DNA of 64,000 nucleotides from Chiloscyllium plagiosum (Eukaryota), in contig NC_057718.1 of NCBI RefSeq assembly GCF_004010195.1, positions 84,671,730-84,735,729 of the forward strand, read 5' to 3'. Below the pieces are notes generated by a model, which ran no database searches, was not told where the DNA came from, and worked only from the letters and a program-made list of their open reading frames with translations. Numbering within the stretch: the first letter of the stretch is position 1; the number at the start of each line of letters is the position of its first letter. A program made the position numbers and the translations under genes. Below are positions 1 through 64,000 of this stretch, piece after piece.

Positions 1-943
1 CATTTGTATTCCTCTGCTCCCCACCTACTCGTGCATCTGTCCAGATGCATCTTAAATGAATCTACCGTGCCTGCCTCTACCACTTCTGCTGGCAATGCGT
101 TCCAAACGCCCACCACCCTCTGTGTGAAGTACTTGCCGTGTGTATCCCCTTTAAACTTTCCACCTCTCACCTTGAACGCATGACCTCTGGTTATTGAATC
201 CTTCACCCTGGGAAAAAGCTTGTCTCTATCCACCCTGTCAAGACCCTTCATGATTTTGTAAACCTCAATCAGGTCCCCCCCTCAATCTCCTTTTTTCTAG
301 TGAAAATAAACCTAACCTAGTCAACCTCTCTTCATAGCTAACACCTTCCATACCAGGTAACATCCTCATAAACCTTCTCTGCACCCCCTCCAAAGCGTCC
401 ACATCCTTTTGGTAATGTGGCGACCAGACTGTACACAATATTCTAAATGCGGCCGAACCAATGTCTTGTACAATTTTAACATGACTTGCCAGCTCTTCTA
501 CTCAATATCCCGTCCACTGAAGGCAAGCATACTATATGTCGCCTTGACCACTCTATCCACGTGTGCAGCAACCTTCAGGGTACAATGGACCTGCACTTCC
601 AGATCTCTCTGCCCGTCAACTTTTCCCAAGGCTCTTCCATTCATTGTCTAATTCGCTCTAGAATTAGACTTGCCTAAATGCATCACCTCATATTTGTCTG
701 GATTGAAAGCCATCTGCCACTTTTCTACCCAATACTCCACTCTATCTATATCCTCCTGTATTCTCTGACAGTCCCTTATGCTTTCTGCTACTCCACCAAT
801 CTTTGTGTCATCTGCAAACTTGTTAATGATACCAACAGTGCCCTCTTCTAGATCATTTATGTATATTACAAACAACAGTGGCCCCAATACTGACCCCTGT
901 GGAACACCACTGGTCACCTTTCTCCATTTCGAGAAACTCCCTT

Positions 944-985
944 CTACTATTACTACTACTCCTACTCCTACTCCTACTCCTACTC
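944..985. repeat. (TAC)n/(TACTCC)n microsatellite expansion inside the CR1 RT region
   Basis: tactactactcctactcctactcctactcctactc; produces the spurious poly-L, TP and SR ORFs. Confidence 0.85.
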
Positions 986-2489
986 TCTCTCCTGTTGCTC
1001 AACCAGTTCTTTATCCACCTAGCTAGAACACCCTGCACACCATGTAACTTCACTTTCTCCATTAGTCTACAATGGGGAACCTTATCAAATGCCTTACTAA
1101 AGTCCATGTATATGACATCAACAGCCTGCCCTTCATCTAACAACTTGGTCACTTCCTCGAAGAACTCTATCAAGTTGGTAAGGCATGATCTTCCCTGCAC
1201 AAAACCATGTTGCCTATCACTGATAGGATCTATTTATATTTAGAAAAGAATGATCTTACCTCTTAGTATCCTCTCCAGCAACTTCCCCACCACTGACGTC
1301 GGGCTCACTGGTCTGTAGTTACCCTACTCCCTCCTTGTACAGGGGGACAACATAAGCTACCCTCCAGTTCTCTGGCATCTCACCTGTATTTAAGGATGCC
1401 ACAAAGATATCTGTCAGGGCCCCAGCTATTTCCCCTCTCTCCTCCCTCAGCAACCTGAGAGAGATCCCATCCGGTCCTGGGGATTTGTCCACCTTAATAA
1501 CCTCTAGCATACCCAACACATCTTCCCTACTTATGCCAACGTGATCCAGACTAATCAAACTTCTATCTCTAATCTCAAGATTCATCATGTTCCTCTCCTC
1601 CGTGAACACTGATGCAAAGTAATCATTCAGAATCTCACCCATTCTCTCAGGTTCGGCACACAGCCTTCCTTCATTCTTTTACTGGACCAATCCTTTCTCT
1701 AGTTACCTGCTTGCTGCTTATATAAGAATAAAATGCTTTGGGATTTTCCTTAATTCTGCTTGCTAAAGCTATTTCATGACCCCTTTTCACCCGCTTGATT
1801 CTTTGTTTAAGACTGGTCCTACTCTTCCGATATTCCTCAAAGGCCCATTCTCTTAGCTGCCTAGACCTTATGTACCCTTCCCTTTACCTCTTGGCTAGTT
1901 GTACAATTTCTGCTGTCATCCACGGTTCACGAATCTTGCCCTTCCTTCCTTTGCCTTCAACGGGACATGCCTATCCTGCACTACCATTAACCTATCTTTG
2001 AAAGCCTCCCACATCTCAAATGTGGATTTCCCTTCAAATAGCTGTGTCCAATCCACATTTCCAAGCTCCTGCCTGATTTTGATATAATTGGCCTTGGCCC
2101 AGTTTAGTACTCTTCCCTGAGGACCACTCTCTTCTTTATCTACGAGTATTCTAAAACTTACAGAATTGTGGTCACTGTTCCCAAAGAAATCCCCCCCCCC
2201 CCTGCCATCGCAACTTCTACCACTTGTCCTGGCTTGTTCCCCAGTACCAGGTCCAATATGACCACTTCTCTCGTCGGACTATTGACTTACTGCTCTAGAA
2301 AACTCTCCTGGACGCTTCGTACAAATTCTACTCCATCCAGACCTCTGATGCCAAGTGTATCCCAGTCAATGTTAGGAAAATTAAAATCTCCCATCACCAC
2401 TACCCTATTGCCTCTGCATCTATTCATAATCTGTTTACCTATTTGTTCTTCTACCTCACTCTCACTGTGTTTGGAGGTCTGTAATACAG

Positions 2490-2576
2490 AGATGGAAATG
2501 TGTTGCTGGAAAAGCGCAGCAGGTCAGGCAGCATCTAGGGAACAGGAGAATCGACGTTTCGGGCATTAGCCCTTCT
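2490..2576 (-). mobile_element. Short Penelope-derived insertion with truncated hammerhead-like core
   Basis: Matches the terminal region of the GIY-YIG-bearing element at 59811-60385; flanked by duplicated tctgtaatacag (2478-2489 and 2577-2588). Confidence 0.8.
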
Positions 2577-4484
2577 TCTGTAATACAGCCCCAACAATGT
2601 AACTGCACCCTTCTTATTTCTCAGCTCCACCCATAATGCTTCACTACCCAAGACCGCCATAGTGTCCTCCTTTAGCACAGCAGTGATATCGTCCCTGACC
2701 AGCAATGCAACTCCACCCCCTCTTTTACTTCCATCCCTGTCCTGTCTGAAGCGTCTATATCCCGGAACATTTAGTTGCCAATCATCATGCCCTTCCTTCA
2801 ACCAAGTCTCTGTGATGGCAATAATGTCATACTCCCAGGCACCAATCCAAGCCCTACGTTACACACTATACTCCTTGCATTAAAGTAGATGCATTTCGGG
2901 CCACCAGTTCTTTTGCGCTTACCTGCTCTCTGCCTATTCTTCCCTTTATTAATGTTATCTTGATAATTCTTAGTCTCCACCTCGCTGCCTACTTGTTTAC
3001 TCTTCTGGTTCCCAGTCCCCTGCCACATTAGTTTAAAACCTCCCCAACAGCAGTAGCAAAAACTCCCCCAAGGTCATTAGTTCCAGTCTGGTTCAGATGT
3101 AGACCTTCCCTTTTGTAATATTCCCACCTTCCCCAGAACCGGTCCCAATGTCCAACAAATCTGAACCCCTCCCTCCTACACCATCTCAAGCCACGTGTTC
3201 ATCCTGCCTATTTTTTCATTTCTATGCTGGCTAGCACATTGCAGATCACTACCTTTTGAGGTCCTCCCCTTTAACTTCTCTCCTAGCTCCCTGAATTCTT
3301 CTTCCAGGACCTCCTCTCTCTTCCTACTTATATCGTTGGTGCCTATATGCACCAACTCAACTGGCTGTTCACCCTCCTCTTTTAGAATGCTCTGCAGCTG
3401 ATTGGTGACATCCCTGACCCGAGCACCTGGGAGGCAACATACCATCTGGGAGTCCCATTTGAGGCCATAGAACCGCCTATCTACTCCCCTCACAATAGAA
3501 TCCCCTATGACTATGGCCCTACGAGTCTTTTTCCTGCCCTTCTGAACAGCAGTGCCTACCACAGTGCCATAATCTTGACAACTGCTGCCCTCCTCTGGTG
3601 AGCCATCTTCCCCAACAGTATCCAAAACGGTATACCTGTTTTGGAGGGAGATGACCTCAGGGGACACCTGCACTGCCTTCCTGCACTTTTTCTGTCTTTT
3701 GGTCACCTATTTACGGTTTCCCTCAGCAATCCTAACCTGTGGTGTGACCAGTTCACTAAACGTGCTATCCACGAAAGACAGTTCTTTGAAATAGCTGTTC
3801 AATAAGTCCCCAACTCCCCTTTTTCCTACAGTCTGCATTTTTTAAAATTCTAAGTATTTAATAATGGTTACTCTTGAATTTTGCTTTTGTTCCCCATTCT
3901 GGTCACGTATTCCTGATCATCATGACTTGCTGTGTTTTACATGTATACCCTCATGTCACCTGATTAGTTGATTTTCTTTTCACCTGTGCCTTTAAAATCT
4001 TGTTCTCTGGTAAGCAATCCTTCTGCCATGACAAGCAATTTCTTTCCTTAATCAAATGATCATGACTTTGAACATTCAAAGTCAAGGTAAATGGGTAATT
4101 TAATAAAGTAAAGCAAATATCTCAAGTTTCTTTAGTCTTGTAAGGAGAGTTTAATCTCTGTACAATTTTAGTAAATCTCTTCTACACCCATGTCCTTTCA
4201 AAATGGAGTGCCTAGAATTGGACACAATGGTACTATTCTAGTCTGTAGCTGAGATCTAAAGTGTTTTATCAAGGATTGCCAAAACTTTGCTGGTTTTGTA
4301 CTCTGCATTTGCTTACAAAACTGAAGAATGCTATCTGCTTTTTAAACAGTTTCCTTAACCTGTTCTGTTACCTTCAAAGATTTATATTAATGTGCTCCAT
4401 TTTGTTTGTGCACCCCTTTAAAAATGTGCATTTCGTTTCTGTTGACTTTCCTGATTCTGGTTTCCAAATGATTTATCAGACTTC

Positions 4485-6520
4485 TAGTCATAGAGGTGTA
4501 CAGCATGGAAACAGACCCTTCGGTCCAACTCGTCCATGCCGACCAAATATCCCAACCCAATCTAGTCCCACCTGCCGGGACCCACCCCATATCCTTCCAA
4601 ACCCTTCCTATTCCTATACTCATCCAGATGCCTTTTAATATTGCAATTGTACCAGCCTCCACCACTTCTTCTTCTGGCAGCTCATTCCATACGTGTACCA
4701 CCCTCTGTGGAAAAAGTTGCCCGTTAGGTCTCTTTATATCTTTCCCCTCTCACCCTAAACCTATGCCTTCTAGTTCTCGACTCCCCCACCCCAGGAAAAG
4801 ACTTTGACGATTGATCCTATCCATGCCCCTCATGATTTTATAAACCTCTAAGGTCACCCCACAGCCTCTGGCACTCTAGGGAAAATAATCTCCGACCCTC
4901 CAGGGTACAACATCATCCCTGTGCCTAAGAAGGCTCATGCAGCATGTCTCGATGACTACCGTCCGGTGGCTCTAACCTCAGTGGTCATTAAGTGCTTTGA
5001 AAGGCTGGTTATGGCATTTATTAACTCTAGACTCCCCACTACTCTTGACGCACTCCAATTTGTCTGTTGCACTCAGATCCATGTCAGATGCCTTATCACT
5101 TGCCCTTCTCTCCTCCCCAGAACATCTTGACACCAAGAACAGGTACGTAAGAATCCTACTCATCGACTACCGTTCAGTCTTCGAAACTGTTATCCCCGTG
5201 AGACTGATTACTAAACTTAGTGATTTCTGACTAAGGCCCACTCTCTGCAACTGGATCCTCTGTTTCCTGACCCACAGGCCACAATCAGTGAAGATTGGGG
5301 ATAATATTTCACCCTCATTAACACTCAACACTGAAACCCCCCCCCGGGGTGTGTACTCAGCCCCTCCTACTCTACTCACTGTACTCATGACTGTGTTGAA
5401 AATACCAGACTAATGTCCTTTACAAGTTTGCTGATGACACCACTACAGTTGGTCGAATGTTAGATGCCGATGAAACAGACTACAGATAGGAGGTGGAAGA
5501 CCTGGAAAAATGATGCACTGAGAACAACCTAGCTCTCAATGCTGGCAAAACCAAGGAAGTCATTGACTTTCGGCATGATGTTATTCATGGCCCCCCCGGC
5601 ACATTTAACAGCACAGGTGGAACGAGTGGAGAGTGTCAAGCTCCTGGGAGTGGTCATCAACAACAAGCTTTCTTGGGCTCTTCATGTGGATGCACTGGTC
5701 ACAAAGGCCCAACAACGTTTCCTCTTCCTCAGCCAGCTGAGAAAATTTGGCATGACGGCAGAATCCTTGGCAACCTGTATAGGTGTGTCATTGAGAGCAT
5801 TCTGTCTGGATTCATCACTACCCAGTATGGCAAATGTACCATTCAAGATCGGAGACTGTTATAAAGAGTGGTGAACTCTGCCTGGACAGTCACAAAGGCC
5901 AACCTCCCATCTATAGAATCCATCTACCAGGCCCATTGTCAAGGAAAGGCCACCAGCATTCTCAAAGATCCATCCCACCCTGGTAATGCTTTTCTACAAT
6001 CTCTACCATCGGGTAGAAAGTACAGATGCCTGAACACGCACCAACTGGTTTCGAAACAGTTTCTACCCTTCTGTTGTTAGGATATGAATGGACTCTTAGC
6101 TTTCATTTGTACCTGTGTTTTTGTTTTGCCGCTGTTTACGTATTTACTTAGCCCTGCTATTTTTAACTATGTGATCTGCCTGTATTGTTCACAAGACCAG
6201 CTTTTTACTGTGCCTCAGTACACGTGACAATAAATTCAATTCAATTTGATTCAAAACAGCCCCAGCCCATTCAACCTGTCCCTATAGCACAAATCCTCCA
6301 ACCCTAGCAACATACTTGTAGATCTTTTCTGAACCCTGTCAGGTTTCACACCATCCTACCAACATGACCTCCCAACTCCTGTACTCAATACTCTGCCCAA
6401 TAAAGGAAAGCATACCAAGCGCCTCCTTCACTATCTTATCTACCTGTGACTCCACTTTCAAGGAGAGATGAACCTGCACTCCAAGGTTTCTTTGTTCAGC
6501 AACACTCCCCAGGACCTTCT
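4485..6520 (-). mobile_element. CR1 LINE 3' portion, split by a + strand LINE (pieces ~4485-4888 and ~6253-6520)
   Basis: WNELPEEEVVEAGTI C-terminal motif and the shared CR1 3' tail; sequence resumes at aaaacagcccc after the insert. Confidence 0.85.
4896..6252 (+). mobile_element. Rex1/Babar-like (or L2-group) non-LTR retrotransposon, 5'-truncated
   Basis: [57 protein letters not shown]; 3' end caataaa followed by an (ttcaa)-type tail. Confidence 0.8.
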
Positions 6521-6559
6521 CTGCATTGAAGTTTTATCTGCTATAATAACTTCAAAGTT

Positions 6560-7535
6560 TGGCTCTGCTGGTTAATTTGTTTAAAAACAACACTTTAACA
6601 CAATTCATTCACACTTATTACAGAGCACATTACATACGCAGTCCTTGTAAGCCTAGCTCCCAGATGCATTTGCAGGGTAAGCCCCCACATGTCTTTGCAG
6701 ATTCCCCACTGTGTCCAAGATTGGACTAGGAAGTCACATGACCCCTCTCAGCTCCGCTATAAAGGGGCCAACTGCTACATTCCGCCTCTTAAGTCCCGTA
6801 TAACACATCAAATAATTGAAAGACAAAATAATCAAAACAGTAATGGAAAGAATACTTTTACATTATTCCATCAATATCTCAATATCTGTCGGGTGGCTTT
6901 ATCTTCTTGCAGTGTGATGTTACTTAACTGACTGAGATTCTTCTAATGAGGTAGTTACTGTTGGATTTGTTTCACAAGGAATTGCTCCTGGTACCATTGT
7001 TTCACCTTCCTCTGTTGCCTAGGGGATAACAGTCTGGCCTTTTTTTGGATAATCTGACAGTTCAGTTCACAGGCGACCCACAACCCTTCCTGCTGACATC
7101 CATTGGGATCAGATCGTAACTTTGGCTCTTGCCCACAGAAGAGATGCAGATACTTGGCCTATTTTGACTACAATGCCTCCTGGAACCCAGTTTGGTCTGC
7201 TACCAAGGTTCTTGGAGAACACTGGATTGCCTGTCTCAAACACTTCTGCACTTTTAAATGAATAGTGGTTCCTCTGTTGTTCCCGCTCTCCCAGTTAAGT
7301 TTGGGAACATTAGACTTAACCTAGTCCTCAACTAAAGATGCATGGGCAGTTCAGCTGGAAGGACCTTAGTGGTCATATGTGGGGTGATCCTACGATGATT
7401 TAAAAAAAAACGCTGTCAACTTTGTGTTTAAAGCCAAGGTAGTTACTTCTTCAAGCCACTTGAAGAAGTTACTTGAAAGCTTTCACTGCTTTTTCAGATG
7501 GTCCATTGGGCGAACGACAGTACAGTGTTGTTCTG
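6560..7535 (-). mobile_element. Gypsy/Ty3 LTR retrotransposon relic: integrase C-terminus, PPT and probable 3' LTR
   Basis: Minus strand reads ...LRTRLSLMFP...FETGNPVFSKNLGSRPNWVPG; purine tract aagaggcggaa directly followed by TGTAGC at 6779. Confidence 0.6.
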
Positions 7536-7539
7536 ATAT

Positions 7540-10090
7540 AGTCCTAGAGATGTACAGCACAGAAACAGACCCTTTGGTCCACCCATCCATACCGACCAGA
7601 TATCCCAATCCAATCTAATCCCACTTGCCAGCACCCGGCCCATATCCCTCCAATCCCTTCCTATTCATCTACCCAACTAAGTGCCTTTTAAACATTACAA
7701 TTCTACTAGCCTCCACTACTCCCTGTGGCAGCTCATTCTACACATGTACCACCCTCTGTGTGAAAACGTTGCCCCTTAGGTCTCTTTTAAATCTTTCCCC
7801 TCTCACCCTAAACCTATGCCCTCTAGTTCTGGACTCCACGACCCCAGGGAAAAGACCATGTCTATTTATCCTATCCATGCCCCTCATAATTTTGTAAACT
7901 CTATAAGGTTACCCCCTAGCCTCCGACCCTCCAGGGAAAACAGCCCCAGCCTGTTCAGCCCCTCCCTATAGCTCAAATCTTCCAACTCTGGCAACATCCT
8001 TGTAAATCTTTTCTGAACCCTTTCAAGTTTCACAATATCCTTCCGGTAGGAAGGAGACCAGAATTGCACGCAACATTCCAACAGTGGCTTAACCAATGTC
8101 CTGTACAGCTACAACATGACTTCCCAATTCCTGCACTCAATACTCTGACCAATAAAAGAAAACATACCAAACGTCATCTTCAATATCCTATCTACCTGTG
8201 ACTCCACCACCTATGAACCTGTACTCCAAGGTTTCTTTATTCAGCAACACTCCCTAGGACCTTATCATTGAGTGTATAAGTCCTGCTAAGATTTGCTTTC
8301 CCAAAATGCAGCACCTTGCATTTATCTAAATTAAACTCCATCTCCCACTTCTCAGCCCATTGGCCCATCTGGTCCAGATCCTGTTGTAATCTGAGGTAAC
8401 CTGTTTTGCTGTCCACTACACTTCCAATTTTGGTGTCATCTTCAAACTTACTATACCTCTTATGCTCACATCCAAATCATTTATATAAATCATGAAAAGT
8501 AGAGAACCTAGCACCGATCCTTGTGGCACTCCAGTTGTCACAAGCCTTCAGTCTGAAAGACAACCCTCCATCATTACTCTCTGTCTTCTACCTTTGAGCC
8601 AGTTCTGTATCCAAATAGCTAATTCTCCCTGTATTTTGTAAGATCTAACGTTGTTAACCAGTCTCCCATGGGGAACCTTGTCAAATGCCTTTTTGAACCC
8701 CATATAGATCACATCTATCGCTCTGCCCTCATCCATCCTCTTTGTTACTACTTCAGAAAACTCAATCAAGTTTGTGAGACATGATTTCCCACACAACCAT
8801 GTTGCCTATCCATAATCAGTCTTTGTCTTTCCAAATATATGTACAGAGATGGAAATGTGTTGCTGGAAAAGCGCAGCAGGTCAGGCAGCATCTAGGGAAC
8901 AGGAGAATCGACGTTTCGAGCATTAGCCCTTCTTCAGGAATCGATGTTTCGGGCATTAGCCCTTCTTCAGGAATATAAGTACATCCTGTCCCTCAGGATT
9001 CCCTCCAACAACTTGCCCACCATCGAGGTCAGGCTCACTGGTCTATTGCTCCCTGGCTTGTCCTTACCACCTTTCCTAAACAGTGGCACCATGTTACCAA
9101 CCTCCAGCCTACCGGCACCTCACCTGTGACTATCGATGATACAAATATTTCAGTACGAGGCTGAACAATCACTTCCCTAGCTTCCCACAGAGTTCTAAGG
9201 TAACCTGATCAGGTCCTGGGGATTTATCCACTTTTATACATTTCAAGACATCCAGACTTCCTCCTCTGTAATATGGACATTTTGCAAGATGTCACTATCT
9301 ATTTCCCTACATTCTATATCTTTCATGTCCTTTTCCACAGTAAATACTGATGCAAAATACTCATTTAGTATTTCCCCCATTTTCTGCGGCTCTACACAAA
9401 GGCCGCTTTGCTGATCTTTGAGGGGCCCTATTCTCTCCCTTGTTACCCTTTTGTCCTTAAGGAGAATCCAAAGGGTTTTTACAAATTCATTAACTCTTTG
9501 CCAAAGCTATCTCATGTCCCCTTTTTGCCTTCCTGATTTCCCTCAAGTATACTTCTACTGCCTTTATACTCTAAGGATTCACTCGATCTATCCTGTCTAT
9601 ACCTGACATATGCTCCCTTCTTTTTCTTAACCATACCCTCAATTTCTTTAGTCATTCTGCATTCCCTATACCTACCAGCCTTTCCTTTCACTCTAACAGG
9701 AATATACTTTCTCTGGACTCGTTATCCAAATTCTGAAGGCTTCCCATTTTCCAGCCATCCATTTACCTGTGAACCTTTGCCCCCAATCAGCTTTTGTAAG
9801 CTCTTGCCTAATACTGTCAAAATTGGCCTTTCTCCAATTTAGAACTTCAACTTTTAGATCTGGTCTATCCTTTTCCATCAATATTTTAAATCTAATAGAA
9901 TTATGGTCGCTGGCTCCAAAGTGCACCCTAACACCTTAGTCACCTGCCCTGCCTTATTTCCTAACAGTAGGTCAAGTTTTGCACCTTCTCTAGTACGTAC
10001 ATACACATACTGAATCAGAAAAATTTCTTGTACACAGTTAACAAATTCATCCCCATCCAAACCCTTAACACTATGGCTGTCCCAGTCTAT
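7540..10090 (-). mobile_element. CR1 LINE (HER1-like), endonuclease end to 3' tail
   Basis: LDLLLGN, SDHNSI, KSCLTNLIEF, KAFDKVPH and VQFWSP...LERVQKRFTRM motifs in broken frames. Confidence 0.9.
8846..8971 (-). mobile_element. Short Penelope-derived insertion with two tandem hammerhead-like cores
   Basis: 33-nt unit repeated at 8905-8937 and 8938-8970; imperfect TSD aatatatgtaca / aatataagtaca. Confidence 0.8.
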
Positions 10091-10094
10091 AGTT

Positions 10095-10850
10095 CTGAAA
10101 CTACACCCTGGCAAAATTTGTTGTGTTGTCTGAAATGAAAGCCTCTGGTACCCTGTGAAACACTGGTGTGGTTTTTCACTTATGACGTACAAAATTGTGG
10201 ACCACCATCCACTTTTGAATGGGTATCCACTAACAACATAAACATTTTGCTCATAAACAGACCAACATAGTCATGTGGATCCTAACCTACTGTCAACCAG
10301 GCCATTTCCATGGACGTAGTGGAGTTATGGCAGATACCTTCTGAAAATGGCACTGATTGCAATGCTTTACCACTCCTTCAATTCCTACATCAATGTCAGG
10401 CCACCGAACATAGCTTCTTATTTACAACTCCGTTTTTTGACATGACCGGATGAGCACTCTTCCAGTAATAATTCTGTCCTGGTCTAAGAATGACAACACT
10501 CAATCACCAGGGATGATACCATTTTCTCAACTCAGCTTATTTTTCCTGATCTGCTAAGGTTTAATTTCTTAACAGTCTTCTATTCTGCCAACTGTACAAT
10601 ACCGTTGCTTTCATCTTTGATAACTGTGGATCTCTGTCAGTCCAGTACTTGTTGAACCGATAAAGGCAAGGTGTATAGAAAATTCATGGCCATCGTCTTC
10701 CAATATTGTGAAGCATGTATCCATCTCTGGCAAGGGCAAACTACTCAGGGCATCTGCGTTGGCAATATATATCCCAGGGTGGTGATCAATGGCATACCGA
10801 TAAGCCAACATGAACAACATCTAATGCTGTATCTGACCCGAAGCTATGTC
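10095..10850 (-). mobile_element. Gypsy relic, RNase H end and integrase N-terminal part
   Basis: LAYRYAIDHHPGIYIANADALSSLP; degenerate LVDTHSKW integrase motif near 10215-10240. Confidence 0.7.
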
Positions 10851-10859
10851 CTCTCATTC

Positions 10860-13755
10860 TGGACTCTCCCACCCCAAAGAAAAGTCCTTTTCTATTTACC
10901 CTATCCATGCCTCTCATGATTTTATAACCTCTATAAAGTCACTCCTCAGCCTCCAACATTTCAGGGAAAACAGCCCCAGCCTATTCAGCCTCTCCCTATA
11001 GCTCAAACCCTCCAACTCTGGCAATGCCCTTGTAAATCTTTTCTGAACCCTTTCAGGTTTCACAAAATACTTCCTACAGCAGAGAGACCAGAATTGCACA
11101 CACTATTCCAAAAGTAGCCCAACCAATGTCCTGAACGGCTGCAAAATGACCTCCCAACTCCTTGACTCAATGCTCTGACAAATAAAGGAAAGCATACCAA
11201 AATCTACCTTCACTATTACTATCTACTTCCAAGGAACTATGAACCTGCATTCCAAGGTCTCTTTGTTCAGTAACATGCCGCAGGACCTTGCTATTAAGTG
11301 TACAAGTCCTGCTCTGATTTGCCTTTCCAAAATGCAGCACCTTGCATTTATCTAAATTAAACTCCGTCTGCCACTGCTCAGCCTATTGGCCTATCTGATC
11401 AAGATTCCATTGTACTCTGAAGTAATCTTCTTCGCTGTCCACTATACCTCCAATTTTGTTGTCATCTGGAAACTTACTAATCACCCCTCCTATGTTCACA
11501 TCCAAATCATTTATGACGAAAAGCAGTGGACCCAACACCAATCCTTGTGGTACACCACTGGTCACCGGCCTCCAATCTGCAAGTCAACCCTCCACCACCA
11601 CCCTCTGTTTTCTCCCTTTGAGCCAGTTCTGTATCCAAATGGCTAGTTTTCTCTGTATTCCGTGTAATCTAATCTTTCTAACCAATCTGCCGTGAGGAAC
11701 TTTTTCGAAAGCTTTACTGAAGTCCATATCGATCATATTTACTGCTTTGTTCTCAGCGATCCTCTTCTTAACTTGATTGAGTTTTTATTTGAAGTAGTAG
11801 TTAAAACTTTATTTCCCACACAAAGCCATGTTGACTATCCTTAATCAGTCCTTGCCTTTCTAAATACATGTAGATCCTGTCCCTTAGGATTCCCTCCAAT
11901 AATTTACCCACCACTGATGTCAGGCTCACTGGTCTATAATGCCCTGGCTTTTCCTTACCATCTTTTTTAAATAGTGGCACCACAATAGCCAACCTCCAAT
12001 CTTCTGGCACCTCACCTGTGACTATTGATACAAATATTTCAATAAGGGGCCCAGCAATCACTTCCCTAGCTTCCCACAATTCTAGGGTACATCTGATCAG
12101 GTTCAGGGGATTTATCCATGTTTGTGAATTAAGACACCACCTCTGTAATATGGACATTTTTCAAGATGTCACCATCTACTTCCTCACATTCTATATCTTC
12201 CATGTCCTTCTCCACAGTAAACACTGATGCAAATTGCTCATTTAGTATCTTCCCCCATCTCCTGCGGTTCCCCACACAGGCTGCTGTACTGATCTTGGAG
12301 GGGTCCTATTCTCGCCCTAGTTATCTTTTTGTCCTTATGTATTTACAATCTTAGTGTTAGTATATTAGTCCCTTCCAATTCAGGTGCAATCTGTATTCCT
12401 TATACTGATCGCTTTTACTCAGAAGAGATTCCAGTGATCCCAAAATGTGAACCCTTCTCCCCTGCACCTGTTCCTCAGCTACGCATTCATCTGCTCTGTC
12501 CTCCTATTCCTACCCTCACTAGCTTGTAGCACTCTGAGTAACCCAGATATAACTACTCTCCAGGACCTCCTTTTTTAATAAAAGAGCTGCCTGACATTCT
12601 ATATTCTCCCATCCGAATCTCATCCTTTTTCTTTCCCGTGTTGTTAGTTCAAATGTACACAACGACCTCCTGCTGGTCTGTTTCCCCTTTGAGAATGTTC
12701 TGCACTCTCTCCAAGAGATCCTTGACCCTGGCACCAGGGAGGCAACACCATTCTGATTTCTTGCTGGCTGCCGGAATACCTGTCTGTGCCCCTGACTAGT
12801 AAGTCCCCTATCGCAATCAATAGCTTGGAACCAGACATCCCCTCGTTATGTTAGAGCCAGTCTTGGCACCAGAACCTTGGCTGTTCATGCTACAGTCCCC
12901 AAAGTCTCCATCACCCCCTACATTTTCGGAAAACTGACCCGTTTGAGATATGGGTAGCCACATGAGACTCCTGCAGTACGTACCTCAATCTCCTACCTTT
13001 CCTGCAGGTAACCCATCTATCTGACTGTCTGTGGTTTTTCTCTCTTCTAAAACTGCCATCCATCACACCCCGGCTCCTGTAAGTTCTTCATTGCATCTAA
13101 CTGCTGATCCATGCGATGTGATAGGATTCACAACCAAAGACCTTTCCTGCAGACCTAATCTCCCACATCCAACAGGAAGAGTACATCTCTCTACTAAAGG
13201 CCATCTTTGCTCTTTAACAATCAACAGATCCAGACAATAGCATCATCTTACTGCTCTTAAAAAAAAAACACTGCTCCAAGCTAAGTTTGTACCCATGTTT
13301 TATGTTTTAAAAATTTAATCAAGAGACAGATCTCAATCAAACATAAAATGAAAAAAAAGCCCAGTCTATTCACTACTGTAGATTTACAGCAAGGTTACAC
13401 TTAAAAACTGCACTCAGCTTCTGCTGTGCTGGGAGCTCTCCCACACACAGGTTCCTCCAAGGTCAGCTGTGAATTTTGCTGTTTATTAATTTTTCTTAGG
13501 TGCACTCTGTCCAGAGACTTGAAGTCAAACAACAAAGGCAGTAACTGTGCAGATTCACTGCTGTCAGTCAGCAGTGTAGGTTTCTGTCTGTCTTTGTTTG
13601 TTTCTCCTTTTTAAAGTGCCATTGTTTTTATCTTTTCCCCCTCAAATGTTCCAAATCAATGCAACAATTTATAAAACAGTAATTCTGCTGCTCAAATTCA
13701 AGGAAATCAGCTCCCACACCTAAAATACCTCCAAAAAAGAGGAGCTGCTGTTACA
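10860..13755 (-). mobile_element. CR1 LINE with 5' region and ORF1, large internal deletion near 12345
   Basis: IAIGDLLVRG esterase remnant (12644-12838), VPEDWRLAIVVPLFKK...YRPVSLTSVVGKLLE, SGVPQG, C-terminal motifs. Confidence 0.85.
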
Positions 13756-13759
13756 GCTA

Positions 13760-14620
13760 CATGTTTTTCCTCCATTTGGATTACCCAGAATTCTTCTGTA
13801 ACCATCTCCAGAAAGGATTTGAATTCAGAGTTATTCTTAAGGGCCAGCACCTCCTTGATTGCTTTCATCTTGTCCTCTATGGGGTGCAACTCCTGTGTAT
13901 CCGCCCAATAATGAAGGTAAGCTGCTTCTTTCGCCTGGAAGGTGCACTTCTGCTTTCAGAAGCACTCCTGTTTCCTGGAATCACTTTAATATTACTAAAT
14001 TTTACAAGTGTTTTTCTTCAGTAGGTCCTGTTAGTAATATGTCTTCCAAGTACACCATAACACCCAGCAAGTTTTGCAGTAAACTGTCCTTTGTTCTTTA
14101 GAATATAGCATACTCTAAAATTCCAAAAAGCAAGCAGGTGTTGTAGTACAGCACTTTATGGTTGTTTAAGGTGCCGCATCTCTTTGAGACATTGTCCAGC
14201 TTCAACTGCTGGTAGACATGACTCATGTCTGGCGAAAGTGAGGTCTGCAGATGCTGGAGATCAGAGTCAAGATTAGAGTGGTGCTGGAAAAGCACAGCAG
14301 GTCAGGCAGCATCCGAGGAGCAGGAAAAACGATGTTTCGGGCGAAAGCCCTTTATTAGGAGTCGGGAAAGGCTTTTGCCCGAAATATCATTTCCCTGCTC
14401 CTCGGATGCTGCCTGACCTGCTGTGCATTTCCAGTACCACTCTAATCATGACTCGTGTCTCACTTGTTGAACATATGACCTCCCAGCCTGTTTTCCATGT
14501 AGATCTCCAATATTTGGAGTCGAGTACTTAGCCAGATTCGCAGCCTGGTTCACCATCCACTTGTAATCTCTACAGATATAAATGCTTTTATCCAGTTTCA
14601 CTCCTGGCACAATGAATATT
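13760..14620 (-). mobile_element. Gypsy relic, reverse transcriptase part
   Basis: DMSHVYQQLKLD, VYLEDILLTG (YxDD-like), HPIEDKMKAIKEVLALKNNSEFKSFLEMV; same orientation as the pieces at 6.6-7.5 kb and 10.1-10.85 kb. Confidence 0.7.
14231..14446. mobile_element. Fold-back (palindromic) Penelope-derived mini-element
   Basis: ~85-nt inverted arms; flanking duplication catgactcatgtct (14217-14230) / catgactcgtgtct (14447-14460). Confidence 0.8.
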
Positions 14621-16265
14621 CTATAGGTCAGAGAATTAGCTTGGATTTTTAAAGGGCAGATCTTGCTTGAGTATCTGATGTATTTTGAAGGCAGAAATTA
14701 CTGCAGATGCTGGAATCTGTACTGAAAATAACAAATGCTGGAGGACGCAGTGGGTCATACATAATCCACAAAGAAGGCAAGCTGATGTTGTGTGTCCAGA
14801 TGAGTCTTGAGCTGAAGTGAAGTGTGGAGGGGGCAGCATTTATGCTGTAGTTTGGGTTGGTTGGGGGGAGGTGTAGAGTGGTGGGAGAGAAAAAACATTG
14901 ATAGTTCAGATTCTTTCAAGTCTGGCAATTAGACACATCATTGTTCTGCCAACCTCAAATTCTGATCACTTAATCTGAACTATCAACATCTTTTATTCCC
15001 TCCCCTCGTATAAGTTCTTATAGATATAACTGGATAATGCTGTGGCCATTGATTTTAATATAATTAAATCTCAGGTTTCACTTGGGACACATAAAAAAAG
15101 GTGCTTTCAAAATGGTGCAAAACTATGAACAGTGACTGCCTTTCAAGAGTAAAATTAGAAAACATGTAATAAGTGGTAGGTGTTTGAAATGGCAGTAGAT
15201 GCTTCGTTAGTTTTGATCTTGAGATTGATACCTTGATACACAATCCCTTGGACTGCTGGGACCTTTTTTGATTTCTTTCCAAGTCTGATGGGACAAAGCC
15301 CTCTTAATTCTGATAAAACTGAAAATGTTTAGGCTAAAAAATTGAAGACTTTTCTATAAAAGCTCTCCTGGTTGAGAAATTCCACAAACTAGATGTCACT
15401 TCTGCTAAGATCACCTGAAGTGACTTGATTCTCCTTCTAGGAGTAGGAATTCTTCCTGACAGTCAACAGCAATCATGTGCTTTCTTGAGGTTGTCACTTT
15501 ACAAAATAAAAGTCAAAATAGTTTGTTAAACATTACATCCATAGATCTCTCTTTGTTGTCATTTTTTCAATACAATATTGATTTTGAAATAAAAATCCCA
15601 AAATATAACACAATTGCGAACCTTTCATTGCAGTGTAATTCATTGGAATGGGTGTGGCTAGATCAACTAGAGTGATATTAGCTAATTGAAGTGCACAGAA
15701 GCCCTTTCCAATTAAGCCTTTTCATAAGATTAAAAAAGAATGTTAATAACTTTTTATAGTATTTAAAACTTTGGTGGATAAGATGGTACTGGAGTGGGAT
15801 GTTGACAGTGATCAGTGAAGAAAATGGGGCCATGGGTGGATATTTCTTGACTGACTGAAAGAAAATTTACACATTGTCCTGTTGAAGCAAGAAATTAAAA
15901 ATGGATCGGAGCATGTCCAAATGAAACTACATGAAAAATGAATAAACTTCTGACATGTATTTCACACTTTCTCTTTGTACTCAGCAGTTAGTGCACAAAA
16001 AGATTATTATTACGTTATTTTATATATTTTCTACACCAAAATAGACACCTTGTACCCATCAGCACTGGAGTTCAGTAAATCTAATTTGTTTAAAAGCAGA
16101 ACCAGTTTTGAAGTATACACACATTCCATGCACTTTGGCTAAGAATTTTGACTTAAATATTATGGAGAAAATGTCATTTGTCCTGCACCTATAGATCCTA
16201 AAAATTATAATGTCCTTAGAAAATAGCATCATATTCAAGAATTGTAAATGTGTTTGTCTTTGCAG

Positions 16266-16697
16266 TTCTGTGGGGGAGATAAGCCTTACATAGCACCAGC
16301 AGATCTGGAGCAGCAACACCTGAACTTGAAAGCAGCTTCTATCAAGCAGTTTCGATCTGTCAAGAAAATGGGTGGGGAAGAATTCTGTCAGCGCTATCAA
16401 GAACAGCTTGAGCAAGAAATGGATGAGAACTATGCAAACTTTGTAAAGCACAATGACAGCAAAAATATTTTTTATGCTGCTCGCACACCTGCCACACTCT
16501 TTGCTGTGATGTTTACCATGTACATAATCTCAGGAGTGACTGGATTCATTGGCTTGAACTCGATAGCTTCTTTATGCAACCTTGTGATGGGAATGGCTCT
16601 AATATCCCTCTGCACCTGGGCTTACACAAAGTATTCTGGTGAATTCAGAGAATTTGGAACAATCATTGATCAAGTGGCTGAAACTATATGGGAACAG
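16266..16697 (+). CDS. ATL2: Atlastin-2, penultimate coding exon (end of three-helix bundle, both TM segments, amphipathic tail start)
   Basis: tgcag acceptor, 432 nt, phase 0, GTGAGT donor; [15 protein letters not shown]...KKMGGEEFC...[18 protein letters not shown]...[22 protein letters not shown] matches ATL2. Confidence 0.97.
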
Positions 16698-17109
16698 GTG
16701 AGTACAATTCCTCCACAGTCCCTCCTTTATTGCCACTATGATGTACAGTTTAATGTAGAGAAACGTCCCTAGTTTAAATAATATGTTGATCATTATTGTA
16801 TGACTTTTAAAATTGATTGCAATCTTAGCTAATTAACAGTTTATGCAGTACTTTCTAAAGGCATTGCTTTAAATTATTTGGGTGCATGTTCATAACTACG
16901 TAATCTTTCAATATGTAGCTGAATAACAAGCATGTATTAACTCTTCAACCCTATTTAACATCTGTCGGCAATGTCCTTCCCATCAGTCCTTTGCTTCTTT
17001 CCTAAATGTCTGTCTGACAAAATTAATGGCAATTTAACAAAACAATCTTTGAATTGCATTTTCCAGATTTAATAATAGGGTGACTCGAAATAGTTATCTA
17101 TTACACATT

Positions 17110-17180
17110 TCCAGGGCAGGTGGGAGTTGAACCTGTACCTTGTGGCTCAGAGGCAAGGACACTACCGCTGTGTCACCAGA
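17110..17180 (-). mobile_element. tRNA-derived SINE head fragment
   Basis: Minus strand ggtgacacagcggtagtgtcc...ggttcaactcc with A-box/B-box-like spacing. Confidence 0.5.
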
Positions 17181-17404
17181 GTCGTCTTCAGATTTAATAG
17201 ACAAACCTGGACAAAGGTGGTTCTTCACTCTGTTTTTAATCATCTCACCTTCCATTGCTGCATCACTTAATGAAAAATAGTTGCAGCTTAGATGACCCAT
17301 AGTATCTGCAACTTACTTCCCTTTTGAAGTTCTCTAGCTAAACTTTACTGCCCCGTTTTCCCATGACCATTATGACATGTTATGGGATTTGTTTATGTCC
17401 ACTG

Positions 17405-17580
17405 ACAGGGAAGGAAGAGCCTTAGTTTAACACTTGATCTGGAGGATTGGAAGAGTGATTGGAAAGTGCAACATTCCTTAAGTACTTCTCTGGTGTGCGA
17501 ACCCAGATCATGGGGTTATGTTTCTGGTGGAGGACTGAAACTCACCACCTCTGGTCACTGTTGTGACTAACTGAGCTAAG
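17405..17580 (-). mobile_element. Degenerate DeuSINE (SacSINE/AmnSINE-like) relic
   Basis: Resembles the Deu-domain pattern agtgca..cattcct..agtact...actgagc; similar relics at ~21210-21300, 35125-35230, 46290-46430 and 55480-55620. Confidence 0.45.
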
Positions 17581-18805
17581 GTTGTTATATTCCCTACAGC
17601 CAGAGTGTGATCAGAATAATTAAAATAGAAAACTGATTTTTCACCCTGAAGTACTGGAATTCATTGGCTCTTTTTTTTGTCTGTTCATCTTTTTTGCCAG
17701 TATTTGGAACGACACAAGCTTAATGGAATTTCTCTACCTGAAAATGACCCTTTACTGAATTAGTCTAAAGTTTTAGTTGTGTACATTATTCTAATATTAA
17801 AATAGAATGTTTTAATGCAACATTTGCATTGATTAAAATAACCATGATTTGGCATGCATTTATTTTTAATGTAGCTGATTTTTTTTATTCAAACAAGTGC
17901 TTTACAAATTTATTTTCCTTTTTTGTTCTGCTTGTTGAGAGTCTCAAATATGAAATATAGCTGCTTTGAGCAATCAAATCACTAAGGTGAATTGCATAGC
18001 ATTCATTTGGTTGTAATTATAGACTCTGTAGCATAGATGAGTAAGCACATGACTGAGGACGTGAGCCTGCATAAGAAAACTGAGGGAGACAAATGATCAG
18101 ATTTTTAAAGGTGGAGGGACATTGGTCATCTACATGACATCCTGTGCTATGGTTCAGCTTTGGTATTTGCCTGTGATGTTTCAAGTGCAAGTTCCCAATC
18201 ACTACTGTGAACCACATGTGGCAGATTTTTCACAGCATTTTGCTCTGGGTTTGCTCCTAGTTGGTTCGGGAGTGGTATTAGTGAGTTGTGAGCAGAATAC
18301 GTCAAGATTGTGCAAATTGTACAATAACAACATTCAGCTGATTTTGGGAGACATATTCAACAAACCATGAGGTCCTAATTCAGTTTTTCAAACCAATTTT
18401 TGTTTCCCTTTTACACATTACTTAATTTCCTCAATGTGAATGAAGGTGGGATGATTTTAAACCAAAAACAAGATTATCCAACTATGTTATGGGGAAATGA
18501 GACAAGGATTCAAAAGTAGTTTGTTTGACAGTTGAGACACGTGCATCAAACTTGGGAAAGAGCTTTGGAACTCAGTGATAATTGAGCTTGTATTTATCCA
18601 ATATCCCAATATAAATCATTTAATAATAATCCCTGTTTTAGAGGATAGCTCAAAGTATCTGCTGTTGCTGCATTCTATATTCTGATGGCTGTTATTCTGT
18701 GTTTCTTCTGAAGTATTCTTTGATTCCTAGTCTTTCCCTGTCGGTACTGATTACTACATGCATTGATTGCTCATTTTCTTCCCTTTCCTCCTTTATGCAA
18801 TCCAG

Positions 18806-18820
18806 AGGAGTCCAAAGAAG
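18806..18820 (+). CDS. ATL2: ATL2 15-nt alternative microexon encoding RSPKK
   Basis: Long pyrimidine tract, tgc, then tccag|AGG AGT CCA AAG AAG|gtgaaa; frame-preserving; corresponds to mammalian RSPRK. Confidence 0.85.
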
Positions 18821-18950
18821 GTGAAAACCTTGTTTTGACTTATTACCACAAACATAATTTTTTTTTGACTTATTGTAGTCTTCCCAGTTCATAACTAAAT
18901 TGGCAAATTGAGTGTTTTGGAGATCACTAATTAACAACTCCTTGTTTTAG

Positions 18951-19052
18951 GTATTATGCAAGCTGTTCACTTCAGCTCGAAGTAGAGTGGTACATCGTTC
19001 TATTACATCACTGAGACTCTCATCAAACAACAACAACAAGAAGAAAAACTAG
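18951..19052 (+). CDS. ATL2: ATL2 alternative C-terminus (ATL2-2/-3 type): VLCKLFTSARSRVVHRSITSLRLSSNNNNKKKN*
   Basis: Branch-point-like cactaat and ttttag acceptor; phase 0; similar to the mammalian tail ending RLSSNNNKKKN. Confidence 0.92.
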   Translation, partial: VLCKLFTSARSRVVHRSITSLRLSSNNNNKKKN

Positions 19053-19583
19053 CTGTTGTGCTTTAATCATGTGGTCTTTTTGGAGGGTGTGGGAATGTGG
19101 ACATTTACACACTTGTCAGGGTCATGTTGTGTAACAAGTTATCAAATGTTCACAGCAAATTCAATAATGTAAAGTGCAGAACTGCTCATTTAAGTGACTG
19201 TTAAGAAGGCAGGCAGATCCATGTGAAGAAGAAAAGTGGTAAACGTCTTATCATTTCAGATCATTTAATTTTGAGATTTTTAAAAAATATATAAATCATG
19301 TATTATCCATTGTATTATATAGCAGAATAATGCAGGCTGCCATGCCCAGCAATTTTTCCACTTAACAAGTTTTTTTCCCTTTCAATGCAGAGTTGAATTT
19401 AATTTCACATTCCATCTTTCCTCATCATTCCTTTCAATCCAACGTTCTTGTAGTTATTTTGCAACTAGTTAATGGGAAAATATTTAACAGATGTGGTTTT
19501 ACTGGTTTTTTTGTTGATAGCGTGTTTTTGGTTACCCCATTTTAAGTCTTCCCTTTCTTTCTTTTAACATTCCCATATTACAG

Positions 19584-19703
19584 GTGTTGAAGCCACTGAG
19601 TGACAATTTGATGGAGGACAACATAAGACAGACTGTAGCAAACTCCATCAAAGCAGGTTTGACTGAACAGGGCTCCCAACATACCAAATTAAAGACAAAC
19701 TGA
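19584..19703 (+). CDS. ATL2: ATL2 canonical C-terminus (ATL2-1 type): [39 protein letters not shown]
   Basis: Pyrimidine tract and tacag acceptor; phase 0; similar to human [29 protein letters not shown]... Confidence 0.95.
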
Positions 19704-20744
19704 CAATCCCTTGTCTGGTTCTATTGGTGTCAAGTGCTTGCTATAGGTTACGGACTTTGAATCAATTTAAAATTAGTCTGCGTAGATTTTGAAGTGAAAG
19801 GCCCAACTTCACTGGACACTGCCAAAAAGGTCTGAAGAGCGAAGAAGGAAATATTCATGGAGATGATTTTTTCAGTGGGTAGGTAGTTACGTTGCTAAAC
19901 AAGATCTAACAGAGGTTTGTAACATTTGTAACTTGAATGTTGACGTAAGAACACTAGTCAAATTTCCTTTTCAGGTCTTGTGAAAGGCTGGTTTGCACTG
20001 TAGTATACTGTACAGATAAATCAATGGGATCATTGAGGTAGCCAAGCATAGTTAAGCTTGATGAGCCAATTCATTTTTTTGTTAATGCTTTTGCTCGTGT
20101 TACCAGTATTATACATTGCATGAATCCAAACTACACAAGCCATTGGATTAATTTTGAGGACAAGATTACTGTTAGACGGGGTAATTTGAAGCTTGCCTTG
20201 CCTTTTTCCTGAAAGCAGCCCTAGAACAGTTGTATGAACAGTGACAGTCGAACTGCTGGGAAGTTTAACCGTTTCACTACTGCCACTTTAGTCCATCCAA
20301 TATGCCTTTTTCATTTTTTTGTGGGGGGAAGGGGGGTGGAGTAAACCACCCAAAAAGAACTGTTTCCCGTAGCTACCAGTTAGCATTGTCTGTACAGTGC
20401 ATTTATTTTTTTTAAATTTAATTTTCTATCAAATCATAGAGGTGGGGCATGTATATTAAATATAAATATATAAATACCAAATTTTGTATCAAAGTTTTTG
20501 TAGTTAATGGCAAAATCTGGTACAGTGGTAGGCTCTGTGCAGTTTATGTAAAGGAATGTTATTTGTGATTGATGTAAACATAAGTGCACCAAATTTGAGG
20601 TTTTGATATATTTGTGATATTACCTGCCTTGAGCATTGCAGTCCCACCCCTTATGGCAAAGCAATGGGAATGTTATTTCGTGGAATTCGGTTGTCTTCTG
20701 TTGCATTTTAAAGTTATTTCCTGTAATTTATTTTTCAATACACA

Positions 20745-20750
20745 ATTAAA
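20745..20750 (+). terminator. ATL2: Candidate ATL2 polyadenylation signal ATTAAA (alternative AATAAA at 21156-21161)
   Basis: Hexamer at the end of a repeat-free AT-rich 3' UTR-like tract, followed by a T-rich stretch. Confidence 0.45.
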
Positions 20751-21749
20751 GTACTCTATGAAATTCCCTGTTTCTGATTGATTTCACTGAAAATGTAATG
20801 AATCTACATGATACACTGTAAAAGAGATTAAATGTCAAGGGAGTAATTTAGTCTTTACATGTTTCTAAAGTCAGTTTTTAAATTAAGTTCAGCTGACTAA
20901 ATGTGCTGAAACTATTGTTAGCTGCAGTTAAATATGAAAATATTGTGTTACTGTTAAATATTTGCACACTCACTAAACAATTTTCACATAACTGATATTC
21001 CATAACATGGCTAAATGGAATTTTAAACTATTAGAACACCTAACTTCCCTGTTAACAGAACAATTGAGAATTGCATAGTAATGTCTGTAATAACTCAGTT
21101 AGGGCTGTATATGGTTTAACTCAGACCAACATTTAAAAGACTGAAATACATCTACAATAAATTTATACAATGTTATTTCAGCTATTTCAATCTTTTGAGT
21201 GCTAATCTTACAGCCTCCCTATTACTTCCACTTCAGTATTGAGTTCTACACAGCAGCCAAAAGAGAATACCTCTGACAATATAGTGTCCCCTTGGTTTTG
21301 GACTGAAGAATTAGTGGGATTGGACCATAGAACTCCCTTTTGTGGAAGTAAGGCTTCTAACTGTTCCTCCAATAATTGCTGTACTGAAATCCATGAATGA
21401 GCTCCCTGTCTGTACTTTAAAGTGTGATTGTAAATGGGAGACAACTTGTACATTTGACAAGCAGTAACTTGTAGTCAAGTATAAAAGCAACAAGAAATTC
21501 TGGAACTTTTTGGGTTAGGCAGCATGTTTGGAGGGACAAGTTAATTTTAAAGTCCATAACCTTTCTTCTAAACTGGCAAAGTGTTACAGCTCTGTTATTG
21601 AGATAGGGAAATTGGAGTGGGGGGGGGGGCACAAATCTGTAATCCAGTAGAAAGTAGGCGGGATTAAGTGACTAGGAATAATGCTACAAGGCAAAAGGGC
21701 ATGATAATGGTACAAGTGAAATACAAAATGGAGGAGGTCAACATGGCAG

Positions 21750-22838
21750 TAGCTGGAATGTGTTGCTGGAAAAGCGCAGCAGGTCAGGCAGCATCCAAGA
21801 AGCAGGAGAATCAACATTTCGGGCATAAGCCCTTCTTCAGGAATGAGGAGGGTGTGCCAAGCAGGCTAAGATAAAAGGTAGGGGGGAGGGGCGTTGGGAA
21901 TGCGATAGGTGGAANNNNNNNNNNNNNNNNNNNNNNNNNNNNNNNNNNNNNNNNNNNNNNNNNNNNNNNNNNNNNNNNNNNNNNNNNNNNNNNNNNNNNN
22001 NNNNNNNNNNNNNNNNNNNNNNNNNNNNNNNNNNNNNNNNNNNNNNNNNNNNNNNNNNNNNNNNNNNNNNNNNNNNNNNNNNNNNNNNNNNNNNNNNNNN
22101 NNNNNNNNNNNNNNNNNNNNNNNNNNNNNNNNNNNNNNNNNNNNNNNNNNNNNNNNNNNNNNNNNNNNNNNNNNNNNNNNNNNNNNNNNNNNNNNNNNNN
22201 NNNNNNNNNNNNNNNNNNNNNNNNNNNNNNNNNNNNNNNNNNNNNNNNNNNNNNNNNNNNNNNNNNNNNNNNNNNNNNNNNNNNNNNNNNNNNNNNNNNN
22301 NNNNNNNNNNNNNNNNNNNNNNNNNNNNNNNNNNNNNNNNNNNNNNNNNNNNNNNNNNNNNNNNNNNNNNNNNNNNNNNNNNNNNNNNNNNNNNNNNNNN
22401 NNNNNNNNNNNNNNNNNNNNNNNNNNNNNNNNNNNNNNNNNNNNNNNNNNNNNNNNNNNNNNNNNNNNNNNNNNNNNNNNNNNNNNNNNNNNNNNNNNNN
22501 NNNNNNNNNNNNNNNNNNNNNNNNNNNNNNNNNNNNNNNNNNNNNNNNNNNNNNNNNNNNNNNNNNNNNNNNNNNNNNNNNNNNNNNNNNNNNNNNNNNN
22601 NNNNNNNNNNNNNNNNNNNNNNNNNNNNNNNNNNNNNNNNNNNNNNNNNNNNNNNNNNNNNNNNNNNNNNNNNNNNNNNNNNNNNNNNNNNNNNNNNNNN
22701 NNNNNNNNNNNNNNNNNNNNNNNNNNNNNNNNNCTCCAGCCTATCACCCTCACCTTAACCTCCTTCCACCTATTGCATTCCCAACGCCCCTCCCCCAAGT
22801 CCCTCCTCCCTACCTTTTATCTTAGCCTGCTTGGCACA
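21750..22838. mobile_element. Penelope-like element in inverted arrangement spanning an assembly gap
   Basis: 21855-21914 is the reverse complement of part of 22734-22838; both match 60140-60350. Confidence 0.75.
21915..22733. other. Assembly gap (819 N)
   Basis: Run of N. Confidence 1.
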
Positions 22839-24464
22839 TACTTCTAGGCAATGCATTCCAGGCCCTAACTATTTGCTGTGTTAAAAATCTTCCTTTTCCT
22901 CTTTAATTGCTTTTTTTTTTAAAACCAAACACTTTAAAACTCTACTGTCTGGTTCTTGATCCTGTTTAGAGCAGGAACAGTTTTTCTCTTTTTACTTTTT
23001 CCAGATCTCTTAGAACTTTTCAATATCATATGATATCTCCTCTTAGGAATGTTGCCCTAAAGAGGGAATAAAATGTACAAATTTGAAACCAGTAAATTGC
23101 TGTTTCACCTCTAAGTGGTGATTGTGCATCTCCGATGGCAGGAGATAAAAGGGCACTGTTGCATTTGTTTACACAGTAAAGTGGATAGAATGATGACATT
23201 GATTTGAAGAGTGAGCTAAGGCTTCATTAAGTTAATGACCCTTTGACTACTGAAAAGGAAAATGTTTGTCAGTGGAGTAAATGCCACTTAAAGCTGCTGG
23301 GATGGAAGGTGACACGAAGGAAATCCTCATCACTTGAGGGAAGAGGAAACATTGTCTGAAGCACTGTTAGCTTGGTACCTGCCATTTCCGTCATAAATTG
23401 TCTTGACATAAATTGCAATGGACTTGCATTCGTTTTTGCTTCTTTTCCCTTTCACATAATAGAAGCTTTACAATCTTGTAACAACAAAGTGTAGAACTTG
23501 TTATGTGATTTGATAGGAATGTTTTTGCAACTAATGTGTCCTATGTAGTGCCAGTGTAAAGATGGTACAGAATATTTTAATATTAAAGCCATTGGGGAAG
23601 AAGATTTGCTGCAGCTCATGTGATAAAACCTTCACATCTTTGGTTTACAAATTAAAGGGAAAAGGTGAGGGAACATAAACAAAAAACAGTTGCATAAAAA
23701 TGGCAAAAAAAAGGTACTGATCCTGGCAAGTAGGAAAAAATGCGAAGAAAAGCCAAGGGTAAACTGAGATATAAAGGGTGCAAAGAAAATCACAAAACAG
23801 AACGATTATGCCAGCAATGTAGTTATTTTGAATAATTACATTTGTTTCATATTTATACTAGAGGTAGCTATCAGAAGGTTGGAAATACACAGGAAGCCAA
23901 CATTGAATCAAGGACAGATTTATGAAAATGACACTAATGAAGAGAATAATGACTCTGTGACAAATCCCTAGGACCAGAAGGTATCCATCCCAGGGCTTTA
24001 AAGAAAGTATATGAGAATAATAGAAGTTGCATACTATAATCTTCCATAGTTCCCAATTGAAGAATTGTACCCTTGATGTCTACTCCTGAATGAGTGTTTC
24101 ATATTCCTGAGGGTTACAACAATTTGATGAGCTGTCTTCGCAAGTCAAGCACTGGTCCTTCTGAGAATTCCTTTTTTTTTTAAAAAAAAAAGGAAGAGCC
24201 ATTACATCAACAGGAATAGACTTCACCTGTGGAACTTTGGTCAAGTATCAGCAGTGAAAAGGTGATGTGACGTAACATAACTGTGATAGCATCCAAACTG
24301 ACAGAGTGCCTTTAACGTGGAGGTGTACCCCATATTTCAACAAAAAAGCAGGAGAGGCATTGTGAACAGCCATGGTCTTTTTCCTAGCATAGGGGAATTC
24401 TAAAACTTGAGGGCATAGGTTTAAGGTAGAGAGGAGAAAGATTTAAGCAAAAACTTGAAGGATA

Positions 24465-27275
24465 ATATAGACTGATAGGAAAAGGTGGTGATGTGGCCTT
24501 GCTGGTGAAAGGGATCAGTGCTGTAATGAGCAATGACATAAGTACAGGAGATCAAGATGTGGAATCAGTCTGGGTAGAAAAAAGCAGTATGTTGTAGAAC
24601 CAACCAGGGAACAGGTTACCCAGGATCTGGTGTTGTGTGATGAGGAGAGATTAATTGATGACATCATAGTTAAGGATCCTGTAGGGAGTAGTGACCATCA
24701 TACGTTGGATTCAAAATGCAGTTTTGAGAAAGTGGAGTCCCAAAGTAGTGTTCTGGAATTTTAAAAAATTATATAGGCATGAGGACAGATTTTGCCTGAG
24801 TAGTTTGGTGAGCTGATGAGCAATGACATGTTTAAGGACCTACCCGATTCCTTACAACTAAAATATATCTCAGAGAGAAAGATAGATAGTAAGGGGGGTA
24901 AAAAATATCAATGGCTAAACAAAGAGATCAAGGACAATATAAAGTCAAAAACTAAGGTATACCATATTGCAAAGGCCAGTGGTGGAATGAAAGATTGGGA
25001 AACTTTCAAACATAAACAGGGATACTAAAAAATTAATAAAAAGCAGTAAGATAAATTTTGAAAGAAAACTCTCAAAATATCAAAGGATAGCAAAAGTTTT
25101 TTCCAATGTGTAAAAGAGTTGCCAATGTGAATGTTGGTCCCTGGAAGATGAAACCAGGACAGTTAATGGTAGGGAATATAGTGATGGTGGAGGTGCTGAA
25201 TAAATACTTTGCCTCAGTTTTCATGGTGGAGGATAATAGTACCATCCCTATTGGAACAAGCAAGTCAGGGGCAATAGATTAGATTACTTAGTGTGGAAAC
25301 AGGCCCTTTGGCCCAAGTCCACACCGACCCGCAACTCACCCAGACCCATTCTCCTACATTTACCCCTTCACCTAACACTACGGGCAATTTAGCATAGCCA
25401 ATTCACCTGACCTGCACATTTTTGGATTGTGGGAGGAAACCGGAGCACCTGGAGGAAACCCACGCAGACACTGGGAGAATGTGCAAACTCCACACAGAGA
25501 GTCGCCTGAGGCGGGAATTGAATACGGTAGAACTTAGAACTTCCTCAATGTTGATTGAGGAAAGGTACTGAGCAAACTGCTAGGATTGAGGACAGACAAG
25601 TTCCCTGGGCCTGTGGCCTCCATCCAAGGGTAGTAAAGAAAGTTGCAGCAGAGATAATAGATCCATTGGTTACAATATTCCAAGATTCCCCAGACGCAGG
25701 AAAGGTTCCAGTGGATTGGAAAATGGCTAATTTATTGCCCTTATTCAAAAAGCAAGGGAGACAAAATGCAAAATTACAAATCTGTTAGTTTAATATCTGT
25801 TGTTGGGGAAGTGTTAGAATCGATTATCAAGGAAGCAGTATCGGGACATTTGGAAAGTCAAAATGCTATCTGTCAGTGTCAGCTTGGTTTTATGAAGGGA
25901 AAATCATGTTGAAGAACTCTAACAAATTAGTTAAAAGTGGCAAGCAAAGTGCGTAATGGGGATGCTGTAGATGTAATATGTCTGGACTTCCAGAAGGTGC
26001 TGCACAAGAGGTTAATTCACAAGGCTGGATCATATGGGATTTGGGGTAATTTATGAGCTTGGATAGATGACTGTCTCTGTCCATCAGCCAGTCAGGATAA
26101 TTTTTTTTTTCTGGATGGCAAGATGTAACTAGTGGGGTGCCACAGTGTTCGGTCCTTGGACCGCAGTTATTTAGAATCTACATTAATGATGTGAATACAG
26201 GGATAGAAGGCTGAATAGCCAAATTTGCTGATGACACAAAAATAGGAGGGACGGTAATGAGGAAATAACCTTACAAATAGATATAGATGAGTGAGAGAGG
26301 GCCAAAATGTGGCAGATGGAGTTTAATGTGGATAAGAGCAAGTTCATACATTAAGAGTTGATAAAATGGGAAGGCAAGCTATTATCTTAATGGGAGAGAC
26401 TTTGGGGTACTCTGGTGCACAAGGGTCTAGGTGTACTTGTTCATAAGTCTCAAACCAGTATGCAAGTAGAGCCAATAACAAAGAAAGTGAATGGAATATT
26501 GGTTTTTACAGCTAAGAAAATAGCACATAATGGTAAGGAGGTATTGTTGCAAAGGTATTGGTGAGACTGCATTTAGAGTACTGTGCACAGTTTTGGTCTC
26601 CTTATTTGTGGAAAGATGTGACATTGGGATCAATTTAGTGAACCTCCTCTGAACCACCTCCAGAGGTGAGGGGTTTGTTGTATGAAGAAAAATTTAAAAG
26701 TTTAGGCCTATACTCTGAAATTTAGAAGAATGACGGGAGATCAAATTGAGATATTCAGGATTATAAAATAGACTAAGTGGATGCTTCCTCTTGTGGGGCA
26801 TTCTAGGACAAGAACTTATAGTTCTAGGATAAAAGGTAGCAAATTTAAAACAGTTAAATCTGTGGAATTCGCAACCTCAAAGTATGGTGGAGGCTGGGAC
26901 AGTGAGTAAATTTGAGGAGTTAGTCAGATTTTTAATTGGTGATGGGTTGAAGGGATATGGAGAGAAGGCAGGAAAATGGGAGTGAGGAGCATTTTCACCA
27001 TGATTGAAGGATGGAGCAGACTCTTGGGCCAAATGGCCTAATTCTACACTCCTATCTTATGAACTTATAATTAAACGGAGGGTCGTGTGTGTATGGAACA
27101 AGCCAACAAAGGAAGTGACAGTGATGAGTACAATTATGTTTTCAAAAGCATCTGGATGGGTACATGAATAGGAAGGGTTTTGAGGGGTGTGGGTCAAATG
27201 CTGGCAAATGGGACTAAGTCAGATTGGGACATCTGGTAGGCATGGACCAAAAGGCCTATTTGTGCTGTATGACTG
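24465..27275 (+). mobile_element. Old CR1 LINE (endonuclease and RT) plus adjacent CR1 3' fragments
   Basis: GLHPRVVKKVAAEIIDPLVTIFQDS...VPVDWKMAN; aaatttgctgatgacacaaaa (KFADDTK) at 26221; CR1 tail. Confidence 0.8.
25275..25522 (-). mobile_element. HE1-like V-SINE, 5'-truncated
   Basis: Minus strand has the V-domain gtgtggagtttgcacattctccc...gggtttcctcc and a CR1-like 3' tail. Confidence 0.85.
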
Positions 27276-27627
27276 AATTGAAAAATTATGCACATGACTT
27301 CACTATTTAAGATGAATGGAGGGGGCAAACCAATTAATTTAATGTAAGTTACTACTGCCTTTAACAAAGAATTGGATAGCTGAAAACCTTGAAATCTTTC
27401 AGCTCTTCAGAGATGCCCTGGACTGAATTGTAAAGGATGTTATTCCCATTGAACATGATTTAACTTTGAAGTGACTGAAGTAGCAGACAAGGATGTTTAG
27501 GAATATTATGAGCTTCCTGAAGGCATTTTATAAAGGCAACTGCAAGAAACTGTTAGTTAAAATTGAATCCCACAGATCCAAAAGCAATTATTGACCCGAT
27601 TAGCAAATTGGCTGAGTGGCAAAAGAC

Positions 27628-28625
27628 ATAGTCATTGAGATGTACAGCATAGAAACAGATCCTTCGGTTCAACTTTTCCACGCTGACCAGATATCCCAAC
27701 CCAATCTAGTCCCACCTGCCAGCACCCAGCCAGTATCCCTCCAAACCCTTCCTATTCATATACCCATCCAGATGCCTTTTAAATATTTCAATTGTACCAG
27801 CCTCCACAACTTCCTCTGGCAGCTCATTCCATACACTTACCACCCTCCGTGTGAAAAAGTTGCCCCTTCGGTCTCTATTATATCTTTCTCCTCTCACCCT
27901 AAACCTATGCCTGCTACTTCTGGGCTCACCCCACCCCAGGGAAAAGACTTTGTCTATTTATCCTATCCATGCTGCTCATGATTTTATAAACATCTATAAA
28001 GGTCACCCCTCAGCCTCTGACACTACAGGGAAAACAGCCCTAGCCTGTTCAGTCTCTCCCTCTAGCTCAAATCCTCCAATGCTGGCAACATCCTTGTAAA
28101 TCTTTTCTGAACCCTTTAAAGTTTCACAACATCTTTCTATAGGAAGGAGACCAGGATTGCATGCAATATTCCATCAGTGGTCTAACATGACCACATGACC
28201 TCCCAACACCTGTACTCCATACTCTGACCAATAGGAAAGCATACCAAATGCTACCTTCACTATCCTATCTACCTGTGACTCCTTCAAGGAGCTATGAATG
28301 TACACTCCAAGGTCTCTTTGTTCAGCAATATTCCCATTAAGTGTATAAGTCCTGCTAAGATCTGCTTTCTCAAAGTTCAGTACCTCACATTTATCTAAAT
28401 TAAACTCCATCTGCCACTTCTCAGCCCATTGGCCCATCTGAACAAGATCCCGTTGTAATCTTGAGGTAATCTGCTTTGCTGTCCACTACACCTCCAATTT
28501 TAGTGTCATCTGCAAGCTTACTAACTATAACTTATATAAATGATGAGGAGTAGTGGACCCAATACCGATCCGTGGGGCACTCCACTAGTCACAGGCTTCC
28601 AGTCTGAAAAACAACCCTCCATCAC
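27628..28625 (-). mobile_element. CR1 LINE 3' ~1 kb
   Basis: WAEKWQMEFNLDKCEV, FFTRRVVSVWNELPEEVVEA and the shared tail. Confidence 0.9.
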
Positions 28626-29334
28626 CTGATCTATGCTTGTATGTGACTTCAGTCTGACATCAATTTAGTCATTTCATCTGAAATGTCTTGGCATGCCACT
28701 CAATTGTATTAAATAGTCAGCAGTAAAGCAATCAACGTTGGCTTTAAATGTGTACAATGTCACGAACGCAACAGGTATCTGAAGGGAGGTTAGTCAAGAT
28801 TGAGGGAACTCTGAATAAAGGTGAGAAAAGATTGATATGGTATGGTCACCTGTTGTGCAGAAAGGTAATATGTTGAGGTGAGTGATGAACATTCCTGTTT
28901 ACTTTATTACTGGCAATCCCAAGACCAAATGGAATGTTGTGGTTGTAATATTTTCTTTTAAGAAAAGGATCGAAAAAAGAATGGATGATTAGTCAGTGTT
29001 CTCCATCTTTAGCCAAATCAGCATTGAGACAATTCCCAAGTAAAATAGGAAAAGCCAAAGGAAATCATGTTGGCCTTATCAGTAACACCCAAATCAAGAA
29101 AGGTATTTTGCAAAGTTTTTTTTTCAGGAAAAAAAATTGGATAAATAAGATATGAAGATCACTACACAAACTTCATATATAACTGGCCCTCTTCTCTTAT
29201 GTCAACACCTATCAAATGGCAAGTAACTAACTACAGACCTTCCTAATTGAGACCACAAGACTTGGTGCCTTCATTTCTGAAAACTTAAAATATGTATGAC
29301 TACAGACTTATGTTAAAGGATATTAATATCAAAC

Positions 29335-29340
29335 TTTAAT
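29335..29340 (-). terminator. EIF4A3: Candidate EIF4A3 polyadenylation signal ATTAAA
   Basis: tttaat on + strand about 285 nt past the stop codon; alternative AATAAA at 28903-28908. Confidence 0.45.
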
Positions 29341-29623
29341 GAAGATAATGGTATCCATACATAGTATTTCACTAAAATTACAGATGAGTTCAAAATTCTG
29401 TACTTAATAATTGCAAATAAAAACCTAGTAATCCCCTGTTTAACAAAAAAAAACTAATAACAGTGGTTTACAAAGCCACATGGTACTGAAAGAAAGATCC
29501 AAAATTCACAAAGCTAGGAGATACACAAACAAGGTCCTTATCCTTATATAATGTGAAGTGTTTGTTTTGAACTGAAGAAATGCAATCCGCTGCCCATCCA
29601 GGTCCTCTGGTCTTTCACTTCCT

Positions 29624-29640
29624 TCAAATAAGGTCAGCAA
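29624..29640 (-). CDS. EIF4A3: eIF4A-III exon 12 ((V)ADLI*)
   Basis: cctag|TT GCT GAC CTT ATT TGA; 17 nt. Confidence 0.93.
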
Positions 29641-30103
29641 CTAGGTTAAAAAGAAATTGAAAAAAATGTTAATAAAATGCATGATATGCAATCTGCTGTG
29701 CACACTTAATGCTTTCAAAAATTCCTATAAGGAGAAATGAAGGAACCTGAATGGCCTTCAATTAGTTAAGTTCCCCAAGCATAGCAGAACCACAATATTA
29801 ATTAATATGAATAACCAATTAATCAATCACCATTTTCAGGCAGATAAGTAACTGTCCATTTTATACAGGGACATTTTAAATGGGGAGACTGTAGCTCAGG
29901 CTAACGGTTCTAAGTTTTTGTGTTGGTGTCAGTGGACTCCAGAACAAAACAACTTGAACTATTATTAAATTATGTTCACAAACTGCTCATGCATCTTATC
30001 TGGCCTATTTTTGGTAAACTAATCGATAAAAATAATGGTAGATTATCACAGTCTTATCTGTATGTTGAATACCCAGCCAAAGTTTACTATAATCAGAGCT
30101 CAC

Positions 30104-30231
30104 CATTCATTGGCATTTCATCAATCTGTGTAGAATAGTATTGTTCAATATCTCGCAGTATACGAATGTCATCATTCTTAACGAAGTTGATAGCCACACC
30201 TTTCCGGCCATATCGACCCGATCGACCAATC
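30104..30231 (-). CDS. EIF4A3: eIF4A-III exon 11 ([11 protein letters not shown]...DEMPMN)
   Basis: AG/GT boundaries, 128 nt, helicase motif VI. Confidence 0.97.
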
Positions 30232-30917
30232 CTGACAACACAAGGGCATATCAAAAATACTGTAAAGGGATTTAATGGGGTGAATCCTCTCATCTTCAAC
30301 AGCTCCAAGTATTAACAGAGGAACAAATCAATGGCATTCAAAATAATTTGCCACATTACCTTGAACCAATTATAAGAGATACTCACTCGGTTCAGAATTT
30401 ACAACACAGTCCTCACCTGCTGACATGTGAAGTTGGCCCCATCTTGCTTCCCCCCCCCCCTCCCTCCATCGTCTTATCTGGTCTGCAGTCCTTTGCACCA
30501 CATAGGAATTGTATCTACAAGAAATCTGTGCCCGATCCCTTGTCAATTATGAGGACTGGGTATAATTAGATATTTTGAAAATGTGTCCAGATACTATTTA
30601 AAATAGTAGTTTAGCCACCTCTTGCAATTATTTTGTCAAATAATGAAAATGTTTGCAGATCATTTTACTCTTCCATTTACTATAACTTGGTTTCAATCCG
30701 AAGTTCCATACTACACAAGAGAACAGGGTGGAATGGGGGATACATTGATTTTCATTGGTAGCAATGAAGAAAGGGAATTAAGATCTGTCATTTTACTGAG
30801 GAATGAGGAATCAGACAGAAACCAAAATACAAGAAAGCACATAAAAAGAAAATCAGATCAACAAGTTCTGGAGGTTCCAGAGTGCATATATTATAAATTT
30901 AAAACATGACATCTTAC

Positions 30918-31025
30918 CTGTGGATATACAACTCTCTGTTATTTGGTAAATCATAGTTTATGATTAGTGAGACCTGAGGGACATCCAATCCTCGTGCCCA
31001 AACATCTGTTGAAATGAGCACTCGA
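30918..31025 (-). CDS. EIF4A3: eIF4A-III exon 10 ([35 protein letters not shown])
   Basis: AG/GT boundaries, 108 nt, motif V. Confidence 0.97.
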
Positions 31026-31112
31026 CTGTAAAGCAAGTGCAGGAACAGTTCATCTTTAGATCAGTAGTAGAAGAAATAATAAGCAAGACATCCAATTTCA
31101 AACACGACTCAC

Positions 31113-31228
31113 CTTGCACCAGAACGGAATTCCTTCATGATGGACTCCCTCTCCTTTTGTGGCATGTCACCATGCATTGATGACACTGTGAAATTGGCCT
31201 CTCTCATTTTTTCAGTGAGCCAGTCCAC
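31113..31228 (-). CDS. EIF4A3: eIF4A-III exon 9 ([38 protein letters not shown])
   Basis: AG/GT boundaries, 116 nt. Confidence 0.97.
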
Positions 31229-31574
31229 CTATAGATGGAAGAATAATATTGGAAGCTATTTACTGTTAACTTCCCCATTGAGGACAATTTTATTTCACCA
31301 TAATGGATCTTTTTAATTAAAAAAATATGTTGCTCAGAATCTGAAATTAACAAAGTTCTATTAAATGGTACAGCAGAACTTTTCACTTAGAGGCAGACAA
31401 AGCAATGCCTTAGGAACTCCAGAGCTTGTTCTATGAATTAAGTCATTAAAATTTTGAAGGAACCTACAACTTAATTGGAGTTAACTATGTTATTGTCTAT
31501 TTTCTTTACTGCACTCTTTAGTTAGACAAGCCTACGGCATTTTAAAAAACCTTTCAACCCATCAAGTCTTTACC

Positions 31575-32500
31575 AGTCAAAAACAGCCACCAAACTATTC
31601 ACATCCCATTTTCCAGCACTTGGTCCATACTTTTGTATGCTTTGCATCAAAAATGTATAAATTAAATATTTAAATGTTTTGAGGGTTTCTGAGTCTACCA
31701 CCCTTACAGGCTGCAGTTGCACATTCCCACCACCCTCTGGGTTAAAACTTTTCTCATCATGTGCCCTCTTAACCACCTGCCCTTTAGCTTAAAACTATAT
31801 CTCTAGTCATTAATCACACCACCAAGGGGAACATTTCTTCCTATCTACCAAATTAATACCACAACAATTTTTATGCTTCTCAGTCACAATCCCCCCCACC
31901 CATCTTCTCTGCTCAAAAAAAAACACTACAACTCTCCAGCTCAGACAACAGCCTGGTAAATTTCCTGCACCCTCTCCATTGCAGTCACATCCTTACTATA
32001 AATGTAGATTACAAAATTGAAACAATACTTTAATTGTGGCCTAACCAACATTTTATGTAGATCCAGAATAATCTCCCTGCACTTCAATTATAAGCTGCTG
32101 CTATTAAAGGCAAGTATCCCATATGCTTCCTTAACCACTTTATCCCACCTGTCCTTCTACCTTAAGGTACCAGTGAAACATGCACACCACGATCCCTACA
32201 ATCCTCGGTGGTTTCTAGAGTCCTACCTTTCATTGTATGTCGTCCTGCCCACATGCATCACCTCATCTGGAATGAATTCCATTTTCCACTGATCAGCCCA
32301 TCTAAAACCTCTTGTAATCCAAGGTTATCTTCCTCACTATTTATCACCGGACCAATTTTTGTATCATTCAAAGTTTAAATCATTCATAGAGACCATAAAC
32401 AGCAATGATCTCTGTGGAGCTCCACAGGAGACACTTCCAGTCACAACACGCAACCAATTCTGGATTCAACTAACCAAATTCCCTTGGGATCCCATGGGTT
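31575..32500 (-). mobile_element. Old degenerate CR1 3' fragment
   Basis: Residual CR1 tail and RT-region similarity to the younger copies. Confidence 0.6.
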
Positions 32501-33374
32501 TCTACTTTCACCACGTCTCCCAGCAGGACCACATCCTGCTTGCAATGCATATTTTCTATAAACTATAAAATGTTTCATGATTGTTTTCAAAACATTCTCA
32601 TCTTAACTTACTTATTAGTAACTTGTGAGCTTATAGTGTTATATGTATAGCATACAAGACAAGTTTTTTTCTTTGTGACATCGGAGTGATTCCAAGACAC
32701 CTATTGTTTCACTTTCTGAACATATTCAGAATTAACTTACTTTTCTCATCCTTTTCTACATAATGTTCACATCTCTTTGTTTAAATATCCAATCCTAGTA
32801 TTTTGTCCAATCTCATTCTCAATCTTCTGAGGTGTACCCACAGACATTAGATGTTTGGCAAAGGTCATCTCACATACCTTATTGACATTCAAGTTAACGC
32901 AACAAAATGCATCATACCTGGAACCCTCTGCTCAACATCCTGCCCCAGCTTACTATCTTAACAAACATCACTCCCTGAACATGTGCTGGCCAAAAGAACA
33001 CAACTGGTTGAAACCATCGGTGCTTTCCTTATCATTCCAAATGGCTTATTCAACACAACTCCTGCTTATCTTTCATCTCAGAGCCCCACATAAGCAATCT
33101 TCCTCAGCCAGTCCGGATGAAGGGTCCCAACCTGAAATGTCGACCTTCCTGTTCCTTCGGTGCTGCCTGACCTGCTGTGCCTTTCCAGCTCCACGTTTTA
33201 TCGACTCAACCTTCCTCAACAAGTTCTTTCAACAAATATCTTTTTGATCAAGGAATGGGAAAAGTTGTAAGTTGCAAGTTTCTTGTGACAAACACCATGT
33301 GTCAAACAGCAAACCACCACAGCAAGTGTGTTCCTCACGAGACAGAAGCAGGACAGGCCATTATCTTTATGCAG

Positions 33375-33506
33375 GTAAAAACAATGACTGCAGATGCTGG
33401 AAACCAGATTCTGGATTAGTGGTGCTGGAAGAGCACAGCAGTTCAGGCAGTATCAAAGGAGCAGCGAAATCGATGTTTCGGGCAAAAGCCCTTCATCAGG
33501 ACACAA
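33375..33506 (-). mobile_element. Short Penelope-derived insertion with hammerhead-like core
   Basis: Minus strand CTGATGA-A-GGGC-tttt-GCCC-GAAA-CATC; flanking duplication tatctttatgcag / tatcttcatgcag; an older related copy lies on + at ~33110-33200. Confidence 0.8.
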
Positions 33507-34346
33507 TATCTTCATGCAGTCAACCTCCACCAGCCTTAACATAAACCCCTTATGCAAAGGTGGAGACACACAAACAGCACTGCACATTACAATGGAATGT
33601 GCCCTGTACAGACGAAGTGGCAAACTAGTCACCTTAAACTCAGCAAAGGAGGCTGGCGCTTGCTTTCAGGGATTTGCAATCACTAATTAAACGCTCAGGA
33701 GTCCTCAAACGTGTTACCAACTGGAAGAAATTCTTATGCAGTGTGGAAATAGCTGTTAATTTTCATCCCAAATCAGATAATCTTACCCCAAGAAAACATA
33801 AAAGCTAGTCACTTTAGTCCTGATCTAATACTTTAGAAAACAATGCTTTTATGTTAAAATCTCAACCACTCCATTATACTGGAAAATAAATTTGTGCTAA
33901 TGCTGTCTCGCACTCAAAATGAAGCACATACACCCACTCCTTGTTATACATAGATCCACACACTCTCATGTTGGCCCCAGGCTCTATTTTATTCCACCTC
34001 AGACTTGCCCAGTCTGATCACATGATCCATTGTTGTCAATAGTTGTGTGGTAGCAGTACTGCATTTTATGTTATTCACAAGAAGTCCATGTCTTTTCCCC
34101 TCCGTGGTAAACACTGATTTGGCGTAGTTTATATTTCGAATTTGTTTTTTAAGAAAGTGTATTCAAAGACTAACTAATTGAGCCAATACTGTTTTGCCCA
34201 ACAAGATCAGTAGATTTAGAACGGAGCTCAGAATTTTTGTTTTCTTCAAAAGGAGGATTGATTATGAGCTCAAACTCCCAACTACTTAAATGTAATTCCT
34301 TTCATACAAGTTAAGATGATGGGTGGATAAGAAATGTTTTCGGTAC

Positions 34347-34485
34347 CTTCCGTTTTGTATTGCAGAATATAACAGCTTGAGTAATGGTCAGTGTGTCGTA
34401 CAAGTCACACAATGTATCAAATTTCCACTCCTCCCTTTCAACTGCTACAAAGAACTGTTTGATTCCTTCCAAGGTCAATTCATCA
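34347..34485 (-). CDS. EIF4A3: eIF4A-III exon 8 ([12 protein letters not shown]...IFCNTKRK)
   Basis: AG/GT boundaries, 139 nt, motif IV. Confidence 0.97.
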
Positions 34486-35772
34486 CTGTAAACAAGAACA
34501 TCAAAGTGAAACTGCAAGATTGTGCTTTACTGGCTTCAGTTCCATCACTGGTCCTCACGTTAGTAAGTTCTTTATGTCCTAATGTAAACCTTGTCCAAAC
34601 AGGGCATTAATTCTTCTTTCGGCCAAGTCTAAGCTAATGTAAAACATATAAAACTATTATAATGCCACCCCATAAAACAGCCTTTTGAACACATCACAGT
34701 AAATTTGCACATGAAGGGTGAACTAGAAACAGATCTGTCAGAACTTAAAATGGAGCTTGATTCTCGACTCTACCAATTTTGGTGTGGCTTGCTGCCTAGG
34801 TGGGCATATGACTGAGTTACATAGACCAAGATAGAACAAACGTTTCTTGTTCATTAGTTCAGAGCCAGCCCATTTCAGCTAGGCTGTGTGGGACTGACAA
34901 GTAGCCATAACCATTTCTGAAGCCCAGAGCAGAGACAACACAACAATTTTTAATATTTAGTAAGGTATAATTTCTAAAATTTGGAACATAACTAATGCAA
35001 GACTCTGTATTCTAAAGGCACAAGAGCCACTGGAAACAAATTTGGAAGCCAAAAAATGTTGAAGGCAAATAACATCCTGATTGGACGTTTATAAACGACA
35101 AGCAATTCATACGTTAAGTGAAAACCTTAGCTCAGTTGGCAGCAAATCCCATTTCAGGACTTCAGCTCAAAAACTATTGAGCATACAACAGTGTAGTACT
35201 GAATCAGTGCACTGTGGAGAGGTGCTGTCACTTGGTGCACTGGAGGACTCAGCAGTGTGTTGGCTCTCCAAGACGGCTGTTTAGAAGCAGCGGGATACAG
35301 AAATATACAGACTGTACTCCAAGCTTACATATTTAATTTCTATTCAAATGTGGTCATTTAAAGCTGACATCAAAGGACTTGCCTCCCGTGTCAATTAGGG
35401 AATTCTATTTGGTGCTGTAAGGCAAAATGGTTTTTAAAGCCCTATGAGAAAATAAGAAATGTATGCAATATGAGTTACATTAACCATGCAATAATTTACA
35501 AAAATTAAATAGTAGCATAGTAAACAGAAATTTCTAGATGGGCCTAATTTATGCAGCTCATAGTGAACACTATAGCGGTATATTTCAATTCAGTAAAAGA
35601 ACAAAGAAAGCTAAGTTAAACGATACAATTTGAATTAATTGAAGTTTTAGTTAACTACAATAAATTAAAAACATGCAATAGACTGTAGTCAATTCAGAGG
35701 CTCCGAGCACAGTAAGTTCTACAGGAACTTGAAATGATGCCTTTATTAGTACAGAAACAACAAACAGCATAC

Positions 35773-35914
35773 CGTTTGACAAGGATTCGGATCGGATCAG
35801 TCATGAACTTATTGGTCATTTCCAGGATTTCATGTGGCAGTGTTGCACTGATCAGAATTACTTGTGTGGCTGGGGGTAAATACCTGTAGACATCATAGAT
35901 CTGCTCCTTAAAAC
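35773..35914 (-). CDS. EIF4A3: eIF4A-III exon 7 ([14 protein letters not shown]...SAT...ILVK)
   Basis: AG/GT boundaries, 142 nt, SAT motif III. Confidence 0.97.
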
Positions 35915-38467
35915 CTAAATTCAAGAGACAAAGTTAACAATTGTTGCCAGACACACTATATAAACACCTCAGAGTGGCTTTAAGATAATACTTTAAATCA
36001 ACTCATCTTTCATGGTATAATTCAACACAAAATGAAATTCTGGATTAAATAAACAAATGGACATTTTATCTTAACAAACATAAACATTTCAAAATATTTA
36101 TTTAAAACAATTTAAGAGCATCAAAAAAAAACTTAGTACACAAAATATACACACAATATTCAGAATAAATGGAACTAAGAACCAAACATTAGTTCTTATA
36201 TGATGTGATATATGTTTAATACAGAGGCAAATTGAATAACCATCTTATTTACTGCAATCCTTTGGGCAAAATATGGCAGAGAAAAGGATAACAAGTTAAT
36301 GAAGGAATACAAACATAGGAACAGGCCATTTGACCCACTGAGCTAGTTCCACATACAATTAGATGTGGCATTTCTACACCTAAATTCCATCTACCCATTT
36401 TTGCACTACATGTCTCGATACCACTATTCCTTGTAAACCGCACAAAGTTATCAACCCAAGACATTCACAGTTGAGAAAATGAGTGTGACATATTACGTGT
36501 GCACAGCAATGCTAAAGAGAGTGTTTAAAAACATAGGCATTCAAATCATCAGGCCACAAATGGTCATTAAAAGGCCACAAAATCAGGAGTATGTCCCCAA
36601 GATATGGATGAAGCATGTAATTGTGCAAATTTAGTTCACATTAGAATCTGGAGCACAGGGAAAAGAGAAGCTCCATTTTTTTTTTTAAAAGCAACCTCAT
36701 CATTTATTTATTATCATTTTTAACCTTTATCATCATCCAAGCGAGGGAACTGCATTTTTCGACATATGACTTTAGCAATGTAAAACAATTAATTCATTCA
36801 TTAATAAAATATATTTACTTTGACTGCAGTTTGTGGAAACTTGTGAAATGCACTGACGTCCCAGGAAAACATATCCAGTAAGTGTTTCCACTTACACAAC
36901 TTTGGTTCAGAATTGAACTAGAGGCCTGACTTACAGGCATTGGAGGAAGAGGTACAGTACCTGGATACTTTGTTCCAGAAGGCAGTAACACCCCTTAGAT
37001 TAGGTGAAACTTAGAGTCAGTCAATGGACAGAGACAGGAGTGTGCGCCTTAGAGTCAGACAGACACAATGTAATTGTTACTTATGGGGATGAGGATCAGC
37101 AGATTGATCATGCAGCACACTGAAGGATGCCATTCAAATGGCTGGAGTTACGAGCAATGTGGAGTGAGGGGGCAGTATAGTCAGGGGAATATACATAGTT
37201 GCATCGCCTAGCTCATTAAGAATATTGCTTCCTAACTGGAGCAGTATTTTATGTGAAAGGGGAAGATACAGTTGTTGTGGTTCATTAGGAGCCACCATAG
37301 ATTAAAAATAGGAATGAAGTCCTGTTAAGAAGATCAGAGGCATTGGAATACATATTAAAATGCAGAACAAAGGTGGCCAGTTCTGCATTGTTACCCAAGA
37401 CATATGCTAATTGGAAAATGGTCAAGCAGATTACAGAGTTAAACACATGTTTCAGAGTGGGGTTGGAAGAAAAGATTTTGATTCATGGGGACCGGCATTA
37501 ATAGTCATAGAAGATTGAGCTATTCTTTTGGGATGGGCTCCAACTGAACCATGCTGACATAATATCCTGGCTAACTGTATAACTGATGTGGTTGAAAGGA
37601 AAACTATAGCGATGTGGGTAAAAACAAGGAGAGTGAGCAAGGGATTTAATACAAATCAGCAAAAAGGGTCATTTCAGAAAACGGAGGTTTAAAAATGAAA
37701 GGTTCCTTATTCTAATGGCAAAAAATAGAGATAAATTATCAACATTGAGCTATCATTACAGAGGCATGGCACTAAGGTAATCAAAGGTAGGAAATAAATA
37801 TTCCAGGTGCACAAAGTTTGGAGAGACGTGTAGAATGGCAAACAGGGATAGCAGAGATAGTAAAGCATAACATACAGAGGTGTATTGGTGAGAAAGGATC
37901 AGGTCTCAGAAGACCAATAAGTAGAATAAATTTAGGTGCATACCAGAAACAGTAAGAGTAAGAAAACACAAGAAACAGGTTATAGGTCTTCTAACAGCAG
38001 TTGCAACATTAGACACAGTATTAACCAAGAAATTATTAACAAAAACAATGAGATAATTGTGGGAGACTTTCATCTTCATATAGACTGGGACAATCCTACT
38101 GACAAGAATACTCTAGATAATAATGTTGCAGCATGTTTTAATGACAGTTTCTCAGAACCAACCAGGAATAAAACAACTTCAGATCTAGTATCGTGTAATG
38201 AGGCCTGGTTGATTAATAATACCATTGAATTTCAAGGTAACTTAGAAAGTGATATACTCCAAATGCAAACAACAATCTTAAAGCTAATCCCATATAGCAG
38301 AGAACAATTTTTTTTAAATTCAATGTCAACAAAAGTATACTCAATTTTAAAAAATCAAAAACTCAGCTCCACTGACTCACCTGTGGCTCATTTAAGAATA
38401 GTTATGTCAAAACAGCTGGTAATATTGTATAAACAAAGTAATAGGTCAGAGAATTGAGAGTATACAA

Positions 38468-38808
38468 TAGAATGCATAGAATACCTACAGTGTGGAAACA
38501 GGCCATTCGTCCAACAAATCCACATCCACTCTCTGAAGAGCTCCCCACCCAGACTAACCTCGCCCCACCCTATCTCTGTAACCCTGCACCTTCCTCGACC
38601 ATGGCCAATCCACCCAACCTACCCACCCCCAGACACAATGGGCAATTTAGCACAACCAATCTACCTAACCTGCACATCTTTGGACTGTGGGAAGAAACTC
38701 ACACAGATATGGGGAGAATGTGCAAACTCCACACAGACAGTTGCCAGACGATGGAATTAAACCTGGGTCCCTGCCGCTGTGAGGCAGCAGTGCTAACCAC
38801 CGAGCCAA
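38468..38808 (-). mobile_element. HE1-like V-SINE, near full length
   Basis: tRNA-like head tggctcggtggttagcactgctgcctcacagc...ggtttaattcc, V-domain, CR1-like tail. Confidence 0.85.
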
Positions 38809-39199
38809 GTGTTTTAGAAATCAGCAAAGGGTTACCAACAGAATTAATAAAAAGGGTAAAGTTAGAAAGAAAGAATAAACTACCCAGAAATATAAAAAAA
38901 GACTGTAAAAGCTTACACAAGTATAAGAAAAGGATGAGCTTCTAAATTAAACATTAGTTCCTAAGCAAAGATGAGTGAAGAAAAGGCAGAGGCACGGAGC
39001 AAATAATTGTGGATATCTCTGCAGCAGGAGATACAGGTTTCAATCCAGAAATAGACAATAGCTTATGGGCTAAAGAAAAGTGAGGAAATTTATGAAAAAC
39101 AGAGATACACAAGAGAAGCTGCATTAGGACTCTATTCAAAAAGGCTACAAAATTCTGCAGCACTCCTGACCTATGAAGGGAAGAAGAAGAAGAAGAACA

Positions 39200-39905
39200 C
39201 CTCTACAGAGTATTGCCAATAACGGGTATCCCACAATTACATCTGCAGATACCTAACAGACAATGTGATGAGGACATGCCATGACCTAACTCACTAGCCA
39301 TGACACCTTACATAAAAAAAGTCTTGAAACTGACAGCCAGACCTCTCTGACCACTCAGATCCATGACAGCCCATAAACCAACAGCCACGCTCAGACAACA
39401 ACTCACAGGACTAGAGACCCCTTGCCCATCATGTGCAAAACTAACGTAATTTAAAGGATTCCATGCAGAGATGGCACGAATTGCTGTATAGGACAAATAG
39501 GTAGACAACTACCAATCTGCATCCACAAACACTAACTACCCACTAAACACCACAACCAGCTGTCCGTGGTAGCCATACACACAGATGACAAGGACCACAA
39601 ATTCAACTGGGAGAACACAAATGATCATAGGACAAGCAAACAGAGGACAGCCAGAGAATTTCTAGATGCATGGCACTCAGCCACGGACTCCATCAGCAAG
39701 CACATTGACCGAGACCCAATATACTGGCCACGACAACGAATAACTGGAACCAGCAACCAGAAGCAGCAGAAACTGAACCAAATAATCTCCAGAAGAGACA
39801 GTACTGCAATGCTTCACAGGAGGGTCCAAAGTATTGAAGGTGTCACTGAAGACGAAACGCCTGTAAATCAACTTTCCAACTCGGCGAACATACACACAAC
39901 CACAA
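39200..39905 (+). mobile_element. Penelope-like element 3' part (second family), decayed GIY-YIG endonuclease
   Basis: Broken frames read TAHKPTATLRQQLT...KTNVI*RIPCRDGTNCCIGQIGRQL...DHKFNWEN...AREFLDAWHS; degenerate hammerhead-like motif near 39833-39862. Confidence 0.75.
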
Positions 39906-40815
39906 TAACAGACAGGAAAGAGAGTGTGGACATAAATGAGATACTCTCATTCCAGCAAGCAGTGATTGTGAAGCATCACAAGGGGCAGAGCTGAGATCTC
40001 AGCTTGTATAATCTACATTAATGACTTAAACGAAGGGGCAGAGAGTAATATATCTACCGTCTAAGTGTAAGTTAAGGGGAGAAAACAATGACTGCAAAGA
40101 GATATAGACACGTTACATAAGTAGCAACCAAATTACAATGAAGGAAAGCGTGAATCTATTTACTTTATTTCTAAGAATAGAAATACAGACTTTTACAAAG
40201 AAGCACAAAACCTATAAATGTTGATGTTTAAAGAGAATTGGATATGCTCATGTAAAGTACATAGGAAGTTAGCATGTTCATAAGCAATTATGATGGTAAA
40301 TAGTATGTTGGTATTTATGCTTAGGGGACTAGAGTACAGAGTTATACAAGGTTTTGGTGAAACTACATCTAAAGTGCCATGTATAGTTTTGGTCTTGACA
40401 TTTGCAAAAAGATATCTTTGGATTGGAGGTGGTATAGACAAGGTTCACCAGTTTAGTCCACATGATGCAGGGAATGCTCTCTGATGAGAAGCTATAAAAA
40501 ACTATAATCTCAAAAATTTAAAAGAATGAGGGATGATCTCATTAATACAAGCAAAAACCTGAAGGGGCTTGATTGGGCAGATGTTGAGATGATTTCTGTT
40601 GGTCAGGGAATATAAAACATGGGGAACCTCTCAGAATAAGGGACTGATCATTTAAGACTGAAACAAGGAGAATTTTCTTCACTCAAAGAGTCGTGAATAT
40701 TTGGTGTTCTCAGCCCCGGGAGATTGCATTGTTTCCATCACAGAATACAGTTTAAGGCTGGTCTAGATGGATTTTTGGTGTCAAAGGGAATCAAGGAATA
40801 TAGACATGAGTATAG

Positions 40816-41326
40816 AACTAAATAAAAACAAGGGCTGCAGATGCTGGAAACCAGATTCTAGATTAGAGTGGCGCTGGAAAAGCACAGCAGTTCAGGCAGC
40901 ATCTGAGGAGCAGGAAAATCGACATTTCAAACAAAAGCCTTCATCAGGAATACAGGCAGAGTGCCTGCAGGGTGGAGAGATAAATGAGAGGAGGGAGATA
41001 GGCAAGTAGGACAAGTCATGGGAACAATGCTGAGCTGGAGGTTTGGAGCTGGGGGAGATGAGGGAAGGGGAAATGAGGTCAGGACATGGTTGAAGAGCTT
41101 CAGGGCAGAGGCAATGACCTGGGAGTTGCAGTGGGATAGGGACTCCCTGAGATTCTTGTAGAGAGAGGAGGAAAACTTCTTCAAGGCAGGCATCCTTGCA
41201 AGAAGGTTTGCAGTAGGGTTAAAGTCAACTAAGTAAAAACAAAGGCTGCAGATGCTGGAAACCAGATTCTAGATTAGAGTGGTGCTGGAAAAGCACAGCA
41301 GTTCAGGCAGCACCCGAGGAGCAGAA
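40816..41326 (-). mobile_element. Internally deleted non-autonomous Penelope-like element with 98-nt direct terminal repeats
   Basis: 40816-40913 and 41227-41324 differ at about 5 positions; internal degenerate hammerhead core near 40920-40948. Confidence 0.8.
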
Positions 41327-41374
41327 AGTGGAGTTGAAGCCAAAAAGCAGCAATGATATTGAGCTCTTCTCTCA

Positions 41375-42090
41375 TTCATTTTTGGAATATGGGCATTGCT
41401 GGCTGGCCAGCATTTATTGCCCATCCCTAGTTGCCCTAGAAAAGGTGGTGGTGAGTTGCCTTCTTGAACTGTACTCCACCTGCTGTGGGTTGACCCACAA
41501 TGCCATTAGGGAGGGAATTCCAGAATCTTGCTCCATTGACAGTGAAGAAATGGCAACACATTTCCAAGTCAGGAATGACAGTGGCTTGGAGGGGAACTTG
41601 AGGTGATGGCGTTCCCATGTACTTAGAGTCATAGAGATGTACTTGCTGCCCTTGTCCTCTTACATCAAAGTGGTCAAAAGGTTCTTTTATGATTTCTGCA
41701 GTGCATCTTGTTCATAGTACACACTGCTGCTACTGATCAGTGGAGGAGGGAATTCACGTTTGTAGATGTGATGTCAATCAAGCAGACTGCTTTGACCTGG
41801 ATGGTGTCAAGCTGCACCTATCTGGCACGAGGAGTATCGCATCTCACTCCTGACTTATACCTCGTAAATGATGGGACAGGGTTTAGGGAGACAGGTGGTG
41901 AGTTACTTGCCACTGTCTTCCTACACTCCAACCTGCTCTTGTAGCCAGTGTGTTTTATGTGGAGAGTTCAGTTGAATTTCTAGTCAATGGTAACTCCAGC
42001 GATGTTGATAGTGGGGGATTCAGTGACAGTAGTACCAAAGAATGTCAAAAGGGGTGATGGTTAGACTTTCTCTTCTTGGAGTTGGTCACT
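41375..42090 (-). mobile_element. CR1/L2-group LINE 3' fragment (different family)
   Basis: FFTVNGARFWNSLPNGIVG...FKKATHHHL C-terminal motif; related tail at ~48075-48220. Confidence 0.65.
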
Positions 42091-42094
42091 GTTA

Positions 42095-42678
42095 GGTCTG
42101 AAGGTTGATAAGTCTCCGGGGCCTGATGGTCTGCATCCCAGGGTACTGAAGGAGGTGGCTCGGGAAATCGTGGATGCGTTGGTGATTATTTTCCAGAGTT
42201 CAATAGATTCGGAGTCGGTTCCTGAGGATTGGAGGGTGGCTAATGTTATACCACTTTTTAAGAAAGGTGGGCGAGAGAAAGCAGGAAATTATAGACCAGT
42301 TAGTCTGACCTCAGTGGTGGGAAAGATGCTGGAGTCTATTATAAAGGATGATGCACATCTGGATAGTAGTAACAGGATAGAACAGAGTCAGCATGGATTT
42401 ATGAAGGGGAAATAATGCTTGACTAATCTTCTTGAATTTTTTGAGGATGTAACCATGAAGTTGGACGAGGGAAATCCAGTAGATGTAGTGTACCTGGACG
42501 TTCAAAAAGCTTTTGATAAAGTCCCACACAGGAGGTTAGTGAGTAAAATTAGGGCGCATGGTATTGGGGGCAAAGTACTAGATCGGATTGAAAATTGGTT
42601 GGCTAATAGGAAACAAAAGGTAGTGATAAACGGCTCCATTTCGGAATGGCAGGCAGGGACCAGTGGGGTACCGCAGGG
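42095..42678 (+). mobile_element. Relatively young CR1 RT fragment
   Basis: DKSPGPDGLHPRVLKE...VPEDWRVANVIPLFKKGG...KAFDKVPH...SGVPQG. Confidence 0.9.
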
Positions 42679-43199
42679 AAATATTGCATGCGAGTTAATT
42701 GAAGTATTAATTATTTCCCTTGCATTATAAAACTGAATGCTGCAAAAGACAATACATACAAAATAATAAAGTGTTTCCTAATTCAATATCCTTCAAAGGT
42801 TGTTGATAAGAATGCTCCACCAATTTATGATGCAGTAATAAAGGAGTTTAGTATCATGTACTGAACAAGTTAAGAAACTACAATCATTGAATGTCATTGC
42901 AAACTGAATAGATGTTATCTTCAAGGACACAATACCTTTGGCTTAAATATAGATGACCTTTCACAATGGAAGGTATAATTGCTTTTGTACCTGTTCAGAT
43001 CACTATTTTGCTCTCAATCCACAATAACACACTCAAACCTTCTACTTGTTCTTTGCATTTGTCAGATCAGCACCCTGGGCTTTTTAGACAAACCACACCA
43101 CTCACTAAAATTGCTCTTTCATTAGCTGACAGGAAGCATGGATCAAATGAATGGAAATGGACAATGCATAATACTTGTACTAGCAGCTTAAAATACGGG

Positions 43200-43470
43200 G
43201 TAGACCATTTAGGACAGAGCTCAGGAGAAACTTCTTCACCCAGAGAGTGGTGGCTGTGTGGAATGCTCTGCCCCAGAGGGCAGTGGAGGCCCACTCTCTG
43301 GATTCATTTAAGAAAGAGTTGGATAGAGCTCTCAAAGATAGTGGAATCAAGGGTTATGGAGATAAGGCAGGAACAGGATACTGATTAGGAATGATCAGCC
43401 ATGATTATATTGAATAGCGGTGCAGGCTCGAAGGGCTGAATGGCCTACTCCTGCACCTATTGTCTATTGT
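43200..43470 (+). mobile_element. CR1 3' end fragment
   Basis: FFTQRVVAVWNALPQRAVEA and 3' UTR hairpin/tail. Confidence 0.85.
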
Positions 43471-43899
43471 CTTGTCATTTGTGTGGCACAATTATTATTC
43501 AAAATGCCAAGCAGTGGCAGAGAAGGCTCGTTGGGTCATATTCTTTACTACAACTGCTTGAGTTCTTGTGAAAGCTTAGAGGGAACTTTACTTGGCACCC
43601 AGCCAAACTCCTCAGAAAACAAAACATAAAGACTACTAGTTACTTGGTATTTTCAACTATCAAACTTTTCCAGTATGCTTTGAGTGAAGGGGATCCTGAT
43701 CATGCTCCCTAATAACGTCGTTCTAATATGAAGACATGCCTGCTGTTTGGACTTGCTGCATCAGAGAAAGTATTTTATCTTCTTTGACCAAACTGAAACC
43801 CTTTATACTTTTATGCATTGGTTAGATCTTGGCTTCTATACTCAAAGAGATTACAAGCCAAGCTATTCCAACTGATGCTAGAATTTAAGGATCAGGTAC

Positions 43900-43980
43900 C
43901 TTTGTTCAGCATCTCATCTGCTTCATCAAGAACCAACATTTTGATGGCACGTGTCCTCAAACTTCGCCTTCGGATCATAT
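43900..43980 (-). CDS. EIF4A3: eIF4A-III exon 6 ([26 protein letters not shown])
   Basis: AG/GT boundaries, 81 nt, DEAD box. Confidence 0.97.
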
Positions 43981-44359
43981 CTGTAAAAACACAAACCATG
44001 GTCAGGATCACTTTCCACGGACTGGCAAATCATGGATGAAGACACAACAATCAAAAGTTTTGCATATATGCTCTGGATAAAATTATAGGAAATTAAAACA
44101 AAGAACTGGATACTGGAAATATGAAATAAACAGAAACAAAAATTGCTGGAGAAACTCAGGTCTGGCAGCACCTCTGAAGAGAAAACAGCTAACGTGGAGT
44201 CCAGAAATGCTCCATTACAAGACACACAACAATCCATCATGTTACTCAGATTTTGGCAGATATTTGCTCACTGAAAATATGGGGGCAGTTGAGAACAATA
44301 TTTATTGACCTATAATTAGCAAGATCAACTGTTTGGAGAGGACTTACATCCGTTGTAGA

Positions 44360-44895
44360 ATGGTACAGCATGAAGACCCTTTGGTCAAACCAGTCTATGC
44401 CGAACAGAATTCCAAACTAAACTATTCCCACCTGCCTGCTCCTGGCCCATATCCCTCCAAATGTCTTTTAAACTACTTCCTCAGGAAGTTCATTCCACAT
44501 GCGAACCACTGTAAAAAACATTTGCCCTTAGTGCCTTTTTAAAATCTCTCTCCTCTTCCCTTAAAAATGTGCTCCCTCTTCTTGAAATCCCCCATCTTAG
44601 AGGGAAGACAGCTACCATTAACTTTATCCATACACTTCAGTATTTTATAAACTTCTATAAAGCTCACCTCGCAACCATCTATGCTCCAGTGAAAAAGGTC
44701 CCAGCCTTTCTTTATAACTCAAACCTTCCATACCTGACAACATTCTGATAAATCTCTTCTGAATCTTCTCCAGCTTAATATCCTTCCTATAATTAAGCGA
44801 CCAGAATTGGACACAGTCTGCCAGAAGAAGCCTCACCAATGTCCTGTATAATCTCAACGTGACATCCCAATCCTATACTCAAAGGATTGAGCACT
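44360..44895 (-). mobile_element. CR1 3' fragment
   Basis: LYRTLVR...VQFWS...LEKIQKRFIRML. Confidence 0.8.
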
Positions 44896-45411
44896 GTTTC
44901 CTTTTCCTGGGAATCGTTGAAATAAATGGGTGATAATAAGAAACCACAAACCTCAACATGTAAATTTGAAGTTTAAATGGGGAGCTAATACTGCTGACAA
45001 AATGCTTTCATGTAATGACCATACTGATGGATCTACACATGCAATATGACATGTTCGATAAATATGAAATCATTAAATTCTATTAGTCACATGTAGGTAA
45101 TGTGCTACATTTGACTTATGGTACTGTTAGCCATAGCTTAGCGATGTTCTTTACACATAACGAAGTTGTTGAAGCTTCATTCCAGAAATTCAAGACCAAA
45201 TCTTTAGACTGACATTAAACTTCCATATATACTAAAATACCCACTTCTGAAGATGTGATCTTTGGATGAGATATTAAACTCTCTAGTGGATACCAAAAAA
45301 AAAGGCTTATGGTTGTTTATTCAGTGATCTGCAGATCTGTAAGATCTGAATAAGATCAGGACTGTTTATTTGGTGTCCTGGTTAATATTTTGCTGGTCTG
45401 TGCCCATTAAT

Positions 45412-45610
45412 TAGGAGAATGTGAGGACTGCATATGTTGGAGAGTGTGATACTGGAAAAGCACAGATCAGGCAGCATCCGAGGAGCAAGTGAATCAACTT
45501 TTCGGGCATAAGCCCTTCATCAGGAATTATGTCCGAAATGTTGATTCTCCTACTCCTCGGATGCTACCTGACCTGTTGAGTTTTTCCAGTACCACACTCT
45601 CAACTCTGCT
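45412..45610. mobile_element. Fold-back Penelope-derived mini-element
   Basis: Inverted arms around cccttcatcaggaatt; duplication cccattaat at 45403-45411 and 45611-45619. Confidence 0.75.
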
Positions 45611-45868
45611 CCCATTAATATCTGAAAAGACTCAGTAATTCAGCATAAGTTTGACAGACTAAATGACCCAATTCTATATCACAAAATTCCATTTTTACTT
45701 ATAGAATGAACATAAGTGACAAAACTAATTAGCTCTTTTACTCTATGGTTTATAAAATTTTCAAATTATATTACCTGTTTATGAACATTTTATTAGACCA
45801 TCTTGATCAAGAGAATTGAACATTTAGCAATGATTTTTTTTAAAATGAAGGGCAAAACAAGTTCTCAC

Positions 45869-46001
45869 CAAATACACGCCCTGGAGTACCAGCAACTACA
45901 TGCTGTCCATAGTCCAACTTCCGAATGTCTTCTCCAACATTGGTACCTCCAATACAAGCATGGCATTGTACATTCATATAGTCACCAAGAGCAAGGAGGA
46001 C
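45869..46001 (-). CDS. EIF4A3: eIF4A-III exon 5 ([19 protein letters not shown]...TPGRVF)
   Basis: AG/GT boundaries, 133 nt, GG and TPGR motifs. Confidence 0.97.
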
Positions 46002-47448
46002 CTGATGTATAGACACAAGATACTGACAACATTAAAATGGCACCAAACATTGCACTCAATTCTAAAGCTAGGAACTTAGCATATGGAGATTCAGTGGGAC
46101 TAGCAGATGCTACAGACATGTTCCCCATCTGTATCTACTGAATATTTTTAGATTCCTCTTTCAAACTTTCTGTAGAGTCTGCTATGATAAAACTTGCAAT
46201 ATGGTGGATGAGAAGCAAAAGATCTTATGACTCTATTGAAAAGACATGCTCAACAGTTTTTCCGATATCCCACCCTCCATTCATTCTTCCAGAAAAGAAA
46301 CTGGGTCAATTATCTCTCTGTAGCCTATGGGACTTTACTATGCATGAAATGGCCACCACACTTCCTTAAAATAGTAACTACATTTAAAGAAGAGAGAGTT
46401 AATTAATTGGCCATGGAGCATTTTGTGATATCTTTAGATTCTGAAATTTATTATAATGACATAAATTTTTATTATATTCAAAGTCAAAATGTTGCAAAAG
46501 ACCAGAATACTTTGATTTCACACTGAAATACATTGTACAATAACACCAATATATAAATGTTAAAAAGACTATTTATTTAGACTATTGCTTCCACCTACAT
46601 AATGTACAGTTAAACATCAGAGGTAGGATTACTGTAAACAGACATCCTACATTTTCACTTGCATTTCACTTTTTCATCCCAACACTACTGGGATGTAGGA
46701 TTCAATTTATGCATGGTGTAATAGCAAATCCCATCAGTTCTCACCAAACATTCAAATGGGATTACCACAGTTAAGTAAATACTTTTGACCAGTGCAGACT
46801 TGATGGACTAAAGGGCCTTTTAATGTGCTGTAGAACTCTACCATTTATGTGAGCACTTCCCAGAAAGGGCCACTGGTTTGCAATCAGAAGTTACTCTTGC
46901 AGCACTCAGGAGGACCAACATCAATTTTAATATCCCATTTCTGCCCAAGCGGAGTTCAGCAAACTCAGCATGTCTGTGATCTACCAAGTTACACAATGCA
47001 TTCTTCAATGCACCACGAGAGAAAGTGTAACTTAGTCGAACAAAAAAGAAAATCAACAGTACAATCAGGAATGTACCCTTGAATTAATATCACACAACAA
47101 CTGTAGCCTTGTATTTATCTCAGAAAAGATATATTGTGACATAACTATAGTAAAGGCCAGAAACATTGATTTGCACAACAGAAGAAGGTTAAATTCCATT
47201 TTTATTGTGTGGCATTCTGGAATCATATCTTCCAATTCAAGTTACAGTTAGGGCCACTGGTTCATTGCTACTTAATAAATCAACCTAACCTTTATTACAG
47301 GTCAATCCCGTATACTTACAAAGGTTTTGGAGACAGAGGACCTTTTTTATGAACTCAAATTGAAAATGATTCTTCAGCAGGTTGTGAACTAGCATTTGTC
47401 ACTCAGTTCTAATGATAAAGACAGACTTGTAACATGTATAATTCTTAC

Positions 47449-47511
47449 CTTCTGTATCTGCCCTGCAAGTTCCCGAGTTGGTGCCAATATTAAAGCTTGG
47501 GTCTCACGAAC
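47449..47511 (-). CDS. EIF4A3: eIF4A-III exon 4 ([21 protein letters not shown])
   Basis: AG/GT boundaries, 63 nt, PTRELA motif. Confidence 0.97.
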
Positions 47512-47725
47512 CTAAATTTTAAAAATCCATTAAAAACAAGATTATGACATTCTATTGTGAATTGCTAGCTGAACATTGCGTGGCTTCAGAACTGATTAAA
47601 ACAACTTTACATAACGTTCTCTTCAGTACTGAAAACAATGGTATAAGCAAAGAAATAAAGCAGAAAGTTTTGAATATAAATCAATTTCTGAGGAAATAAC
47701 CAGATTATCTGTTAGTAAATTCTAC

Positions 47726-47792
47726 CTGAATGTCCAAGCACTGTAATACCGACACACAGAATGTTGCAGTCTTCCCTGTACCAGACTGGGAT
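47726..47792 (-). CDS. EIF4A3: eIF4A-III exon 3 ([22 protein letters not shown])
   Basis: AG/GT boundaries, 67 nt, Walker A. Confidence 0.97.
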
Positions 47793-49193
47793 CTAGAGTA
47801 AAAAAGTAAATTGTAAATCACAATGAAACCGTTTACAAACATTATGCTTGTCTCCATCCATTAAGATCAAGACAACCACCTGGAAATGTGGACCATTGGA
47901 AGCCTCCTCTCAACAGAGGCAGACAAAGACTAATGATATTCATCACCACCTCCAATGTGCCAATTCAGCCTTCAACTAATAGAGGGGAAAAAAAAATTAG
48001 GACCAGGAATTCTGACTTGAGATTAGGTTAATAGTCTACCAACAGCAGTGATCCCCGTGCTTTTGTAATGGTTTGGACATTTCGACAAACTACAGCATGC
48101 AGTGGGTCAAAATCCTGGAACTCCCTCCCTAATGGCATTGTGGGTTTACTATAGCACAGGACTGCAGAAGTGCAAGGCAGCAGCTCACCACCACTTTCTC
48201 AAGGACAAGGGCAATAAATCAGGGTGAGAGTAGCAGCCTGTTGTGGGAGTACGACGGTCGTAGCCTGGTGCAGGAGCTGGGATAGTGTCCCAGCATGGTG
48301 CACACCAGTAGTCTGCTGCAGACAGCCTTTGGAGAGACTGTGATGTTTGTCTTTTTAACTTTGCTTCTTGTTTCTTTCTGACCCATGGTCATACTGTATA
48401 TAGCGGAAATGTAACTTTTTCTTCATTTCTCTATTCTGTATCTAAGGATTGTGCCTTGGTACCTTTGTATCTAAGATGGTGCTGTAAGTGGCAACTTATA
48501 AACTTTTCACTGTATCCATTTGAGTATGTGACAATAGAACTAATTCAAGTACTGGCTAGTTAGGGATGCCCATGTCCCACAAATGAATTTAAAAAAGGGC
48601 AAAATGTTGGAGAAGTATCACTAGCATTATCTTCAAGATGCTCAGACTCTGGTGTTAAGACAGACAATCCAATAGCAGAATCCATTAACAAGCCAACTAA
48701 GCTCAGTATAGAAACAGTGATCACTCAAAAACAACACTGCTGTTCAGGATACATGGTTCACTTGTTTAACATCAGACTTTCAAAACTACTGTTCTTCTCA
48801 GAACCTGGCCACACTCAGATTCCCAGGAAACCTTTCAGCGACATTCAAGAAGAGGTAAAACATCCATGCCAACTCATGGGAGCCATTGGCTCATGACTGA
48901 CCAAAGTGAAGAAGGTTCATTCAGGGAGGCACCAAATACCTCAAAAGATTTCATCAAGAACATGCTGAGGTAAAATTGAGACATTGAATTGAGCACCAAC
49001 ACCCCATAATCCAAATCTTCAAGTACCACCTGCTCATATATGACAGTGTATACAGAACACACTTTGCATTTCTCAGCCACTTAAGAACCCAGTGAACCAG
49101 AGCAGAAGCAAGCAATTCTTGATCATGAAAGACTGCCCCCTAAGATGACAATTTAAAACATGCAATGCTAGACCTTACAAATGTTAAACTTAC

Positions 49194-49266
49194 TGAGCAA
49201 TGACGTCTCTCCCCTTGATTATTTGCTTGATGGCCCTTTGCTGAATTGCTGATGGTTTTTCAAAGC
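49194..49266 (-). CDS. EIF4A3: eIF4A-III exon 2 ([23 protein letters not shown])
   Basis: AG/GT boundaries, 73 nt, Q motif. Confidence 0.97.
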
Positions 49267-50319
49267 CTACAAGAAGTAAAATATGTATCAGTTCCATGTA
49301 TCAGTTCTAAATTTAAATTTTGTAATAAGTTAGACTGTGGGATAAAGCTAGAGTAAAGGGTCACATCTGTAGCTCCTCATTTTGCACCCTGGTATAATTG
49401 CTATTAAATAGTACCAGTATAGTACATTACTGGTATCTTGAACACCAAATCAAATAGTATTTTGAACACCAAAATGGTCCCCACGCATGCAGAGGCATAG
49501 CCCAATACAGGCTAATTGTACACGCTAATGCAGCCAATATTTGACAACCATCACCATGTATTGGCCAGATAACATTTTATGATCATTTATGGCCACTGAA
49601 AGACTTTTTCCTTTTTTAAAAGCACATGCAAAAATTAAGAATCAGCATACAAATAGAAATTGTTTGAATAAATGCTAAAGTTCACACACCAAAAGTTGAA
49701 AACTTAATTCCAGGGCACATCTGATTTTCAAATCAGAATCAGGTGTTGCATTCACAGTCGACAACAGTACTGTAGATTGTAACTAATGACAAGCAGTTTG
49801 AGGAATACAATTGCTACACAAATCACAAAACAACATTTATTAAGACAGTAATTTTTATCATTCCTCTTCCTTCAGTGTTACCCATTTGCAACAAGTAACA
49901 GGAATTTACAAGGTTTCTCGAGCAGTATCTCCTAAAACTATTCTCCTCTACACCTAGAAAAGTACTTTCAGATGCAGTTTTCCTCTAAATCCCACATGAT
50001 CCTGCCTTGAAGCATTTGTTGCCATTCATTCATCACAAGTTCAAATTCCTAAAACACTAACAATAGTATCTTCACACTGCATAGTCTAAAGCAACTGCGC
50101 ATGCTATCAACCTATGCCACATTTTCAATCTGCTCTGCAACCAGATCCCCAATGATCAACAAGGTCAGCAAATTTCTGTCTATTTGTTACCATATCTCAA
50201 TTTTTCAATTGTTGTTCAACTATTAGCCTGTTATTTGTTCCTGAATGCCAAAAAAAAAAGAAATTTTAGAAAGGGGTAGTCCACAAAAAAAGCACTGCGC
50301 TATTTCAACTGTAAGTGAA

Positions 50320-51845
50320 GGCCACAAAACAAAAGGAGCAAATTAGACCATTTGGCCAAACAAAACTGCTCTGCCATTTGATCTTGGCTGAAACATTTCT
50401 CAACCTCATTCTCCCGCCTTCTCCCTGTAATATTTGATTTCCTTAGTAATCAAGAACCTACACATATCACTGCCTTAAAGACACTCAATGACTAGGCCTC
50501 CACTGTCTTCTGCAGCAATGAGTTTCACAGATTCTCCATCCTCTGCCTGAAGGAGTTCTTCCTCATCTCAGTTCTAAAGAGTCGTCCTTGACTACACTAA
50601 TCATCAATTGCCGTCCTGAAAAAGAATGGTTCACCCCAACTCTGCCTTCTGTCAGTTAGCCAATCCTCTATCCATAACGCCATGGGCTCTTGTGTTATTT
50701 AGCAGCCTCCTGTGTGACAGCTTGCCAAAGACCGTCTGGAAATCCAAATAGATCAGTTCCACTGGATTTCCTTTGTCCAAAGTACCCATTACTTTTTCAA
50801 AGAATTCTAACAGATTTGTCAGGAATGACCTCCCCTTGTCAAAGCCAGGCTGAGTCAGCCCCGTTTTACTATATATTTCTGAGTACTGTGCAGTCTCATC
50901 CTTAATAACAGACTCCAAAATTTTACCAATGACCAAGGTCAGGCAAACCAGCCTACAATTTCCCGTCTTTTGCCTCTCTCCATTCTTCAATAGGGATGTC
51001 ACAATAGGCATTTTCCAGTCGTCCGGGACCAACCCTGACTCCAGTAATTCCTGAAAGATCAACACCAATACTTCCATTATTTCCTCAGCTATCTCGTTCA
51101 GAACTTTGGGGTGTAGTTCATCTGGTCAGGTTGATTTATCCACCTTTCAGCTTCCCCAGCACCTTCACCATAGTGATGGCCACTCACCTCTGCCCCTAAT
51201 TCTCTTAAGTTCTGGTATGCTACTGGTGTTTACCACCATGAAGACTGATTCAAAATACCTATTCAGTTCCTCCCCCATTTCTTTGTTTCCATTACTACTT
51301 CTCCAGCCTCATTTTCCAGCAGTTTAATGTCAATTCTTGCTTCTCTCTTCTTACCTTTGTACATCTAAAAACTCTTTCAATCTAGCTGGTTTACCCTCAT
51401 TTTAATTTTCTTCCACAGCTTATTGCTTTTTTGAGTTGTCTTAGAAGATTCCTAATCCTCTGGCTTCCTACTAATCTTCACCACACTACTTGCGTTTTCA
51501 TTTGCTTTTATGCTGTCCCTGACTTCCCTTACCAGCCATGGTTGCTTCAGCCTTCCCTTTAATGTGCTTCTTCTTCCTTGGGATAGATTTCTGTTGCGCC
51601 TCCTGAGTTAGCCCCAGAAACTCCTGTCATTGCTAGTCCATTGCCCTCCCTGATAGTTCCCCTTCCAATCAACTCTGGCCAGCTCTTCTTTGTACTTACC
51701 TTTACTCAATCGAAAGTCTGTTATAACGGATTTCAGCTTCTCCCTTACAAACTGTGGGGTGAATTCTATCATTGTATGGTCACTGTACCCTTACGGTTTC
51801 TTCACCTTAAGCTCCCTAACCAAGTCTACCTCATTACACACCACC
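50320..51845 (-). mobile_element. CR1 LINE, internally deleted
   Basis: LVPDDWKMPIVTSLLK...SFLTNLLEFF...IYLDFQ. Confidence 0.8.
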
Positions 51846-53894
51846 AAACATTAAACTATTTCTCTCTCCACAGATGCTGCCAGACCTGCTGAGTTTTACC
51901 AACACTTTCTGACTTTACGAAATTAAGCTGCTTTTGCCCAAAGAGAAAGAGGATAGAGACAAAAAGGAACCTGGATGTTCCTGATTTTGAAATGGCTAAA
52001 TATTAAAACAATAAAGTTCAAGGCTGAGCTAAGAAGCCAGCATTTATAAAAACAGAAACTGCTGGTGAAAATCAGGTAGTCTGGCAGTGGCTGTGGAGAG
52101 AAAACAGATTTAACATTTTGATTCAGTGACCCTTCCTCAGAACTTAAGTCAACAGTTACAATGTTTTGTAGAAATGTTGCACAGTCAGCCGCAAGCAAAC
52201 TTAAGGATCCTCATTTAGAGTCTTACAGCACAGATGCAGGCCCAACTTGTCCATATTAACAATGTTTCCTAAACTGAACTAGTCCCATTTGCCTGCATTG
52301 GGCCCATATTTCTCTAAACCATTCCTATCCATGTACCTGTCTTAGTTTCTTTTAAATGTCGTAATTGCACCTCTCTCTGCCACTTCCTCTGGCAGCACGT
52401 TCCATATTTATCGCAGATTGCAGAATAGCTAGCAAACTAAGGAAAAGTCAAAGAGAATTCTAGGCAGCTTTGGCATTCTTGTTTTGGTTCCAGCCAAAGA
52501 GGTAAATGAACCCTCAAGATTGCAGAATTAGGCAGTAAAAAGGGAGACTGGATATGAACTCTTGATTACACATCTTGACAAACTATAGTATAATGGTAGT
52601 GTGCTTGCCTTGTCTTAATATGTACAACAAAGTCGGTTTTTTTAAAAACCTTATATCTTGCAGTGTAATTCTAGCAGTAAATCATTAGGTGTTTAAATTT
52701 CTCATTAAATGTTACTGCTCTCTATGAAGCTCTTAACATGTATCTTCTGGCAAGTTAAGGATGATTCTAAAGGAAAGAGACATGACAGGCAGCAAAACGC
52801 AAAGTGACGAAGTAGAGCCCTCAGCAGGAAGCCATATCCACCCAGAGTCTTCAGGAACTATTACCGTAAGTGTTCACATGCTACAAAACCAGTGTATGAA
52901 AAGTGAATCATGGAGATATGGCCTCATGTCAGGAAAAGCATCAGCAGAGTCAGACTTGCATTGCCTTTAGAAATTATGCTACTAGATATTCCAGACATTA
53001 TATATGCAGCATGTCATAATCCTCTGTGCATTTCTGCATATGTAGTGTTTATCAGAATAGCAGAATGATTTTATATCATTGTTGCCAGAGAAAACCAGAA
53101 ACATGGAGCTCCTGGATTCAACAGCAGTTTGTCATTTAGCCTACGGAGCCTGTTCTATCATTCAATAAGAAAAGTTTCACCTCATCTTTGCCTTAAATAC
53201 AAAACTCTTATTACAAAACTCTGCACCCTTGTAAATTCCCCAGTGAGGGCAAACCTCCTCTCAATATCTGCTGTGTCAGGGCCTCCCCTAATTTTTGGTT
53301 TCAATAAGATTATTTCTAATTCTTCTAAACTCCAATGCATATAGGCTCAACTTGCTCACAGTTTCTCCAAAGACAATCTTTCCATCCCACTTCAGTTTTG
53401 CCCACATTCTTTTAAATCCTATTCATCTACCTGTTCAAATGTCTTTTAAATGTTATAACTCTACCACTTCCTCTGGCAGTTCATTCCATATACAGGTAAG
53501 TACCACATTTTGAAAATGTTATCCCTCAGGTCCCTCTTACATCTTTCTCCTCTCATCTTAAAATTATGTCCTCTAGTTTTGCATTTCCCTACCCTACAGA
53601 AAACACCTTTGCTATTCACCTTATATATGCATCACCCCATAACTTCCTATGCTCCAGAGAAACAAGTCCCAGCCTCTCCAGTCTCTACTTATAACTCAGA
53701 TCCTCCAGTGGTGGTAACATCCTTAAAATCTTTTCTGCACCCTTTCCAACATAACATCCTTCCTACTGATCAGCATGGACGAATTGGACCAGAGGATCTG
53801 TTTCTGTGCTATATGACTATGATCATTTTAATTATAAAACTATGTGCCCCACATAGCAATAGGTAGTTACACTTCATCAGTACTGAATTACTTT

Positions 53895-54108
53895 ATGGTT
53901 GTTGGCTAGATGGCTACTTTGTGATGCAGTGATGCTCACAGCAGAGGTTCAATTCCTGTCCCAGCTGAGGTTATCATGAAGGTCCCACCTTTTCAACTGT
54001 GCCTCTCACCTGAGGGGTAGTCACACTCATGTTAAACTACCATAGTCATCTCTCTCCAATGAGAGAGCGCAGCCCTGCTGTCCTCTGGGACTATGATTAC
54101 TTTACTTA
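53895..54108 (+). mobile_element. tRNA-derived SINE
   Basis: B-box-like ggttcaattcc at ~53946 and a (actt)-type tail. Confidence 0.5.
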
Positions 54109-55639
54109 CAGTCAGCAACAGGTCATGCATCCTAATAATTTCTTGCAAATGTTCACAATCCAAATGAGCTTTCTCCCACACCTGTACCGTGATATCTAAC
54201 AGCAGAGCACAATCACAAGGCAAATTATTTGAATTATGTTAAAATGTGATATAAAATAAAGGTGTGTGGAATGTACTGCCAGGGGAGGTGGCAAAGGCAA
54301 ATTTATTAGCAAGGTTTCAGACATAACAGATAGCCATAACAACAGACAGGGAAGACGGGGATGACATATGCAGGAAAATGTGATTAATTTAGAATGCACG
54401 ATGGTCAGTACAGACATGATGGGCCGAAGGGCCTGGTCCTGTGCTGTAATGTCCTATGTTCTAAAATACTGATTCATATCGGAGTTGCTCAAACATGTCT
54501 CACTCCAGCTGTAGGAAGGGACATGCTGGCAGTGTGGAGAGGGGATCAACCGAATGAGCGATGAAAAGACTAACCTGCAAGTGGGTCCAGTTATCTGCGT
54601 GACACTTTGAACACAAATGACCAAGATACAGTACATCATTGTACATTAGATGGCAATTAAGTCGATCACAGCTACCCAAGACACAGTTTTTAGAATACGC
54701 ATATGATGATGTATGAATTCAGGGATTCCAACCATGGCAGTTATATCACTAGTTGGTCTTTTTTGTTGCCTAAGAACTTCATATCTGCATTATTTACTTA
54801 CATGCATGTTTTCTAGTGACAACTGCACAGTTTAATTTACATTTGTAATGATAAAAATGACACTTTATTGTAGTAGGAGGACTGTATGAAAATTAATCGT
54901 ATAGTATAATTCTTTATCAGACATAGGACTAATTCTTCAGCTTGCAGTTCTATGAAACCAAGGTGGAAGAATCAACATGGGCTAAAGAATTTAAGGAAAA
55001 GCTATTTTGAGGCAGGCAACAGGAGCAAACTAAGATCTGAGAAAAACCTTTTTTGTCTTGGATATTTTAAGGTATTTGTGTCAGATTTGAGTTTAAATCT
55101 TAAAATTAACATATGAATAAAATGCACTCTGTGGGCAAAGGGACAGATCACATTTTAAGTTGATCCTCAAACACCTTAAGTGACTTGGGTCCTACTGAAG
55201 CATCAACCTCAGTGTAAAGGTAAACCAGCTACTTGTGGAGCACCAATACGCCTGTCACTGTCTTTGTTGTTTAGTCTTTTATAAGCATAGCGTTTTCAAG
55301 TCTATTTTGCAGCCAGAGTACTTTTTAAAATGTCATCCAAAGGTCCACACAACACCTAGCAAGGTTCCACACAATGAGATAACGATTAAACCAATTTTTA
55401 AATGCTATTGGTTGATATAGTTATGGGTCACAATGTAGGTGATAGTCCCATAGGGTTTTTATATTCCCATGGGTTTACAAATGATGATACCTTTAACAAT
55501 GCTGCACCCAGTCCACACTGCTCCAGACTGTCAGCCTGGATTTTGTGATCGTCATTACGGGAATGGGGCTGGAGCCACTGGCTCCGAAGCGAGAGCACTG
55601 TCCACTCAATACACGCAGACAAGGAGATGGAGATGGGTT

Positions 55640-56125
55640 TGCGGCCCGGGCCTATAACATAAGCGCTCTGGCCCCAGAGGTGTGAACAGGCTGCACACCA
55701 ACAAGGCCGCAGTCTGAGGCCCTGTACTCCGAGCCTGCCGGGACCCTGGTTTCAATCACCTCAGCATCATGGCATCGTTGGCCGCTCCATCGAGAAGCCA
55801 TCGTGAGGCTGCCTGACAGTCTAGGCCGCACTCACCGTACGCGTAGATCCCCCGCAGTAAGTCCTCCCGCAAACCCATGGTGTCGAACGTGGGAGTGACA
55901 TCGACCTCCTCACTTGTCTCGAACTCCACCTTGGAGATGTCTTCCTCCTTCAGGATGCGCTTCCTCCCCGAACTCGCCATGATCAGGTTGTCGGCCTCAC
56001 AAACACCGTCCGACGACACGCATGCGCGAACACCACCACCACACCACGCGTGACCTCGCTACCATACGTCATCACGTAATCGTCAGCGTTGAGTCGTCAT
56101 TGGGCACGTGTCATTGATTTGATTG
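55640..56125 (-). promoter_or_regulatory. EIF4A3: CpG-rich promoter/first exon of EIF4A3
   Basis: Most CpG-dense tract in the window; NRF1-like cgcgcatgcg (56019-56028), CRE-like tgacgta (56065-56071), CCAAT (56099-56103), E-box cacgtg (56105-56110). Confidence 0.8.
55836..55980 (-). CDS. EIF4A3: eIF4A-III exon 1 coding part ([48 protein letters not shown])
   Basis: atcATGG start context, GTGAG donor; the 12 exons total 1212 nt, i.e. 403 aa plus stop, with no frame breaks. Confidence 0.96.
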
Positions 56126-57099
56126 ACAGCTATACCTGAGGGGTTTAATTCAGATATTCCTGTACAGTATGTTAAATGTAAATCCCCATGATATCCAACT
56201 CTAATTATCCATTTTTGACACCTTCTATACTGTCATTGTGCTGACAGACTTTATGTGGGAAAATGTAGCATTGGATTAATCTTGGATTACTCAAACTGAG
56301 CATTGGGAAACCCAAAGTTATCTGTATCCCTTCCATAGATACCTCCTCTATGCAATTGATTCTAACCTTCATGCCACCATTGGTTCAGGTTGAACTAAAG
56401 TGTTCACAGCTTCCATGTTATGACTGCCGCTAGCTGAACATCAGACTTTAAATCGTCTCCATTGCTTATGGAAAGTTGCCATTTCCCCTCCCCACTACCA
56501 AGCCAATTTAGTCATAGTCATAGAGAGGCTCACCCGTCTATAGTTCCCTGGCTTGTCTTTACCGCCCTTCTTAAATAGTGGCACCACGTTTTGCCAACCT
56601 CCAGTCTTCCAGCACCTCACCTGTGACTATCAATGATTCAAATATCTCAGCAAGAGGCCCAGCAATCACTTCTCTAGCTTCCCACAGAGTTCTTGGGTAC
56701 ACCTGGTCAGGTCCTGGGGATTTATCCACTCTTAACCATTTCAAGACATCCAGCACTTCCTCCTCTGTAATCATAGTCTTAGAAATGTACAGCATGGGAA
56801 CAAGACCCTTCGGTCCAAATTCCACACTGACCAGATATCCCAACCCCATTTAGTCCCATCAGCCAGCACTCTGCCCATATCCCTCCAAACCTTTCCTATT
56901 CATATACCCATCCAGATGCCTTTAAATGTTGCAATTGTATTTGCCTCCACCATTTATTCTATACACGTTTCACCCTCTGCGTGAAAAAGTTGCCCCTTAG
57001 GTCTCTTTTATATCTTTTCCCTCTCACCCTAAACCTATGCCCTCTAGTTCTGGACTCCCCCACCCCAGGGAAAAGACCTTGTCTATTTATCCTATCCAT

Positions 57100-57904
57100 T
57101 AGTTAAAAATCACACAACACCAGGTTATAGTCCAACAGGTTTAATTGGAAGCACACTAGCTTTCAAAGCGACGCTCCATCAGGTGATAGTGGAGGGCTCG
57201 ATCGTAACACAGAATTTATAGAAAAATTTGCAGAGTGATGTAACTGAAATTATACATTGAAGAATTGATTGTCTGTTAAGCCTTTCATCTGTTAGAATAC
57301 AGTGATAGTTTCACTTCTTTCATGTGTAAATCACAAAATCCTTTTTTTAAAAAGTTGCATTCTCGGGTTAGCTGTTAACAATGGTGATAGCTAGACAATA
57401 TGTTGAAGGTGTTAGCCCCCTGTGTTCTCTGTCTATGACCTGATGTTTAGATTGATTCCAATCTAAAAAGTGAGATAACAGAGTTTTACATAAATTCATG
57501 CAGTTTTTGAGCTCAGAGTTCTATATGAATGTATGTGGTAACTCTGAGCTCAAAAACTGCATGAATTCATGTAAAACTCTGCCATCTCACTTCCCAGACT
57601 GGAATCAATCCAAACATCAGGCCACAGACAGAGAACACAGGGGGCCAACACCCTCAACACACCGTCCAGCCATCACCATCGTCAACAGCCAACCCGAGAA
57701 TGCAACCCCCAACAAAAGGATTTTGTGAAAGAAGCGAAACCACCACTGCACTTCAACAGATGAAAGGCTCAACAGACAATCAACACCTCAATGTATAACT
57801 TCAGTTACATCACACTGCAAATTCCCGCCACAAACCCTGTGCTATGATCGAGCCCTCCACCACCACCTGATGAAGGAGCGTCCAATACCGGCATCTCCGA
57901 ATCA
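57100..57904. mobile_element. Fold-back Penelope-type insertion with ~350-bp inverted arms, right arm T>C hypermutated
   Basis: 57170-57520 pairs with 57540-57882; hammerhead-like ctgatgaaggagcgtc at 57867-57882; flanking duplication tatcctatccat (57088-57099) / tatcctatccgt (57905-57916). Confidence 0.85.
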
Positions 57905-59315
57905 TATCCTATCCGTGCCACTCATTATTTTATAAACCTCTCTAAGGTCACCCCTCCACCTCCCCCCCCAGCTTCCGACACTCCAAGGAAAACAGCCCCA
58001 GCCTATTCAACCTCTCCCTATAGCTCAAATGCTCCAACACTGGCAACATCTTTGTAAATCTTTTCTGAACCCTTTCAAGTTTCACAGCATCTTTCTGATA
58101 GGATGGAGACCAGAATTGCATGCAATATTCTAAAAATGGCCTAACCAATGTCCTGTACAGCTGCAACATGACCTCCCAGCTCCTGTACTCAATACTCTGA
58201 CCAATAAAGGAAAGCATATCAAACGCTGCCTTCACTATCCTACCTACCTGCAACTCCATTTTCAAGGAGCTATGAACCTGCACTCCAAGGTCTCTTTGTT
58301 CAGCAACACTCCTTAGGACCTTATCCTTAAGTGTATAAGTCCTGCTAAGATTTGCTTTCCCAAAACGCAGCACCTCCCATTTATCCAAATTAAACTCCAC
58401 ATGCCACTTCTCAGCCCATTGGTCCATCTGATCAAGATCCTGTTGTAATCCGAGGTAATCTTCTTCGCTACACCTTCACTTTTGGTGTCATCTGCAAACT
58501 GACTAAGTATACCTCTATACATCCAAATCATTTATATAAATGACGAAAAATAGTGGACCCAGCACCGATCCTTGTGGTCTCCAATCTGAAAAACAACCCT
58601 CCACCACCATCCTCTTATCTTCTATCTTTGAGCCAGTTCTGTATCCAAATGGCTAGTTCTTCCTGTATTCCATGAGATCTAACCTTGCTAACCAGTCTTC
58701 CATGGGGAACCTTGGCGAATGCCTTACCGAAGTCCATATAGATCACGTCTACTGCTCTGCTCTCATCAATCCTCTTTGTTACTTCTTCAAAAAGCTCTAT
58801 CAAGTTTGTGAGACATGATTTACCACGCACAAAGCCATGTTGACTATCACTAATCAGTCCTTGTGTTTCCAAATACATGTACATCCTGTCCCTCAGGTTT
58901 CCCTCCAATAACTTGCCCACCACCGATGTCAGGCTCAGTGGTCCATAGTTCCCTGGCTTGTCCTTACCTCCCTTCTTAAACAGTGGCACCACGTTAGCCA
59001 ACCTCCAGTCTTCCGGCACCTCACTGTGAATATCGATGATACAAATATCTCAGCAAGAGGCCCAGCAATCACTTCTTTAGAGTTCCCACAGAGTTCTAGG
59101 GTACACCTGATCAGGTCCTGGGGATTTATCCACTTTTATCCGCTTCAAGACAACCAACACTTCCTCCTCTGTAATATGGACATTTTTTCAAGATGTCACC
59201 ATCCATTTCCCTACATTCTATATCTTCCAAGTAAATACTGATGCAAAATACTCGTTTAGTATGTCTCCCATCTCATGCAGGTCCACACAAAGGCTGCCTT
59301 GTTGATCTTTGAGGG

Positions 59316-59488
59316 CTGAAAATGTGTTGCTGGAAAAGCGCAACAGGTCAGGCAGCAGGTCAGGAAGAAGGGCTCATGCGCGAAACATCGATTCTCCTGC
59401 TCCTTGGATACTGCCTGACCTGCTGCGCTTTTCCAGCAACACATTTTCAGCCCTGATCTCCAGCATCTGCAGTCCTCACTTTTTCCTA
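59316..59488. mobile_element. Fold-back Penelope-derived mini-element
   Basis: Inverted arms 59312-59355 and 59411-59454; perfect 15-bp duplication gttgatctttgaggg (59301-59315 and 59489-59503). Confidence 0.85.
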
Positions 59489-59810
59489 GTTGATCTTTGA
59501 GGGGCCCTATTCTCTCCCCAGTTAGCCTTTTGTCTTTAATGTATTTGTAAAAACCCTTTGGATTCCCTTAACTCTATTTGCGAAAGATATCTCATGTCCC
59601 CTTTTTGCCCTCCTGATTTCCCTGACATATGCTTCCTTCTTTTTCTTAACCAAACCCTCAATTTCTTGAGTCATCCAGCATTCCTAATGCTACCAGTCTT
59701 TCCTTTCACCCCCAACAGGAATATACTGTCTCTAGATCTTGTCATCTCATTTCTGATGGCTTCCCATTTTCCAGCCATCCCTTTACCTGTGAACATCTGC
59801 CTCCAATCAG

Positions 59811-60385
59811 CTACTTGCGGAACGTTTCAGAGAACATCTCTGGGACACCCGGACCAACTAATCCAACCACCCTGTGGCTCAACACTTTAACTCCCCCTCC
59901 CACTCCACCAAGGACATGCAGGTCCTTGGACTCCTCCATCGCCAGACCATAGCAACACGATGGCTGGAGGAAGAGCACCTCATCTTCCGCCTAGGAACCC
60001 TCCAACCACAAGGGATGAACTCAGATTTCTCCAGTTTCCTCATTTCCCCTCCCCCCACCTTGCCTCAGTCAAATCCCTCGAACTCAGCACTGCCTTCCTA
60101 ACCTGCAATCTTCTTCCTGACCTCTCCGCCCCCACCCCCACTCCGGCTTATCACCCTCACCTTGACCTCCTTCCACCTATCACATTTCCAACGCCCCTCC
60201 CCCAAGTCCCTCCTCCCTACCTTTTATCTTAGCCTGCTGGACACACTTTCCTCATTCCTGAAGAAGGGCTCATGCCCGAAACGTCGATTCTCCTGTTCCT
60301 TGGATGCTGCCTGACCTGCTGCGCTTTTCCAGCAACACATTTTCAGCTCTGATCTCCAGCATCTGCTGTCCTCACTTTCTCCTCT
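59811..60385 (+). mobile_element. Penelope-like element 3' fragment: GIY-YIG C-terminus and terminal region
   Basis: LAERFREHLWDTRTN*SNHPVAQHFNSPSHS...EEEHLIFRLGTLQPQGMN, typical of the end of PLE GIY-YIG domains. Confidence 0.85.
60258..60290 (+). ncRNA. Putative minimal type I hammerhead ribozyme motif
   Basis: CUGAAGA-A-GGGC-ucau-GCCC-GAAA-C-GUC; intact core and stem II, palindromic ACGU helix III, weak stem I. Confidence 0.6.
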
Positions 60386-62284
60386 TTTGAAAGTTCTTGC
60401 CTAATACAGTCAAAATTGGCCTTTCTCCAATTTAGAACTTTTAGATCTGGTCTAACTTTTTCCATTACCTATTTTAAAACTAATAGAATGATGGTCACTG
60501 GCCCCAAGGTGCTCCCCCACTGACACCTCTGTCACCTGCCCTGCCTTATTTCCCAAGAGTGGGTCAATTTTTTGCACCTTCTGTTATAGGTACATCCACA
60601 TACTGAATCAGAAAATTTTCTTGTACACACTTAACAAGTTCCTCTCCATCTAAACCCTAAACACTATGGCAGTCCCCATCTATGTTTTGAAAGTTAAAAT
60701 CTCTTATAATAACCATCCTATTATTGTTACAGATAACTGAGATCTCCTTACAAATTTGTTTCTCAATTTCCCTCTGACTATTAGAGGGTCCATAATACAA
60801 TCCCAATAAGATGATCATCCCTTTCTTATTCCTCAGTTCCACCCAATAACTTTCCTGGATGTATTTCTGGGAATATTCTCCCTCAGTACAGTTGTAATGC
60901 TATCCCTTATCAAAAATGCTACTCCCCCTCCTCCCTTGCCTCCCTTTCTGTCCTTCCTGTAGCACTTGTCAGTCCTGTCCATCACTGAGCCATATTTCTG
61001 TAATTGCAATGATATCCCAGTCCCATGTTCCTAACCATGCCCGGAGTTAATCTGTCTTCCCTGTTAGGCCCCTTGCATTGAAATAAATGCAGTTTAATTT
61101 ACCAGTCCTACCTTGCTCTCTGCTTTATTCCTGCCTGCCCTGACTGTTTGACTGGCCTTTGTTCTCAACTGTACCAGACTCAGATTGATCTCTTTTCTCA
61201 GTATCTTCCTGGGTCCCACCTCTCCCCCACCGCCACCCCCCTCCCCCTTACTAGCTTAAATCCTCCCGAGCAGTCTAGCAAATCTCCCTGCCAGTATATT
61301 AGGCTCCTTCCAATTTAGGAACAATTCATCCTTCTTGTACAGGTCACTTCTACCCCAAAAGAGCTTCCAATGACCCAAAATTGTGAATGCTTCTCCCATA
61401 CACCAGCTCCTCGTCCATGCATTTATTTGCTCTATCCTCCTATTCCTGCCCTCACTAGCGCATAGCACCAGGTGTAATCCAGATATTACTACTCTCGGTG
61501 ATATCCTTTTTAAATTCCTGTCTAACTCTCTGTACTCTCCCTACAGAATCTCAACTTTTCCCTTCCTATGTCGTGGGTTCCAATGTGTACAACGACCTCC
61601 TGCTGCCCCGTTTCCCTTGAGAACATTCTGCACCTTTCTGAGACATCCTTGACCCTGGCACCAGGGAAGCAACACACCATTTTGATTTGCTGCTGAAACC
61701 CTTTCAAATCTAGATTTGATATTCCAGAATGATCTCACATTGCCCATCCTCTGAAATTTAAACTGTTTACAGTTTTCCAAACATGCAAAGTCTTGTTTGT
61801 TCCAAACCCTTAATCCTGTTTTGATCTCATTGCCCTCCTGTATCAAGGTTTGAAATTTTAAAATTATAATCTTCTTTATTGAAATATTCCATGGCATCAC
61901 CCTTCCCATCAATTGAAAACCCTGTATCCCATAAATCCATGCTCAAAAGTTGATCCTCTGACTCCAACCTCTGAATCTCTCCCCCACCCCTCTCCTCACC
62001 AACAGCTGCAATGTTTTCAGCAGCCAGGATTCTCTTCACTGAAAGTCCCTTCCCAATTATCTCCACCTGTCCATTTCTATTAAGAAATTGGTTACCCCTT
62101 CCTAATGTCACAAGGAAGTTTTATGTTATAATGTATTAAGATTGATATTTTGATTTGTAAGCGTGTTCAATTTTGGAATAGGTAGAGACAGTTGCAGTTT
62201 TGGTTTTATGTAGGTTTCAACTCACCCAGAGTTGAGGGAGCAAAATAAATAGATGTCAGCCAGACCTGCACCTTAGGCAAAGAC

Positions 62285-63215
62285 AATTGGATGTGAATAT
62301 AGGAGGTATGGTTGGTAAATGTGCAGATTACACCAAAATTGGTGTAGTGGACAGCATAGAAAGTGACTTCAGAGTACAACAGGACCTTGATCAGGTGGGT
62401 TGAGGAGTGGCAGATGGAGTTTGATCTAGATAAATGTGAGGTGCTACATTTGGTAGGGCAAATCAGGGCAGGTCTTATACACTTAATGGTAAGGTCCTGG
62501 GGAGTGTTGCCGAACAAAGGGCCCTTGGAGTGCAGGTTCATAGTTTCTTGAAAGTAGAGTTGCAGGTAGATAGGATAGTGAAGGTGGTGTTTGGTATGCT
62601 TTCCTTATTGGTCAGAGTATTGAGTACAGGAGTTGGGAGGTCATGTTGTGGCTGTACAGGACATTGGTTAGGCCACGTTTGGAATACTGCGTGCAATTCT
62701 GGTCTCCTTGCTACAGGAAGGATGTTGTTAAACTTGAAAGAGTTCAGAAAAGATTTACAAGGATGTTGCCAGGGTTAGAGGATTTAAACTATAGGGAGAG
62801 GCTGAGGGGTGAACTTATAGAGATTTATAAAATCATGAGGGGCATGGATAGGATGAATAATCTATTCTCTGGGGTAAATTTGCAGATTACACCAAAATTG
62901 GCGTAGTGAACAGCGTAGAAAGTGGGGTCCAAAACTAGAGAGCTTAGATTAAGGTGAGGGGGAAAGATTTAAAAGGGACCTAAGGGGCAACTGTTTCATG
63001 CAGAGGGTGGTGCATGTTTAGAATGAATTGACAGAGGAAGTGGTGGAGGCTAGTACAATTACAACATTTAAAAAGCATCTGGATGGGTATATGAATAAGA
63101 AGGGTTCAGAGGGAGAGGCCAAATGTTAGCAAATGAGACAAGACTAATTTAGGATATCTGGTCGGTATGGACGAGTTGGACCAAAGGGTCTGTTTCTATG
63201 CTGTATATCTCTATG
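62285..63215 (+). mobile_element. CR1 LINE 3' ~0.9 kb
   Basis: WQMEFDLDKCEVLH, LYRTLVRPRLEYCVQFWSP...LERVQKRFTRMLPGL and tail. Confidence 0.9.
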
Positions 63216-63569
63216 CTTCGATGATAATTGTAACCTTATTGTGAGAATACTGTGGGAGCTCATGCTCAGTTGAAGAAAGAGTTGTGAGGGGGAAAAGAGG
63301 CTAGAAGATCTGCCTACCTTGGAGTTGGAAGATGACATCGACAGGAAACTAATTGGGCAAAAACAGTTCAGCTTGGGAACAAGCAAAGTGAAGCAGCTTG
63401 TCAAGTACTGTAAAGCAATTGTTGGACTAAAAGGTTTACAGAAAGTGAGGAGACAGGGTGTAAGCAACCTGTATTAAAGCAAATCCTGGGTGTACTGGAA
63501 ATCTGAAATGAAAACAGAGTGCTGGAGAAACTCAGTGAGTTAACCTGAAGAATTTAACTGTCTCCCTTT

Positions 63570-64000
63570 CCATAGATGCTGCCAGATCTGCTAAATTTTG
63601 CCAGCACTTTCTGCTTTAATTAAACCACCTTGTATCTGTCCAAAAAACAACAACAAATGGAACTGGGATGTTCTGATTTTTAAATTGCTAAATATGAAAG
63701 GAATGAGGTTCAAGGTTGAACTCAGAAGTCATCACTTATGGTATTTTATAGAAAATGTTATACAGTTACCAAACCACAAGCAAACTTCAGGATCCTCATT
63801 GCATCTCATAATTTGGAGAATAACTGGCACATTAAGCAGAAGACAAAGAGAATTCCAGAGAGCTTTGGCATTCTTGGTTTGGTCCAGATGAAGAGGTGAA
63901 TGAACCCTCAAGACTGTGAAATCAAGCAGTCAAATCGGAGACTGAATAAGAACTCTTGATTAAAAGTCTTGACAAACTACAGTGTTACGTTACTTGCTTT
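63570..64000 (+). repeat. Old direct repeat of ~51865-52610
   Basis: Shared blocks such as caagcaaactt.aggatcctcatt, caaagagaatt, gctttggcattcttg, aagaggt.aatgaaccctcaaga, gaactcttgatta, tcttgacaaacta. Confidence 0.8.

Follow-up and report, generated by a model that had tools for sequence, protein, structure and literature searches.

The window analysed here is a stretch of 64,000 nt of Chiloscyllium plagiosum (assembly GCF_004010195.1, contig NC_057718.1, positions 84,671,730–84,735,729 of the forward strand). Positions 57089–57916 of this window constitute a single insertion within a high-copy host repeat. The inserted DNA carries two copies of the same unit in opposite orientations, and its features are listed in table 1. 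The inverted repeat recognized when the sequence was first read, with arms at 57170–57520 and 57540–57882 and a 19-nt loop, was recovered at the same coordinates by a repeat search and by gapped local alignment. Folded as RNA, 57170–57882 yields -563 kcal/mol for the - strand, on which the differences between the arms give G.U pairs, and -437 kcal/mol for the + strand, on which they give A.C mismatches.

The insertion is flanked by a duplication of its target, as had been proposed by the sequence-only reading; the duplication is 11 nt long with one mismatch, and the proposed length of 12 bp is reached only by counting one ambiguous T. The empty site is visible in paralogues: contigs of the host repeat match the window up to 57099 and then resemble it closely from 57917, and joints in host-repeat contigs jump from 57099 to about 57920. 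Elsewhere, the window contains a run of 819 N (21915–22733), which is either an assembly gap or a withheld stretch.

Table 1. Features of the insertion. Positions are those of the window; strands of the arms refer to the sense of the element.
Feature	Position	Strand	Remarks
Left copy of target-site duplication	57089–57099		11 nt; one A/G mismatch with 57906–57916
Left arm, unedited	57101–57539	-	about 440-nt 3′ unit of a Penelope-like non-autonomous element; 95–97% identity, more than 40 genomic copies
Spacer ('loop')	57521–57539	-	19 nt; last 19 nt of the left arm, unpaired with the right arm
Right arm, hypermutated	57540–57879	+	same unit as the left arm; defined by arm alignment and family alignment
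Edited tract	57568–57863	-	42 A>G on the - strand (T>C on the +); 42/87 A sites inside
First 26 nt of the family's 38-nt 'tail' (distal reverse transcription start site)	57880–57905	+	reverse complement matches 25/26
Right copy of target-site duplication	57906–57916		partner of 57089–57099; empty-site paralogues

The unit appears, from its longer genomic relatives, to be the 3′ untranslated end of a Penelope-like retroelement. Two such relatives (L031 and L032) extend into an open reading frame (ORF) for a reverse transcriptase (RT), on the strand opposite to the + strand of the left arm. In L031 this ORF lies upstream of the unit: residues 47–651 of P0001, a 654-aa uncharacterized carpet-shark protein, align to positions 3352→1559 and end about 100 nt before it. 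The proteins closest to the RT ORF are uncharacterized carpet-shark proteins with 69% identity, in which Pfam finds RVT_1 alone; more distant relatives combine RVT_1 with GIY-YIG, the Penelope-like architecture. No intact GIY-YIG domain was seen in the family copies examined, and Pfam, finding RVT_1 alone or RVT_1 + GIY-YIG, showed no RNase H domain among the element's relatives.

The majority of copies represent a non-autonomous family, about 565 nt long, whose 3′ ~440 nt are common with the RT-bearing element. A 38-nt tail precedes the unit in about half of the copies; the others begin at a constant position some 38 nt further inward, and either start, with or without the tail, is found in solo copies. 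All 11 examined loci that have one + and one - unit start carry exactly one tailed start, and in the window the tail is found on the right arm only. The window and several further loci of the family contain inverted 5′-truncated partner copies. For Penelope-like elements (PLEs), a tail and two internal RT start sites are described in PMC11167929 and in the available part of PMC8557442, where inverted 5′-truncated partner copies with a tail at one end are also stated to be a hallmark of these elements (Craig 2021). The Penelope-type assignment made from the letters of the window is thus supported by the RT ORF, by the RVT_1 + GIY-YIG relatives, by the inverted truncated partner and by the tail at one end.

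The direction of the RT ORF and the position of the tail orient the two arms: on the + strand the left arm reads antisense, its 3′ end lying at 57101, and the right arm reads sense. The left arm has no tail: it starts at 57101, at the proximal RT start site, and is 5′-truncated at 57539, its start having been compared with those of other copies. Family copies run colinearly from this arm through the spacer, and the right arm starts 19 nt inside the left arm's truncation point. The tail piece forms the outer end of the right arm and abuts the target duplication directly; given this match, 22 nt at the right end that look like filler belong to the canonical distal start.

Two deletions distinguish the right arm. 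One of 84 nt near its 3′ end lies between two 3-nt repeats (junction 57879/57880). The other, of 11 nt (left-arm coordinates 57323–57333), is present in identical form in three otherwise different copies (L039–L041) and may be either inherited or recurrent. An origin of the arms from different subfamilies, suggested by the sharing of this 11-nt deletion, was considered and is made less likely by rare variants common to both arms and to a second fold-back on C6 described below. The 84-nt deletion takes out most of a hammerhead-like region. On the sense strand of a typical copy (L003), CUGAUGA, a 5-bp stem, GAAA and a short stem are visible in this region, and no helix I was found. Rfam gave no hammerhead match at E<=1 for the window or at E<=5 for L031; it returned only generic long-hairpin microRNA matches below gathering scores and two weak lncRNA matches (window and L031).

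The two arms were compared over 355 columns of a gapped local alignment of the assembly bases. There are 290 matches, 44 positions with A in the left arm and G in the reverse complement of the right arm, and five other substitutions (two G/A, two A/T and one T/G, left/right); the remaining 16 columns are gaps, representing indels of 3, 1, 11 and 1 nt. The manual count with which the analysis began, about 44 T>C differences against about five others, is therefore exact.

The polarity of these differences was established from a MAFFT alignment of both arms with 41 other genomic copies, with the family majority as the reference. At 42 of these 44 positions the majority base is A, as in the left arm; the remaining two have a T majority, and the A carried by the left arm is a minority allele there. 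Since the family sides with the left arm at 42/44 sites, the right arm is the derived one, and the suggestion that the left arm is ancestral is confirmed. Relative to the family majority, A>G affects 42 of 98 A sites in the right arm and T>C 0 of 121 T sites (Fisher p = 4.5e-18); only seven other substitutions are present, namely G>A at 2/69 sites, C>T at 1/55 and four transversions. The core of the left arm carries five substitutions, none of them A>G or T>C.

The element family is young. When the left arm (57101–57530) was searched against the 3.56-Gb assembly and the best 40 of 2957 candidates were scored, more than 40 places with 95–97% identity were found. The best match of the right arm other than itself reaches 84% identity (best 40 of 1882 candidates scored). 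Of 73 distinct matches 150 nt or longer, the right arm stands out with 42 A>G changes, and the next highest count among the 72 others is five, the loci of this tally being the best query matches and so biased toward clean copies.

Two other sources of such a pattern were considered and ruled out. A C-rich subfamily from which the right arm might have been drawn is excluded by the best match of 84% among the 40 scored of 1882 candidates. An APOBEC-type editing with the left arm as the derived one, through G>A, is incompatible with a left arm equal to the family majority and with the scarcity of G>A and C>T in the right arm. A further fold-back in the window had been proposed as an internal control. 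It shows no bias, as had been claimed (11 differences of seven types), and represents a different, shorter repeat; its ends lie at 14257–14352 and 14367–14461 instead of the 14231–14446 first given. The arms of this fold-back are about 96 nt long and are separated by a 14-nt spacer.

The context of the changes was read on the strand on which they are A>G. The frequency of edited sites depends strongly on the 5′ neighbour (T 18/23, A 16/30, C 4/21, G 4/23; chi-square p = 2.5e-5) and is independent of the 3′ neighbour (G 11/25, C 5/13, A 15/29, T 11/30; p = 0.68). The 5′ neighbour bias previously noted by eye is thus confirmed, and no 3′ bias is seen. Some triplets are almost always changed (TAG 8/8, TAA 6/8, TAT 3/4, AAT 6/9), and others never (CAT 0/7, CAG 0/7, GAG 0/5); TAG, TAA and TAT together are edited at 17/20 sites against 0/19 for CAG, CAT and GAG.

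Judged on the assembly bases, the 5′ context and the triplet pattern are those of ADAR enzymes. The right arm carries one substitution type on one strand, in a cluster that is dense over hundreds of bases (42 of 87 A sites in 57568–57863) and follows the 5′ order U>A>C~G with UAG best, as is typical of ADAR-type editing. A preference for 3′ G was also sought at the edited sites and is absent (11/25, compared with 42/97 for A sites as a whole). Its absence counts for little, since ADAR1 shows such a preference weakly. No edits are found in the inner 28 nt and outer 19 nt of the arm (0/10 sites against 42/87 in the middle, p = 0.004); this apparent avoidance of duplex ends was given no weight as evidence for ADAR, because 8 of the 10 end adenines have an unfavourable 5′ C or G. 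The host assembly contains exons of the A_deamin domain (PF02137) above the cut-off at six places. For deoxyadenosine in DNA/RNA hybrids, the available part of Zheng 2017 (PMC5389660) gives ADAR values of 94% for TAG, 81% for AAG, 53% for CAC, 43% for AAT, 27% for GAA and 19% for GAC. We consider it probable that the right arm was subjected to ADAR-type deamination before or at integration.

Errors of a polymerase could also place the changes on the strand where they are observed: the RT might place dG opposite U, or dC might be placed opposite dA during second-strand synthesis, for example when dATP is scarce. Such errors could touch one cDNA molecule only, and U-to-C hypermutation at low dATP is made by HIV-1 RT (van der Kuyl 2012, PMC3511177, available part). 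This explanation is nonetheless unlikely. It would have to generate an extreme dependence on the triplet (17/20 against 0/19) in the known order of ADAR; dislocation-type errors predict an effect of 3′ G, which is absent (11/25); and the left arm, a product of the same event, is without such changes.

An artefact of assembly or base-calling, with arms that are in truth identical, deserves consideration, since inverted repeats are difficult to sequence and assemble. Assembly problems at PLE insertions are mentioned in the available part of Craig 2021 (PMC8557442), and no read or contig spanning the locus was found. There were 24 sequencing runs listed, none with more than 0.47 of the sampled words, and there was no RNA run among them. 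The Logan contigs of the low-coverage runs X1, X6, X4 and X7, searched at 90% likeness, include no piece that spans the locus. Those at the locus are short and dominated by other repeat copies, and they neither confirm nor refute the bases of the right arm, the middle of which is nearly uncovered (bin 57679–57719: X1 2.59, X4 0, X7 14). At two edited sites, 57599 (X1, depth 10.5) and 57663 (X6, depth 6.28), low-depth contigs from two studies carry just the letter of the window, which is a weak argument against an artefact. A single substitution type on one strand with enzyme-like triplets corresponds to no known mode of error, and the arms differ by indels and by the tail as well. We regard an artefact as highly improbable.

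Run X7, which bears the label of another organism, contains a 192-nt contig at 57554–57706 whose likeness to the edited arm is about 90%. This contig carries C at the further T sites 57591 and 57665, and T at the edited sites 57599 and 57663, and may represent another, independently T>C-rich copy of the family; only copies mutated in the same polarity were within reach of the search method.

The molecule that was deaminated can be approached from the anatomy of the insertion. Both outer ends are RT start sites and lie within a single target duplication, so that the arms resemble two cDNAs primed separately at the target. Most simply, a single integration event would have involved both cDNAs, one for each target strand. 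A purified PLE protein indeed cleaves and extends both target strands from these internal start sites (Frangieh 2024, PMC11167929). With dual priming of this kind, the - strand of the right arm is its first-strand cDNA, and it is this strand that bears the A>G changes. The strand of the RT ORF and the tail at the element's 3′ end place these changes antisense to the element RNA. The sequence-only reading had called the changed strand antisense to a hammerhead-bearing strand; the antisense orientation stands on the ORF and the tail, and the hammerhead is without an Rfam match. Editing of the RNA template would have put A>G on the sense strand, where none is found.

Two substrates had been offered at the outset, an edited antisense RNA and the first-strand cDNA, and the anatomy favours the latter, because the cDNA is the only antisense molecule expected to begin exactly at an RT start site. 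We give slightly less than an even chance to the first-strand cDNA, deaminated in its RNA:DNA hybrid, as the substrate. Such hybrids could persist, as Pfam reveals no RNase H domain among relatives of the element. According to the available part of PMC5389660, full-length ADAR2 also edits long, perfectly matched hybrids; the same paper reports few edited sites in vitro when wild-type ADAR2 acted on a matched 90-bp hybrid, which speaks against this substrate. Activities demonstrated on DNA strands fall far short of what a change of 42/87 adenines over 300 nt would require. The total absence of edits from the hybrid of the other arm would likewise need an ad hoc explanation, such as an all-or-none action on each molecule or a stalled complex.

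The antisense RNA remains a competitor for the role of substrate. On this view, ADAR would have hyper-edited the antisense strand of a dsRNA formed with the element's sense RNA, and this strand would then have been reverse-transcribed into the right arm, possibly by a jump of the RT from the 5′ end of the left arm's template. The spectrum and the context fit. Double-stranded RNA is the proven substrate of ADAR, and editing of about 40–50% of adenines with this context is the classic outcome on a long duplex, with which the locus agrees. Antisense transcripts are plausible, as copies of the family are present in both orientations and by the thousand (2957 first-look candidates). The difficulty lies in the canonical tail start at the target duplication: an RNA whose 5′ end falls at an RT start site would be a coincidence. 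Moreover, the sense strand shows no edits (T>C 0/121 in the right arm, none in the left), and an antisense RNA is not known to carry a recognition element for the PLE RT. An edited antisense RNA therefore appears unlikely as the source of the right arm.

An independent fold-back of the same family at C6:44187879–44188691 (L025/L044; C6:44188268) bears on the origin of the pair. It has its own target duplication and carries the tail on the opposite arm, together with its own 54-nt internal deletion in the tail-less arm, and is not hypermutated. Its central junction is that of the window (97% over 90 nt), and it has the rare variants carried by both window arms. Either a lineage of RNA with a fixed 5′ end and a fixed joining point gave rise to both fold-backs, or the fold-backs themselves were copied. 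The common junction is not predicted by dual priming and hints at a further mechanism or template. Another locus of the family (L048, C15:20240788–20243872, about 1560–2530) contains a tandem array of palindromic pieces of about 35 and 70 nt derived from the unit's 5′ portion, with older copies of about 84% identity on either side.

The resemblance to the C6 fold-back, as if both insertions descended from a fold-back template, leads to a fourth explanation: the hairpin RNA of an older fold-back copy, edited by ADAR, would have served as a single template, or else the right arm would be a snap-back of the left cDNA. A transcript of the - strand does fold into an almost continuous hairpin, of -563 kcal/mol. 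Editing of a hairpin should affect both arms, which is at variance with the 42 and 0 changes observed; the ends of both insertions coincide exactly with canonical start sites and include no flank from a source locus, and no source copy was found among the best 40 of 1882 candidates. A snap-back copy is contradicted by the 26 nt of tail in the right arm, which are missing from the left. We consider these hairpin-based origins very doubtful.

The scheme that we favour, deamination of first-strand cDNA, joins the observed spectrum, polarity and context of the changes, the orientation of the element, its canonical ends and the single target duplication as follows. A non-autonomous PLE of about 565 nt would have entered the host repeat once, in the form of a head-to-head pair. 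Each target strand, once nicked, would have primed reverse transcription of the element RNA at a canonical internal start, the proximal start on the left and the distal start, leaving the 'tail', on the right, and the two first-strand cDNAs would have met 5′ end to 5′ end. We infer that an ADAR-type adenosine deaminase then attacked the DNA strand of the right-hand RNA:DNA hybrid, before the second strand had been synthesized and while the cDNA was still paired with its RNA, and converted about half of the adenines in favourable positions. The resulting deoxyinosines would have been copied as G, fixing A>G on the cDNA strand and T>C on the sense strand of the element, and the left-hand cDNA would have escaped. 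The full sequence of events, in which ADAR deaminated cDNA within its hybrid in the shark germ line and the product was integrated and inherited, is a serious possibility that we nevertheless place below an even chance. As the evidence for hypermutation comes from a single locus, an ADAR-type restriction of Penelope elements, as raised when the sequence was first read, is speculation.

Activity of ADARs on DNA/RNA hybrids has been shown in vitro (PMC5389660, available part). Editing of DNA by ADAR in living cells is an open question, for which natural evidence is indirect. Changes on the cDNA strand of an insertion whose geometry is defined make this question countable: the strand of A>G clusters can be compared with the position of RT start sites, and genomes rich in young Penelope-like elements are suited to such counting. 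If our reading is true, the locus would be the first natural, genome-fixed record of ADAR as a mutator of DNA, and the first case of an APOBEC-like attack on retroelement cDNA directed at adenine. It would represent an adenine-directed counterpart to APOBEC hypermutation and a source of sudden sequence novelty in retroelement families. Should the sceptical readings hold, the locus still provides a clear case of PLE insertion by dual priming. Our literature search brought up no ADAR-type cluster on a retroelement's cDNA strand, whether Penelope-like or other, and no account of antisense-strand A>G among genomic ADAR fossils in retroelements, although one may have been described before; for Penelope-like elements together with ADAR it returned, by title, general works only.

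Hyper-editing by ADAR, and A>G or U>C 'biased hypermutation', are known for RNA viruses and for retroviral genomic RNA. The tract in the right arm resembles ADAR hyper-editing of long dsRNA, which affects about 40–50% of adenines on one strand, in clusters and with the 5′ order U>A>C~G. It differs from retroviral editing, where the genomic sense RNA is the target and A>G appears on the sense strand; at this locus the changes lie on the antisense strand, and the sense strand is free of them.

As an insertion, the locus is similar to the inverted PLE insertions described in PMC11167929 and in the available part of PMC8557442, with a head-to-head 5′-truncated partner, a tail of 30–40 bp at one end and a target duplication, both target strands being cleaved and extended. 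Asymmetric hypermutation of one arm, seen here, has no mention in PMC11167929 or in that part of PMC8557442. As a chemical pattern, it resembles the deamination of deoxyadenosine in vitro (Zheng, Lorenzo & Beal 2017, PMC5389660, available part), which affects the DNA strand of an A-form hybrid, as is proposed here, and follows the same triplet order, with TAG best and GA-N worst. Those reactions were performed in the test tube, mostly at mismatched sites or with hyperactive mutants, and involved few sites per duplex, whereas the event proposed here would be natural, dense and inherited through the germ line.

The closest natural parallel is provided by APOBEC3-type G>A hypermutated retroelement copies, which are fixed in vertebrate genomes (Zaranek 2010, PMC2873906; Knisbacher & Levanon 2016, PMC4866542; both in their available parts). 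In those fossils, as would be the case here, a host deaminase acts on first-strand cDNA in the course of reverse transcription and the mutated copy integrates and persists, and both show one substitution type on one strand in the preferred context of the enzyme. Three differences separate the two. The change on the cDNA strand is A>G here and C>T in the APOBEC3 fossils, which points to the adenosine deaminase class; the substrate would be a hybrid duplex here and is single-stranded cDNA there; and the element is Penelope-like here, and an LTR element or a LINE in the APOBEC3 cases.
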